Part shown: positions 1 through 32,000 of the stretch, one piece after another
Numbering within the stretch: position 1 is the first letter of the stretch
How the letters are laid out: every line of letters begins with the position of its first letter
NCBI RefSeq assembly: GCF_000341395.1
Contig: NC_020304.1
Coordinates: forward strand, 2,460,001 to 2,492,000
DNA: 32,000 bases
Direction of reading: 5' to 3'
From: Desulfocapsa sulfexigens DSM 10523
Lineage (GTDB): Bacteria > Desulfobacterota > Desulfobulbia > Desulfobulbales > Desulfocapsaceae
Program-made: the position numbers and the translations under genes
The notes under the pieces: model-generated
What the model saw: the letters and a program-made list of their open reading frames with translations, nothing else
Databases searched by the model: none
Told to the model about the DNA's origin: nothing

Positions 1-1450
1 CCGGGTACATGTCGAAGTCTTCAACCCAGGTTGTGCCTATCTCAATTTGTGTGTCGATACGGCCATTTTTGCCTAATCCCACCATGTACCTTCCCTTCAT
101 GTGAAGACGGGCATAGGATGTGTCGGAAAGAAGTGCTTCTGAGGCACCGCGAAGATCTATAAACAGATAGTCGCCGTATTGAGGGAAAATAGATTCTTCT
201 GTATCTGAAAAACGAAAGGTTCCACCAAGACTGTAGAGAGCAGTGTTTTCGTCGGGCTCACCTTCAACACTGAACTGTTCGCTTGAAGCGAGGACGAAGC
301 CTTTGTAAAGAAGTGTGTCGGCAAGGTTTCTTCGTACGAATGCTGTTTCCATTTCAAGGGTGGCACTGCTTGTGTCGGGAGTCTGGTCAAATTCATAACT
401 GGCTGTCGATACCCATCTGTCAGTGAGAGGTTTTACAACCGGGATATTATACTGAGCCCGAATGATGCTTTCTGTCCAGGCAAGTTTGACAGAAAGCTCC
501 GAGTGGTGGCCGTAACGATTGAGTAATCTGTCGTCCCAGCGTGCGGATCCACGAATTCCTGTGTCGGAATCATAGCCGACCCCAAATGTAAATTTATGTG
601 GGGCAATCGGTTTCATAATCACAGTCAAAGGTAATTGTTGATCCAGTGATTCTTCGTAACGTGGGGTAATGGTTACTTCTCTGGCGTAATTACTTGCAAT
701 CAGATTCTGCTGAAATTCCAGCAGGGCCTCATAGGAATAGGGGGTTCCCTTTTCCATGGTGATGTATTTTGTGAGCAGGTCTGGATTAAGAAAATCCTGC
801 AGAAAAGTGATATTTCCAAAGTAATACAGAGGACCGGTATCCATGTGAAGAGTTAATTTTGCAGTGTTGCTATCAAGATCAACCAGCCATTCACTTGTTA
901 TGAATCTTGCCTTTGGATATCCATTGGAAAAGGCTATGTTCATAAAAGTATTCTTTGCTGCTTCATACTCTGCATGGATCAGGGTTTTCCCTGCCTTTCT
1001 AAGGTAATCCTTTATGCTCTGCTGGAGTGCCGGATGGTTCATTCCTTCACCAAACCATTGTACGTCTCTACCTGTTATGACAACAGGTTCTCCCTTGTCT
1101 ACTCTGTAGGTGGCGAACCATTGACCATCTTCTTCGATCAACGCCGAGCGAATCTCTGGAATATAATAGCCAAAGGGTTGCAGGGCTTCACGAATTTCCT
1201 GCGGCGCCTGCTGGTGTAGCTTCTTGATCCAACGCGGGGTGAGATCCTCGTCATTTTTCATTTTGTTGATATCGAGAAAAAGGAGGACATTTTGCCGAAA
1301 GGGGGCTTCGAGTCCGGTAAGGTCTACACTAAGAGGTGTTGCAGCCATGGCCGGAAAGGAAAACAGGATAAGGAGCAGGCTGAATGCAAGTTGGATGCTT
1401 CGTAAAACATACTGGCTGGGAATGCTTGGGAGGAACATAAAAATGTTCAT
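1..1450 (-). CDS. tamA: Omp85-family outer-membrane protein, TamA/YtfM-like translocation and assembly module subunit. The C-terminal part runs off the left edge of the window.
   Basis: Hand translation of the minus strand from the ATG at 1450 is open to position 1. It reads MNIFMFLPS...LLILFSFPAMAATPL (signal peptide), then POTRA-like segments (ITGRDVQWFGEG..., LYYFGNITFLQDF...) and beta-barrel-like alternating strands (FTFGVGYDSDTGIRGSARWDDR...). It is missing from the ORF track only because its stop lies outside the window. Confidence 0.8.
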   Translation of the reverse strand, partial: MNIFMFLPSIPSQYVLRSIQLAFSLLLILFSFPAMAATPLSVDLTGLEAPFRQNVLLFLDINKMKNDEDLTPRWIKKLHQQAPQEIREALQPFGYYIPEIRSALIEEDGQWFATYRVDKGEPVVITGRDVQWFGEGMNHPALQQSIKDYLRKAGKTLIHAEYEAAKNTFMNIAFSNGYPKARFITSEWLVDLDSNTAKLTLHMDTGPLYYFGNITFLQDFLNPDLLTKYITMEKGTPYSYEALLEFQQNLIASNYAREVTITPRYEESLDQQLPLTVIMKPIAPHKFTFGVGYDSDTGIRGSARWDDRLLNRYGHHSELSVKLAWTESIIRAQYNIPVVKPLTDRWVSTASYEFDQTPDTSSATLEMETAFVRRNLADTLLYKGFVLASSEQFSVEGEPDENTALYSLGGTFRFSDTEESIFPQYGDYLFIDLRGASEALLSDTSYARLHMKGRYMVGLGKNGRIDTQIEIGTTWVEDFDMYP

Positions 1451-1464
1451 AACAGAGCTTGTGA

Positions 1465-1929
1465 CTACTGGGTGGGTAGTGATTGTTTGCCTGAAATACT
1501 TTCTATTGAGACCTTGATAACAGCAGTTGCCTGTACCATTTTGTCTGGGAAGTCAAATTGCTTGTCACTGTACTGTGCCATGATGATAGCAAGGGCAAAT
1601 TTTTTCGCCTCGTTATTTTCCACTAGAGAAGCCTTGCCAAATCCTACAATGGACTGAAACTTCATACTCCAACTGCATGCTTTTTCGGCTGCAACCGTTT
1701 CAATGAGATGGTCAAACTCAAAACAGACATTCGGGTTGGTTGTAATCAGATTGATCTTTTTTCCCTCTTTGGCACCGTGGAAATAGAGTACATTGTCATG
1801 GTAGCCAAAGGAGAGCGGAATTACATAAGGTGTGTCTCCATCCACCATGGCAAGTCTGCAGATTTTCGCTTTTGCTATAATCGCAAGGAGTTCAGCGTGG
1901 TCTGTAATCTCTTTTTCTTTTCTTCGCAT
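1465..1929 (-). CDS. Pyridoxamine 5'-phosphate oxidase family (FMN-binding split-barrel) protein
   Basis: 154-aa ORF. The N-terminal pattern MRRKEKEITD..ELLAIIAKAKICRLAMVDGDTPYVIPLSFGY..NVLYFHGAKEGKK is typical of the PNPOx-like/NimA-type split-barrel family. Confidence 0.7.
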   Translation of the reverse strand: MRRKEKEITDHAELLAIIAKAKICRLAMVDGDTPYVIPLSFGYHDNVLYFHGAKEGKKINLITTNPNVCFEFDHLIETVAAEKACSWSMKFQSIVGFGKASLVENNEAKKFALAIIMAQYSDKQFDFPDKMVQATAVIKVSIESISGKQSLPTQ

Positions 1930-1966
1930 GATGGTTTTTTGTCTGGGTAAAAAAAGGAGGCGTTTC

Positions 1967-2581
1967 TCAATCTTTTAGTAAAATAGCACAGCCTGCTGTA
2001 ATCATTACGCCTCCTGCACATCTGTTGGTCATCTTAAGAGCTTTTGCACTTTTAAAGAGTTGTCCGGCTCGCGCAGCTGTCCAGGCGTAGCAGAGAAGAA
2101 CGCTTCCAAGGACTGTGGTAACCACGATGCTGATTGCCAGAATGTCAAGATGACTGAGGCTGGCAAGATCAACAAAGGTGGGAAGAAAACCGAGGTAAAA
2201 GAGAATGACCTTTGGATTTGCAAGGGTGATAATCAGTCCGCTACCAAAATTCTTTTTCCACGACAGTTCTTTAATGCCTTCTATGGAAACTGGTTCCGGC
2301 GCAGAACGCCATATTTTGATTCCCAGCCAGATCAGGTAAAGCCCGCCACCATATTTTACAAAGACAAAAAAGCTACCAAGTATTTCAGCCATGGCGGAAA
2401 GGCCATAGACAGCGAGTAGCAGGAATATAAGGTCTCCTGTGACAATGCCAAGTACTAGGATAGCAGCATGGGCAAAGCCATTGGAGAGGGCACGTGCCAC
2501 CGTAGCAAAGACGCCAGGTCCTGGGGATGCTGCCAGGAGAAACATGGCAGCACCGAAGGTGATGAGTGTTAAAGTTGTCAT
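1967..2581 (-). CDS. LysE/RhtB-family amino-acid efflux translocator
   Basis: Multi-TM ORF with the family N-terminal signature MTTLTLITFGAAMFLLAASPGPGVF. I prefer the ATG at 2581 to the track's GTG at 2644, which adds an atypical hydrophilic 21-aa extension. Confidence 0.8.
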   Translation of the reverse strand: MTTLTLITFGAAMFLLAASPGPGVFATVARALSNGFAHAAILVLGIVTGDLIFLLLAVYGLSAMAEILGSFFVFVKYGGGLYLIWLGIKIWRSAPEPVSIEGIKELSWKKNFGSGLIITLANPKVILFYLGFLPTFVDLASLSHLDILAISIVVTTVLGSVLLCYAWTAARAGQLFKSAKALKMTNRCAGGVMITAGCAILLKD

Positions 2582-2729
2582 GGGCTTTTGTTCAAGGTAG
2601 TTAGGCAAAAGGCTGAAGGGTTGATAAGAGTATTTTTTTTTCACCTTCAGCCTGATACAGGTATATAACGAACCCTGTTTATGTAGTAAAGAGACATATT
2701 ACCACAAAACGGAAAATCGAGTTATAGCG

Positions 2730-3917
2730 TTACAGGGCCTTGGCCTTGTCCATGGCTCTCTGAAATGCAGCAGCGGATCCTGCTATAACGTCGTCACCGA
2801 CGCAAAAGGCCAGTCTGAAGTAACCGGGTGCTCCAAATCCCTGACCAGGAACGGCGAGGATTTTTTCTTCCTGAAGAATTGCACAGAATTTCACATCATC
2901 TGCAATAGGTGCTTTTGGAAAGACATAGAAGGCACCCTTGGGTGGAATGAAGTCATATCCGGCGTCACTTAAAAGCTTACAGAAGGTTTCACGTCGCTTG
3001 ACATAGATGGAGTTGTCGACACTTGCATCCTGAAGTTCTGCAACAACGCGCTGCATAAGAGCAGGGGCGTTGACAAAACCAAGAATACGATTGGCAAGGG
3101 TCATGGCATCGAGAAGGGCAGCTTTGTCAGCGATGTCGGGGTGTACAGCCAGGTATCCAATCCTCTCGCCTGGAAGAGAGAGATCCTTGGAGTAGGAAGA
3201 GAGTACGATGGAATTCTTTGTCGCCTGAAAGACGCTGCCCACCACATTATCGTCAAAGATGATTTTGCGGTAGGGCTCATCGGCGATCAGATAAATGGTG
3301 GTCTTCAGCTCCGCACCTTTCTTGTCCAGCAGTGCGCCGAGTTTGTTTAAGGACTCCTGGGAGTAGATTTGACCGGTAGGGTTGTTGGGAGAGTTGGTGA
3401 TTACAACTTTTGTGTTTTCAGTGATAGCGGCTTCAATGGCTGCCATATCAAGATTAAACTCAGCATCGGTCTGGACAACCTTGCTTACTCCGCCATGGTT
3501 GTCAACGTAGAAATTGTATTCCACAAAGTAGGGAGCGAGAAGGATCACTTCCTCCCCGGGATTGAGTAGAGCTTTCATCACCACATTTAAGGCACCAGCA
3601 GCTCCACAGGTCATAAGCATATCGCCATGGAAGACATCTATGCCCTGCTCCTGGGACATTTTTCCGGCAAGTGCTTCACGTACCCACGGGTAGCCGCCGT
3701 TTGGCATATAGGCATGAACCATGGGTGTTTCGTCTTTAACGATTTCCTGAATAACCCTGTTGTACTCAGGCGGTGGCGGGACGTCGGGGTTACCGAGGCT
3801 GAAGTCAAAAACATTTTCGGCTCCGTATTTGGCCTTCATCTTGGCGCCTTCTTCAAACATCTTACGAATCCAGGATGATTTTTCGGCAAAGCCACGCATT
3901 TTTGTTGAAATAGTCAT
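2730..3917 (-). CDS. PLP-dependent class-I/II aminotransferase (aspartate/alanine aminotransferase-like)
   Basis: 395 aa. Contains NSPNNPTGQ and the PLP-lysine motif SYSKDLSLPGERIGY. AAGGAG Shine-Dalgarno about 9 nt upstream of the ATG at 3917. Confidence 0.9.
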   Translation of the reverse strand: MTISTKMRGFAEKSSWIRKMFEEGAKMKAKYGAENVFDFSLGNPDVPPPPEYNRVIQEIVKDETPMVHAYMPNGGYPWVREALAGKMSQEQGIDVFHGDMLMTCGAAGALNVVMKALLNPGEEVILLAPYFVEYNFYVDNHGGVSKVVQTDAEFNLDMAAIEAAITENTKVVITNSPNNPTGQIYSQESLNKLGALLDKKGAELKTTIYLIADEPYRKIIFDDNVVGSVFQATKNSIVLSSYSKDLSLPGERIGYLAVHPDIADKAALLDAMTLANRILGFVNAPALMQRVVAELQDASVDNSIYVKRRETFCKLLSDAGYDFIPPKGAFYVFPKAPIADDVKFCAILQEEKILAVPGQGFGAPGYFRLAFCVGDDVIAGSAAAFQRAMDKAKAL

Positions 3918-3952
3918 TTATTTTACTCCTTAATATGTCTCTTGATAAGCTT

Positions 3953-4783
3953 TTATTCTTTCTTCAGGAAATCATATGCAGCATTGATTTCTTTCATTTT
4001 TTCTTCGGCTACAGCACGGAATTCCTGGCCCAGGTGGTTCACCTTATCCGGATGATATTTCATGCTGAGTTTCCTGTACGCCTTTTTGATGGCATCCTTG
4101 TCTGCACCGGGACTGAGTCCCAGTACCGCATAATAATGATCCGTGGAGCCCCCCCTTCCTGAACTGCTCTGCTGCTGTCTGCCATACTTGTATTTTGCCT
4201 CGATGGTTCTTTTGTCATATTCCTTGATTTGCAGATAATCAGCAATATCCCGGGCTACCTTCAATTCTGCCTCGGGTACCTGTGTCTTGGTATAGAGCAC
4301 CTGATAAATGAGTTCAAGAAGAATGAGGCGCGGTTCGTAGGCAAAGGTATTGCGGAATTCCAGAAGCAGGGATTCCATGGATTGTGTTGAGTCAACGGCC
4401 TCTCTAATAAGATCTTTGACCCAGTACATCCTGGTTTGATCATACCGGAGATTCTGCTGGAAAAAACGCTGAATGGTGGAGATTTCTTCTTTGGTTACAG
4501 TACCATCAATCTTGGCAATGCTGATGAGAATTTGAACCAGGAGCCATACAAATCGATTATGGCTCTCCGTCTGAGACGATTCGTATGTGGAAACCTTGCT
4601 TTTAATCCAGTAACTGAATCCCCAGAAAATACCAATAAATATCAGAACAGCTACAATGCCGGAGTAGAGGAGAAAACCAAGAAAGTTAAATAGCCCCGAG
4701 AAGCCACTGGTAAGAAGTATGAAAAGAAGCAGGACAAGAAGGCACCCTCCGCACCCTGGTTGTTCACGTCGTTGGTATTGCAT
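3953..4783 (-). CDS. djlA: DjlA-like membrane-anchored J-domain co-chaperone (TM + TerB-like domain + C-terminal DnaJ domain)
   Basis: N-terminal hydrophobic helices, a central TerB-like region ([20 protein letters not shown]), and a C-terminal J domain ([32 protein letters not shown]) containing the HPD motif. Confidence 0.75.
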
Positions 4784-4806
4784 GGTATTGGAAAATTATA
4801 TAAATA

Positions 4807-5925
4807 TTAGTGGTTGTGGGTTTCGTCACCAAAAAGGGCATTGATAAAGTCATCGGGATTAAAGTCGCGGAGGTCATCGATCTGCTCTCCAATACCGATA
4901 AAACGGATGGGGATTGAAAGCTCGCGGCAAATACAGGCAACAATGCCACCCTTGGCCGTGCCATCAAGTTTGGTGAGTGCAAGGCCGGTGATCCCAACGG
5001 CATCATTAAAAAGCTTTGCCTGGGAAACTGCATTCTGGCCTGTTGTGGCATCGAGCACCAGCAGAATTTCATGCGGGGCACCTTCAAGCCGTTTCCCCAT
5101 GACCCGTTTTATTTTTTTCAACTCTTCCATAAGGTTGACCTGGGTGTGGAGGCGTCCTGCAGTGTCCACAATAACCACGTCGTATTCTTTTGCCACGGCA
5201 AGATCTATGGCGTCAAAGGCTACGGCCGATGGGTCAGCTCCTTCCTGCTGGTGGACAACGGTGACGTCGTTACGCTCTCCCCAGATCTTCAATTGGGCTA
5301 CGGCGGCGGCGCGAAAGGTGTCTGCAGCAACAAGTAGAACAGACTGACCGGCCTGTTTGAACTTTTTGGTGATTTTACCAATCGTTGTGGTTTTTCCAAC
5401 GCCATTCACCCCGACAACCATGATCACAAAAGGTCCCGATTCTGGCCTGACAAGTTCCGCCGGCTGGTCGGACTCCATGAGAAAAGAGCGTAACTTTTCT
5501 TTAAGTACGATTTTCAATTCCTGCGGGTCAGAGAGTGCGTTGCGCTTTACGTTTCTTCTGGCATCATCAAGGAGTTCCATGGTGGTGTTGATACCGAGAT
5601 CCGCAGTGATCAGGATTTCTTCGAGCTCGTCAAAGAGGTCAGCATCGATCTCCTTTCTGCCGAGAAAGAGAGTGTCCATCCGGTGGACAAGTGACTCTTT
5701 GGTCTTGCTGAGGCGTGTGGAGAGGCGCTGAAACATCGTTCCTAATCCAGATGCTTCCTCCTTTTTAACTCCTTCTGTGGCGCTGTCTGACTTTTTGGGT
5801 TCTGTGACAGATGGCAGACACTCCGGGGAGGACAGAACGGTATCCGAGACTATTCCTTTCTCTTTTTCTTTTAGTGTGGCAGCCTCATCATTTTTTGAAA
5901 ATTTCTTTTTGAACCAACCTAGCAT
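4807..5925 (-). CDS. ftsY: Signal recognition particle receptor FtsY
   Basis: 372 aa. Acidic/basic N-terminal region followed by the SRP GTPase NG domain: GVNGVGKTTTIGK (G1), DTAGR (G3), TKLDGTAKGG (G4/G5). Confidence 0.95.
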   Translation of the reverse strand: MLGWFKKKFSKNDEAATLKEKEKGIVSDTVLSSPECLPSVTEPKKSDSATEGVKKEEASGLGTMFQRLSTRLSKTKESLVHRMDTLFLGRKEIDADLFDELEEILITADLGINTTMELLDDARRNVKRNALSDPQELKIVLKEKLRSFLMESDQPAELVRPESGPFVIMVVGVNGVGKTTTIGKITKKFKQAGQSVLLVAADTFRAAAVAQLKIWGERNDVTVVHQQEGADPSAVAFDAIDLAVAKEYDVVIVDTAGRLHTQVNLMEELKKIKRVMGKRLEGAPHEILLVLDATTGQNAVSQAKLFNDAVGITGLALTKLDGTAKGGIVACICRELSIPIRFIGIGEQIDDLRDFNPDDFINALFGDETHNH

Positions 5926-6220
5926 TTATGGAATCCCTGTTAAGAACGAGTTGAATTGTGAAACATATACATGAAAAACTTTCCATACTACGGCTAGATC
6001 AAGAAGAAAGCAATAAAAACAGACACTGTTTGCTGCCATTTTACTATTCTAATTTGGGAGATGGAAAATATTTGCTTTTCCGGAGAACAGCATTAGTGTA
6101 TGCCTTGGTTGTGAGCCGCCTGAGTGATCAGTTCATTAGCTGTGGCGCGACTGTTTGCGGCTGGAAAATAACAGATAATTCTGTTTTATAAACGTTTATA
6201 TATTGTATGAGGAGAATGTT

Positions 6221-7204
6221 ATGTCTAGTTCATGTGGATCAAGTAGTTCCTGTTCAAGCAGTTCTTGCGGTAGCAATACCAAAGAATCCCAACAAGCTAA
6301 AATGGCGCAGCAGGACAATGCCATTACCCGATCTCTTGGGAAGATCAAAAATAAAATTCTTGTAATGAGTGGAAAGGGTGGGGTAGGTAAGTCCACCGTC
6401 TCGGTCAATCTGGCACTCGGTCTTGCAGCAAGAGGTCATAAAGTTGGGTTGATGGATGTTGATCTTCATGGCCCGGATGTTATTCGGATGCTTAATCTTA
6501 AGGGAAGCCTTGAGGCGCCAAAGAATCCCAATGATCTCGTTGCTCCCCTTCAGTACAATGATAACCTTAAGGTGGTTTCCCTTGAATATATGATGAAAAA
6601 TCGGGACGAGGCTATCATCTGGCGCGGTCCCTTGAAAATTCAGGCTATTCGTCAGTTCGTCGCTGATATGGATTGGGGTGAATTAGATTACCTCATCGTG
6701 GATGCTCCTCCAGGAACCGGTGATGAACCCCTTTCCGTTGCTCAAACGATTCCTCACGTGAAGGCTATAGTTGTTACAACCCCCCAGAAGGTTGCCCTGG
6801 CCGATGTCCGGAAATCGCTCAATTTTTGTAAGACAGTTGAAATGGATGTGACTGGTATTATAGAAAACATGTCAGGATTTGTCTGTCCTGAATGTAACAC
6901 TACCGTGAATATCTTTAAGACTGGCGGCGGGGAGGAGCTTTCCCGTGAATTTGATTTGCCTTTCCTTGGTGCTGTTCCCATGGATCCGAAGGTTGTTATC
7001 GCTGGAGATGATGGTGTTCCCTATCTTTCATCCGATGCCAAGAGTCCCGCAACTGCGGCTTTTGCCAAGATAATTGATGCTGTTGAGCTGCGTCTGCCTC
7101 CAGTTGCCGCCCCCGTAACCCTGAACATGGCTTCTACTGATTCTGGTTCTTCGGATTGTGGTTGTGGCAGTGGGGGATGCAATCCAAATACCTGTGATTG
7201 CTGA
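6221..7204 (+). CDS. apbC: Mrp/NBP35/ApbC-family iron-sulfur cluster carrier ATPase with Cys/Ser-rich tails at both ends
   Basis: Deviant Walker A SGKGGVGKST, DAPPGTGDE, and the cluster-bridging CPEC motif (GFVCPECNT). GAGGAG SD 6 nt upstream of the ATG at 6221; the track start at 6203 has no SD. Confidence 0.9.
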   Translation: MSSSCGSSSSCSSSSCGSNTKESQQAKMAQQDNAITRSLGKIKNKILVMSGKGGVGKSTVSVNLALGLAARGHKVGLMDVDLHGPDVIRMLNLKGSLEAPKNPNDLVAPLQYNDNLKVVSLEYMMKNRDEAIIWRGPLKIQAIRQFVADMDWGELDYLIVDAPPGTGDEPLSVAQTIPHVKAIVVTTPQKVALADVRKSLNFCKTVEMDVTGIIENMSGFVCPECNTTVNIFKTGGGEELSREFDLPFLGAVPMDPKVVIAGDDGVPYLSSDAKSPATAAFAKIIDAVELRLPPVAAPVTLNMASTDSGSSDCGCGSGGCNPNTCDC

Positions 7205-7239
7205 TATGCGGTAAAATATTTGTCAGCACCACCTGTGCC

Positions 7240-7287
7240 CGATCTTCCTTTTCCATACAGCGAAAACTATTATGGGAAAGGGGATCG
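7240..7287 (+). terminator. Long imperfect hairpin immediately downstream of mrp/apbC; possible terminator, no U-tract
   Basis: cgatcttccttttccata (7240-7257) pairs with tatgggaaaggggatcg (7271-7287): about 17 pairs with one bulge and a few G-U pairs, and a 13-nt loop. Followed by aacacatg, which is not T-rich. Confidence 0.35.
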
Positions 7288-7416
7288 AACACATGTGAGG
7301 CACTGCTGAACGTTTCCCTCTGGGTATACTACTGGTAAAGGACTTGAAAGAGATTCTCAGTGCTTTGAGTTGTTTCTCTTCAGTCTTCAGCCTTTAACTT
7401 CTCTTTTCCTGAATAT

Positions 7417-8046
7417 ATGTTCTTAAAACAAATTACCGTTGGTTCGATGGGAGTGTGCTGCTATATTGTCGGCTGCTCCAAAACTTCCCTGTGTGCTGTG
7501 ATTGATCCCGGCGGCGATGAGGATACTATCCTCGAAGAAGTAAAGAAGGCCGGACTTACCATCGATAGTATTATTGCCACCCATGGTCATCCTGATCATG
7601 TGTGCGGCAATCGAATACTTAAAGAGGCAAGTGGCGCCGATATTATCATGCACGAAGCTGATTCTGCGTTTTTCAGTAAACCTGAAGTGCAGAATTATTT
7701 TTCCATGCTTGGCCTTGAACCGTCTCCTCCTGCGGATCGTACCGTGAAGGATGGTGACGTGATCACTGTTGGTGAGGAAGAACTTCTTGTTATCCATACT
7801 CCTGGACACACCCCTGGCGGGATCTGTCTCTACTGTGCTCCGGATCTGATCACTGGAGATTCTCTGTTTGTTGGCGGTATCGGAAGAACTGATTTTCCCG
7901 GTGGCTCTCATGATGAGCTGATCAGGGCCATCAAGGGAAGACTGCTTAGCCTACCACCGGAAACAGTTGTCTGGCCGGGACATGGTTATGGTGGGTCTCG
8001 TTCAACCATCGAAGAAGAGGCCCGATCTAATCCTTATTTGAGCTGA
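7417..8046 (+). CDS. MBL-fold metallo-hydrolase (glyoxalase II / hydroxyacylglutathione hydrolase-like)
   Basis: 209 aa with the metallo-beta-lactamase motif THGHPDH, later HTPGHTPG, and a C-terminal GHG. Confidence 0.85.
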   Translation: MFLKQITVGSMGVCCYIVGCSKTSLCAVIDPGGDEDTILEEVKKAGLTIDSIIATHGHPDHVCGNRILKEASGADIIMHEADSAFFSKPEVQNYFSMLGLEPSPPADRTVKDGDVITVGEEELLVIHTPGHTPGGICLYCAPDLITGDSLFVGGIGRTDFPGGSHDELIRAIKGRLLSLPPETVVWPGHGYGGSRSTIEEEARSNPYLS

Positions 8047-8070
8047 TTATTCAATAACCAACAATTCCTT

Positions 8071-10002
8071 ATGCGTGAAATAGTCCTAGGTACAGCAGGT
8101 CATGTTGATCATGGCAAAACCAGTTTTGTTCGTGCGCTTACCGGTATTGAGACCGATCGTCTCAAGGAGGAAAAAAAGCGTGGGATTACTATTGAACTGG
8201 GGTTTGCCTACCTTGACCTTCCCTGTGGCCATCGCCTGGGAATTGTGGATGTACCTGGCCATGAAAAATTCGTAAAAAACATGGTGTCCGGAGTCTCTGG
8301 CATGGATCTTGTTGCTTTTATCATTGCAGCAGATGAAGGGATTATGCCGCAGACAGAGGAACATTTTGAAATCTGTCGTCTGTTAGGAGTGAAACAGGGG
8401 ATCATCGTCATTACCAAAAAAGACATGGTGGATGAAGAGTGGCTGGAGATGGTCACCGAGGAGGTACGGGAATACTGTAAAGACAGTTTTCTTGAGGATG
8501 CGCCTCTCGTCCACGTCTCTTCCACCACCGGCGAGGGGATAGACGAGATACGTGGGCTTCTCAATACATTCGTTGCAGGACAGCAATTTAAAGAGGTGCA
8601 TGGACCTTTTCGTCTTCCCGTTGATCGTATATTTGCCATGAAAGGTTTCGGGGCTGTGATTACCGGAACCTCCATGTCTGGACGCGTTGCCATTGGAGAG
8701 GAACTCTGTTTTTATCCCACTGATATGGTTTCTAAAGTACGTGGTATCCAGGTACATTCCGCGGAGGTTGAAACCGTGGAAGCCGGGCATCGTACTGCCA
8801 TAAATCTCCAGGGTGTGGATACTGCTGCAGTGGCTCGCGGAATGGTTGCCGCTACCCCCGGCAGTCTCTTGCCAGGCTATATGCTGGACTGTGAATTCCT
8901 TTATCTTGCGTCAAATACAAAACCTTTAAAACACCGGACTCGGGTTCGGATCCATCTGGGAACAGCTGAGGTCATGGGCAGAATTTCACTCCTTGACCGT
9001 GATTTATTGCAGCCTGGAGATACGGCCAGTATACAGATCCTACTCGAAGAGGCTGTTGCGGTGTGGCCCGGGGATCGCTATGTGGTTCGCTCCTATTCGC
9101 CCGTCGGCACCATAGGTGGCGGCGAGGTTCTTGGCAATATGCCTCCGCGGAAACGCAAGCGTGTCACCGAGCGTGATCGAGAGGCGAACATCCGGAGTTT
9201 TACTGTATTGCGTGGTGAGGACGTAGAAGAGAAAATTCTGCTGTTTCTACGAGAAAGTGGAACCTCGGGACTCACGTTTGATGAACTCGCAGTCCGTCTT
9301 GGGATCTTTGGAAAACAGCTGAAAAAAATAATTACCACTCCCTTATCATCGAGAAAAATTGTGGTGGTGGATTCCTCCAGCCAGCGCTATCTTGCCAAAA
9401 GTGTCAGTGACGGTGTGGAAGAAGTTGTGTTAACAAACCTTGGACGCTATCATAGTTCAAATCCACTGCAGATAGGTCTGTCAAAGGAGGAACTGCGTTC
9501 AGGGCTTGGATCCAATGTTGATCAGAAGGTCTTTCACTTCTGTCTCCTGGAGCTGCAGAAGAAGGAACTGGTTGCTCTGGAAGATTCAGTGGTACGACTT
9601 GCCTCGCATCAGGTTGCTCTACAGGCTGATGAGAAGAAATTACAGGAGGATCTTGAGCACTGGTATCGGGAAAAAGGCTTAATCGCTCCAACCATGCGGG
9701 AGAGCATGGAACAGTTCAATGATTATCCGGAATCGCTGGTGAAAGAGGTCTTTGGGATTTTGCTGAGAGAAGGTAAACTGGTGAAAGTCAGCGAAAGCCT
9801 TTATTATGACGCTGCTGCCATTGATGCATTACGCGAGAAAATGACAGCTTTTATCGAAAATGAAGGGGAGATCGATGCCCCGCGCTTTAAAAATCTCACG
9901 GGGCTGACACGGAAGTTCTCCATTCCTCTTCTTGAATACTTTGATCGTATGAAGCTTACTATTCGAGTGGGCGATAAGCGCGTTCTGAGAAAAACACGAT
10001 AA
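8071..10002 (+). CDS. selB: Selenocysteine-specific translation elongation factor SelB
   Basis: 643 aa. EF-Tu-like GTPase N-terminus ([24 protein letters not shown]) followed by the roughly 270-aa C-terminal winged-helix extension characteristic of bacterial SelB. Confidence 0.9.
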
Positions 10003-10035
10003 CAGACACCCACTGAATCTCTGCAGTATTCCTGT

Positions 10036-11211
10036 TCAGCTTTTTATCTTCATCTTCTTCAGTACTATCTCACCAAATATAAATGCCGCCAGAAAAAAGA
10101 ATATTGCTCCAGTGGTGATCATGATTTCATGGAGACTGGGGCTGTATGGGTAGTATTGGGGGAGATCAACCACATTATACTGATAGTAATGGGGGATCAG
10201 TTGGCCAACTATTACCAGATCATAAAAGAGAACAAATGAACCAACAAGACAGGATATGCTGGCAATGGCCATCGTGGTTCTGTTTTGTACTCCGGCAACA
10301 CCAATAAGAATCAATGGCAGTACAACAGCCAGTCCCACCTCGCCTATCCAGAAATTCAAAAAGAAATTGCCCTGAACCAAGTTATACATAGCCTCAGGAT
10401 TTTTTGTGAATTCAGGAAAAAAACCACCCATAACCTTAATGCCGGTGAAATAGGCAATTGCCAGGAGAAGGACCATAAACAGTCTTCCCGTACTTTGAAT
10501 GGCGAGTTCTTCGGCCCGGTTCATGGGCTTTCCTTTCAGAAGTTTGGCGGCCCAGGTGAACAGGATCACCGCTGCGCAACCACAAAGCGTTGAGAGGGAG
10601 AGGAAATAGAGAGGCATGTAGTTCTCATTCCAGAAGCCTCTTTCGCCAAGAAGAGCCATGTCGGATTTCATGTTTAGATTTCCCATGGTCACCGTGATAA
10701 AGGCGATTATGGCAAAAAATCTCGCCATTTTTTCATTTTTTACCAGTAGGGCGAGAAAGTTAAAGAGCATAAAGATCAGGAAGAGGCTGTATATGGTGGT
10801 CTTCCACCATATATTCGAGGCAGGATGTGGGGATGAGAGTGCATTCAGACCTACCCGCCAGGGGTTCTCCAGTTCCAGAGTGATACACATAAGACCTGTG
10901 GCCATGGTGGCGAGAGACAGGAAGACGGTTCGTGGAATAATAGGTTGAAAAATTTCTATTCTAAAGACCTGTCCCAGAGAGGAAATGATACATAGTCCAG
11001 TGGAGAGGCAGGCAAAGAATACGTAAGGAGTGATAAGAATGCCCCATGGCACTTCTCTTGTCGTTCCAAAGGTATGGTGATGTCCAACCAGCAACGAGTG
11101 GAGGCCAAAAGAAAGGCCTATTATACTGAGTAGCGTGAGTCCTGTAAAAAGGAGTTCAGAAGTGCCGAGTAGTGAAGGTTTTGAATCAAAATTTTGCTCG
11201 ATTGTCATCAT
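10036..11211 (-). CDS. NrfD/PsrC-family integral membrane quinone-interacting subunit
   Basis: 391-aa polytopic membrane protein lying directly downstream of a Tat-exported NrfC-like FeS protein. AGGAAA SD upstream of the ATGATG at 11211. Confidence 0.8.
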   Translation of the reverse strand: MMTIEQNFDSKPSLLGTSELLFTGLTLLSIIGLSFGLHSLLVGHHHTFGTTREVPWGILITPYVFFACLSTGLCIISSLGQVFRIEIFQPIIPRTVFLSLATMATGLMCITLELENPWRVGLNALSSPHPASNIWWKTTIYSLFLIFMLFNFLALLVKNEKMARFFAIIAFITVTMGNLNMKSDMALLGERGFWNENYMPLYFLSLSTLCGCAAVILFTWAAKLLKGKPMNRAEELAIQSTGRLFMVLLLAIAYFTGIKVMGGFFPEFTKNPEAMYNLVQGNFFLNFWIGEVGLAVVLPLILIGVAGVQNRTTMAIASISCLVGSFVLFYDLVIVGQLIPHYYQYNVVDLPQYYPYSPSLHEIMITTGAIFFFLAAFIFGEIVLKKMKIKS

Positions 11212-11261
11212 GCTTTTCCTGTCTGTTAGGGTTCAGTTGCTGGTACGTTTTTTTGTCTGTG

Positions 11262-12023
11262 TCAGCTCTCCACGTAAAAGACATTTGGCAGGGTGTCCAA
11301 TTCAGGACGCAGTACCCAGAACACTTTCCCAGATGTATGGATCAGTTTGTAGGCATGGCTTGTCGGATCGGTGAGATCTCCGAAAACTCTGACATTTGCG
11401 GGACAGGCCGAGGCGCATGCTGTTGTTTTACCGTTGCTCTCCTTGAGTTTGCTGTTGTAGCAGAAGTTACACTTATCAACCGCTCTGATGGCTTCATCAA
11501 AATACCTGGCATTGTAGGGACATGCCGTCATACAGGTCTTGCAGCCAATACACTTGTCGGTATTCATCTGGACAATGCCGTTTACCGTATCTTTGTAGGT
11601 GGCTCTGGTTGGACAGACTCGTACACAGGGGGCATTGTTGCAGTGATTGCAAAGGATTGGCATAAAGACGCGCTCCCTATGATCGGGTGCTACCGGGACA
11701 CTGCGTTCAAGTACTGTTGTGCGGAAGCCATCATCAGGGACTTTGTTGGTGCTGCGACACGCTTCCATGCATTTTTCGCAGCCGATACAATGCTTTTCTC
11801 TGATAACCATTGTGTAGTGCGGGCTGTAGGGAGACTTGGTTGTCAGTATTTTCCCGCCGCTAAGGGCTCCCGTTGCATTATGGGCCGAAGTCAAAGAGAG
11901 AATTGTTCCTCCTAAAAATACACCCGTGATGGAGAGTCCAAGTTGCAGAAAACAGCGCCTCTCTTTTGAGGGAAGATTCTCTGTGCCTTCATTTTTTAAA
12001 TTTTTTAGATTCGTAATCTTCAT
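11262..12023 (-). CDS. Tat-exported 4Fe-4S ferredoxin-type subunit (NrfC/HybA/DsrO-like)
   Basis: Twin-arginine signal (SKERRCFLQLGLSITGVFLGG). Four Cys clusters: CIGCEKCMEAC, CNHCNNAPCVRVCP, CIGCKTCMTACP, CNFC...CASACP. Confidence 0.9.
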   Translation of the reverse strand: MKITNLKNLKNEGTENLPSKERRCFLQLGLSITGVFLGGTILSLTSAHNATGALSGGKILTTKSPYSPHYTMVIREKHCIGCEKCMEACRSTNKVPDDGFRTTVLERSVPVAPDHRERVFMPILCNHCNNAPCVRVCPTRATYKDTVNGIVQMNTDKCIGCKTCMTACPYNARYFDEAIRAVDKCNFCYNSKLKESNGKTTACASACPANVRVFGDLTDPTSHAYKLIHTSGKVFWVLRPELDTLPNVFYVES

Positions 12024-12060
12024 TCGATCCCCTTGGAAGTCAACTATCTCAAGTTATTGT

Positions 12061-13497
12061 TTAAGGCTCATCGTGGCACATGTTACAGTCCTGTCCGATG
12101 ATTTTGCCAAACTTCGTTTCATGTTCATCATCATGGCAGCGGAAGCAACCATAGCCGTCATCTGCATATTGATGTCCAAGATGTTGCCGGTATGTTCCCC
12201 AGGTGACTTTCATTTTTGGCCACACATTGTTCAGATATGCTTCAAGCAGAAAGGAACCTGATACAACTATCTCCTTTTCATGTTCTGCTACGAATTCGTT
12301 TCCATGACGTTTTGCAACATGTTCGAGCAGGTCTTCAACGATTTTTTCCGCTGCTTCATCCCTGCTGGAATATTCTGTTTTGAGAACACTCATACTGTCC
12401 TCACGAATTCCTGCTATTTCAGGGTTTATTTTCCTGGAGTGGAGACCAAAGTCTATTACTTCTTCGAGGCCATCATAGACGTGGGTGGGACGATTATGAC
12501 AGTCGATACAATCCATGGTTCGCCATTTAAGTGCCACTCCCTCTTCGGGCACTTCATCAGCGATTGAATATTCCTCTGTCACTCCACCGGGTCTGGTAAC
12601 CTTTATTTTTCCAATTTTGGTACGTTTCTCGTCAAGAGCCTGATATTCAACCTTTATGTCGTGACTGACATGCCAGTGAATACCTTCAAATTCGGAAGTT
12701 ATAGGGTTGCGCCCACCGATATGCAGGGATATTTCCTGGGTATCTGCATCGGTCTGATTGTCATTAGTGAAACTGATAAATTCTTTAACTCTCTTACCGT
12801 GGAACTTTTCTGGCCAGTGGCATGATTCACAGGTGTCCCGTGCAGGTCGCAGATGCTCAACGGGAGCAGGAATTGGTCTATTGAAATCCCCATCGATAAC
12901 TGCCTTTACCTGACGCAGTCCTGAAAGCTTGGCTTGGACATACCAGTTTGCTCCGGGGCCGATATGACAGGAAACGCAGGATACTTTTGCATGTGGTGAC
13001 CTCTGATAGGCCGTGTATTCTGGATCCATAACCTGATGGCAGACAACGCCACAGAAGTAGGATGAATCGGTAAAGTGGTATCCCTCATAGGCAACCAGAA
13101 TCAGAACAGTGATGTTGACTACTGAGAGAACAATAAAAAGTAAAATACCCTTTCTGTGCTCCTTATCAGCAAGGTCTATTTTCAGATGTTCCGTGTTAAT
13201 GAGGCTGTCTTTAAACCATTTTTTGCGTCGAAAATAGCAGGAGAGCGGGATAAGGCAGAGGCCAAACAGCATCATTGCCGGTAAAAAAAGAAAGGTAAAA
13301 ATAGCAAAATAGTGATTGGCTATTAATCCAGTGAGATGGCCGATGAGACCTAATATGATCAGGGTGATGGATACGGTTGTCAGTCCCACTCCCAAAAATC
13401 CGAGTGGGGTTTTCCAGGTACAGCCGAGTAAACGTTCCCAGGCACCCAGTTCCTGATCTCCTTTCCCGTCTCCGTTGTTCTGTTGCTGATCGCTCAT
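12061..13497 (-). CDS. Membrane-anchored multiheme cytochrome c (three N-terminal TM helices, NapC/NirT-like first heme pair, six heme-binding motifs)
   Basis: Motifs in order: CGVVCH (CX3CH), CVSCH, CESCH, CIDCH, CFRCH, CNMCH. Three hydrophobic helices within the first 150 aa or so. The start ATG overlaps the upstream stop as ATGA. Confidence 0.85.
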   Translation of the reverse strand: MSDQQQNNGDGKGDQELGAWERLLGCTWKTPLGFLGVGLTTVSITLIILGLIGHLTGLIANHYFAIFTFLFLPAMMLFGLCLIPLSCYFRRKKWFKDSLINTEHLKIDLADKEHRKGILLFIVLSVVNITVLILVAYEGYHFTDSSYFCGVVCHQVMDPEYTAYQRSPHAKVSCVSCHIGPGANWYVQAKLSGLRQVKAVIDGDFNRPIPAPVEHLRPARDTCESCHWPEKFHGKRVKEFISFTNDNQTDADTQEISLHIGGRNPITSEFEGIHWHVSHDIKVEYQALDEKRTKIGKIKVTRPGGVTEEYSIADEVPEEGVALKWRTMDCIDCHNRPTHVYDGLEEVIDFGLHSRKINPEIAGIREDSMSVLKTEYSSRDEAAEKIVEDLLEHVAKRHGNEFVAEHEKEIVVSGSFLLEAYLNNVWPKMKVTWGTYRQHLGHQYADDGYGCFRCHDDEHETKFGKIIGQDCNMCHDEP

Positions 13498-14423
13498 ATC
13501 TCTCCTCCATTTAAGCTTTTCTGTAAAATAGCCGCGCTTTTTTCACCATTTTCTATGATTTTATAGAGTATCTTTTTTTGTTCTCCTCCAACTTGTTCAG
13601 CCTCGCAGTAATCTGCCAGCAGTTGTGAATAATTTATGATACCGTTCAGTCTATTTGTGACTTCATTTACAATGGCAGAAAACTCGGTTTCTCTTCTGCT
13701 GGGGACAACAGGGGCTTGCTCGGTACCTTCTGCTGTCAGGAGCAGTTGATTGAAAGAGTGGATTATATTCTGAACTTCGACACTGTTTTTGTGCTCATTC
13801 TTGAGGTGAATCCGGGTTTTGTCCGTCAGGGCCTGGTGGCTTTGTTTCGAAAGAAAAATAAGAGGTTGAACTGACTTTTTGTAAAGAATAATCAGGGTGA
13901 AAGTCGTCAGGAAGATGATTAATCCCATAAGGACCAGAGCTTTTTTTTGATAATACATGATCCTGTTTTTCATTTCTCCGACGACAATCCGATCAAACTG
14001 AAGAAATTGACTGTTAATCTGACGAAGGAGGCCGAGAGTCTTCAGGGCAAGTGTCCTGTCTGCGGTGGTTTCAGCGCTTTTCTTGAGGTGGATGGAGATT
14101 TCTTCAAGATCAATTTTCTTTAAAAAAGAGAGTTTATATTGTGCCGGGATAAGACGGTTATCCAGTAAGGCAATATATCGTGTGTTGAGTTGCTCAACTT
14201 CCCGGGCGGCAGCAAGGAGCTGGGTGGAATTTTCGGAGAGAAGACCTTCGGTGGCCTGTTCGCGAATAGTTGAGTAGAGGAAAATGGTTTTCTCACTGTC
14301 CTCTACGATGGAATTGTAGGTACCCATAAGACGGTTCTGGGAATAGCCAGTAATTATGAGCATGGCAAGGAGCAGTGCTGTCCCAAGAAAGGCGGCTGTG
14401 CTTAAGCTACGCAGCGATCGCAT
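13494..14423 (-). CDS. Two-TM membrane protein with a periplasmic helical sensor-like domain and a C-terminal histidine-kinase DHp-like segment. It lacks the phospho-acceptor His and has no ATPase domain.
   Basis: TM1 AAFLGTALLLAMLIITG; TM2 ALVLMGLIIFLTTFTLIILY. The C-terminal EFSAIVNEVTNRLNGIINYSQLLADY resembles the H-box (compare GVAHEINNPITGIINFAQILLD in the kinase at 19197-20318), but has N where the His should be. The ORF stops about 45 aa later. Confidence 0.6.
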   Translation of the reverse strand: MRSLRSLSTAAFLGTALLLAMLIITGYSQNRLMGTYNSIVEDSEKTIFLYSTIREQATEGLLSENSTQLLAAAREVEQLNTRYIALLDNRLIPAQYKLSFLKKIDLEEISIHLKKSAETTADRTLALKTLGLLRQINSQFLQFDRIVVGEMKNRIMYYQKKALVLMGLIIFLTTFTLIILYKKSVQPLIFLSKQSHQALTDKTRIHLKNEHKNSVEVQNIIHSFNQLLLTAEGTEQAPVVPSRRETEFSAIVNEVTNRLNGIINYSQLLADYCEAEQVGGEQKKILYKIIENGEKSAAILQKSLNGGEI

Positions 14424-16290
14424 TTGTTTCCCGGAGATTTTGGGGCTGACTGCAGTTTTCCTTAACTGTGCAGGTGCTACAGCTTTGTTCTGGATTTGCT
14501 ACGGCTGCAGCCTCCTTTTTCAAGCTGCATTCGACTATGATCTCAAATTCCTCTCCGTCCAGCGTCTCTACCTGAAGGAGAATCTCAGCAAGATTTTTTA
14601 GAAGACACTGTTCCTGTTTCAATATTCGGACGGCCTCTTCATAGCAGCCTGTCAGGAGTTCGTTGACTTCTTTGTCAATTCGTTTTGTTGTTTCCACACC
14701 CATTATAAGACGACTTCCTGCGCCGCCAAGGAACCCACCGCTTTCCACGGCATAGGCCTGTGGTCCCAGGGTATTGCTCATGCCCCATTTGCATATCATA
14801 TCGGTGGCAATTTGAGTGGCTGTCAGAAGATCTCCCTGAGCGCCTGTGGTCTGCTCTTTGAATATAAGTTCTTCGGCTGCACGTCCGCCCATAAGTACTA
14901 TGATCTTAGTACGAAGGTACTCCTTTGAATAGGCAGGGTGGTCACTGATTGGCAGTTGTTGTGTCTGGCCCAGGGCCATGCCTCGTGGGACGATGGTGAT
15001 TTTGTGGAGTGGGTCGGATTTTGGAAGCTTGCTTGCAAGAATTCCATGCCCTGCTTCATGAAAGGCCAATATCTTCCGGTCTTCTTCACTCATCACCAGT
15101 CCCTTACGTTCAATTCCCATAAGGATACGATCACGAGCCCTTTCAAAGTCTTCATTAATTATCTGATCATTGCCTTTTCTGGCGGCCATAAGTGCAGCTT
15201 CATTTACCAGGTTAGCGAGTTCAGCACCGGTGAAGCCGGAGGTTGCCTTGGCGGTATCTTCTAGATTGACTTCCGGGTGCAGGGCAACCTTGTTTCCATA
15301 CACCTCGAGAATCTTCAGTCTTCCCTTCACATCTGGAGCCAGAATATTGATTTGACGATCAAAACGACCGGGACGTTTCAGTGCAGAATCCAGGATGTCG
15401 GGTCTGTTTGTGGCAGCAAGTACGACAATGGTATCTTCTGTGTTGAATCCATCCATCTCAACGAGCAGGGCATTCAGTGTCTGGCCCCGTTCTTCCTGGC
15501 CTCCTGCCGAGGCACCACCTGTTCTACTCGCTCCAACAGCGTCAATCTCATCGATGAAAACAATACACGGAGTGTTCTTCTTTGCTTCTTTGAAGAGATC
15601 CCTCACTCGTGAGGCGCCGACGCCGACAAACATCTCAACAAAATCGGAACCGCTGAAACTGTAGAACGGCACCTTTGCCTCACCTGCAACTGCTTTTGCA
15701 AGCATGGTCTTACCCGTGCCTGGGGGCCCCTGAAGCAGGATTCCCTTGGGAATGGTTGCACCAATCTTTTTGAAATTTTCCGGATATTTGAGAAAGGAAA
15801 CGATCTCTTCGAGTTCTTCTTTTGCCTCTGGAATCCCGGCTATGTCCTTGAAGGTTAGATTTAGATCCTTGCCGTTGAGGCTGATCAGCTTTTCACTGGC
15901 AAATTTGCTTTCTTCTTCTTTTTTAGTACGGTTTGATGACCACCATGTCGCCATGATCAGGAGAACCACAAAAACAGAAAGAATTGTTACGTAAATAATG
16001 GTAAACCTGTCTGCTTTTACAATAACGCGAATGTTTTTACCTTGGATTCTTTCCAGAAATTTACTGACATCCGGCACCGTTGTCACAAAAGTGTGATCCT
16101 CTCGATTGGTGAATGCAACTTTATTACCGGTAAACTCGAGTTTTACGATCTGATCGTTATTTAAATGCTCTATGACTTCGCTGTAATCCTGGCTGGGATG
16201 TCTGTGTTCAATAAACCAGAGTAGTGCCATAAACATGGCCAGGCCGGCAAAGAGAAAGCAGATAAGCATGTTGCGGACAAGAAGAGCCAT
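14407..16290 (-). CDS. ftsH: ATP-dependent zinc metalloprotease FtsH
   Basis: Two TM helices, Walker A GPPGTGKT, Walker B IVFIDEIDA, SRH TNRPDILDSALKRPGRFDR, zinc site HEAGH. The ATG at 16290 has an AAGGA SD, whereas the track start at 16335 is a GTG with no SD. The last 17 nt overlap the next gene. Confidence 0.95.
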   Translation of the reverse strand: MALLVRNMLICFLFAGLAMFMALLWFIEHRHPSQDYSEVIEHLNNDQIVKLEFTGNKVAFTNREDHTFVTTVPDVSKFLERIQGKNIRVIVKADRFTIIYVTILSVFVVLLIMATWWSSNRTKKEEESKFASEKLISLNGKDLNLTFKDIAGIPEAKEELEEIVSFLKYPENFKKIGATIPKGILLQGPPGTGKTMLAKAVAGEAKVPFYSFSGSDFVEMFVGVGASRVRDLFKEAKKNTPCIVFIDEIDAVGASRTGGASAGGQEERGQTLNALLVEMDGFNTEDTIVVLAATNRPDILDSALKRPGRFDRQINILAPDVKGRLKILEVYGNKVALHPEVNLEDTAKATSGFTGAELANLVNEAALMAARKGNDQIINEDFERARDRILMGIERKGLVMSEEDRKILAFHEAGHGILASKLPKSDPLHKITIVPRGMALGQTQQLPISDHPAYSKEYLRTKIIVLMGGRAAEELIFKEQTTGAQGDLLTATQIATDMICKWGMSNTLGPQAYAVESGGFLGGAGSRLIMGVETTKRIDKEVNELLTGCYEEAVRILKQEQCLLKNLAEILLQVETLDGEEFEIIVECSLKKEAAAVANPEQSCSTCTVKENCSQPQNLRETNAIAA

Positions 16291-16496
16291 ATAGCAGAGT
16301 CCTTTAGGTTGCCATAAAAGAATATGGAAAAGCACCAGCTGATAGAGTTTTAACTGCGTGGGCTTTTCCTGAGGGGAGCAGGTGAACCTCGAAATAGTGT
16401 CGGTAATGAAAGGTAGCTATGTTGCCTTACCGTTGACCATCCATGTTAGCCTTTTTATCACAGGTGGTTAAAATGAGGACTTCACTGTAGACACAT

Positions 16497-16521
16497 CCGC
16501 AGGGGTGAAAACCCCCTGCGG
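16497..16521. terminator. GC-rich 9-bp hairpin between the small-protein pair and the ftsH promoter region
   Basis: ccgcagggg (16497-16505) pairs with cccctgcgg (16513-21) across a 7-nt loop. The T-rich run (catatctttt) follows on the plus strand only, so terminator function for the minus-strand small ORFs is uncertain. Confidence 0.35.
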
Positions 16522-16574
16522 CATATCTTTTACTTCTATTCCCTCATTGGTTTTTATTTCCATTCCTGAAGATC

Positions 16575-16799
16575 TTACATACCACTTACAGCTTTGAGCC
16601 AGCCTCCAGCGAGCTGCAGGGGGCCACCTGCCTGAAACATTGCACTGGCAAGACAGGCGATGCTCCAGAGTCCAACAACCCCTGCAAATGCTGCTATACT
16701 TCCGATAATAACCTTGTCTATTTCGGTGGAAACTGAACTCGTCGTACTGTCTTGAACCGTTGATTTACTTTTTTGTTTAGTAAGTACTGTGTCATCCAT
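16575..16799 (-). CDS. Small (74 aa) single-TM protein, paralog 2 of a tandem pair; family not recognised
   Basis: ATG with a GAGAGGAAAG SD. Hydrophilic S/T/K-rich N-terminus, one TM helix (VIIGSIAAFAGVVGLWSIACLASAMF), then the conserved QAGGPLQL..G...KA..GM tail. Aligns without gaps to the upstream ORF. Confidence 0.65.
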   Translation of the reverse strand: MDDTVLTKQKSKSTVQDSTTSSVSTEIDKVIIGSIAAFAGVVGLWSIACLASAMFQAGGPLQLAGGWLKAVSGM

Positions 16800-16836
16800 T
16801 TTTCTTTCCTCTCATTGATGTGTTTGAAAAGTATCG

Positions 16837-17061
16837 TTACATTCCTGCCAGTGCTTTAAAGTAGCTTCCAACAAGTTGCAGGGGGCCACCGGCCTGGAAC
16901 ATGGCACTCATAAGACATGCGACACTCCATAATGCAACAACGCCTGTAAAGGCTGCAACGCTGCCAAGGATCACTTTGTCAATTTCAGCGGAGGCGCTTG
17001 TTGTTGTTTGTTCATGAGTCCTGGCCTGGCCTTTTTGTTTTGTCAGTGTCGCTTCACTCAT
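16837..17061 (-). CDS. Small (74 aa) single-TM protein, paralog 1 of a tandem pair; family not recognised
   Basis: ATG with an AAAGGAG SD 6 nt upstream. Same architecture as 16575-16799. Lies about 50 nt downstream of a sigma-54 promoter. Confidence 0.65.
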   Translation of the reverse strand: MSEATLTKQKGQARTHEQTTTSASAEIDKVILGSVAAFTGVVALWSVACLMSAMFQAGGPLQLVGSYFKALAGM

Positions 17062-17111
17062 GGGGTCTCCTTTGATGGTGTGAGGGGGATGTTCTGTTCT
17101 GCCTCTCTAGT

Positions 17112-17127
17112 TGCATGCTCCGTGCCA
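17112..17127 (-). promoter_or_regulatory. Sigma-54 (RpoN) -24/-12 promoter for the small-protein pair
   Basis: The minus strand reads TGGCACGGAGCATGCA against the consensus TGGCACG-N4-TTGCW. The GG-to-GC spacing is correct and there is a single mismatch (A for the first T of TTGC). The -12 element lies about 50 nt upstream of the ATG at 17061, and a sigma-54 activator gene is immediately upstream. Confidence 0.65.
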
Positions 17128-17196
17128 GAGTTATGAGAGAAACGGGAAAGAAAGACTTCGTTGTGGGGTAAATTCTCGATATTAAAGGGATAAATA

Positions 17197-17217
17197 ATGT
17201 GCCACAATGTGGTGCAT
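17197..17217. promoter_or_regulatory. 21-bp imperfect palindrome with a CCACA-A-TGTGG core; candidate activator or operator site about 90-110 bp upstream of the sigma-54 promoter
   Basis: atgtgCCACAaTGTGGtgcat. The 11-bp core is a perfect palindrome and the outer ATG/CAT also pair. A related CCACA..TGTGG palindrome sits in the kinase promoter at 20421-20442. Confidence 0.4.
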
Positions 17218-17248
17218 AATTGTGTGCCAGGAAAGACATTACTGGTGG

Positions 17249-17319
17249 TGTCCCAAATGTGTACCAGGGGTGTCCCGCCGATGTCCCACAACTGTCCCGG
17301 AAATGTCCCGTTGTGTCCC
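17249..17319. repeat. Array of seven direct hexamer repeats (six TGTCCC, one TGTACC; GGGACA on the gene strand) phased at 11 bp
   Basis: Hexamer starts at 17249, 17260 (TGTACC variant), 17271, 17282, 17293, 17304 and 17314. Spacings are 11, 11, 11, 11, 11 and 10 bp. The spacers between hexamers are not conserved. Confidence 0.85.
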
Positions 17320-17407
17320 TTATTGGAAATGAGATAAAATCTCAAATAGTTAGGGTAAAGGATGCATTGGTGCTAAGAGAGGAGAGAAGGACGGATGATG
17401 GTGTAGA

Positions 17408-19192
17408 CTATTCTTCTATATTATAACGCTGCATTTGTCTGTAGAGGGTGGAGCGGGCTACTCCAAGAAGTTTTGCTGCCTTTACTTTGTTTCCATTTAC
17501 CTGCTTGAGAGCATTGATGATTTTTTCATCTTCCCGTTGATAATGGGGGCTGATGGAGAAGAGTTCAACGGGATGGTCATGGTGATGAGGGAATGGAGGG
17601 GAACTTTGCAATACTGTTTCTTTTTTGGGGGGATTCTGGAGTTCGTCGGGGAGATGTTGTACCAGGAGCATGGGCCCATCACAAAGTACACATGCCCTTT
17701 CCATGACATGTCTTAGTTCCCGGACATTTCCAGGCCATTGGTAACTGGCCATGCATTCAAGCGCCTGGTCGGAAATAGTCGCAATTTTTTTGTTAAGCTG
17801 TTTTCTGAAAATTGTCAGGAAATGGGTAGCAAGCAGTGGGATACCATTGATTCTTTCGCGCAGGGGAGGCAGTCTTACTTCGATAACCTTGAGGCGGTAA
17901 TATAAGTCTTCCCTGAATTTTCCTTCGGAGACCATTTTTTGAAAGTCAACATTAGTGGCAGCGATAATCCTCACATCCACCTTTAAAGGCGTATCCTGGC
18001 CCACCGGGGTGAACGTTTTTTCCTGGAGAAAACGGAGAAGGAGTAACTGGTTCCGCGGCGAGATATCTCCAATTTCATCAAGGAAGAGCGTTCCTCCATC
18101 AGCTTGAAGCAGCATGCCCTCTCTGTCTCGGTCGGCTCCGGTAAAAGCACCCTTACGATGGCCGAAAAGCTCGCTTTCAAGTAAATTTTCGTTTACGGAG
18201 ACGCAGTCTACCTTGATAAGAGGTTTGTCACGTCGTGAACTTTCGGCATGAAGGGCCTCGGCAGCTAGTTCTTTTCCGGTTCCGGATTCACCTGTAATGA
18301 GGACGGCGGTATCGACCTTACCGATGTTTTCGATCATTTTGTAAACTTCCTGCATGGCCCTACTGGAGCCAACACAGCCATGAAATCGGTTCCGGATTTC
18401 ATTGATTTCTCTTGGTTCTTCGAGACTCATATCCCTTGCTACAATAACAACGCCCTGAAATTCATCATCTTCGCCACGCAACGGTGAGGCATTTAAGCTG
18501 ATGATCTTTGTGGAGTCATCGGCAGTATGGCACTCAATAAGATGTTTTCTCACTTCAGTGCCGTCCTGAAGAACTTTGCGGGCATCATTGAGACAGGCCA
18601 TACCGACTTCTTCTGGGAACTGATCGAGATCATAAAGTCCCTCCGCCCCTTTATCCTTGAGCCATTGTTCTGCTGTTTCATTGAGTTGTACAATCTGCAT
18701 ATTGGCGTCTATCGTTATAATTGCATCGCTGACCGAGCGAAAAATTGTCTCAAGGTAACGACGGAATTTTTCATTTTCCCGAAGCAGTCCTTCAGCTTTA
18801 TTTTCAAGAGACCAGTGCAGAAGTGCCTGGCGGGTAAAACGCAGCAGGGTATTCTTGTTTACAGGTTTGGAAATGTAATCAAAGGCGCCGTGTCTGACGG
18901 ATTCAGTAGCTGTTTCAAGGTTAGGGAATCCTGTTATCATCACCACAGGACATTTTATGTTCAGTTCCCTGGTTTTCTTTAGAAGGTCTGTTCCGCAGGG
19001 ACCTATCAGCACAATGTCACTGATAATAAGGTCATATGTGGTGTTTTTAATTGCTTCAATGGCTTGATCAAAAGTTGCTACGGTGTTGACAAATTGATAC
19101 CCTTCAGAGGTAAGAAAAATTTCGAATGTCTGGCGGATAGACTCTTCATCGTCGACAATAAGGATGTGGGCAGAATATAAGTCGTGCTCCAT
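17408..19192 (-). CDS. Sigma-54-dependent response regulator (REC-PAS-AAA+-Fis-type HTH; NtrC family bEBP)
   Basis: REC domain (ILIVDDEES...LIISDIVL...KPV), a central PAS-like region, AAA+ with Walker A GESGTGKE and the sigma-54 contact loop GAFTGA, and a C-terminal HTH (AAKLLGVARSTLYRQMQRY). I prefer the ATG at 19192, 4 nt after the kinase stop, to the track's TTG at 19219. Confidence 0.92.
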   Translation of the reverse strand: MEHDLYSAHILIVDDEESIRQTFEIFLTSEGYQFVNTVATFDQAIEAIKNTTYDLIISDIVLIGPCGTDLLKKTRELNIKCPVVMITGFPNLETATESVRHGAFDYISKPVNKNTLLRFTRQALLHWSLENKAEGLLRENEKFRRYLETIFRSVSDAIITIDANMQIVQLNETAEQWLKDKGAEGLYDLDQFPEEVGMACLNDARKVLQDGTEVRKHLIECHTADDSTKIISLNASPLRGEDDEFQGVVIVARDMSLEEPREINEIRNRFHGCVGSSRAMQEVYKMIENIGKVDTAVLITGESGTGKELAAEALHAESSRRDKPLIKVDCVSVNENLLESELFGHRKGAFTGADRDREGMLLQADGGTLFLDEIGDISPRNQLLLLRFLQEKTFTPVGQDTPLKVDVRIIAATNVDFQKMVSEGKFREDLYYRLKVIEVRLPPLRERINGIPLLATHFLTIFRKQLNKKIATISDQALECMASYQWPGNVRELRHVMERACVLCDGPMLLVQHLPDELQNPPKKETVLQSSPPFPHHHDHPVELFSISPHYQREDEKIINALKQVNGNKVKAAKLLGVARSTLYRQMQRYNIEE

Positions 19193-19196
19193 AAAT

Positions 19197-20318
19197 TCAG
19201 ATCCCTGCTGGAAGTTCAATGATCATTTCTGTGAATTGGTCGAGTATGGAGTTCACCCGCAGGTCACCTCCATGGTCTTTTATGATTCCATAGCTGATGC
19301 TGAGTCCGAGTCCTGTGCCCTCACCAGGAGGTTTCGTGGTGAAGAACGGTTCGAAGAGGCGCTCCAGAAGGGATTGAGGCAGACCGGTTCCATAATCTTT
19401 AATGGTTATGAAGTACACACAGGATTGTCCCTTCTTTTTTTTCTCACAAGTGATTTCAATCTTCTTTTGTGGATTGGGGGAAGGGTATCGGGCGTTTAAG
19501 GCGTAGCGGCTGTTGCTGATAAGGTTAAGAATAACCTGCTGCAGTTGTCTGAAATCGGCAATGATGAAAAAGTCTTTTTTTGGAAAGTCTGTTACTATCC
19601 TGATACCATCCTTGCTCAGTTGATGCCGCACCAGCGTAAGACTTTCTCTGATTACTTCCACAGGATTGACGGGTCCCTGGTCACGACCGTCTGCCCGTGA
19701 AAAAGAGAGCAGGTTGTGGGTGATTGAGGCTATCCGATCACCTTCATGGATAATTTTATGTATGATACTTTCTCCGGTGGCATCAAGCTTGTAGTTATCC
19801 AGCAGTATTTGAGCAAAATTGATGATGCCCGTGATGGGGTTGTTGATCTCATGGGCAACGCCCGCAGCAAGTTCACCAATGGCTGCCAGTTTGGCAGTAC
19901 GTATGGAGTCAACTCGGCGGCTTTCATCCCCGGAGAGTTCCCTGGCGATGAGCATGATTTTATCTATTGTTCCATCGGGCTCTTTAACCGGGGAAATGGT
20001 AAAGGAATATTCACCGAAGAGTCCGGGAAGTCGAGTCTCTTCAACTTTTGGAGAACAGGTCTTGAGAAATTCTTCCAGGGGGCATTTGATATGCGGCCAT
20101 CTGCCACCATGAACAATCTTACAGATCCCCTTGCCAACCACCTCTTTTCTCTCTTTCTTTGCAGCGAGCAGCGTTGCATTGTTTGCCTCAATAATGGTGC
20201 CATCGGGGCTTACAACAATTACAGGATCCTGGATAGCGTTGAAAAGTTGCTCCCAGGTGCCGCCGTGGTGGGTTTCCGATGTGGGGGAATGGTTGGGAGC
20301 AGTCTGCGGGGTGAGCAA
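19197..20318 (-). CDS. Soluble PAS-domain sensor histidine kinase (PAS-HisKA-HATPase_c), TTG start
   Basis: H-box GVAHEINNPITGII, N-box ILNLISNSRYAL, G1 IKDYGTGL, G2 GEGTGLGLSISYGI. No TM segments. The only available in-frame start downstream of the upstream TAA is the TTG at 20318, with GGAG 9 nt upstream. Confidence 0.9.
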   Translation of the reverse strand: MLTPQTAPNHSPTSETHHGGTWEQLFNAIQDPVIVVSPDGTIIEANNATLLAAKKERKEVVGKGICKIVHGGRWPHIKCPLEEFLKTCSPKVEETRLPGLFGEYSFTISPVKEPDGTIDKIMLIARELSGDESRRVDSIRTAKLAAIGELAAGVAHEINNPITGIINFAQILLDNYKLDATGESIIHKIIHEGDRIASITHNLLSFSRADGRDQGPVNPVEVIRESLTLVRHQLSKDGIRIVTDFPKKDFFIIADFRQLQQVILNLISNSRYALNARYPSPNPQKKIEITCEKKKKGQSCVYFITIKDYGTGLPQSLLERLFEPFFTTKPPGEGTGLGLSISYGIIKDHGGDLRVNSILDQFTEMIIELPAGI

Positions 20319-20414
20319 GGTATGTGACTCCGGATCAGTTTAAGTTTCATTTCCCACGGTATTCTGGCCCTGATTTTGTGGAATGATTTGTCAGGTTGAT
20401 TTCCTGACAACTGT

Positions 20415-20443
20415 AGTATACCACAGTGTGTTACACATGTGGA
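20415..20443 (-). promoter_or_regulatory. Candidate sigma-70 promoter of the kinase/activator operon, with an operator-like palindrome in the spacer
   Basis: The minus strand reads TCCACA-17 nt-TATACT with a TG extended -10 (TGGTATACT). The spacer contains the palindrome TGTGT-N-ACACA flanked by TGTGG/CCACA (20421-20442). Confidence 0.35.
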
Positions 20444-20566
20444 AGTGAATTTATTTTTGTTGAGTCACTTTATTGGATAGGAGGATGAGTGAAGGGGGCG
20501 GGAATGGGCTTGAGTGAATCAGGAGAAAAATTCTTACACAAAGGACTATAATGATGGAATGTGTTG

Positions 20567-21208
20567 TTATTCTTTGAGGAGTTTCAAGAGTAATTTTTTA
20601 AAGTGGGTTAACTTCACAGGTAAAATATCAATTTCCACCTGGATCAGATCGTAAAATTCCATAATCTGTTCATCGCTTAAGGAATCCATCCCCGTGTCTA
20701 GAATAATAATCTTGTTATACCAGCCAAGATTCAGGCGAGCGTCGGTAACAGACCATTGACCATCCTGAATGGACTGATTAATCATCCTGATCCAGGCAGG
20801 AGTCATAAGAGAGGTGCGGTTCTTTTGTAATTCTTTGGCAAGGTCATCACCAATCAGCATATCAATACAGTTTCTTGCGTGAGGAATCTTTCCTCCACAG
20901 TCTTCAACAACATCAGCTATATTCCGTTTTCCCTTACAATGTTTACCTACGAGAAAGCGAACTCTGTCCCCGTTTTTGATGGCTCTGTCGATACCTTCCT
21001 GCAATTGCTCCTCCATTGTGTGGGGATTGTTGTGGATGGTATAATGCATGTAGTCGATATGTGGACTTAGATTCAATTCGGCAAGAACACTTTCAAGTTC
21101 ATCACGAAAAATAGGACAGGTGATAAGGGAGATATCTCTGCGTTCAGTGATATCCTTTTTTGGAAAAGAAGAAAGTTCTTCGGTCTGTTTACAGAGAGAG
21201 CTTTGCAT
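20567..21208 (-). CDS. DUF1638-like protein of unknown function
   Basis: 213 aa. The pattern ITCPIFRDELE...H..P..MEEQLQEGID...CKG...CIDMLIGDD...TPAW matches my recollection of the DUF1638 family layout. The gene is visibly more AT-rich than its neighbours. Confidence 0.55.
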   Translation of the reverse strand: MQSSLCKQTEELSSFPKKDITERRDISLITCPIFRDELESVLAELNLSPHIDYMHYTIHNNPHTMEEQLQEGIDRAIKNGDRVRFLVGKHCKGKRNIADVVEDCGGKIPHARNCIDMLIGDDLAKELQKNRTSLMTPAWIRMINQSIQDGQWSVTDARLNLGWYNKIIILDTGMDSLSDEQIMEFYDLIQVEIDILPVKLTHFKKLLLKLLKE

Positions 21209-21390
21209 TTTTTTGTTTCCCAGTAGCTATTAATTAAAAGTCGTTTGTGAATACCATTATCATTCGCTGGAAACAAATCAATTTTTTAAATAGGATTGTT
21301 CAGTAGGAGGAATATGGGAGGTTGCCAGGAGTGAACGTTTAAATTGCTTTGAGTGGTATCTTGAAAATATTTGCCTGATTACCATCGAAA

Positions 21391-21533
21391 CTCAGCTTTG
21401 CAACCCGGAGTTGTTCCGTGTCGATTATATGGGACGCCATAAACACACCCCTGGGGGCTCCGTTGCGGCCGTCCAGGCCGCAGATGCCCATATAATCAAC
21501 ACGAAAAACTCCTCCTCAGACGGGTAAGCTGAG
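21391..21533 (-). ncRNA. Extended rod-like inverted-repeat structure (about 140 nt) downstream of tilS; candidate structured RNA or palindromic element, class unknown
   Basis: Nested pairings: ctcagctt (21391-98) with aagctgag (21526-33); ggagtt (21407-12) with aactcc (21507-12); a 17-bp stem of 21417-33 with 21487-503; and an apical tgcggcc/ggccgca hairpin (21464-82). The single mismatch in the 17-bp stem is C-A on the plus strand but a G-U wobble on the minus strand. That favours a minus-strand transcript. Confidence 0.35.
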
Positions 21534-21555
21534 GATTAGTGGTAAGCTGGAATAT

Positions 21556-22962
21556 TTATGAAGTCAGCCATTGCAGTGCCAATACCTGTTTTGTTTGTTT
21601 TCTGATTCGAAAATTATGGTCTATGCGCAGGCCGACTAGGGCAAGAATTGTATCTTTTGAGAGGATAAGAGGATACTTATCTCTTTCCATAATGGGTATT
21701 TTGTGATCAGAGAGAAAACGGGATAGTTTCTTTCTTCCTGGAGCACCAAGTGGTTGAAAGCATTCGCCTTCCTTGATATGACGGACGGAAAGAGGAAATT
21801 GTATCAAATCAGCATCAAGGAACAGGGTGTCCGGAGTGGCAGGCAGGGCCGGGGAAAATGGCAAGCACTGTATGTGTAGGGTATGACCAAGCTCTTCTAT
21901 GGGAAAGACACCTGGGCCATTTACGATAATGGGAGAAAATGATTTCCGGATGATTCCAGTGCCACGGTAGCTGCTCCGAAGAGATGGACGGTGAAAACAA
22001 ATGATTTCAGCTTCTCGAACTGCTCGTAAACCATTGCTGAGGTGAATTTCTTTGCGGGTTTCTGATTCTGCAAGGGCAAGCAGGCTTTTAATTTTCTTAT
22101 AGGACGGTTTTGATCCCAGCGTCCAGCATATCCTGTCAAGGATTCTACGTTGAATGGCAATCGGTTGTTGTAAAAAACCAGTAAGTGAAAGAGAGAGCAT
22201 ATCCTGTTCTTTAACGACAACACTCTGATAGGCGATTGTAGTTATTTCTTCGAGGAGCTTGTCCTCGTCGTTGAGGATTGTTGCAGTCTGAAGCAAAGTC
22301 TGGCGCACCGCTTGATTGTAGTCATTTTCAAGTTTTGGTAATAGCTCCAGGCGAATTCTGTTTCTCAAAAAGCGTCTGTCAAGATTGGAACTATCCAGGC
22401 AAAAAGGAATATTCTGTTCTTTTAAATAGGAGAGCAGGGTGTCTTTCGTCTCCTGGAGCAGAGGACGAACAATGTGTCCATGGTGCAAGTCCATGCCACT
22501 GAGTCCCCTGCTTCCACACCCTCGAATCAGACGAAGAAGAACCTCTTCAGCCTGGTCATCGGCTGTGTGTCCAACTGCGATAACGGATGCTCCATGGGAG
22601 ACTCTGAGCGTTTCAAGCGCCTGATAACGGAGTTCACGGGCGGCTTCTTCAAGTGAACAACCTTTTGCCTGCTGTTCACCTGTGACATCAATGGTAAGAG
22701 ATTCAAAATGTGCAGAGCATGCCATGGCCTGCTCTCGGACAAGTTTCTTTTCAGCTTCGGTTTCCAGAGGGCGTAGTCCATGGTCAATGTAAACAGCTAT
22801 ACGTCTGGTGGCCGGAAAGAGGTTGGAGAGAATGTGTAACAGGCTTATAGAATCAGCACCTCCGGAAACACCTAAGACAACAGATGATTTGGGATGAAAC
22901 AGGGAGGATGAGATGACCAGCTTCTCTATCCGTCTCTGGAGGGCGTTCATTCGAGATCTCAT
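21556..22962 (-). CDS. tilS: tRNA(Ile)-lysidine synthetase TilS
   Basis: 468 aa with the N-terminal PP-loop ATPase motif GVSGGADS, then HTADDQAEEVLLRLIRG and a C-terminal substrate-binding domain. Confidence 0.9.
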   Translation of the reverse strand: MRSRMNALQRRIEKLVISSSLFHPKSSVVLGVSGGADSISLLHILSNLFPATRRIAVYIDHGLRPLETEAEKKLVREQAMACSAHFESLTIDVTGEQQAKGCSLEEAARELRYQALETLRVSHGASVIAVGHTADDQAEEVLLRLIRGCGSRGLSGMDLHHGHIVRPLLQETKDTLLSYLKEQNIPFCLDSSNLDRRFLRNRIRLELLPKLENDYNQAVRQTLLQTATILNDEDKLLEEITTIAYQSVVVKEQDMLSLSLTGFLQQPIAIQRRILDRICWTLGSKPSYKKIKSLLALAESETRKEIHLSNGLRAVREAEIICFHRPSLRSSYRGTGIIRKSFSPIIVNGPGVFPIEELGHTLHIQCLPFSPALPATPDTLFLDADLIQFPLSVRHIKEGECFQPLGAPGRKKLSRFLSDHKIPIMERDKYPLILSKDTILALVGLRIDHNFRIRKQTKQVLALQWLTS

Positions 22963-23064
22963 GTTTTGAAAAACAATCCAGAGGGATTCTGTTTTTTATT
23001 TGAATAATCCATCCATTCGTATAGCATAGAATTATGAGAAATTCTAAAATTTAATCGGAGCACA

Positions 23065-23463
23065 ATGAAGATTCTAATTGCAGAAGATACTCCTGTTAAC
23101 CAGGTTTTGCTTGCTGATTTTCTGGAACCATATGGAGAGTGTCACGTAGCCAGGGATGGTTTTGAGGCTGTGGAAATTTTCGAGCAAAGTCTGAGCACGA
23201 CCGAACAGTCATTTGATCTGCTTTGTCTTGATATCATGATGCCGAAAATGGACGGACAGGCAGTACTTCAGACTGTTCGAAAGCTGGAAGAAGAGCAGGG
23301 GATAGCAGAGGAAGAGAGGGTGAAGGTTCTGATGATCACAGCCCTTGATGATTCGAAAAACATCATGGAGGCTCTGGTGAAGGGGAAGTGTGCAGGGTAT
23401 CTGACCAAACCTGTTAGTAGGGCCACACTGCAGGAGCAATTAGCTTTGTTAGGCCTTGGCTGA
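23065..23463 (+). CDS. Stand-alone CheY-like response-regulator receiver domain
   Basis: 132 aa. Contains ILIAEDTP, the phospho-acceptor context LLCLDIMMPKMDG, MITALDD and YLTKPV. GGAG SD 5 nt upstream. Confidence 0.9.
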   Translation: MKILIAEDTPVNQVLLADFLEPYGECHVARDGFEAVEIFEQSLSTTEQSFDLLCLDIMMPKMDGQAVLQTVRKLEEEQGIAEEERVKVLMITALDDSKNIMEALVKGKCAGYLTKPVSRATLQEQLALLGLG

Positions 23464-23483
23464 CAAAGGAGGTGTAGGGTGAA

Positions 23484-23813
23484 ATGACAGACCTATCCTT
23501 GTCTGATCGGGTGGAAATACATGTACGGGATTTTTATCAATTACCTGTTGAGAAGGTTGCCGTCATGCTTCCTACCTTTCTCGCTGTTCTCAAAAATCAT
23601 TTAAATGATCTGGAAACAGCACTTGATGGAGGTGACCTGATTGGAATTGGCCGGGTAGGACATACCCTGAAGGGTGCTCTTCTGAATCTGGGTCTTGCTG
23701 AGATCGCCGAGATTGCCGCAAGCATTGAAAGAGAGGGGAAATTAGGGGGGGAGAATTTTGATTTTACTGAAGCGGTATCCCGGTTGAAAGTAGAACTTCA
23801 AGAGATTCTTTGA
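23484..23813 (+). CDS. Histidine phosphotransfer (Hpt) domain protein
   Basis: 109 aa, helical, with the Hpt signature GHTLKGALLNLGL. AGGAGG SD upstream. Lies 20 nt after the receiver gene. Confidence 0.8.
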   Translation: MTDLSLSDRVEIHVRDFYQLPVEKVAVMLPTFLAVLKNHLNDLETALDGGDLIGIGRVGHTLKGALLNLGLAEIAEIAASIEREGKLGGENFDFTEAVSRLKVELQEIL

Positions 23814-23836
23814 AAATAAAGAAAACGAAAAAAAAA

Positions 23837-23871
23837 GGCGGCTTGAGAGTTCTCTCAAGCCGCCTTTTTTT
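23837..23871. terminator. Bidirectional Rho-independent terminator shared by the convergent Hpt and pntB genes
   Basis: Perfect 13-bp stem ggcggcttgagag / ctctcaagccgcc with a 2-nt loop. Flanked by an A-run on the 5' side and TTTTTTT on the 3' side. Confidence 0.85.
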
Positions 23872-23888
23872 ATGAAAAACGGAATACT

Positions 23889-25271
23889 TTATTCTTTAAC
23901 TGCTGAAAGCAGTTTTTGAATAGAGGACTTGGCATCACCAAAGAGCATCATGGTGTTGTCTTTGAAGAAAAGCTCATTCTCAATTCCTGCAAACCCAACG
24001 TTCATGGAACGTTTCAAGACAACGACGGTTTGTGCCTTATCAACTTCCAGAATAGGCATACCGTAAATAGGACTGCCTGGATTGGTTTTTGCGGCAGGGT
24101 TCACAACATCGTTAGCACCGATGACCAATACCACATCTGTGGTTGAAAAATCGTCGTTGATATCTTCCATGGCGTAAAGCTGATCATAGGGTACATCAGC
24201 CTCGGCAAGAAGAACGTTCATGTGCCCGGGCATACGACCGGCAACTGAGTGAATGGCATATCGAACATCGACACCTTCTTCTCCAAGGTAATCACCGAGC
24301 TCACGGGTAACATGCTGAGCCTGAGCAGCGGCCATACCATAACCTGGAACAATGATCAGGGAATCTGCATTTTGAAGGGTAATGGCGACATCTTCAACCT
24401 CGAATCCTTTCATACTTCCAGTGGGACCTTCGCCACCGTCAGCTACAGAGTCATCAACGGCACCAAAGGCACCAAAAAGGACATTGGCGAGCGAGCGATT
24501 CATGGCATCACACATGATTTTGGTGAGGAAGAGGCCCGATGCTCCAACCAGGGAACCAACAATAATAAGGGCATTATTGTTAAGGGCAAAACCGGTCATG
24601 GAAACTGCAAGTCCGGAGTAAGAGTTCAGGAGTGATACAATAACCGGCATGTCCGCTCCGCCTATCGGGATAACGGCAAGAACGCCAAGACCCAAAGCCA
24701 GAAGAATAATAAAATAAAACGCCAAAGTGTTGGCCGGGTTCTGGAATACTAAATAGGCAAGGAAAATGGTTAGCAGTACAATCCCGGCATTGACAACCTG
24801 CTGGAATGGATAGGTAATGGGGCGTGTGGAAATTATCCCCTGCAGTTTGGTGTAGGCAATAATGGAACCGGTAAAGGTAAGGCCACCAATAATAACGGAG
24901 AGAAGCAGGGTTATCATGGTGAAGTTTGCAAATGCGCCGGTATGACCATTAAACTCAGCCATGGCAACAAGTGCTGATGCAGCACCACCGCACCCGTTAA
25001 ACAGGGCAACCATTTCAGGCATTGAGGTCATCTCAACCTTCACAGCGGCATAGCCACCGATGGCTGCACCAATGGCAATGGCGATGATGATCATGGTGTA
25101 GCCGAACATGTCGGGGGAAGCGAGTGTGGCAGCAATTGCCACTAACATTCCAGCCATGGACAGCTTGTTTCCGAGTTTTGCCGTGGCTGGAGAGCTCAGA
25201 TTCTTGATACCAAGCATGAACAGTACAGCCGATATCAGATATACAAAATCGATAATATTAACAATAGACAT
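23889..25271 (-). CDS. pntB: NAD(P) transhydrogenase subunit beta
   Basis: 460 aa. Polytopic N-terminal membrane domain plus a C-terminal NADP(H)-binding dIII domain (GYGMAAAQAQH...VLVIGANDVVNPAA). Confidence 0.95.
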   Translation of the reverse strand: MSIVNIIDFVYLISAVLFMLGIKNLSSPATAKLGNKLSMAGMLVAIAATLASPDMFGYTMIIIAIAIGAAIGGYAAVKVEMTSMPEMVALFNGCGGAASALVAMAEFNGHTGAFANFTMITLLLSVIIGGLTFTGSIIAYTKLQGIISTRPITYPFQQVVNAGIVLLTIFLAYLVFQNPANTLAFYFIILLALGLGVLAVIPIGGADMPVIVSLLNSYSGLAVSMTGFALNNNALIIVGSLVGASGLFLTKIMCDAMNRSLANVLFGAFGAVDDSVADGGEGPTGSMKGFEVEDVAITLQNADSLIIVPGYGMAAAQAQHVTRELGDYLGEEGVDVRYAIHSVAGRMPGHMNVLLAEADVPYDQLYAMEDINDDFSTTDVVLVIGANDVVNPAAKTNPGSPIYGMPILEVDKAQTVVVLKRSMNVGFAGIENELFFKDNTMMLFGDAKSSIQKLLSAVKE

Positions 25272-25291
25272 AGGTTAACTCTCTGGTTGTA

Positions 25292-25597
25292 CTATTCTTT
25301 TTTCTTCCGCTTCTTTTTCTTGAACATCTGAAGCATTCTGTCCGTTACCATGTATCCACCAACCACATTCACCGTGGCAAATACAACTGCACAAAATCCA
25401 AGCATGGATTCTGCATCAATACTTTCGGGGCGACCCGTGGCAATCAAAGCACCAAGGATGGCAACACCTGAAATGGCATTTGATGCGGACATAAGTGGGG
25501 TGTGTAAGGTTTGCGGCACTTTTGAAATAAGCTCGGCCCCTGCAAAGCAGGCCAGTACAAAAATGGTCAAACCGATAATGATTGTTCCTGTATCCAT
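25292..25597 (-). CDS. pntAB: NAD(P) transhydrogenase subunit alpha part 2 (membrane dII segment)
   Basis: 101-aa three-helix membrane protein lying between pntAA and pntB. Contains LHTPLMSASNAISG. Confidence 0.9.
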   Translation of the reverse strand: MDTGTIIIGLTIFVLACFAGAELISKVPQTLHTPLMSASNAISGVAILGALIATGRPESIDAESMLGFCAVVFATVNVVGGYMVTDRMLQMFKKKKRKKKE

Positions 25598-25607
25598 TTT
25601 TTTCTCC

Positions 25608-26738
25608 TTATCCGGCCATGAGTGACTTGGTCAGTTGGTGGATGACCTCGCCATCTTTGGTGACCAGTGATCCACTGGTGATTTCATCTTCCATATTCAT
25701 CTTAAAACCATTTTCATCACAGAGATGGAAAAGGAATTTTTCAACATTCTTGGAAAACATCTGAGAGGCGTGAAAGGACATGGTGGAAGGCAGGTTGGCA
25801 TGACCGATAATCTGGACACCATGGACAACAATATTTTCACCAGGTGTGGTGAGCGCACAGTTGCCTCCCATTTCAGCCGCAAGATCGACAATGACAGACC
25901 CGGGTTTCATGGATTTAACCTGTTCTTCACTGATCAGAATAGGCGCTTTCTTGCCGGGAATGAGAGCGGTAGGAATGACCACATCTGATTTAGCAATGTG
26001 TTTGGAAATCAGTTCAGCCTGTTTCTTTTTATATTCATCTGACATCTCTTTGGCATAACCGCCACCGCCCGACCCGTCTTCTTTTATTGGAACTTCAACA
26101 AACTTGGCACCGACTGAATTGACCTGTTCCTTTACTTCGGGGCGGACATCAAATGCTTCAACAACTCCACCAAGACGTTTTGCGGTGGCACAGGCCATAA
26201 GCCCGGCTACTCCGGCACCGAGAACAAGAACTTTCGCTGGGGCAATCGTTCCAGCGGCAGTCATAAGCATGGGGAAAAACTTGTTGATATTATCTGCAGC
26301 AAGGAGCACTGCCTTGTAGCCGGAAATGGTACTCATCGAGGAAAGAACATCCATGGATTGCGCCAGAGTTGTTCGTGGGATGATATCAAGACCGAATGCC
26401 GTGATTTTTTTATCCTGAAATTTTTTGACGATGTCGTGGCGCAGGGTCGACTGGACAATGGAAATATAGAAGGAGCCATCTTTAAGGGCTTCGGCTTCTT
26501 CCATGGATGGCGGGCGAACTTTAATCACACAGTCACCCTGACTGATAAGTTCTGCGGCAGTCGCCACGATGGTGGCTCCTTTATCCGTGTAATCCTGATC
26601 ACTATGACCGGACGCCAGGCCTGCACCTGCTTCAATCAAAACGTCAAAGCCATGTTGGCTAAGTCGCTTGATGGAATCCGGAATGATAGCAACCCTGTTT
26701 TCGCCCTCTTCTGTCTCTTTTAGAACAGCGAGTTTCAT
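25608..26738 (-). CDS. pntAA: NAD(P) transhydrogenase subunit alpha part 1 (dI, alanine dehydrogenase-like)
   Basis: 376 aa with the Rossmann motif VLVLGAGVAGL and the typical start MKLAVLKETEEGENRVA. GAGAGGA SD. Confidence 0.95.
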   Translation of the reverse strand: MKLAVLKETEEGENRVAIIPDSIKRLSQHGFDVLIEAGAGLASGHSDQDYTDKGATIVATAAELISQGDCVIKVRPPSMEEAEALKDGSFYISIVQSTLRHDIVKKFQDKKITAFGLDIIPRTTLAQSMDVLSSMSTISGYKAVLLAADNINKFFPMLMTAAGTIAPAKVLVLGAGVAGLMACATAKRLGGVVEAFDVRPEVKEQVNSVGAKFVEVPIKEDGSGGGGYAKEMSDEYKKKQAELISKHIAKSDVVIPTALIPGKKAPILISEEQVKSMKPGSVIVDLAAEMGGNCALTTPGENIVVHGVQIIGHANLPSTMSFHASQMFSKNVEKFLFHLCDENGFKMNMEDEITSGSLVTKDGEVIHQLTKSLMAG

Positions 26739-26842
26739 GGTGGGTCCTCTCTAAAAAAATATAATGAACTGAACTTTGTCGAATCTTTATATTCCACAGG
26801 TAATGCGGATAAGATTTGAACTGTGAAATGAATGAGCGCTCA

Positions 26843-26871
26843 ATACTACGGTATCTTGGCCTAATGGTCAA
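26843..26871 (-). promoter_or_regulatory. Candidate sigma-70 promoter for pntAA-pntAB-pntB
   Basis: The minus strand reads TTGACC-17 nt-TAGTAT, about 100 nt upstream of the pntAA ATG. Confidence 0.4.
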
Positions 26872-26913
26872 GAAATTAGAGGGATTTATGTCAGGAAAAG
26901 GGGAGTCTGTTTT

Positions 26914-28350
26914 TCAGATTGACTGGAGTTTCTCCAGGAGTCGTTGATGAATATTGTCAAAGCCACCGTTGGAAAGAATTGCGACGACATCTTTGGCCTG
27001 GAGGATTTGCAACAGGCTGTCCAGAATAGCATCGGTATCAGGACAGGATTGGGCGTGAAGACCGCGTTTTTTTAGATCATCAGCAAGTTGTCTGGAAGAA
27101 AAAAGCTCATCGCTTGCCACGTTATCAAGGGGGACCGGTTCCCGAATAAAGACAAGATCGGCAGAATCAAAACAGCTGACATAGTCGCGCTGAAAAACAG
27201 CGCGTCGTGAAGAGTTGGTGCGTGGTTCAAAAACAGTAATCAGGCGTTGCCCTGGGTAAGCAGCTTTTAACGCTTTTAATGTCTCCTTGACGGCCGTAGG
27301 GTGGTGAGCAAAGTCATCAATTACGGTTATGTTATTTACTACTCCGCGTACCTCTTGGCGACGCTTGATACCTCCAAACTGTTTGAGTCCCTGATTGATG
27401 GCAGCAGGAGTGACACCTATGCGATGGAGAACTGCAGCAACAGCTAAACTGTTCAGGCAGTTATGGGTACCCGGTAACTGTACTGAGAAATCAGCCCAGT
27501 TTTTACCATGCAGGCGGGCGGTGAAATGAGTTATTCCACCCTCTGCCCGGACATTATGGAGCGACCAGTCCAGATTTGTGTTTTGGCCGTAACCTTGTAC
27601 TTCGCAGGGGGCATCACGCACAACATCCATCACATTGGGATCATCAAGATGGGCGATGATAAGGCCGTCTTTGGGAAGCAGTGAAACAAACTTTTTAAAG
27701 GATCGTTTAATGGCTTCCAGATCAGTAAATATGTCGGCATGATCAAATTCCACCGAAGTTATAATTGCAATGTCTGGCCGATAGTGGAGGAATTTGGATT
27801 CCTTGTCAAAGAAGGCTGTGTCATATTCATCTCCTTCTGAGACAAAATGCTCTCCCTTACCGAGACGAAAATTGGCATCAAATTCCCGGACGATACCGCC
27901 AATCATAAAGGTGGGGTCAAGTCCTGCCCGATTGAGGCAGGATGCAAGAATGGAAGATGTTGTGGTTTTTCCGTGGGTGCCGGTGACCACAAGGGATGTT
28001 CGCGATTGAATAAAGAAATGGGCCAGTGCCTGAGGAAAAGAGAGGTATGGAATTTTAGCCTCGGCCAGTGCCTGTGCTTCAGGATTTATTCTGGTAATGA
28101 CATTCCCCACGATAACAAGATCGGGGCGTGGTTCCAGATTTTGTTTACCGTACCCGTCATGGGCCGTAATACCAATTTCTTCAAGGAAAACAGACATGGG
28201 GGGGTAAACTGATTTGTCGGAGCCGCTGATCTCGTATCCGGAACTTTTCAGCATCCCGGCAAGGGCTGCCATGCCGGTACCACAGATCCCCATGATGTGG
28301 ATGTGGCGGATGGTTTCAGGAGCGCGGTTCAGATCAGGGAGTAGTTCCAT
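26914..28350 (-). CDS. mpl: UDP-N-acetylmuramate:L-alanyl-gamma-D-glutamyl-meso-diaminopimelate ligase (murein peptide ligase)
   Basis: 478 aa. The N-terminus IHIMGICGTGMAALAGMLKSSGYEISGSDKSVYPPMS closely parallels E. coli Mpl (HILGICGTFMGGLA...GSDANVYPPMS). Also GTHGKTTT, EGDEYDTAFFDK and FAHHPTA. Confidence 0.9.
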   Translation of the reverse strand: MELLPDLNRAPETIRHIHIMGICGTGMAALAGMLKSSGYEISGSDKSVYPPMSVFLEEIGITAHDGYGKQNLEPRPDLVIVGNVITRINPEAQALAEAKIPYLSFPQALAHFFIQSRTSLVVTGTHGKTTTSSILASCLNRAGLDPTFMIGGIVREFDANFRLGKGEHFVSEGDEYDTAFFDKESKFLHYRPDIAIITSVEFDHADIFTDLEAIKRSFKKFVSLLPKDGLIIAHLDDPNVMDVVRDAPCEVQGYGQNTNLDWSLHNVRAEGGITHFTARLHGKNWADFSVQLPGTHNCLNSLAVAAVLHRIGVTPAAINQGLKQFGGIKRRQEVRGVVNNITVIDDFAHHPTAVKETLKALKAAYPGQRLITVFEPRTNSSRRAVFQRDYVSCFDSADLVFIREPVPLDNVASDELFSSRQLADDLKKRGLHAQSCPDTDAILDSLLQILQAKDVVAILSNGGFDNIHQRLLEKLQSI

Positions 28351-28511
28351 TACTCTTTTTCCACGGTTGCCTTAATCGTATCAAAGATTTTGGGAAAACC
28401 GATCTCAAAGGTCGCCGGGGTGAGTCTGCCCACCTCAATAAATTTAATGGCTATTTCCTTGGATATCTTCAGGAGCACTTCATCGGCAATTTTACTTTCT
28501 TTACTGTCCAT
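28350..28511 (-). CDS. Unannotated 53-aa ORF translationally coupled to mpl (stop/start overlap TAATG); function unknown
   Basis: Hand translation: MDSKESKIADEVLLKISKEIAIKFIEVGRLTPATFEIGFPKIFDTIKATVEKE*. The ORF fills the whole gap upstream of mpl, and its TAA shares an A with the mpl ATG. It is below the 60-aa cutoff of the ORF track. Confidence 0.45.
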   Translation of the reverse strand: MDSKESKIADEVLLKISKEIAIKFIEVGRLTPATFEIGFPKIFDTIKATVEKE

Positions 28512-28587
28512 GATTGTCTTTAACTAGTGGTTTCTATACGCAGAATAGCGTCGTAATAATAGTACAACAGTTCAGGTGCTGCATAAG

Positions 28588-28638
28588 CCGTCCCTGTTGT
28601 TGTGAAGAAGGCCAATTCCATTGAAACAACAGGGACGG
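28588..28638. terminator. Perfect 14-bp stem with a 23-nt loop, downstream of the secreted-protein gene
   Basis: ccgtccctgttgtt (28588-28601) pairs perfectly with aacaacagggacgg (28625-28638). No clear U-tract on the minus strand. Confidence 0.4.
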
Positions 28639-28704
28639 GATTCCAACAGAAATAACCGATCAAGCCATCCCTGTGAAAACTACATAATTTATTTTGATTT
28701 AAAA

Positions 28705-29295
28705 TTATGGAAGAGCAGCAATAGATTTTAAATCGATGCTTTTCGCATACTCCATAAGCTCCTCACGGGATACATTCTGTCCCTTAAGGGTAACAAGAAA
28801 ACGGTTGTTGATAACGATGTTAATGTCACCGCCATTGTTTTTAAAATTAACAATCCCCTTATAGCCATTGATTAATTCAAATTGTCCGGCGGAAGCTGCA
28901 AAAATAGGATTGGAAAAAATCATAACCATGGATTGCATCAGTGGCGAATCAGTAACGATGGATATGTTTATAACAGAAGTCTCTTTTGTATAGGTTTTTT
29001 CGGCTGTGAGACCGCCACCAAAAAGAGAAGCTGTGGTAACCTGGGATTTGCCCTCATCTGCTGTCCAGCCTGTGAGAGGTTCAGGAAGCATCCTGCTTAA
29101 TGCTTCACCTTTCTTCTGGCGAATCAACTGACTTGCATAATCGAGACTGCTTGCTGCATTACTGAAATCATTCTTTTTATACTCGTCCAGAGCTTTTTCA
29201 ATGGTCTGGATAACGGGATCTTTTTCTTCACCCTGTACAAATGACGGGATAAGCATAACCAGACAGACAAGCATGGATAGGTGTTTTGCTGACAT
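28705..29295 (-). CDS. Secreted/periplasmic protein of unknown function
   Basis: The ATG at 29295 has an AGGAG SD 7 nt upstream. Signal peptide MSAKHLSMLVCLVMLIPSFVQG-EEKD. The mature part is mixed helix and beta with no motif I recognise. Confidence 0.7.
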   Translation of the reverse strand: MSAKHLSMLVCLVMLIPSFVQGEEKDPVIQTIEKALDEYKKNDFSNAASSLDYASQLIRQKKGEALSRMLPEPLTGWTADEGKSQVTTASLFGGGLTAEKTYTKETSVINISIVTDSPLMQSMVMIFSNPIFAASAGQFELINGYKGIVNFKNNGGDINIVINNRFLVTLKGQNVSREELMEYAKSIDLKSIAALP

Positions 29296-29430
29296 CACAG
29301 ACTCCTGATAGAAGTAATTCAATAACTATTATTCTATTTAATATCCTTAATGCATTCTCACAAGAACTTATCAGGTGCAAGCTGAATTTTTTATGTAAAG
29401 GCGTGGTGGGGGAGGTGAAAGAAAGCATTT

Positions 29431-30705
29431 TCATGTGTCCAGGTGTGTCCGCCCAAGCTCAGCTTCTGCCCGGGAAGCTGTGGCGCGTACCAGAGGGGCA
29501 AGGGTCAATCCCTGCACCAGAACAGAAAACACAACAACCATATATGTTATGGTAACCAGCGCATTACGGATATCACCAGACGGCAGAGAAAGGGCAAGTG
29601 CCACAGAGATACCACCTCGAAGACCTCCCCAGGTGAGAATGGAAACAACCCCTGGCGAAAAACTTCTAAAACGCCGCATAATTCCAATGGGAAGGGCCAC
29701 ACTGATCATACGGGCACTTAACACCAAAGGGATTGCCAGTAATCCTGCCAATAGATATTTTTGATCGAGTGTGATTATTACCAACTCCAGACCTATAAGG
29801 ACAAAGAGCACAGCGTTGAGAACTTCATCAATCAATTCCCAGAATGTATCCAGGTGTTCACGTGTTGATTGAGACATGGCAAGTTTACGGCCGTGGTTAC
29901 CGATTAGCAGCCCTGCTACAACAATGGCTATGGGAGCGGATAGATGGAGAGATTCGGCAAGCACATAACCACCGGTGGTGATAGCCAGGGTAATGAGCAC
30001 TTCAACGGAGTAGTTATCAACCTTTTTCAGCATCCAGAAAGAAATGCCCCCAAGAAGCAGACCATATAAAACTCCACCTACAACCTCTGTTGCAAAAATA
30101 TGAAATATGGTCTCAACCGTTACAGGTTTTGTTCCCGTTGCCATCGCTGCTATCACCAAAAATACAACAACAGCGATACCATCGTTAAAGAGTGATTCAC
30201 CAGCAATTTTTGTCTCAAGGCTCTTAGATGCTCCGGCGGTTTTCAAGATGCCCAGAACCGCGATGGGATCGGTGGGTGATATCAAAGAACCAAAGAGCAG
30301 ACAATAAATCATCGGAATATTCAGATCCAACAAGGCCGAAATGTACCAGGCGCCAATACCAATCAAAAAAGTTGCCCCGATAACGCTTGCTGTTGCAAGG
30401 ATTGCAATTACCAGACGTTGTTTTGCCAGATCCTCCAGATTGATATGTAATGCTCCGGCAAAAAGGAGAAAACTGAGCATTCCATGGAGCAGGGTCGCAT
30501 TAAAATCAATGGAGGTGAGCATTCTTTCAACCTCCTGTCCAATGGTACCGTAACCAAACTTAGCCAGACCGATTAAAACAAGGGACATGACAAGGGCAAT
30601 GGTCATTAAGCCAATGGCCGTCGGCATACGGAGAAAGCGGTAATTTACCCAACTGAATGCGGCAGCCAGGCTGATAAGAATGGCGATAATATGAAATAGC
30701 TGCAT
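29431..30705 (-). CDS. nhaP: CPA1-family cation:proton (Na+/H+) antiporter, NhaP-like
   Basis: 424 aa, about 12 TM helices. Contains family-typical segments LFGSLISPTDPIAV, GESLFNDG and TWGGLRGGISVALALS. Confidence 0.88.
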   Translation of the reverse strand: MQLFHIIAILISLAAAFSWVNYRFLRMPTAIGLMTIALVMSLVLIGLAKFGYGTIGQEVERMLTSIDFNATLLHGMLSFLLFAGALHINLEDLAKQRLVIAILATASVIGATFLIGIGAWYISALLDLNIPMIYCLLFGSLISPTDPIAVLGILKTAGASKSLETKIAGESLFNDGIAVVVFLVIAAMATGTKPVTVETIFHIFATEVVGGVLYGLLLGGISFWMLKKVDNYSVEVLITLAITTGGYVLAESLHLSAPIAIVVAGLLIGNHGRKLAMSQSTREHLDTFWELIDEVLNAVLFVLIGLELVIITLDQKYLLAGLLAIPLVLSARMISVALPIGIMRRFRSFSPGVVSILTWGGLRGGISVALALSLPSGDIRNALVTITYMVVVFSVLVQGLTLAPLVRATASRAEAELGRTHLDT

Positions 30706-30777
30706 GCGATCTTCTTTTTTTTATAGGAATTGTGCCTGGGGACAGTGGTGGAAACCACCCTCTGCAAAGTTTATCCA

Positions 30778-32000
30778 TCAGGGGAGAATGGTAATATCCG
30801 GATACACCCCTTGCATGTTGCCAAAGAGAAATGGTTGGATATTATTTAACGAAAGCTTACGGTTATTCTGTGCGTGTCCTTTAACATTGTTGTTATGCTC
30901 ATGGAAAAAGGCACCGTTAACCTCAAGAATGTGTTGTATCCGGTCTTTAAAAGCCTGAACAAAGGTGGATCCGCTGCCTTCAAAAAACATGTTTCCCTGG
31001 TTGGTATGTGTTTCAATTTTTTTGAGATTCTCGAGTGAAATACTGTTTTCCTGAAGCTCCTGCTGATTGGTGACGAGTCCCCAAACCAGAGTGTCTTGAG
31101 GAATGGAGAGAGTCTCCTCGGAGTCTATAATGGTATGAGGCATGATCACACACCCCTTTCCTATTATGAGCCGATGTTCTGGTTTACCGAAGAGAAAACT
31201 GTTGAAGCCTACAAACACACCTTCATCGAGATCGGCTTCAATTATTTTTGCACCATGGGCTGTGACATTGCCCCCTTCCAGGCGAGAGTTAATGATAAAA
31301 CAATGTTCCTGAGCATTTGCCCCCCTGCCCAAATAGGAATTTTCCAGGTAGGCACGTTGGGCAACAAGTACATTTTCTGAAATCGTTGTGCTTGGCAGAA
31401 CGACGGCATAACGATCAAGTGAGGCGTTTTCCGGTACCTTGATTGTGTCTTCCAGGTTGGCAGCGTCAAAAATCGTATTGAATGCATCTTTGCGTGCCTC
31501 AATGAAATCAATCAGGAGCCCAGTTGGCCCTTTTTCAGGGGAACAGTGAATGTATTGCTTGAGTCTTTTTGTGGGATATTGATAGAGAAAATTAAATTGT
31601 CCCGGGCTGTTGACCCAAATTGTTCCAGGTTCGACGTTGAGGTGATTGATCTCGCCGGCCTGTATGTAGGAATAAGGGCCTATTACGCAATCGCGCATGG
31701 TTGTAAGATCAATTGTTGCAAAAGAACCAAGAAAACAGCCATCAGAGGGCGCTCCATGGATATTTGAGTAATCAAGCGCCAGTGTATCCTTGATGAAAAA
31801 ACGTTCGGGAGTCTCGGGATCATGAGAGTAGTTGTGCACCAGTGTCTTTATAAGAGCACTGGTTTCTATGTCTATAAGCTCGTCTTTTGCAAGATCAATA
31901 CTGAAGTGTTTGTATTGAAAGGTGTCCCCTTTTCGCTTGAGTTCGTCACCTCGTATATCTGATTTGTAGAGCAGCGAATCTGATATTCGACAATTACCAA
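30778..32000 (-). CDS. Large protein of unknown function with beta-helix/hexapeptide-like repeats. The N-terminus runs off the right edge of the window.
   Basis: The track ORF begins at a GTG (31839), but the same frame stays open to position 32000 (..GNCRISDSLLYKSDIRGDELKRKGDTFQYKHFSIDLAKDELIDIETSALIKTLVHNY..). Repeated short segments of the type IGKGCVIMPHTII, LGRGANAQEHCFII and VTAHGAKIIEADL suggest a left-handed beta-helix. Confidence 0.55.
   Translation of the reverse strand, partial: GNCRISDSLLYKSDIRGDELKRKGDTFQYKHFSIDLAKDELIDIETSALIKTLVHNYSHDPETPERFFIKDTLALDYSNIHGAPSDGCFLGSFATIDLTTMRDCVIGPYSYIQAGEINHLNVEPGTIWVNSPGQFNFLYQYPTKRLKQYIHCSPEKGPTGLLIDFIEARKDAFNTIFDAANLEDTIKVPENASLDRYAVVLPSTTISENVLVAQRAYLENSYLGRGANAQEHCFIINSRLEGGNVTAHGAKIIEADLDEGVFVGFNSFLFGKPEHRLIIGKGCVIMPHTIIDSEETLSIPQDTLVWGLVTNQQELQENSISLENLKKIETHTNQGNMFFEGSGSTFVQAFKDRIQHILEVNGAFFHEHNNNVKGHAQNNRKLSLNNIQPFLFGNMQGVYPDITILP

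Follow-up and report, generated by a model that had tools for sequence, protein, structure and literature searches.

A conserved two-component sigma-54 module and the small membrane proteins it precedes, beside ftsH in Desulfocapsa sulfexigens and its relatives

The module described here is genuine and conserved, not a peculiarity of a single genome, and it adjoins ftsH in almost all close and many distant relatives. It lies on the minus strand of a 32,000-nucleotide stretch of Desulfocapsa sulfexigens DSM 10523 (NC_020304.1, positions 2,460,001 to 2,492,000; hereafter the window), where a PAS histidine kinase is followed by a REC-PAS-AAA+(GAFTGA)-HTH activator, an enhancer, an IHF-like site, a -24/-12 promoter, two genes for 74-aa paralogues (UWK_02213, protein 1, and UWK_02212, protein 2), and a hairpin (Table 1). 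Regulation of the small genes by this promoter and enhancer is well supported by sequence comparison, and their products may serve as inducible membrane partners or modulators of an FtsH/cytochrome unit. All of the elements listed in a sequence-only reading of this DNA were recovered in place on the minus strand, but its description of the module as self-contained had to be given up, as the same strand continues with ftsH, a 309-aa membrane protein, a six-haem cytochrome, and then FeS and NrfD genes. The conserved cluster comprises the kinase, the activator, the small genes, ftsH, the 309-aa histidine-less kinase-like membrane protein, and the six-haem membrane cytochrome, with the FeS and NrfD genes following in this window and its closer relatives. 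Since the cluster extends past the module in this way, the signal input and the site of action probably lie outside positions 16575-20443.

Table 1. Features of the module and the adjoining genes, in window coordinates
Feature	Position	Strand	Basis or remark
Sigma-70-like promoter of the kinase/activator operon, TCCACA, 17 nt, TG-n-TATACT	20415-20443	-	Consensus scan
Soluble PAS histidine kinase	19197-20318	-	Pfam PAS_4, HisKA, HATPase_c
Sigma-54 activator, REC-PAS-AAA+(GAFTGA)-HTH	17408-19219	-	Pfam Response_reg, PAS_4, Sigma54_activat, AAA_lid_14, HTH_8
Imperfect inverted repeat TGAGA-N5-TCTCA, directly past the activator stop	17330-17344	-	Sequence
Enhancer, seven half-sites (GGGACA x6, GGTACA x1), 10/11-bp spacing	17249-17319	-	Position and phasing kept in 29 loci
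IHF-like site TATCGAGAATTTA (WATCAANNNNTTR, one mismatch), between enhancer and promoter	17169-17181	-	CA-N5-TTA columns kept in 29-locus alignment
Sigma-54 -24/-12 promoter TGGCACGGAGCATGCA	17112-17127	-	Sole exact TGGCACG-N5-TGC in the window
Small membrane protein 1, UWK_02213, 74 aa	16837-17061	-	ORF; RBS AAGGAGA at 17066-17072
Small membrane protein 2, UWK_02212, 74 aa	16575-16799	-	ORF; GAGAGGAAAG precedes start
GC-rich hairpin, 9-bp stem, ~50 nt past the second small gene	16497-16521	-	T-run absent from coding strand in this genome
Leader hairpin of ftsH	16326-16369	-	Conserved
ftsH, AAA+ membrane protease; likely start near 16290	14407-16335	-	Conserved neighbour
309-aa membrane protein, DHp domain without phospho-His	13494-14423	-	Overlaps ftsH stop
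Membrane cytochrome c, NapC/NirT homology, six CxxCH	12061-13497	-	Three hydrophobic N-terminal segments (read by eye)
4Fe-4S protein	11262-12023	-	End part of conserved cluster
NrfD-type membrane subunit	10036-11211	-	End of conserved cluster in this lineage

Signalling genes and control region

The kinase, for which AtoS is the best NCBIfam match, has no hydrophobic segment at its N-terminus, in keeping with the soluble protein that had been proposed. Its PAS domain carries the motif C-x3-H-G-G-x2-P-H-I-K-C-P, which is found in 17 of 19 aligned cluster-linked kinase sequences and is altered in loci L018, L031, and L033. The sigma-70 promoter and operator predicted upstream of the kinase stood only in part: the extended -10 (TGTGnTAnnnT) is conserved among orthologous loci, but the promoter taken alone scores no better than expected from shuffled sequence, and the putative operator palindrome, TTGTCAGG-N7-CCTGACAA at 20388-20410, is retained only in the closest relative, L001. 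The listed activator ORF begins at a TTG overlapping the kinase, and the ATG at 19192 is its likely start; this ATG is 4 nt past the kinase stop, in agreement with the gap first described. The GAFTGA loop is intact (GHRKGAFTGADRD), and the best NCBIfam matches of the activator are AtoC, NtrC, and ZraR, all scoring so far under the equivalog cut-offs (399 versus 714 bits for AtoC) that it is an orthologue of none.

The non-coding region that follows the activator (17062-17407) measures 346 bp rather than the 345 bp originally given. A counterpart of its inverted repeat, TG(G/A)GA..TC(C/T)CA, is present in many close loci. The phased array reported there consists of six exact GGGACA copies and one GGTACA, with two more GGCACA copies alongside at 17199-17229; GGGACA occurs 22 times in the window, counting both strands. 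The element at 17169-17181 is called IHF-like by comparison with the IHF consensus. The near-consensus -24/-12 promoter, with a predicted transcript start near 17100, is likewise confirmed; it is found in 25 of 26 close and 46 of 66 distant gene clusters and is invariant where aligned (29/29 related genome loci). The ribosome-binding site, the IHF-like CA-N5-TTA, and the phased repeats align with it across all 29 of these loci, so none of the four is a chance occurrence. The half-site itself varies with the activator: TGTCCC is paired with the HTH helix ARSTLYRQM in all 18 close loci with a readable activator C-terminus, TGT[TGC]GC is paired with [DNH]RSTLYRKM in all of the distant ones, and both pairs are present together within the same genomes at L020 and L026. 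Given this co-variation with the DNA-binding helix, the repeats are very probably the binding sites of the activator. The proposal that the kinase and activator are dedicated to the small genes also appears sound, in that the window has a single -24/-12 promoter and a single repeat array, and both precede them.

The small membrane proteins

The tandem ORFs are paralogues, as had been noted, with 64% identity and a Shine-Dalgarno sequence before each (AAGGAGA and GAGAGGAAAG, respectively). Their substitution patterns indicate that they are real genes under strong purifying selection (dN/dS 0.05-0.15), with values of 0.07-0.15 for protein 1 overall, 0.03-0.06 for its residues 28-74 where dS was estimable, and 0.05-0.08 for protein 2. 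The family comprises about 160 clusters at 50% identity, nearly all members being 60-80 aa long, and searches of Pfam, NCBIfam, PHROGs, PADLOC, and PDB gave no match for the proteins. The sequence-only reading could assign them to no family known to it, and none of the three checks made on these genes refutes that reading: the proteins have homologues, their dN/dS lies far under 1, and no characterised family was matched. Its count of two small genes is not a fixed number, as copies vary from 1 to 3 among loci.

The proteins are predicted to have a single membrane span with the N-terminus inside. The N-tail of the family averages 26.8 +/- 3.2 aa and carries 4.1 K+R versus 0.8 in the C-tail, and the C-segment is 17.0 +/- 0.9 aa long. 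A low-confidence monomer model of protein 1 (pLDDT 66) shows a long helix that breaks at GGP and is followed by a short one. The GG at residues 58-59 is invariant, with Pro next, and the 15 residues after the GG form the most conserved stretch; the N-terminal region is variable, and many members have Ser or Ala in place of Cys49, which lies at the end of a hydrophobic stretch. Class II bacteriocin loci likewise combine paralogous small genes in tandem with a two-component system of their own, and this resemblance, together with the GG and the position of Cys49, raises the idea of a peptide precursor (a two-peptide bacteriocin, pheromone, or lipopeptide) cleaved either at the invariant GG or at the Cys of the membrane helix. 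We regard this as highly improbable, as the arrangement of a variable N-terminal part and a conserved part after the GG is the inverse of the leader/core pattern, the Pro directly follows the GG, the substitutions of Cys49 rule out an obligatory lipobox, and a protein stably anchored in the membrane with its N-terminus inside is expected from the positive-inside rule. Among the genes annotated or matched in the related loci, moreover, a survey that covered six query proteins and a few annotated loci recognised neither a C39-peptidase ABC exporter nor an immunity gene or a modification enzyme.

Downstream genes and conservation of the cluster

The view that the small genes are their own transcription unit is supported by a canonical A-tract/stem/T-tract terminator right behind the last small gene in nearly all close relatives. 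The D. sulfexigens hairpin has no coding-strand T-run, so termination may be leaky here, and all of the genes lie on one strand with the order from small gene to ftsH conserved. The true target of the sigma-54 promoter might then be the ftsH-sensor-cytochrome operon, reached by read-through, with the small ORFs as a secondary, leader-like or insulator cassette; that the terminator between small gene and cytochrome is not obvious in some distant loci (only L041 was inspected, and it is not clear there either) would fit as well. This is improbable, however, as the terminator in the close loci is strong, ftsH has its own conserved leader hairpin and promoter-like sequence, and in some loci convergent unrelated genes come after the activator and small gene. 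The protein-level constraint on residues 28-74 (dN/dS 0.01-0.06), in a family of about 160 clusters, is also a poor fit to a mere leader.

The gene for the 309-aa protein is translationally coupled to both ftsH and the cytochrome gene. By eye, hydrophobic segments were located in its product around residues 8-26 and 161-181; the protein also has a kinase-like dimerisation (DHp) domain with no ATPase domain, Asn replacing the phospho-His in 43 of 43 orthologues. This DHp is closest to that of the module kinase (33% identity over 51 aa, E 2e-7), with an E of 0.17 against Pfam HisKA.

The gene-neighbourhood comparison placed small-gene homologues downstream of the activator as anticipated, the order activator-promoter-small gene being kept in 18 of 20 close and 18 of 36 distant loci. 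The commonest partner of the small genes after the activator is ftsH, which lies immediately downstream of them in 21/22 close and 18/43 distant clusters and anywhere in the locus in 20 of 26 distant ones. All 15 well-covered close loci keep the cluster through the 309-aa protein, 12 of them with the cytochrome and 11 with the 4Fe-4S and NrfD genes. Much of the cluster recurs in distant loci, including the 309-aa protein (9/19) and copies of the cytochrome at 57-67% identity, the 4Fe-4S and NrfD genes being rarely detected within the sequence available. The cluster is kept while the flanking genes change (tilS is upstream in only 3 loci). The named hosts all fall within the order Desulfobulbales or close to it, so shared ancestry could account for some of the synteny. 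Family members accompany an activator without ftsH or cytochrome at L031/32, lie in a nif cluster at L036 and on a phage-like contig at L037, and adjoin NrfD or cytochromes at L033, L035, and L038; the association with FtsH or the cytochrome is thus common without being universal.

Members without that context would suit generic, Psp-like membrane-stress effectors, many copies of which would insert into a membrane under energetic stress and stabilise or re-seal it, the ftsH/cytochrome neighbourhood being inherited order with no direct interaction. PspF and pspG are a precedent for small membrane proteins under sigma-54 control, the strong ribosome-binding site, near-consensus promoter, and tight terminator point to burst expression, and a copy number of 1 to 3 is compatible with a dosage effect. 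Nevertheless, we consider such a role unlikely, as nothing in their sequence relates the small proteins to PspA, B, C, D, or G, the activator carries REC and PAS domains, unlike PspF, and inheritance alone poorly explains why the small gene still stands beside ftsH where FtsH shares only 45-59% identity with that of the window and both flanks differ.

Our tentative preference is for a lineage-wide regulatory unit, in which a two-component sigma-54 switch produces small membrane proteins tied to the FtsH/cytochrome unit. The soluble PAS kinase would phosphorylate the activator, which would bind the 11-bp-phased TGTCCC half-sites lying some 160 bp in front of the promoter and be delivered by an IHF-type bend to sigma-54 polymerase poised at TGGCACG-N5-TGCA. 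The promoter would then fire a short, strongly translated operon, closed by the hairpin, for one to three copies of a ~70-aa unannotated membrane protein, each predicted to have a T/K/S-rich cytoplasmic tail of ~27 aa, a single membrane helix with many small residues, the GGP break, and an amphipathic end of 17 residues. Sequence conservation supports the promoter and enhancer architecture, the small genes as its target, and the reality and conservation of these genes. The signal may be redox or metal state, read through the conserved Cys/His motif of the kinase and perhaps relayed from the membrane by the histidine-less protein encoded with ftsH. The small proteins may work in the inner membrane on or with FtsH, the 309-aa sensor, and the six-haem quinone-side cytochrome, possibly as inducible accessory subunits or as modulators or decoy substrates of FtsH-dependent turnover. 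Family members that adjoin NrfD or cytochromes, and fusions to an HmcD-like domain, speak for a tie to respiratory complexes. The terminator between them argues against obligatory co-expression of the small genes with ftsH.

Comparison with known systems

The module resembles the NtrC-class systems (AtoS/AtoC, ZraS/ZraR, NtrB/NtrC) in its kinase, its REC-AAA+(GAFTGA) activator with a Fis-type HTH, its upstream enhancer, its IHF-type site, and its -24/-12 promoter. It differs in the additional PAS domain between REC and AAA+, in an enhancer built from 3-7 half-sites that share one orientation and are spaced at 11 bp, frequently joined at an end by at least one reversed copy, in place of one or two palindromes, and in a target that encodes small membrane proteins only. 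In Geobacter sulfurreducens, the cbcBA operon, induced at low redox potential, is transcribed from a sigma-54 promoter with BccR, a REC-type sigma-54 activator that lacks a PAS domain and is divergently transcribed, and two hypothetical proteins (GSU0597, GSU3489) come first, before the inner-membrane cytochromes (bioRxiv 10.1101/2021.04.15.440034). In gene order, L033 is similar, with an activator, a small gene, a multihaem cytochrome c, a cytochrome b, two small genes, and ftsH. The Geobacter cytochromes share the operon, whereas here a terminator parts the small genes from the next one.

The production of small inner-membrane effectors from sigma-54 promoters upon membrane or energy stress is also a feature of the Psp system (PspF, pspABCDE, pspG). 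PspF, however, has neither REC nor PAS and is controlled by PspA; PspF models score under cut-off for the activator, and the small proteins match no Psp protein. Several small membrane or amphipathic proteins (YccA, lambda CIII, SpoVM, and MgtR) bind, inhibit, or are degraded by FtsH, which needs roughly 20 residues to begin degrading a membrane protein; the cytoplasmic tail predicted for the module's proteins exceeds this length. They have no sequence similarity to these four, and we know of no FtsH modulator that is encoded beside ftsH under a dedicated sigma-54 system.

HmcD (DVU_0533, Pfam PF28260), the 5.8-kDa membrane subunit of the Hmc cytochrome/FeS/NrfD complex, is likewise a tiny membrane protein whose gene accompanies those for a multihaem cytochrome, an FeS protein, and an NrfD protein. 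The small proteins of the window have no PF28260 match in precomputed annotation and, in contrast to HmcD, their own promoter and terminator. Fusions of ~100 aa that join a family-like N-terminus to an HmcD-like (PF28260) domain adjoin 65-aa family members; a link to HmcD, drawn from precomputed PF28260 matches in neighbouring proteins and a weak custom-HMM match, would run through fusion and neighbourhood only. Finally, histidine-less or signalling-only kinase relatives such as DivL and RetS (on GacS) act via other kinases, DHp-DHp contact being a known mode, although to our knowledge no histidine-less DHp partner of a sigma-54 system has been described. The 309-aa protein is much shorter than these and is co-translated with ftsH, yet it retains a DHp-like helix pair nearest that of the co-clustered kinase, without the phospho-His or ATPase domain, and by analogy it may act on the module kinase through such a contact.

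Signaling unit, promoter, and enhancer

The kinase, the activator, the spacer elements, and the two small open reading frames described in the sequence-only reading are all present as listed on the minus strand (see table). The activator probably starts at the ATG at 19192, 4 nt past the kinase stop; its GAFTGA loop is intact and, like the Walker A motif GESGTGKE, can be read directly in the sequence. By domain, motif, and promoter criteria, the predicted protein is an NtrC-class bacterial enhancer-binding protein, with an N-terminal receiver (PF00072, E 3e-23), an AAA+ sigma-54 interaction domain (PF00158, E 1e-67), and a C-terminal Fis-type HTH (PF02954, E 1e-10). It was rejected as an orthologue of AtoC, NtrC, or ZraR, as its NCBIfam scores of 399, 393, and 363 compare with equivalog cut-offs of 714, 559, and 760, respectively. 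The PAS domain of the kinase carries the motif C-x3-H-G-G-x2-P-H-I-K-C-P (residues ~62-76; window 19950-20130, minus strand), which is kept in nearly all of the cluster-linked orthologues aligned, and this conservation suggests that the domain may bind a metal or a cofactor.

Features of the locus, with the number of well-covered related loci (15 close and 19 distant) in which each gene was counted
Feature	Position	Strand	Close	Distant	Remarks
PAS-HisKA-HATPase kinase	19197-20318	minus	15/15	13/19	Pfam domains
REC-PAS-AAA+-HTH_8 activator	17408-19219	minus	15/15	16/19	Pfam domains; GAFTGA intact
Spacer, activator to first small gene	17062-17407	minus			346 bp
GGGACA/GGTACA repeats	17249-17319	minus			10 or 11 bp apart
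-24/-12 promoter	17112-17127	minus			TGGCACGGAGCATGCA
Small protein 1 (UWK_02213)	16837-17061	minus			74 aa
Small protein 2 (UWK_02212)	16575-16799	minus			74 aa
Hairpin after small genes	16497-16521	minus			9-bp GC stem; coding strand without T-run
ftsH leader hairpin, then T-run	16326-16369	minus			equivalents in related loci L005-L022
ftsH	14407-16335	minus	15/15	15/19	next gene after small genes
309-aa protein	13494-14423	minus	15/15	9/19	overlaps ftsH stop and cytochrome start
Membrane cytochrome, six CxxCH	12061-13497	minus	12/15	11/19	overlaps stop of 309-aa gene

The spacer holds six exact copies of GGGACA and one of GGTACA, together with the predicted promoter; nowhere else in the window does TGGCACG-N5-TGC occur exactly. 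When genomes were scanned with the family alignment, 29 loci were recovered, each in a Desulfobulbales-type genome (Desulfocapsa, Desulfobulbus alkaliphilus, Candidatus Desulfobia, and Desulfobulbaceae MAGs), and the 360 nt preceding the first small gene were aligned. TGGCACG-N5-TGC is present in 29 of 29 loci, a CA-N5-TTA block is conserved ~45 nt upstream of it, the ribosome-binding site AAGGAGA is conserved before the first small gene, and GGGACA(C) recurs three to seven times per locus at 11-bp spacing, 200-300 nt ahead of the start codon, with the array preceded in many loci by an inverted-orientation copy, GTGTAGC. The window version of the CA-N5-TTA block is TATCGAGAATTTA, which we take to be one mismatch off the IHF consensus. 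Between the repeat array and this IHF-like site, two copies of TGGCACA lie 25 bp apart (17199-17229, minus strand); they resemble -24 boxes, are one mismatch from GGGACA, and are not kept in relatives.

Distant loci repeat the layout with other hexamers (TGTTGC, TGTGGC, or TGTCGC), often 11 bp apart. When the activator C-terminal HTH was tabulated against the commonest TGTNNC half-site in the downstream spacer, ARSTLYRQM was paired with TGTCCC in all 18 close loci with a readable activator C-terminus, and [D/N/H]RSTLYRKM with TGT[T/G/C]GC in every distant locus tabulated. Given this covariation of HTH helix and half-site, the repeats very probably serve as enhancer for the neighboring activator. 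Two genomes (those of loci L020 and L026) contain both module types, each with its own half-site, an arrangement that suggests insulation between paralogous modules. The second, paralogous kinase-activator-small-gene modules (L020 11871-15784, L026 7111-10776, and, in a third locus, L024 4587-8103) are 57-62% identical, lie downstream of the ftsH operon of the same genome, use the half-site TGTTGC, and contain two or three small genes, these being 30-40% identical.

Regulation was surveyed across the family in 100 de-duplicated gene clusters drawn from 118 loci. A -24/-12 motif lies at most 260 nt upstream in 25 of 26 close and 46 of 66 distant clusters, where we estimate the chance expectation at ~0.003 per 400 nt. 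Some motif-negative clusters have variant promoters outside the search pattern, such as one (L041) with TGGCAC-N5-CTGGCA, a palindromic enhancer (TTGCCA..TGGCAA), and a different, REC-less activator. The number of small genes per cluster is one, two, or three. They sit directly behind an activator in 18 of 20 close and 18 of 36 distant clusters. Sigma-54 control, as predicted from these arrangements, is a trait of the small-protein family.

The small membrane proteins

Homologs and purifying selection, on both of which the sequence-only reading had made its claim depend, were found. The two small open reading frames of the window are identical to UWK_02213 and UWK_02212 of Desulfocapsa sulfexigens DSM 10523; their products are 64% identical, and each has a purine-rich ribosome-binding site upstream (AAGGAGA before the first). 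Judged from their sequence evolution, these are real genes: where dS is estimable, dN/dS against orthologues is 0.05-0.15 overall and 0.01-0.06 over residues 28-74, with the N-terminal 27 residues relaxed (0.2-0.9). A word-indexed search returned 146 relatives and a profile then 656, nearly all of 74 aa, and when 1.84 billion representatives were searched exhaustively with HMMER, 160 clusters (50% identity) emerged, nearly all within 60-80 aa; the metagenome scan used a tighter family alignment. The taxonomy of the clusters added Desulforhopalus as the only further named host, and a scan of viral contigs (IMG/VR) found no relatives.

Across the family, a T/K/S-rich N-terminal tail (26.8 +/- 3.2 aa, 4.1 K+R) is followed by one G/A/S-rich membrane helix, in which a Trp is near-invariant and a Cys frequent. 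A GGP break (GG-P or G-P) comes next, and then a C-terminal segment of highly uniform length (17.0 +/- 0.9 aa, 0.8 K+R) and of the type LxLxxxWFxAVxG[M/L]. By the positive-inside rule, the N-terminus is predicted to be inside and the C-terminus outside. An AlphaFold model of small protein 1, of modest confidence (pLDDT 66), shows a long helix separated by a break from a short one.

The sequence-only reading could place these proteins in no family, and they match nothing in Pfam (in a copy without PF28260), NCBIfam, PHROGs, PADLOC, or a PDB sequence profile; no paper was found that mentions UWK_02212, UWK_02213, or the combination of module terms. Podoplanin, holin, and T4SS pilin matches were weak, scattered over two or three of 62 members, and were rejected as membrane-helix noise. 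For PF28260, the precomputed Pfam annotation is empty for both proteins. Proteins of ~100 aa encoded beside 65-aa family members combine a family-like N-terminus with a precomputed PF28260 'DVU_0533' assignment in the remainder; DVU_0533, or HmcD, is a membrane subunit of 5.8 kDa that belongs to the Hmc cytochrome/FeS/NrfD complex.

Named identities were also considered and rejected. For the Psp system, the activator has REC and PAS domains, and the small proteins and their neighbors match no Psp model; for light-harvesting antenna alpha/beta polypeptides, there is no His in invariant or near-invariant columns; and for membership of the YccA/BI-1, HflK/C, SpoVM, and CIII families, there is no Pfam, NCBIfam, or PDB match. 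A lipoprotein is contradicted by the replacement of Cys49 with Ser or Ala in many members and by S, A, or G at position -3. The double glycine at residues 58-59 might recall a class II two-peptide bacteriocin with a double-glycine leader; the most conserved segment follows it and the N-terminus is variable, and the pheromone-precursor reading was rejected with the bacteriocin one. It is very improbable that the small proteins are exported or processed peptides, as the conservation pattern is the opposite one, the Cys is not invariant, and no exporter, including the C39-ABC type, was recognized in the related loci examined.

Transcription unit and the ftsH-cytochrome neighborhood

In nearly every close locus, a canonical A-tract/GC-stem/T-tract terminator (free energy -20 to -38 kcal/mol) lies ~50 nt past the last small gene, and a second conserved hairpin with a T-run and a promoter-like sequence follows between the terminator and ftsH. 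With these boundaries, the small genes are predicted to form a transcription unit of their own, which supports the earlier view of them as the dedicated, direct output of the signaling genes. As the corresponding hairpin of the window has no T-run, termination may be leakier in the D. sulfexigens genome. One might suppose that the real purpose of the system is read-through control of the ftsH operon, but the terminators that follow these genes and the strong protein-level constraint on their products make this quite improbable. The hairpin and T-run of the ftsH leader, which in relatives read CTGTCACGAC..GTGACAG TCTTTTTGAAAA, lie 40-70 nt ahead of the ftsH start and could be an attenuator or a thermosensor. 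Rfam gave no match in the window or the intergenic regions.

The claim that the module is self-contained did not survive. Downstream on the same strand are ftsH, a 309-aa membrane protein, a membrane cytochrome, a 4Fe-4S protein, and an NrfD subunit (cytochrome to NrfD, 10036-13497), and much of this cluster is conserved in related loci. Directly after the small genes, ftsH is found in 21 of 22 close and 18 of 43 distant clusters, the FtsH of the latter being 45-59% identical to that of the window. The cytochrome has three hydrophobic N-terminal segments and NapC/NirT homology, an architecture that has been described for Geobacter ImcH. In the genome paper, only UWK_02207 and UWK_02209 are listed, in passing; it gives the NrfD gene as polysulfide reductase and UWK_02209 as molybdopterin oxidoreductase, which finds no support in the sequence. 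The outer flanks are variable, with tilS upstream in just three loci. A DUF1638 gene (20567-21208, minus strand) lies between tilS and the kinase gene and, being found among the related loci only in L004, is outside the conserved unit.

The unit is also rearranged among relatives. Loci L048-L053 and L065 lack ftsH and have the activator, small genes, 309-aa protein, and cytochrome; L038 has MerR, NrfD, two small genes, and ftsH without kinase or activator; L033 has the activator, a small gene, a multihaem cytochrome c, a cytochrome b, two small genes, and ftsH; and L035 has ftsH, cytochrome c3, FeS, an unannotated 417-aa ORF that takes the place of an NrfD-type subunit, and a longer pseudo-kinase, followed by the small genes. 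Three loci are exceptions. At L031, the activator and a small gene are followed by unrelated convergent genes, and at L036 (7001-9528), two small genes directly precede a GAF-type (NifA-like) sigma-54 activator, nifH, P-II, and nifDK, with no -24/-12 motif by the search pattern used. The third, L037 (6462-7198), is a phage-like contig with three family members, one of them fused to an HmcD-like domain; it also encodes a family-B DNA polymerase, an HNH protein, a T4-type RNA ligase, and a phage metallopeptidase. At L019 (8470-9066), a 5' ftsH fragment and a 3' activator fragment lie between the small gene and an intact ftsH, and these look like the remnant of a local duplication or rearrangement. 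The synteny as a whole could reflect inheritance only, with the small proteins acting as Psp-like generic membrane-stress proteins, a reading that we consider unlikely.

The 309-aa protein has hydrophobic segments near residues 8-26 and 161-181 (by eye), which flank a helical outer domain, and its C-terminal helix pair matches the DHp of the module kinase (33% over 51 aa, E 2e-7). Its HisKA match reaches only E 0.17, and it is without an ATPase domain. Asn replaces the phospho-His in 43 of 43 orthologues; all but that of L035 stop immediately behind the DHp, and a usable His is found in none of them. With neither a phospho-acceptor His nor HATPase_c, it was rejected as a histidine kinase. A single-sequence model is all-helical and, at pLDDT 58, uninformative for a fold search.

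Possible function and relation to known systems

In the mechanism that we propose, the kinase would signal to the activator, which would bind the phased half-sites and, helped by an IHF-type bend, activate sigma-54 polymerase at the -24/-12 promoter, yielding a short mRNA for one to three small inner-membrane proteins with the N-terminus inside. These three regulatory steps are drawn from conservation and covariation in sequence, and the regulatory part as a whole is highly probable. The functional part is tentative and, taken as a whole, somewhat short of an even chance. Here, the histidine-less DHp protein would feed a membrane or periplasmic input to the soluble kinase, on the model of pseudo-kinases working via DHp contacts, the signal would be redox- or metal-related, and the small proteins would work on or with the FtsH/cytochrome unit. 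They might be accessory subunits of a quinone-side cytochrome complex, as HmcD is, or FtsH modulators or decoy substrates, as are YccA or lambda CIII. The cytoplasmic tail of ~27 aa is conserved in length and not in sequence, and a tail of such length is reportedly, from the work of Chiba, Akiyama, and Ito, what FtsH requires to engage a membrane substrate. Brought together, these elements would form a previously undescribed three-part Desulfobulbales circuit, which we regard as possible, if doubtful: a pseudo-kinase, its translation coupled to that of FtsH and of a quinone-side six-haem cytochrome, would report the state of the respiratory membrane to the Cys/His-PAS kinase; an activator ring would assemble on half-sites in helical phase, one protomer per site; and the new microproteins would bind FtsH or the cytochrome complex, retuning turnover or electron flow.

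The regulatory scheme itself is standard and already known; what is new is an undescribed effector family, a conserved pseudo-kinase partner, and the tight linkage of the unit to ftsH. The unit is real and widespread within an ecologically important order, the Desulfobulbales, among whose members are sulfur disproportionators and sulfate reducers of importance in sediments. To our knowledge, annotation overlooks most small membrane proteins; regulators are known for few of them, and dedicated regulators for fewer still. This family offers a clear on-switch, a predicted activator binding code, and a small set of likely partners (FtsH, the pseudo-kinase sensor, and the inner-membrane cytochrome). 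Its function is directly testable as a result, and it may reveal a way for anaerobes to link quality control of membrane proteins to the state of respiration. The matched HTH helices and half-sites, with two apparently insulated pairs in one genome, also provide a case for the study of sigma-54 enhancer specificity.

The signaling half is an ordinary NtrC-class system, yet it is orthologous to no named one, and its predicted enhancer is unusual in being made of same-face half-sites. HmcD is tied to the small-protein family only through the neighboring fusion proteins. [quoted passage not shown]

Follow-up and report, generated by a model that had tools for sequence, protein, structure and literature searches.

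An undescribed family of small membrane proteins and its genomic link to an FtsH paralog in Desulfocapsa sulfexigens

Small membrane proteins regularly go unnoticed, and partners are known for only a few of them. Two neighbouring genes in the window (the whole analysed stretch of 32,000 nucleotides from Desulfocapsa sulfexigens DSM 10523, C1:2460001-2492000, numbered from its first letter) raise the question of what a tandem pair of closely similar 74-residue proteins does, and on which partner it acts. We refer to these genes as A and B:

16837-17061, minus strand: gene A, a 74-aa ORF of class A with the C-terminus YFKALAGM
16575-16799, minus strand: gene B, its 74-aa paralog of class B with the C-terminus WLKAVSGM

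Gene A is the first gene behind a sigma-54 promoter, gene B lies 37 nt downstream of it, and each is preceded by a Shine-Dalgarno sequence (for A, GGAG at 17067-17070). The original prediction had aligned the two products by hand and found them equal in length, free of gaps and identical at about 47 of 74 positions; BLASTP returned exactly this result (47/74 identities, 58/74 positives, gaps 0, E 3e-36), and the proposed motif, EIDKVI.GS.AAF.GVV.LWS.ACL.SAMFQAGGPLQL.G...KA..GM, is letter-perfect in both proteins. The claim that divergence centres on the N-terminal 25 or so residues was likewise borne out, with identity at 10/25 positions (40%) in residues 1-25 and at 37/49 (76%) in residues 26-74. 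AlphaFold2 predicts, with modest confidence (mean pLDDT 67), a helix from residue 2 to 56, a break at G58-G59-P60 and a second helix from 60 to 71. Across the 109 homologs of 74 aa the N-terminal head is fixed in length and variable in sequence, with T, S and Q making up 50% of it, and the anatomy first proposed for the pair (variable head, conserved TM helix, GGP hinge, short tail) holds in more than 100 homologs.

A word-indexed search of 5.8 billion proteins yielded 146 homologs of A and B, and all of the named ones are labelled 'hypothetical protein'. Length is exactly 74 aa in 109 of the best 120 of these 146, and an alignment of 40 homologs contains 16 invariant columns (M1, E26, D28, K29, A37, F38, W45, A48, A53, Q56, G58, G59, P60, L63, A70 and G73). 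Mean column entropy in the 109 homologs of 74 aa is 1.60 bits over residues 2-25 and 0.58 over residues 26-74. Synonymous differences among orthologs are saturated (pS 0.65-0.94), while non-synonymous differences (pN) amount to 0.05-0.17 over residues 26-74 and to 0.2-0.4 over residues 1-25. Because synonymous sites are saturated while residues 26-74 hardly change and length is conserved, A and B are real genes under strong purifying selection, and their conservation is far above the chance level; the TM/GGPLQL block, whose absence from related genomes had been named as an observation that would count against the pair, is conserved there under this selection. Together with the variable head, conservation of the TM helix, the GGP hinge and the tail fits contacts with other proteins within the membrane or at its surface. 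The helical variability moment (0.059 versus 0.093 in shuffles) revealed no conserved face confined to one side of the TM helix, so the whole TM helix appears to be constrained; the earlier phrase 'interaction surface' understates how far its conservation extends.

The family occurs in 164 of 301 genomes sampled from the order and in 10 of 401 sampled from the phylum, and its 167 clusters among 1.84 billion representatives consist almost entirely of free-standing proteins 62-80 aa long. Longer matches were considered as fusions and rejected: P0131 and P0214 carry merely N-terminal extensions of the called ORF, similarity to the family stops partway along P0123, P0126 and P0129, and P0186 is repetitive sequence. 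P0247 is the exception among the longer matches examined. Pfam, NCBIfam and PHROGs gave no match for A or B, a profile search of all PDB sequences with the A/B family returned noise only, and full-text literature searches, which took in Desulfobulbales proteome papers, revealed no paper on the family. The A/B family is undescribed and unannotated, and its members are single-pass membrane proteins.

Iterated profile searches place exactly 14 family members in this 4.02-Mb genome, namely the A/B pair and 12 further genes:

C1:3358044-3359063: four-gene tandem array of family members
eight genes at seven loci: 'type C' genes encoding 64-68 aa

At six of the seven type C loci a protein of 99-100 aa is encoded immediately downstream, and the genome thus holds six two-helix relatives (99-100 aa) beside the 14 members. 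Compared directly by HMM, the 99-aa proteins of the genome showed no significant match to the family (E 7.5). The link runs solely through the bridging 96-aa protein P0247, which matches the A/B profile (E 1.5e-4 in a search of 1.84 billion proteins; hhalign probability 96%, columns 27-72) and aligns with the 99-aa protein along the full length (E 5e-14), and because this bridge matches both, we regard the 99-aa proteins as two-helix relatives of the A/B family. Their extra helix scores 21.8 bits against the HmcD profile, and that of the 96-aa relative 12.3 bits, with a cut-off of 34. Both ends of the two-helix relatives are K/R-rich, so the segment homologous to GGPLQL...G is predicted to form an outside loop in them; together with the mean K+R content of the homologs (4.3 in residues 1-29 versus 1.0 in the C-tail), this suggests that the topology of A and B is probably N-in/C-out.

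Is the pair itself a property of the family? Among 120 homologs, 67 belong to class A and 52 to class B, and the only class-defining columns are 67 (Y/W), 71 (L/V) and 72 (A/S), all within the C-terminal helix, where they look like a partner-specific face. Wherever both classes co-occur, the gene order is always A then B. The suggested check whether orthologs always occur as pairs gave a negative answer: 9 of 20 orthologous loci have two genes and 11 have one, almost always of class B; one of the pairs is an independent B+B duplication, and two loci pair B with a more divergent copy. Judged from these loci, duplication is recurrent and the A/B pair is lineage-specific. The hetero-oligomeric pair envisaged earlier is therefore plausible at this locus, but with 11 of 20 loci single-gene and one B+B it does not define the family.

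The sequences flanking the pair suggest how its expression may be controlled:

17112-17127, minus strand: sigma-54 promoter TGGCACGGAGCATGCA, with its GG 65 nt before the ATG of A
17249-17319, minus strand: six GGGACA boxes, repeated every 10-11 bp or so, 193-258 nt ahead of the start codon of A
16497-16521, minus strand: GC-rich 9-bp hairpin, about 50-80 nt after the stop of B, with an extended stem of -25.9 kcal/mol

Every family locus in this genome has the pattern TGGCA[CT]-N6-TGC[AT] 62-80 nt upstream of its first gene. Strict matches to this pattern number 73 genome-wide in 3.99 Mb, and 10 of the 73 lie 62-80 nt upstream of family or module loci, where chance would give about 0.0014 per locus. 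Against these 73 strict promoter sites the genome encodes 28 sigma-54 activators. In other genomes the strict pattern is present at 16 of 39 loci; it is absent from loci L056, L070, L071 and L074, where ftsH is divergent, and from most orphan loci (those lacking FtsH within 6 kb), where gene starts are placed only approximately. The GGGACA boxes are presumed to be an enhancer for the adjacent activator. A paralogous module carries five phased GCAACAC direct repeats (C1:3357764-3357850) upstream of its own sigma-54 promoter, in the same layout as the GGGACA boxes and with a different box sequence, and the orphan type C loci have in common a conserved upstream block with GCAACAC or xxACAC boxes. 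At the other end of the pair, the hairpin in the window has no U-run on the transcribed strand; across related loci the spacer between the last small gene and ftsH is 130-480 nt, and a strong hairpin followed by a U-run lies in it at 15 or more of 20 loci. Since a hairpin or terminator follows the small genes, they are probably the main, and probably an abundant, product of the sigma-54 promoter, and transcription of ftsH from this promoter would need read-through.

What the original prediction lacked was the family context, that is, the sigma-54 promoter, the FtsH paralog, the pseudo-kinase, the cytochrome module and the 12 further paralogs. On the minus strand the order is PAS kinase, activator, promoter, A, B, FtsH paralog, 309-aa pseudo-kinase, cytochrome, NrfC-like and NrfD-like genes:

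19197-20318, minus strand: soluble PAS histidine kinase, partner of the activator (Pfam, synteny)
17408-19219, minus strand: sigma-54 activator REC-PAS-AAA+-HTH_8, directly upstream (Pfam, conserved upstream neighbour)
14407-16335, minus strand: FtsH paralog (Walker motifs, HEAGH, C-terminal CxxC-x5-C tail)
13494-14423, minus strand: 309-aa membrane pseudo-kinase (TM, periplasmic domain, TM, DHp-like helix), overlapping the end of ftsH
12061-13497, minus strand: NrfH/NapC-type multihaem cytochrome (Pfam, synteny)
11262-12023, minus strand: NrfC-like FeS protein, in the same direction as the module
10036-11211, minus strand: NrfD-like membrane subunit, in the same direction as the module

Just past the NrfD-like gene, a gene for the selenocysteine elongation factor SelB lies on the plus strand (8071-10002). 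The longest ftsH ORF starts with GTG at 16335; all homologs align from residue 16, and for this reason the true start is probably the ATG at 16290. Of five FtsH homologs in the genome, only the two that adjoin small genes end in CxxC-x5-C, which could be a redox or metal site; the two tails read CSTCTVKENC and CETCPAADRC (window 14407-14520 and C1:3361000-3361125). The 309-aa membrane protein matched nothing in the family libraries, and over residues 249-299 it aligns with the DHp helix of the soluble kinase, with Asn in place of the phospho-accepting His, which suggests that the soluble kinase and the membrane pseudo-kinase form a split sensor. The whole cassette is duplicated in the genome, the second copy having its own four small genes, and in a third kinase-activator-FtsH module an IS1595-family transposase gene (C1:3371307-3372212) replaces the small genes behind the sigma-54 promoter. 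Metagenome contigs preserve the identical gene order, with one, two or three small genes.

We then asked which of these neighbours accompanies the small genes most faithfully. Of 59 loci sampled, 45 have an FtsH paralog adjoining the small genes: it lies beside the small gene or genes in each of the 19 close loci of other genomes, and it is present in 26 of another 40 loci drawn from the order and phylum, in 20 of these directly downstream on the same strand. The remaining 14 of the 40 comprise one locus with only the pseudo-kinase and cytochrome, two with the activator only and 11 orphans; seven family loci in D. sulfexigens are also orphans without a nearby FtsH. In the distant-family genome G106 (L072) the unit is reduced to small-small-FtsH among unrelated genes, and no activator, pseudo-kinase or cytochrome was found within 6 kb; in genome G139 the unit is NrfD-small-small-FtsH. 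At L056, L070, L071 and L074 the small genes are co-transcribed with two cytochrome genes, and ftsH is divergent. Within the taxonomic family of the window, 50 of the 51 genomes that encode the small proteins also carry the FtsH paralog, against 0 of the 21 that do not encode them, and inside one genus the counts are 8/8 versus 0/8; these figures rest on a threshold set after the data had been seen, and the related genomes are not independent. They derive from the best match per genome to the FtsH of the window, tabulated by hand for the 301 genomes of the order, in which E-values are bimodal (1e-179 or lower marks the paralog, 1e-171 or weaker the housekeeping FtsH only). Co-inheritance is with the whole cassette and not with FtsH alone. 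Taken together, the FtsH paralog is the partner most constantly linked to the A/B family.

Inheritance together with a private FtsH copy makes it probable that A and B are partners or substrates of FtsH. Our preferred reading, to which we assign a probability of roughly 0.45, is that they are made in quantity on induction and serve the private FtsH paralog as clients, decoys or modulators. The reality of the genes, the existence of the family, the sigma-54 promoter and the synteny and co-inheritance with the FtsH paralog are shown here, whereas the topology, the high expression and any binding to FtsH or degradation by it are inferred. To begin degrading a membrane protein, FtsH needs a cytoplasmic tail of some 20 residues or longer, and the small proteins SpoVM, lambda CIII, MgtR and MgtU are FtsH substrates, inhibitors or adaptors, with YccA as a further precedent. 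We propose that a signal would cause the adjacent PAS kinase and REC-PAS-AAA+ activator to fire the sigma-54 promoter, and that the bulk of transcription from it would end in A and B at the hairpin or terminator behind them. The two proteins would insert with their T/S/Q/K-rich, disordered tail of about 29 residues in the cytoplasm, and their TM helix and GGP-hinged C-terminal helix would dock on partners in the membrane or at its periplasmic face. The likeliest docking partner is the FtsH paralog encoded next door, for which A and B may serve as dedicated clients, decoy substrates or modulators: a tail of about 29 residues would be long enough for the FtsH ring to grip, and the conserved TM helix and C-tail would give specificity. 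A and B might in this way set the timing of FtsH action on the co-encoded sensor or cytochrome module; alternatively, FtsH might simply remove them at the end of the signal. Several observations count against the FtsH-client reading. The orphans (11 of the 40 sampled loci and the seven loci here) have no FtsH, the small genes go with cytochrome genes at the four loci with divergent ftsH (L056, L070, L071 and L074), and the third module has an FtsH paralog without small genes; moreover, the whole module is co-inherited, and the terminator means that A and B need not share a transcript with ftsH.

The same gene string can be read from its cytochrome end, and A and B would then be accessory single-helix 'crutches' of the quinone-linked NrfH/NapC-cytochrome/NrfC/NrfD module, anchoring or multimerising the cytochrome in the way that TorE/NapE work with TorC/NapC, or HmcD in the Hmc complex, with FtsH as its quality control. 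We consider this main rival unlikely on balance, though a real possibility. Genes for NrfH-like or other multihaem cytochromes, for NrfD or for both occur in at least 19 of 29 non-orphan loci, one layout has two cytochrome genes directly after the small genes, and the string in the window continues into the cytochrome, NrfC and NrfD genes; there is a precedent in TorE/NapE, which bind NapC/NirT-type cytochrome anchors (PMC6134056), and the two-helix relatives fuse the family core to a weakly HmcD-like helix (21.8 bits, cut-off 34). That similarity, however, is sub-threshold and lies outside the part common to A and B, which neither the NapE/TorE nor the HmcD profile matches. FtsH also occurs without a cytochrome at L041-L043 and L072, but a cytochrome without FtsH only once (L057), and the terminator that separates the small genes from the other module genes speaks against a 1:1 stoichiometry. 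Decidedly improbable, in our view, is a feedback role like that of MgrB, in which the C-terminal and TM helices would bind the membrane pseudo-kinase and damp or latch the signal until FtsH resets it. The promoter, which the neighbouring two-component pair would control, has A and B as its first and probably its main product, the pseudo-kinase with its periplasmic domain and His-less DHp is a conserved member of the module, and A and B are predicted to turn their best-conserved part towards the periplasm, all as such a loop would have it; yet the orphan loci and the small-small-FtsH unit have no pseudo-kinase or kinase nearby, twenty family members in a single genome are many for pure feedback regulators, and Pfam and NCBIfam revealed no similarity of A and B to MgrB or to other known kinase-binding small proteins.

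Less likely still, and very doubtful, is that the proteins are themselves the effector, abundant helices that self-assemble under stress into a hetero-oligomeric bundle, a pore or a membrane-stabilising array in the manner of Psp and are afterwards cleared by FtsH. A Gly/Ala/Ser-rich TM helix conserved on all faces, a multi-copy family with repeated tandem duplication, and a strong inducible promoter before the genes with a terminator after them would suit an effector; but Pfam, NCBIfam, PHROGs and PDB searches found no signature of a channel or Psp family, and a generic membrane effector would not need such tight linkage to a protease, a sensor and a cytochrome. Barely credible is the view that the ORFs are untranslated, or that their product is a cleaved exported peptide with an N-terminal leader. 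Saturated synonymous sites with very little amino-acid change and an exactly conserved length speak against the former. For the latter there is only the GG pair and, in B alone, an A-S-A triplet, and we rejected a double-glycine or Sec-cleaved peptide because the TM that would form the leader is conserved beyond what any signal peptide shows, neither a C39 peptidase nor an ABC exporter was found nearby, and the relatives keep the segment as an internal loop. Two further identities were also tried and rejected: the phage-shock proteins PspB/C/D/G, for which Pfam and NCBIfam gave no match and whose receiver-less activator type (PspF) is unlike the activator here, with its REC and PAS domains; and a holin or other phage protein, for which PHROGs gave no match.

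The present analysis contributes the residues that separate classes A and B, evidence that single genes are common in place of the pair, the counts of FtsH co-inheritance, the small-small-FtsH unit, the terminator pattern, and the P0247 bridge, which connects the two-helix proteins to the family and supplies the predicted topology. The A/B family offers unusually clean genomic handles (a sigma-54 switch, an FtsH paralog, a pseudo-kinase and a quinone-linked cytochrome module), and in this sulfur-disproportionating bacterium it has expanded to about 20 genes and about one-eighth of the strict sigma-54 promoter matches. If the link to FtsH is true, this would be the first protease paralog inherited with dedicated small-protein clients or modulators in a respiratory gene cluster, and an entry point to the way in which Desulfobulbales regulate membrane redox complexes. 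Going further, we speculate that A and B, the private FtsH and the His-less pseudo-kinase could constitute a new proteolysis-timed signalling loop, in which the sigma-54 switch would fill the membrane with tailed single-helix decoys that would occupy FtsH and thereby transiently protect, and so activate, the quinone/cytochrome module or the sensor, residues 67, 71 and 72 would choose the partner of each paralog, and the other 12 members and six two-helix relatives would wire further respiratory complexes into the loop; as a whole this scheme is rather improbable.

Several known systems resemble parts of this arrangement. The sigma-54 promoter beside a two-component regulator recalls PilS-PilR-pilA, where a two-component pair with a sigma-54 activator likewise accompanies a small, highly expressed gene with its own terminator and tandem paralogs; the likeness is one of layout only, since A and B lack both a class III signal peptide (G/FxxxE) and an N-methylation motif, and their activator has an extra PAS domain. 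A type IV pilin (PilA) was accordingly rejected as an identity, there being no Pfam N_methyl match and no class III signal, with Gly at -1, Phe/Met at +1 and Glu at +5, in the sequence before the helix, SASAEIDKVILG. MgrB of the MgrB-PhoQ type is, as A and B probably are, a small N-in/C-out membrane protein under two-component induction (for A and B as the promoter suggests) that could feed back on its sensor, but A and B have no homology to it, their sensor would be split into a soluble kinase and a membrane pseudo-kinase, and their family also occurs away from kinases. HmcD (NCBIfam NF045712), from the Hmc complex of Desulfovibrio, is a tiny hydrophobic subunit tied to NrfC/NrfD-type modules of sulfur-metabolising Desulfobacterota; an HmcD-like helix occurs only in the 96-99-aa relatives, below the 34-bit cut-off, and A and B have neither this helix nor an NCBIfam match.

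TorE and NapE (PF06796) are closer in form, being single-helix proteins of 56-74 aa with a conserved helix, encoded beside NapC/NirT-type multihaem cytochromes, and the window similarly encodes small single-TM proteins together with a cytochrome of this type (12061-13497). TorE/NapE bind the membrane anchor of such cytochromes and support its oligomerisation, form 4:4 complexes and can heterodimerise as paralogs (PMC6134056). No match to NapE (PF06796) emerged, even at E up to 10, when A, B and five of their paralogs were scanned against Pfam. Unlike A and B, TorE/NapE are co-transcribed with the cytochrome and have no protease and no sigma-54 switch, whereas A and B carry an extended hydrophilic stretch at the N-terminus and, behind the GGP hinge, a C-terminal helix.

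As FtsH-directed small proteins, A and B show the genetic coupling described above (adjacency in 19/19 and 26/40 loci; co-inheritance in 50/51 versus 0/21 genomes), and we propose that they would act like SpoVM of Bacillus, lambda CIII, MgtR/MgtU of Salmonella and YccA, which are small, hydrophobic or amphipathic, inducible, and act on FtsH or are degraded by it; MgtR and SpoVM are also named in PMC6134056. These precedents are unrelated to A and B in sequence, act on the housekeeping FtsH and are not known to be encoded beside it. In contrast, the A/B system is inherited with its own FtsH paralog and stands under a sigma-54 two-component switch of its own, together with a pseudo-kinase and a cytochrome module, a combination that sets it apart from every one of these FtsH-directed precedents.

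Follow-up and report, generated by a model that had tools for sequence, protein, structure and literature searches.

A phased array of short repeats in the chromosome of Desulfocapsa sulfexigens DSM 10523 is a deeply conserved cis-regulatory element, judging from its sequence and from its recurrence in related genomes. It is most probably an enhancer of a sigma-54 promoter, composed of phased and mostly head-to-tail half-sites, and is situated within the 32-kb stretch of DNA that was analysed (hereafter the window). We consider it likely that the array constitutes the UAS of this promoter and that its half-sites would be read by the NtrC-family activator encoded next to it. In the best reading, the targets of the promoter are the genes for two 74-aa membrane proteins, an FtsH paralogue and membrane redox proteins.

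Anatomy of the array and its promoter

The array (17249..17319, minus strand) is a run of seven 11-bp direct-repeat units, delimited by reading the sequence and by conservation in orthologous loci. On the plus strand, where the text of the region is ggTGTCCCaaatgTGTACCaggggTGTCCCgccgaTGTCCCacaacTGTCCCggaaaTGTCCCgttgTGTCCCtta, the hexamer TGTCCC starts at positions 17249, 17271, 17282, 17293, 17304 and 17314, corresponding to GGGACA on the minus (gene) strand, and one variant unit, TGTACC, starts at 17260. Consecutive units are 11, 11, 11, 11, 11 and 10 bp apart, and the spacers between them (AAATG, AGGGG, GCCGA, ACAAC, GGAAA and GTTG) are mutually unrelated. The first-pass annotation of the window had described seven hexamers with these starts, spacings and unrelated spacers, and the sequence agrees with it. 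All units have the same orientation and no dyad is formed.

The hexamer is not enriched in the window overall (22 occurrences of TGTCCC on both strands, against 17.3 expected); six of the copies are packed into 71 bp of a single strand. Phasing was evaluated by means of a chain statistic, in which exact copies of any hexamer were linked if successive ones lay 10-12 or 21-23 bp apart. The longest chain in the window had six members, whereas in 300 first-order Markov simulations of 32 kb the longest chain was two (275 runs) or three (25 runs), which argues that the array did not arise by chance. Owing to the dissimilar spacers, Tandem Repeats Finder detected the array only partially (17271-17310, period 11, score 45). 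ORFs overlapping the array include one at 17058-17345 (minus strand) and one at 17197-17337 (plus strand). A coding explanation for the array was also considered and rejected, since an 11-bp period cannot hold a reading frame; moreover, conservation tracks the hexamers and not codons.

Downstream of the array, the minus strand carries a sigma-54 (-24/-12) promoter, TGGCACGGAGCATGC (17113..17127), as was assumed in the first-pass annotation; it is the sole zero-mismatch match in the window to the consensus, which is given in PMC2725144. Counted from the T of TGGCAC, the array units start at -127, -138, -149, -160, -171, -182 and -192, in accordance with the distance of roughly 120-190 bp from the -24 element that had been claimed. 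Enhancers are expected about 80-200 bp upstream of a TGGCAC-N5-TTGC promoter, and the array was found in this range both in the window and in the 29 orthologous loci described below. No sigma-70-like promoter was predicted beside the array. Two additional TGGCAC motifs on the minus strand, at 17229-17224 and 17204-17199, were treated as chance occurrences because they lack a correctly spaced -12 GC (TGC is one base too far from the former and absent from the latter) and because they are not conserved in the closest relative.

Between array and promoter, 54 nt upstream of TGGCAC, lies an IHF-like element, TATCGAGAATTTA (17169..17181, minus strand), which matches WATCAANNNNTTR at 12 of 13 positions. 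Matches of at least 12/13 were present at -50 to -54 from TGGCAC in 11 of 30 loci (the window being counted among them), and an A-rich block, aACAAAACAnnnGGTTAc, was positionally conserved in most loci when these were stacked with the promoter as anchor. On the basis of sequence and position, we regard the IHF-like element as a candidate site for bending of the DNA that separates enhancer from promoter.

Conservation of the array in Desulfobulbales

Via alignment of the 74-aa protein, i.e. independently of the array, 29 orthologous loci were collected from genomes and MAGs of Desulfobulbales; the array was analysed in the 29 loci with enough upstream DNA. All 30 loci, window included, carried a TGGCACG-N4-xTGC element on the upstream side of the small ORF, at a distance of 65-101 nt from the ORF in 29 of them and farther away in the remaining one (L018). 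In every one of the 29 loci, GGGACA occurred at -230 to -100 from the promoter. The orthologous intergenic regions, which the first-pass annotation had singled out as a check on the array, therefore harbour it without exception (29/29). GGGACA was also the most frequent hexamer of this region, with 108 copies against 0.9 expected from the remainder of the loci, an excess of about 119-fold. Successive copies were spaced by 11 bp 48 times, by 22 bp 16 times and by 21 bp five times, and base identity peaked at lags of 11, 22 and 33. When exact and in-phase one-mismatch boxes were counted together, three to eight boxes were present per locus, most often five, compared with seven in the window. The consensus of the unit is yGGGACAcTnny.

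Across loci, the array is located approximately 120-200 bp upstream of the -24/-12 element. Its distance from the promoter was kept even where the small protein was only 47-54% identical and the flanks could not be aligned. Measured against the promoter, array register was non-uniform between loci (R = 0.57, n = 29, uncorrected for relatedness). The closest relative of the window, L001, has six boxes in common with it, and these agree at 36 of 36 positions, as against about half of the positions in the spacers. From these sequence comparisons, it would seem that selection acts on the boxes while the spacers drift.

The uniform orientation of the boxes is not shared by all species. Exact copies on both strands were found in 13 of the 29 loci, typically as one or two TGTCCC distal and one proximal to a GGGACA core; this layout, with TGTCCC flanking the GGGACA core, is exemplified by L014, L018, L020, L023, L024 and L026. 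The seven-copy head-to-tail layout that the first-pass annotation had described is thus accurate for D. sulfexigens; across the family, both copy number (three to eight) and orientation vary. An imperfect dyad, GTGTAGC-N3-GGGACA(C), is present at the promoter-distal end of the array in about 17-18 of the 29 loci and absent from the window. In several loci, weak and strong boxes alternate, as in L005 and L009 (GGGACA/GGTACA/GGGACA/GGGACG/GGGACA), and the 22-bp super-period resulting from such alternation would suit head-to-tail dimers.

Genes associated with the array

On the 3.99-Mb chromosome, the array is neighboured by genes for a two-component system, for FtsH and for redox proteins, all encoded on the minus strand. 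A soluble PAS-HisKA-HATPase histidine kinase (19197..20318) is followed by an NtrC-family enhancer-binding protein with REC-PAS-sigma-54 AAA+-HTH_8 architecture (17408..19219), both assigned by Pfam. In 18 loci, namely those with enough upstream DNA, the kinase gene immediately precedes the activator gene, and the kinase is presumed to be the partner of the activator. The first target gene beyond the promoter, UWK_02213 (16837..17061), encodes a 74-aa single-pass membrane protein without a Pfam or NCBIfam match, and its paralogue UWK_02212 (16575..16799) encodes another single-pass membrane protein of 74 aa. In orthologous loci, one or two copies of this gene were detected. Homologues of the 74-aa protein number 146; nearly all of them are 74 aa long and 17 residues are invariant. 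No pilin leader was found in the small proteins.

Farther downstream lie the genes for an AAA+/M41 protease paralogue of the FtsH family (14407..16335; Pfam and NCBIfam, 691 bits against NCBIfam FtsH_fam with a cut-off of 600), a 309-aa membrane protein of no known family, here P309 (13494-14423), a NapC/NrfH-like multihaem cytochrome of 478 aa (12061-13497), an NrfC-like 4Fe-4S protein (11262-12023) and an NrfD-like membrane protein (10036-11211). The FtsH paralogue is syntenic in 27 of 29 loci, P309 and the cytochrome in most loci, and the order kinase, activator, small ORF(s), FtsH, P309, cytochrome is kept across loci. We infer that the genes at 10036..14423 probably share a transcription unit with the genes for the 74-aa proteins and FtsH. 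No paper on the UWK_0221x genes was found among open-access texts. The array identifies where an uncharacterised membrane/redox module, present throughout Desulfobulbales, would be controlled.

The kinase and activator genes are located directly upstream of the array in 20 of the 23 loci in which this could be judged. In the other three (L009, L028 and L029), the array persists, but the 4 kb upstream contain a cytochrome gene, a methyltransferase gene on the opposite strand or an integrase gene, and no activator gene. The array is thus tied to the promoter, independently of the 3' end of the activator gene, and adjacency of array and activator gene is not universal.

The adjacent activator as the probable binder

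The activator gene lies 88 bp upstream of the array, and its product combines an AAA+ domain bearing GAFTGA with a DNA-binding domain (DBD), as would be expected of a cognate activator. The phospho-acceptor context, the Walker A motif and GAFTGA are all present. Since the protein scores below every NCBIfam equivalog cut-off (AtoC, NtrC, ZraR, LuxO and others), it appears to represent an unnamed subfamily. At the C-terminus, a linker of about 35 residues, variable, proline-rich and rich in indels, precedes EDEKIINALKQVNGNKVKAAKLLGVARSTLYRQMQRYNIEE. The recognition helix ARSTLYRQ is invariant in the DBD alignment of 21 orthologues, and, as helix and box are both invariant, the two give no covariation to draw on. 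Genes for enhancer-binding proteins commonly adjoin their targets (PMC2725144). Position, synteny and the invariance of the recognition helix together point to the adjacent activator as the likeliest protein to bind the boxes.

The best solved match to the DBD is the 46-aa DBD of Aquifex NtrC1 (4L5E). According to a study of NifA, DBDs without helix A (NtrC1, NifA, NtrX) are monomeric in the absence of DNA, while NtrC and NtrC4, in which helix A is present, form stable dimers (PMC10590331). The sequence preceding the HTH leaves no obvious room for helix A, and the activator DBD would therefore seem to be of the minimal three-helix type. Modelling of the last 140 residues by AlphaFold2 with no alignment gave a mean pLDDT of 44, a value too low to bear on helix A. 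A monomeric DBD held by so long a tether would account for the head-to-tail arrangement as well as for the inversion of boxes from one species to another.

A possible mechanism can be outlined as follows. Each GGGACA(C) box would be a half-site for one three-helix HTH_8 domain, which, being carried on a long proline-rich linker, could dock either way round, so that mirror-image pairs would be unnecessary. With five to seven boxes at 11 bp, the bound domains would lie roughly on one face of the DNA, and such an array might gather about one ring's worth of protomers. In response to a presumed signal, the PAS kinase would phosphorylate the activator, whereupon its AAA+ domains would close into the active ring. 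Finally, a bend at the IHF-like element near -54 from TGGCAC (about -80 from the start site) might loop the ring onto the closed sigma-54 complex. As for the number of sites, the three to eight phased boxes per locus, and the seven of the window, would be enough to load about one hexamer; as the modal count is five and not six, the notion of one ring's worth requires weaker sites to be counted as well.

More tentatively, the array might act as a linear template with one box per protomer. Monomeric HTHs would occupy about six phased half-sites, indifferent to their orientation owing to the linker of about 35 residues; DNA, and not dimerisation of the DBD, would set the stoichiometry and nucleate the ring, and the array would be tuned by gain and loss of 11-bp units. 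This is a possibility that we put forward with reserve, and the odds are against it in this strict form. If it were true, enhancer recognition would here be distinct from the paradigm of NtrC-family dimers binding to a dyad.

Alternatively, the boxes could be coated by a different protein encoded elsewhere, such as an OmpR/PhoB-type regulator, a ParR-like ribbon-helix-helix protein, a repressor or an anti-activator; this protein would modulate the promoter, and the activator would bind elsewhere or act from solution. We consider this unlikely, although several observations speak for it. NtrC-family proteins do not typically bind direct repeats, an upstream activator gene is missing from three of the loci with the array, and both PhoB boxes and parC iterons are classically laid out head to tail with a period of 11 bp. 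Pho boxes are head-to-tail direct repeats of this period with seven conserved and four variable positions, and parC of plasmid R1 contains ten 11-bp repeats to which ParR binds cooperatively. The array, with its head-to-tail repeats at 10-11 bp, conforms to the layout of OmpR/PhoB-type boxes, and it also resembles them in its TGTC-containing core and in the expected placement of protomers on one face. However, those boxes are bound by winged-helix proteins, overlap the sigma-70 -35 box and usually comprise two to four units, while the array is associated with a sigma-54 promoter, about 150 bp upstream of it. With iterons and parC, the array shares many short direct repeats and the 11-bp period, and it could likewise support a continuous protein array; it differs in being chromosomal and in that its distance to a sigma-54 promoter does not change from species to species. 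No winged-helix (Trans_reg_C) regulator, rep or par gene was found in the conserved module. The likeness to OmpR/PhoB boxes or iterons drawn in the first-pass annotation thus holds for the repeats as such and, for want of these genes in the module, is a resemblance only. Against a different binder there is also the activator itself, with its complete HTH_8 and invariant recognition helix, for which no alternative conserved repeat was detected; words derived from GGGACA dominate the enriched hexamers. Furthermore, the array is placed at enhancer distance and not across a sigma-70 -35 box.

Core of the box and readings other than a protein-binding site

Among 32 in-phase one-mismatch units, the change fell within GGG in 25 cases and within ACA in seven, and the AC dinucleotide was changed only once. 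This bias indicates that an AC-centred core is recognised. It also bears on a structural role of the DNA, in which the GGG tracts of the gene strand would form a G-quadruplex with loops of 7-8 nt, or the array would be an intrinsically bent aid to looping. The window does contain six GGG runs on one strand, 7-8 nt apart, and at least four exact same-strand copies occur in 15 of the 29 loci. Nevertheless, 14 of the 29 loci do not reach four tracts on one strand, the loops are above the canonical maximum of 7 nt, and variant units predominantly break GGG (25/32) while AC remains nearly invariant, the opposite of what a quadruplex needs. A structural element of this kind is therefore very improbable.

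Even less credence can be given to the reading, raised in the first-pass annotation as a weaker alternative, that the minus-strand RNA carries evenly spaced GGGACA motifs, with their GGA core, and titrates a CsrA-like protein. Such an RNA would come from read-through of the activator gene and might otherwise act as a 3' UTR element. GGA is the core motif of CsrA, sponge RNAs of the CsrB/RsmZ type likewise contain repeated GGA motifs, and read-through is possible inasmuch as the minus strand has no predicted intrinsic terminator from the activator stop codon (17408) to the array. However, copies on both strands in 13 of 29 loci, where a single transcript would not keep the motif, together with the three loci lacking the activator gene, point to a double-stranded protein site and away from a CsrA sponge; in those three loci (L009, L028, L029), the genes upstream are unrelated or on the opposite strand. 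Folding of the RNA was no better than that of shuffled sequences (z = +0.95), the motifs were not presented in hairpin loops, and no Rfam match was obtained for 16300-17500 at E<=1. The array also differs from CsrB/RsmZ in that the strand of the motif is not conserved and in that it lies upstream of the promoter with neither promoter nor terminator of its own. The strict 11-bp period fits the DNA helix, and ACA is more constrained than GG. The titration proposal is thus disfavoured.

The least probable reading of all is that of a functionless relic of tandem duplication by slippage of an 11-bp unit: identical 5-nt spacers in 6 of 49 pairs of neighbouring units, against 2.6% of random pairs, do indicate that units are occasionally duplicated in this way, but a neutral 11-bp repeat would decay uniformly, whereas here the boxes are conserved while the spacers drift, and the array holds its promoter distance even where the small protein is about 50% identical.

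Comparison with known sigma-54 enhancers

The sites of NtrC-like proteins are described as dyad-symmetric (PMC11841059) and the DBDs of HTH_8 activators as binding palindromes in the form of dimers (PMC10590331), which confirms the remark of the first-pass annotation that such sites are usually inverted repeats. Two or three dimer sites, i.e. about six protomers, are the norm at NtrC-family promoters. The array has much in common with these enhancers: several sites 100-200 bp upstream of a -24/-12 promoter, an adjoining gene for a REC-AAA+-HTH_8 protein, 6-bp half-sites with starts 11 bp apart, and an IHF-like element between enhancer and promoter. It differs from them in that two or three separated dyads are replaced in the window by contiguous half-sites of the same direction, one per turn, and in that orientation is variable and copies range from three to eight across Desulfobulbales. 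Given the absence of dyadic sites from the window, the array is to be regarded as a variant among NtrC-family enhancers.

As for individual members of the family, the site of NtrC is TGCACC-N5-GGTGCA, and the boxes TGTCCC and TGTACC resemble its half-site TGCACC, from which TGTACC deviates at one position. The site of NmpR, GCGCA-N5-TGCGC, shares the 6+5-like geometry of the array, and NifA (TGT-N10-ACA) and GcsR (three 18-bp sites) also belong among the closest NtrC-family enhancers. PilR of Pseudomonas aeruginosa, which acts on pilA, is likewise a sigma-54 activator encoded beside a small-protein target and has a TGT/GTC core in its sites; unlike the present activator, it has no PAS domain, and its target is the type IV pilin. 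Jin et al. in 1994 reportedly described the PilR sites as reiterated TGTC-containing units. More recent descriptions list NifA-like TGT-N11-AGA/ACA sites plus nearby GTCT elements (PMC6058289; PMC8035640), and an array of five to seven identical hexamers with an 11-bp period is not described for PilR in the accessible papers, these two included. No regulator site of the type TGTCCC/GGGACA was found for bacteria in the open-access literature, and a paper on the sigma-54 regulome of Desulfovibrio contains no direct-repeat sites.

According to a review from 2020, all structural work on enhancer-binding proteins has been done without a UAS (PMC7175178). The array offers a natural and deeply conserved probable enhancer in which the putative half-sites are contiguous, phased, mostly head-to-tail and about as numerous as the subunits of a ring. 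With it, one could study in a simple setting whether rings are assembled on a DNA template, how many DBDs take part and what effect orientation has. In addition, the box GGGACAC-N4 can be used as a query for the rest of the regulon in Desulfobulbales genomes.

Finally, metagenomes were scanned for GGGACA-N5-GGGACA-N5-GGGACA, and at least 120 stretches were retrieved, which are uninformative as to the regulon. Among the stretches listed, none contained a relative of the small protein, FtsH, the kinase or other proteins of the module, apart from a weak match to the activator (33% identity) in one of them (L092). Most of the listed stretches were located in open frames or satellite-like repeats, and one had a sigma-54-like motif downstream.

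Small membrane proteins and the region preceding FtsH

The two paralogous small ORFs (16837-17061 and 16575-16799, minus strand) encode members of a family of 74-aa membrane proteins with 17 invariant residues, among them a C-terminal QAGGPLQL...G motif. Each locus has either a single gene of this family or two in tandem; the window carries two (16575-17061), and the family was also followed in the 29 orthologous Desulfobulbales loci (L001-L029). No family assignment was obtained for these proteins in Pfam or NCBIfam, and the family seems to be confined to Desulfobulbales-like genomes.

Between the second small ORF and the FtsH gene (14407-16335, minus strand), 54 nt past the stop codon of the former, lies a strong GC-rich hairpin of nine pairs (CCGCAGGGG-N7-CCCCTGCGG, 16497-16521). 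The gene strand has no T-run after this hairpin, which therefore does not qualify as a canonical terminator. It might serve in RNA processing or stabilisation, or it might terminate transcription partially and so set the ratio of small proteins to FtsH.

Between the array of phased boxes (17249-17319) and the real sigma-54 promoter (17113-17127, minus strand), two additional TGGCAC motifs were found on the minus strand. The one at 17229-17224 is followed by a TGC that is one base too distant for a -12 element, and the one at 17204-17199 lacks a -12 element; neither motif is kept in L001, the closest relative of the window.

Genes downstream of FtsH and variant loci

The FtsH gene is followed by a gene for a 309-aa membrane protein (P309; 13494-14423, minus strand), which keeps its place in 24 of the 29 loci and is missing only where the sequence of a locus stops. 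Two membrane segments were predicted in P309, and no match to it was found in Pfam or NCBIfam. Its C-terminal stretch FSAIVNEVTNRLNGIINYSQLL resembles the H-box of histidine kinases with the histidine substituted. P309 could be a membrane-bound pseudo-kinase communicating with the soluble PAS histidine kinase (19197-20318, minus strand) or with the activator.

After P309, co-oriented genes on the minus strand (10036-13497) encode a 478-aa NapC/NrfH-like multihaem cytochrome, an NrfC-like 4Fe-4S protein and an NrfD-like membrane protein, a set whose predicted products resemble a quinone-interacting membrane redox complex and which may share sigma-54 control with the small ORFs. In L020, L024 and L026, from the clade with mixed-orientation arrays, the cytochrome downstream of P309 is replaced by a second, paralogous PAS histidine kinase (7871-8221, 4587-5207 and 7111-8022, respectively; 58-60% identical), at which the sequences of these loci stop.

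Another orthologous locus, L019, carries between its small ORF and the full-length FtsH gene two gene fragments (4470-5066), one covering the first ~130 aa of FtsH and the other a piece of the activator's C-terminal HTH (last 47 aa, 85% identical). This looks like a scar of local duplication or rearrangement.

Start codon of the activator

As annotated, the activator gene (17408-19219, minus strand) begins at a TTG and overlaps the stop codon of the kinase gene by 23 nt (19197-19219). Alignments of orthologues to the activator often start at residue 9-10, which points to the ATG at codon 10 (MEHDLY...) as the probable true start.
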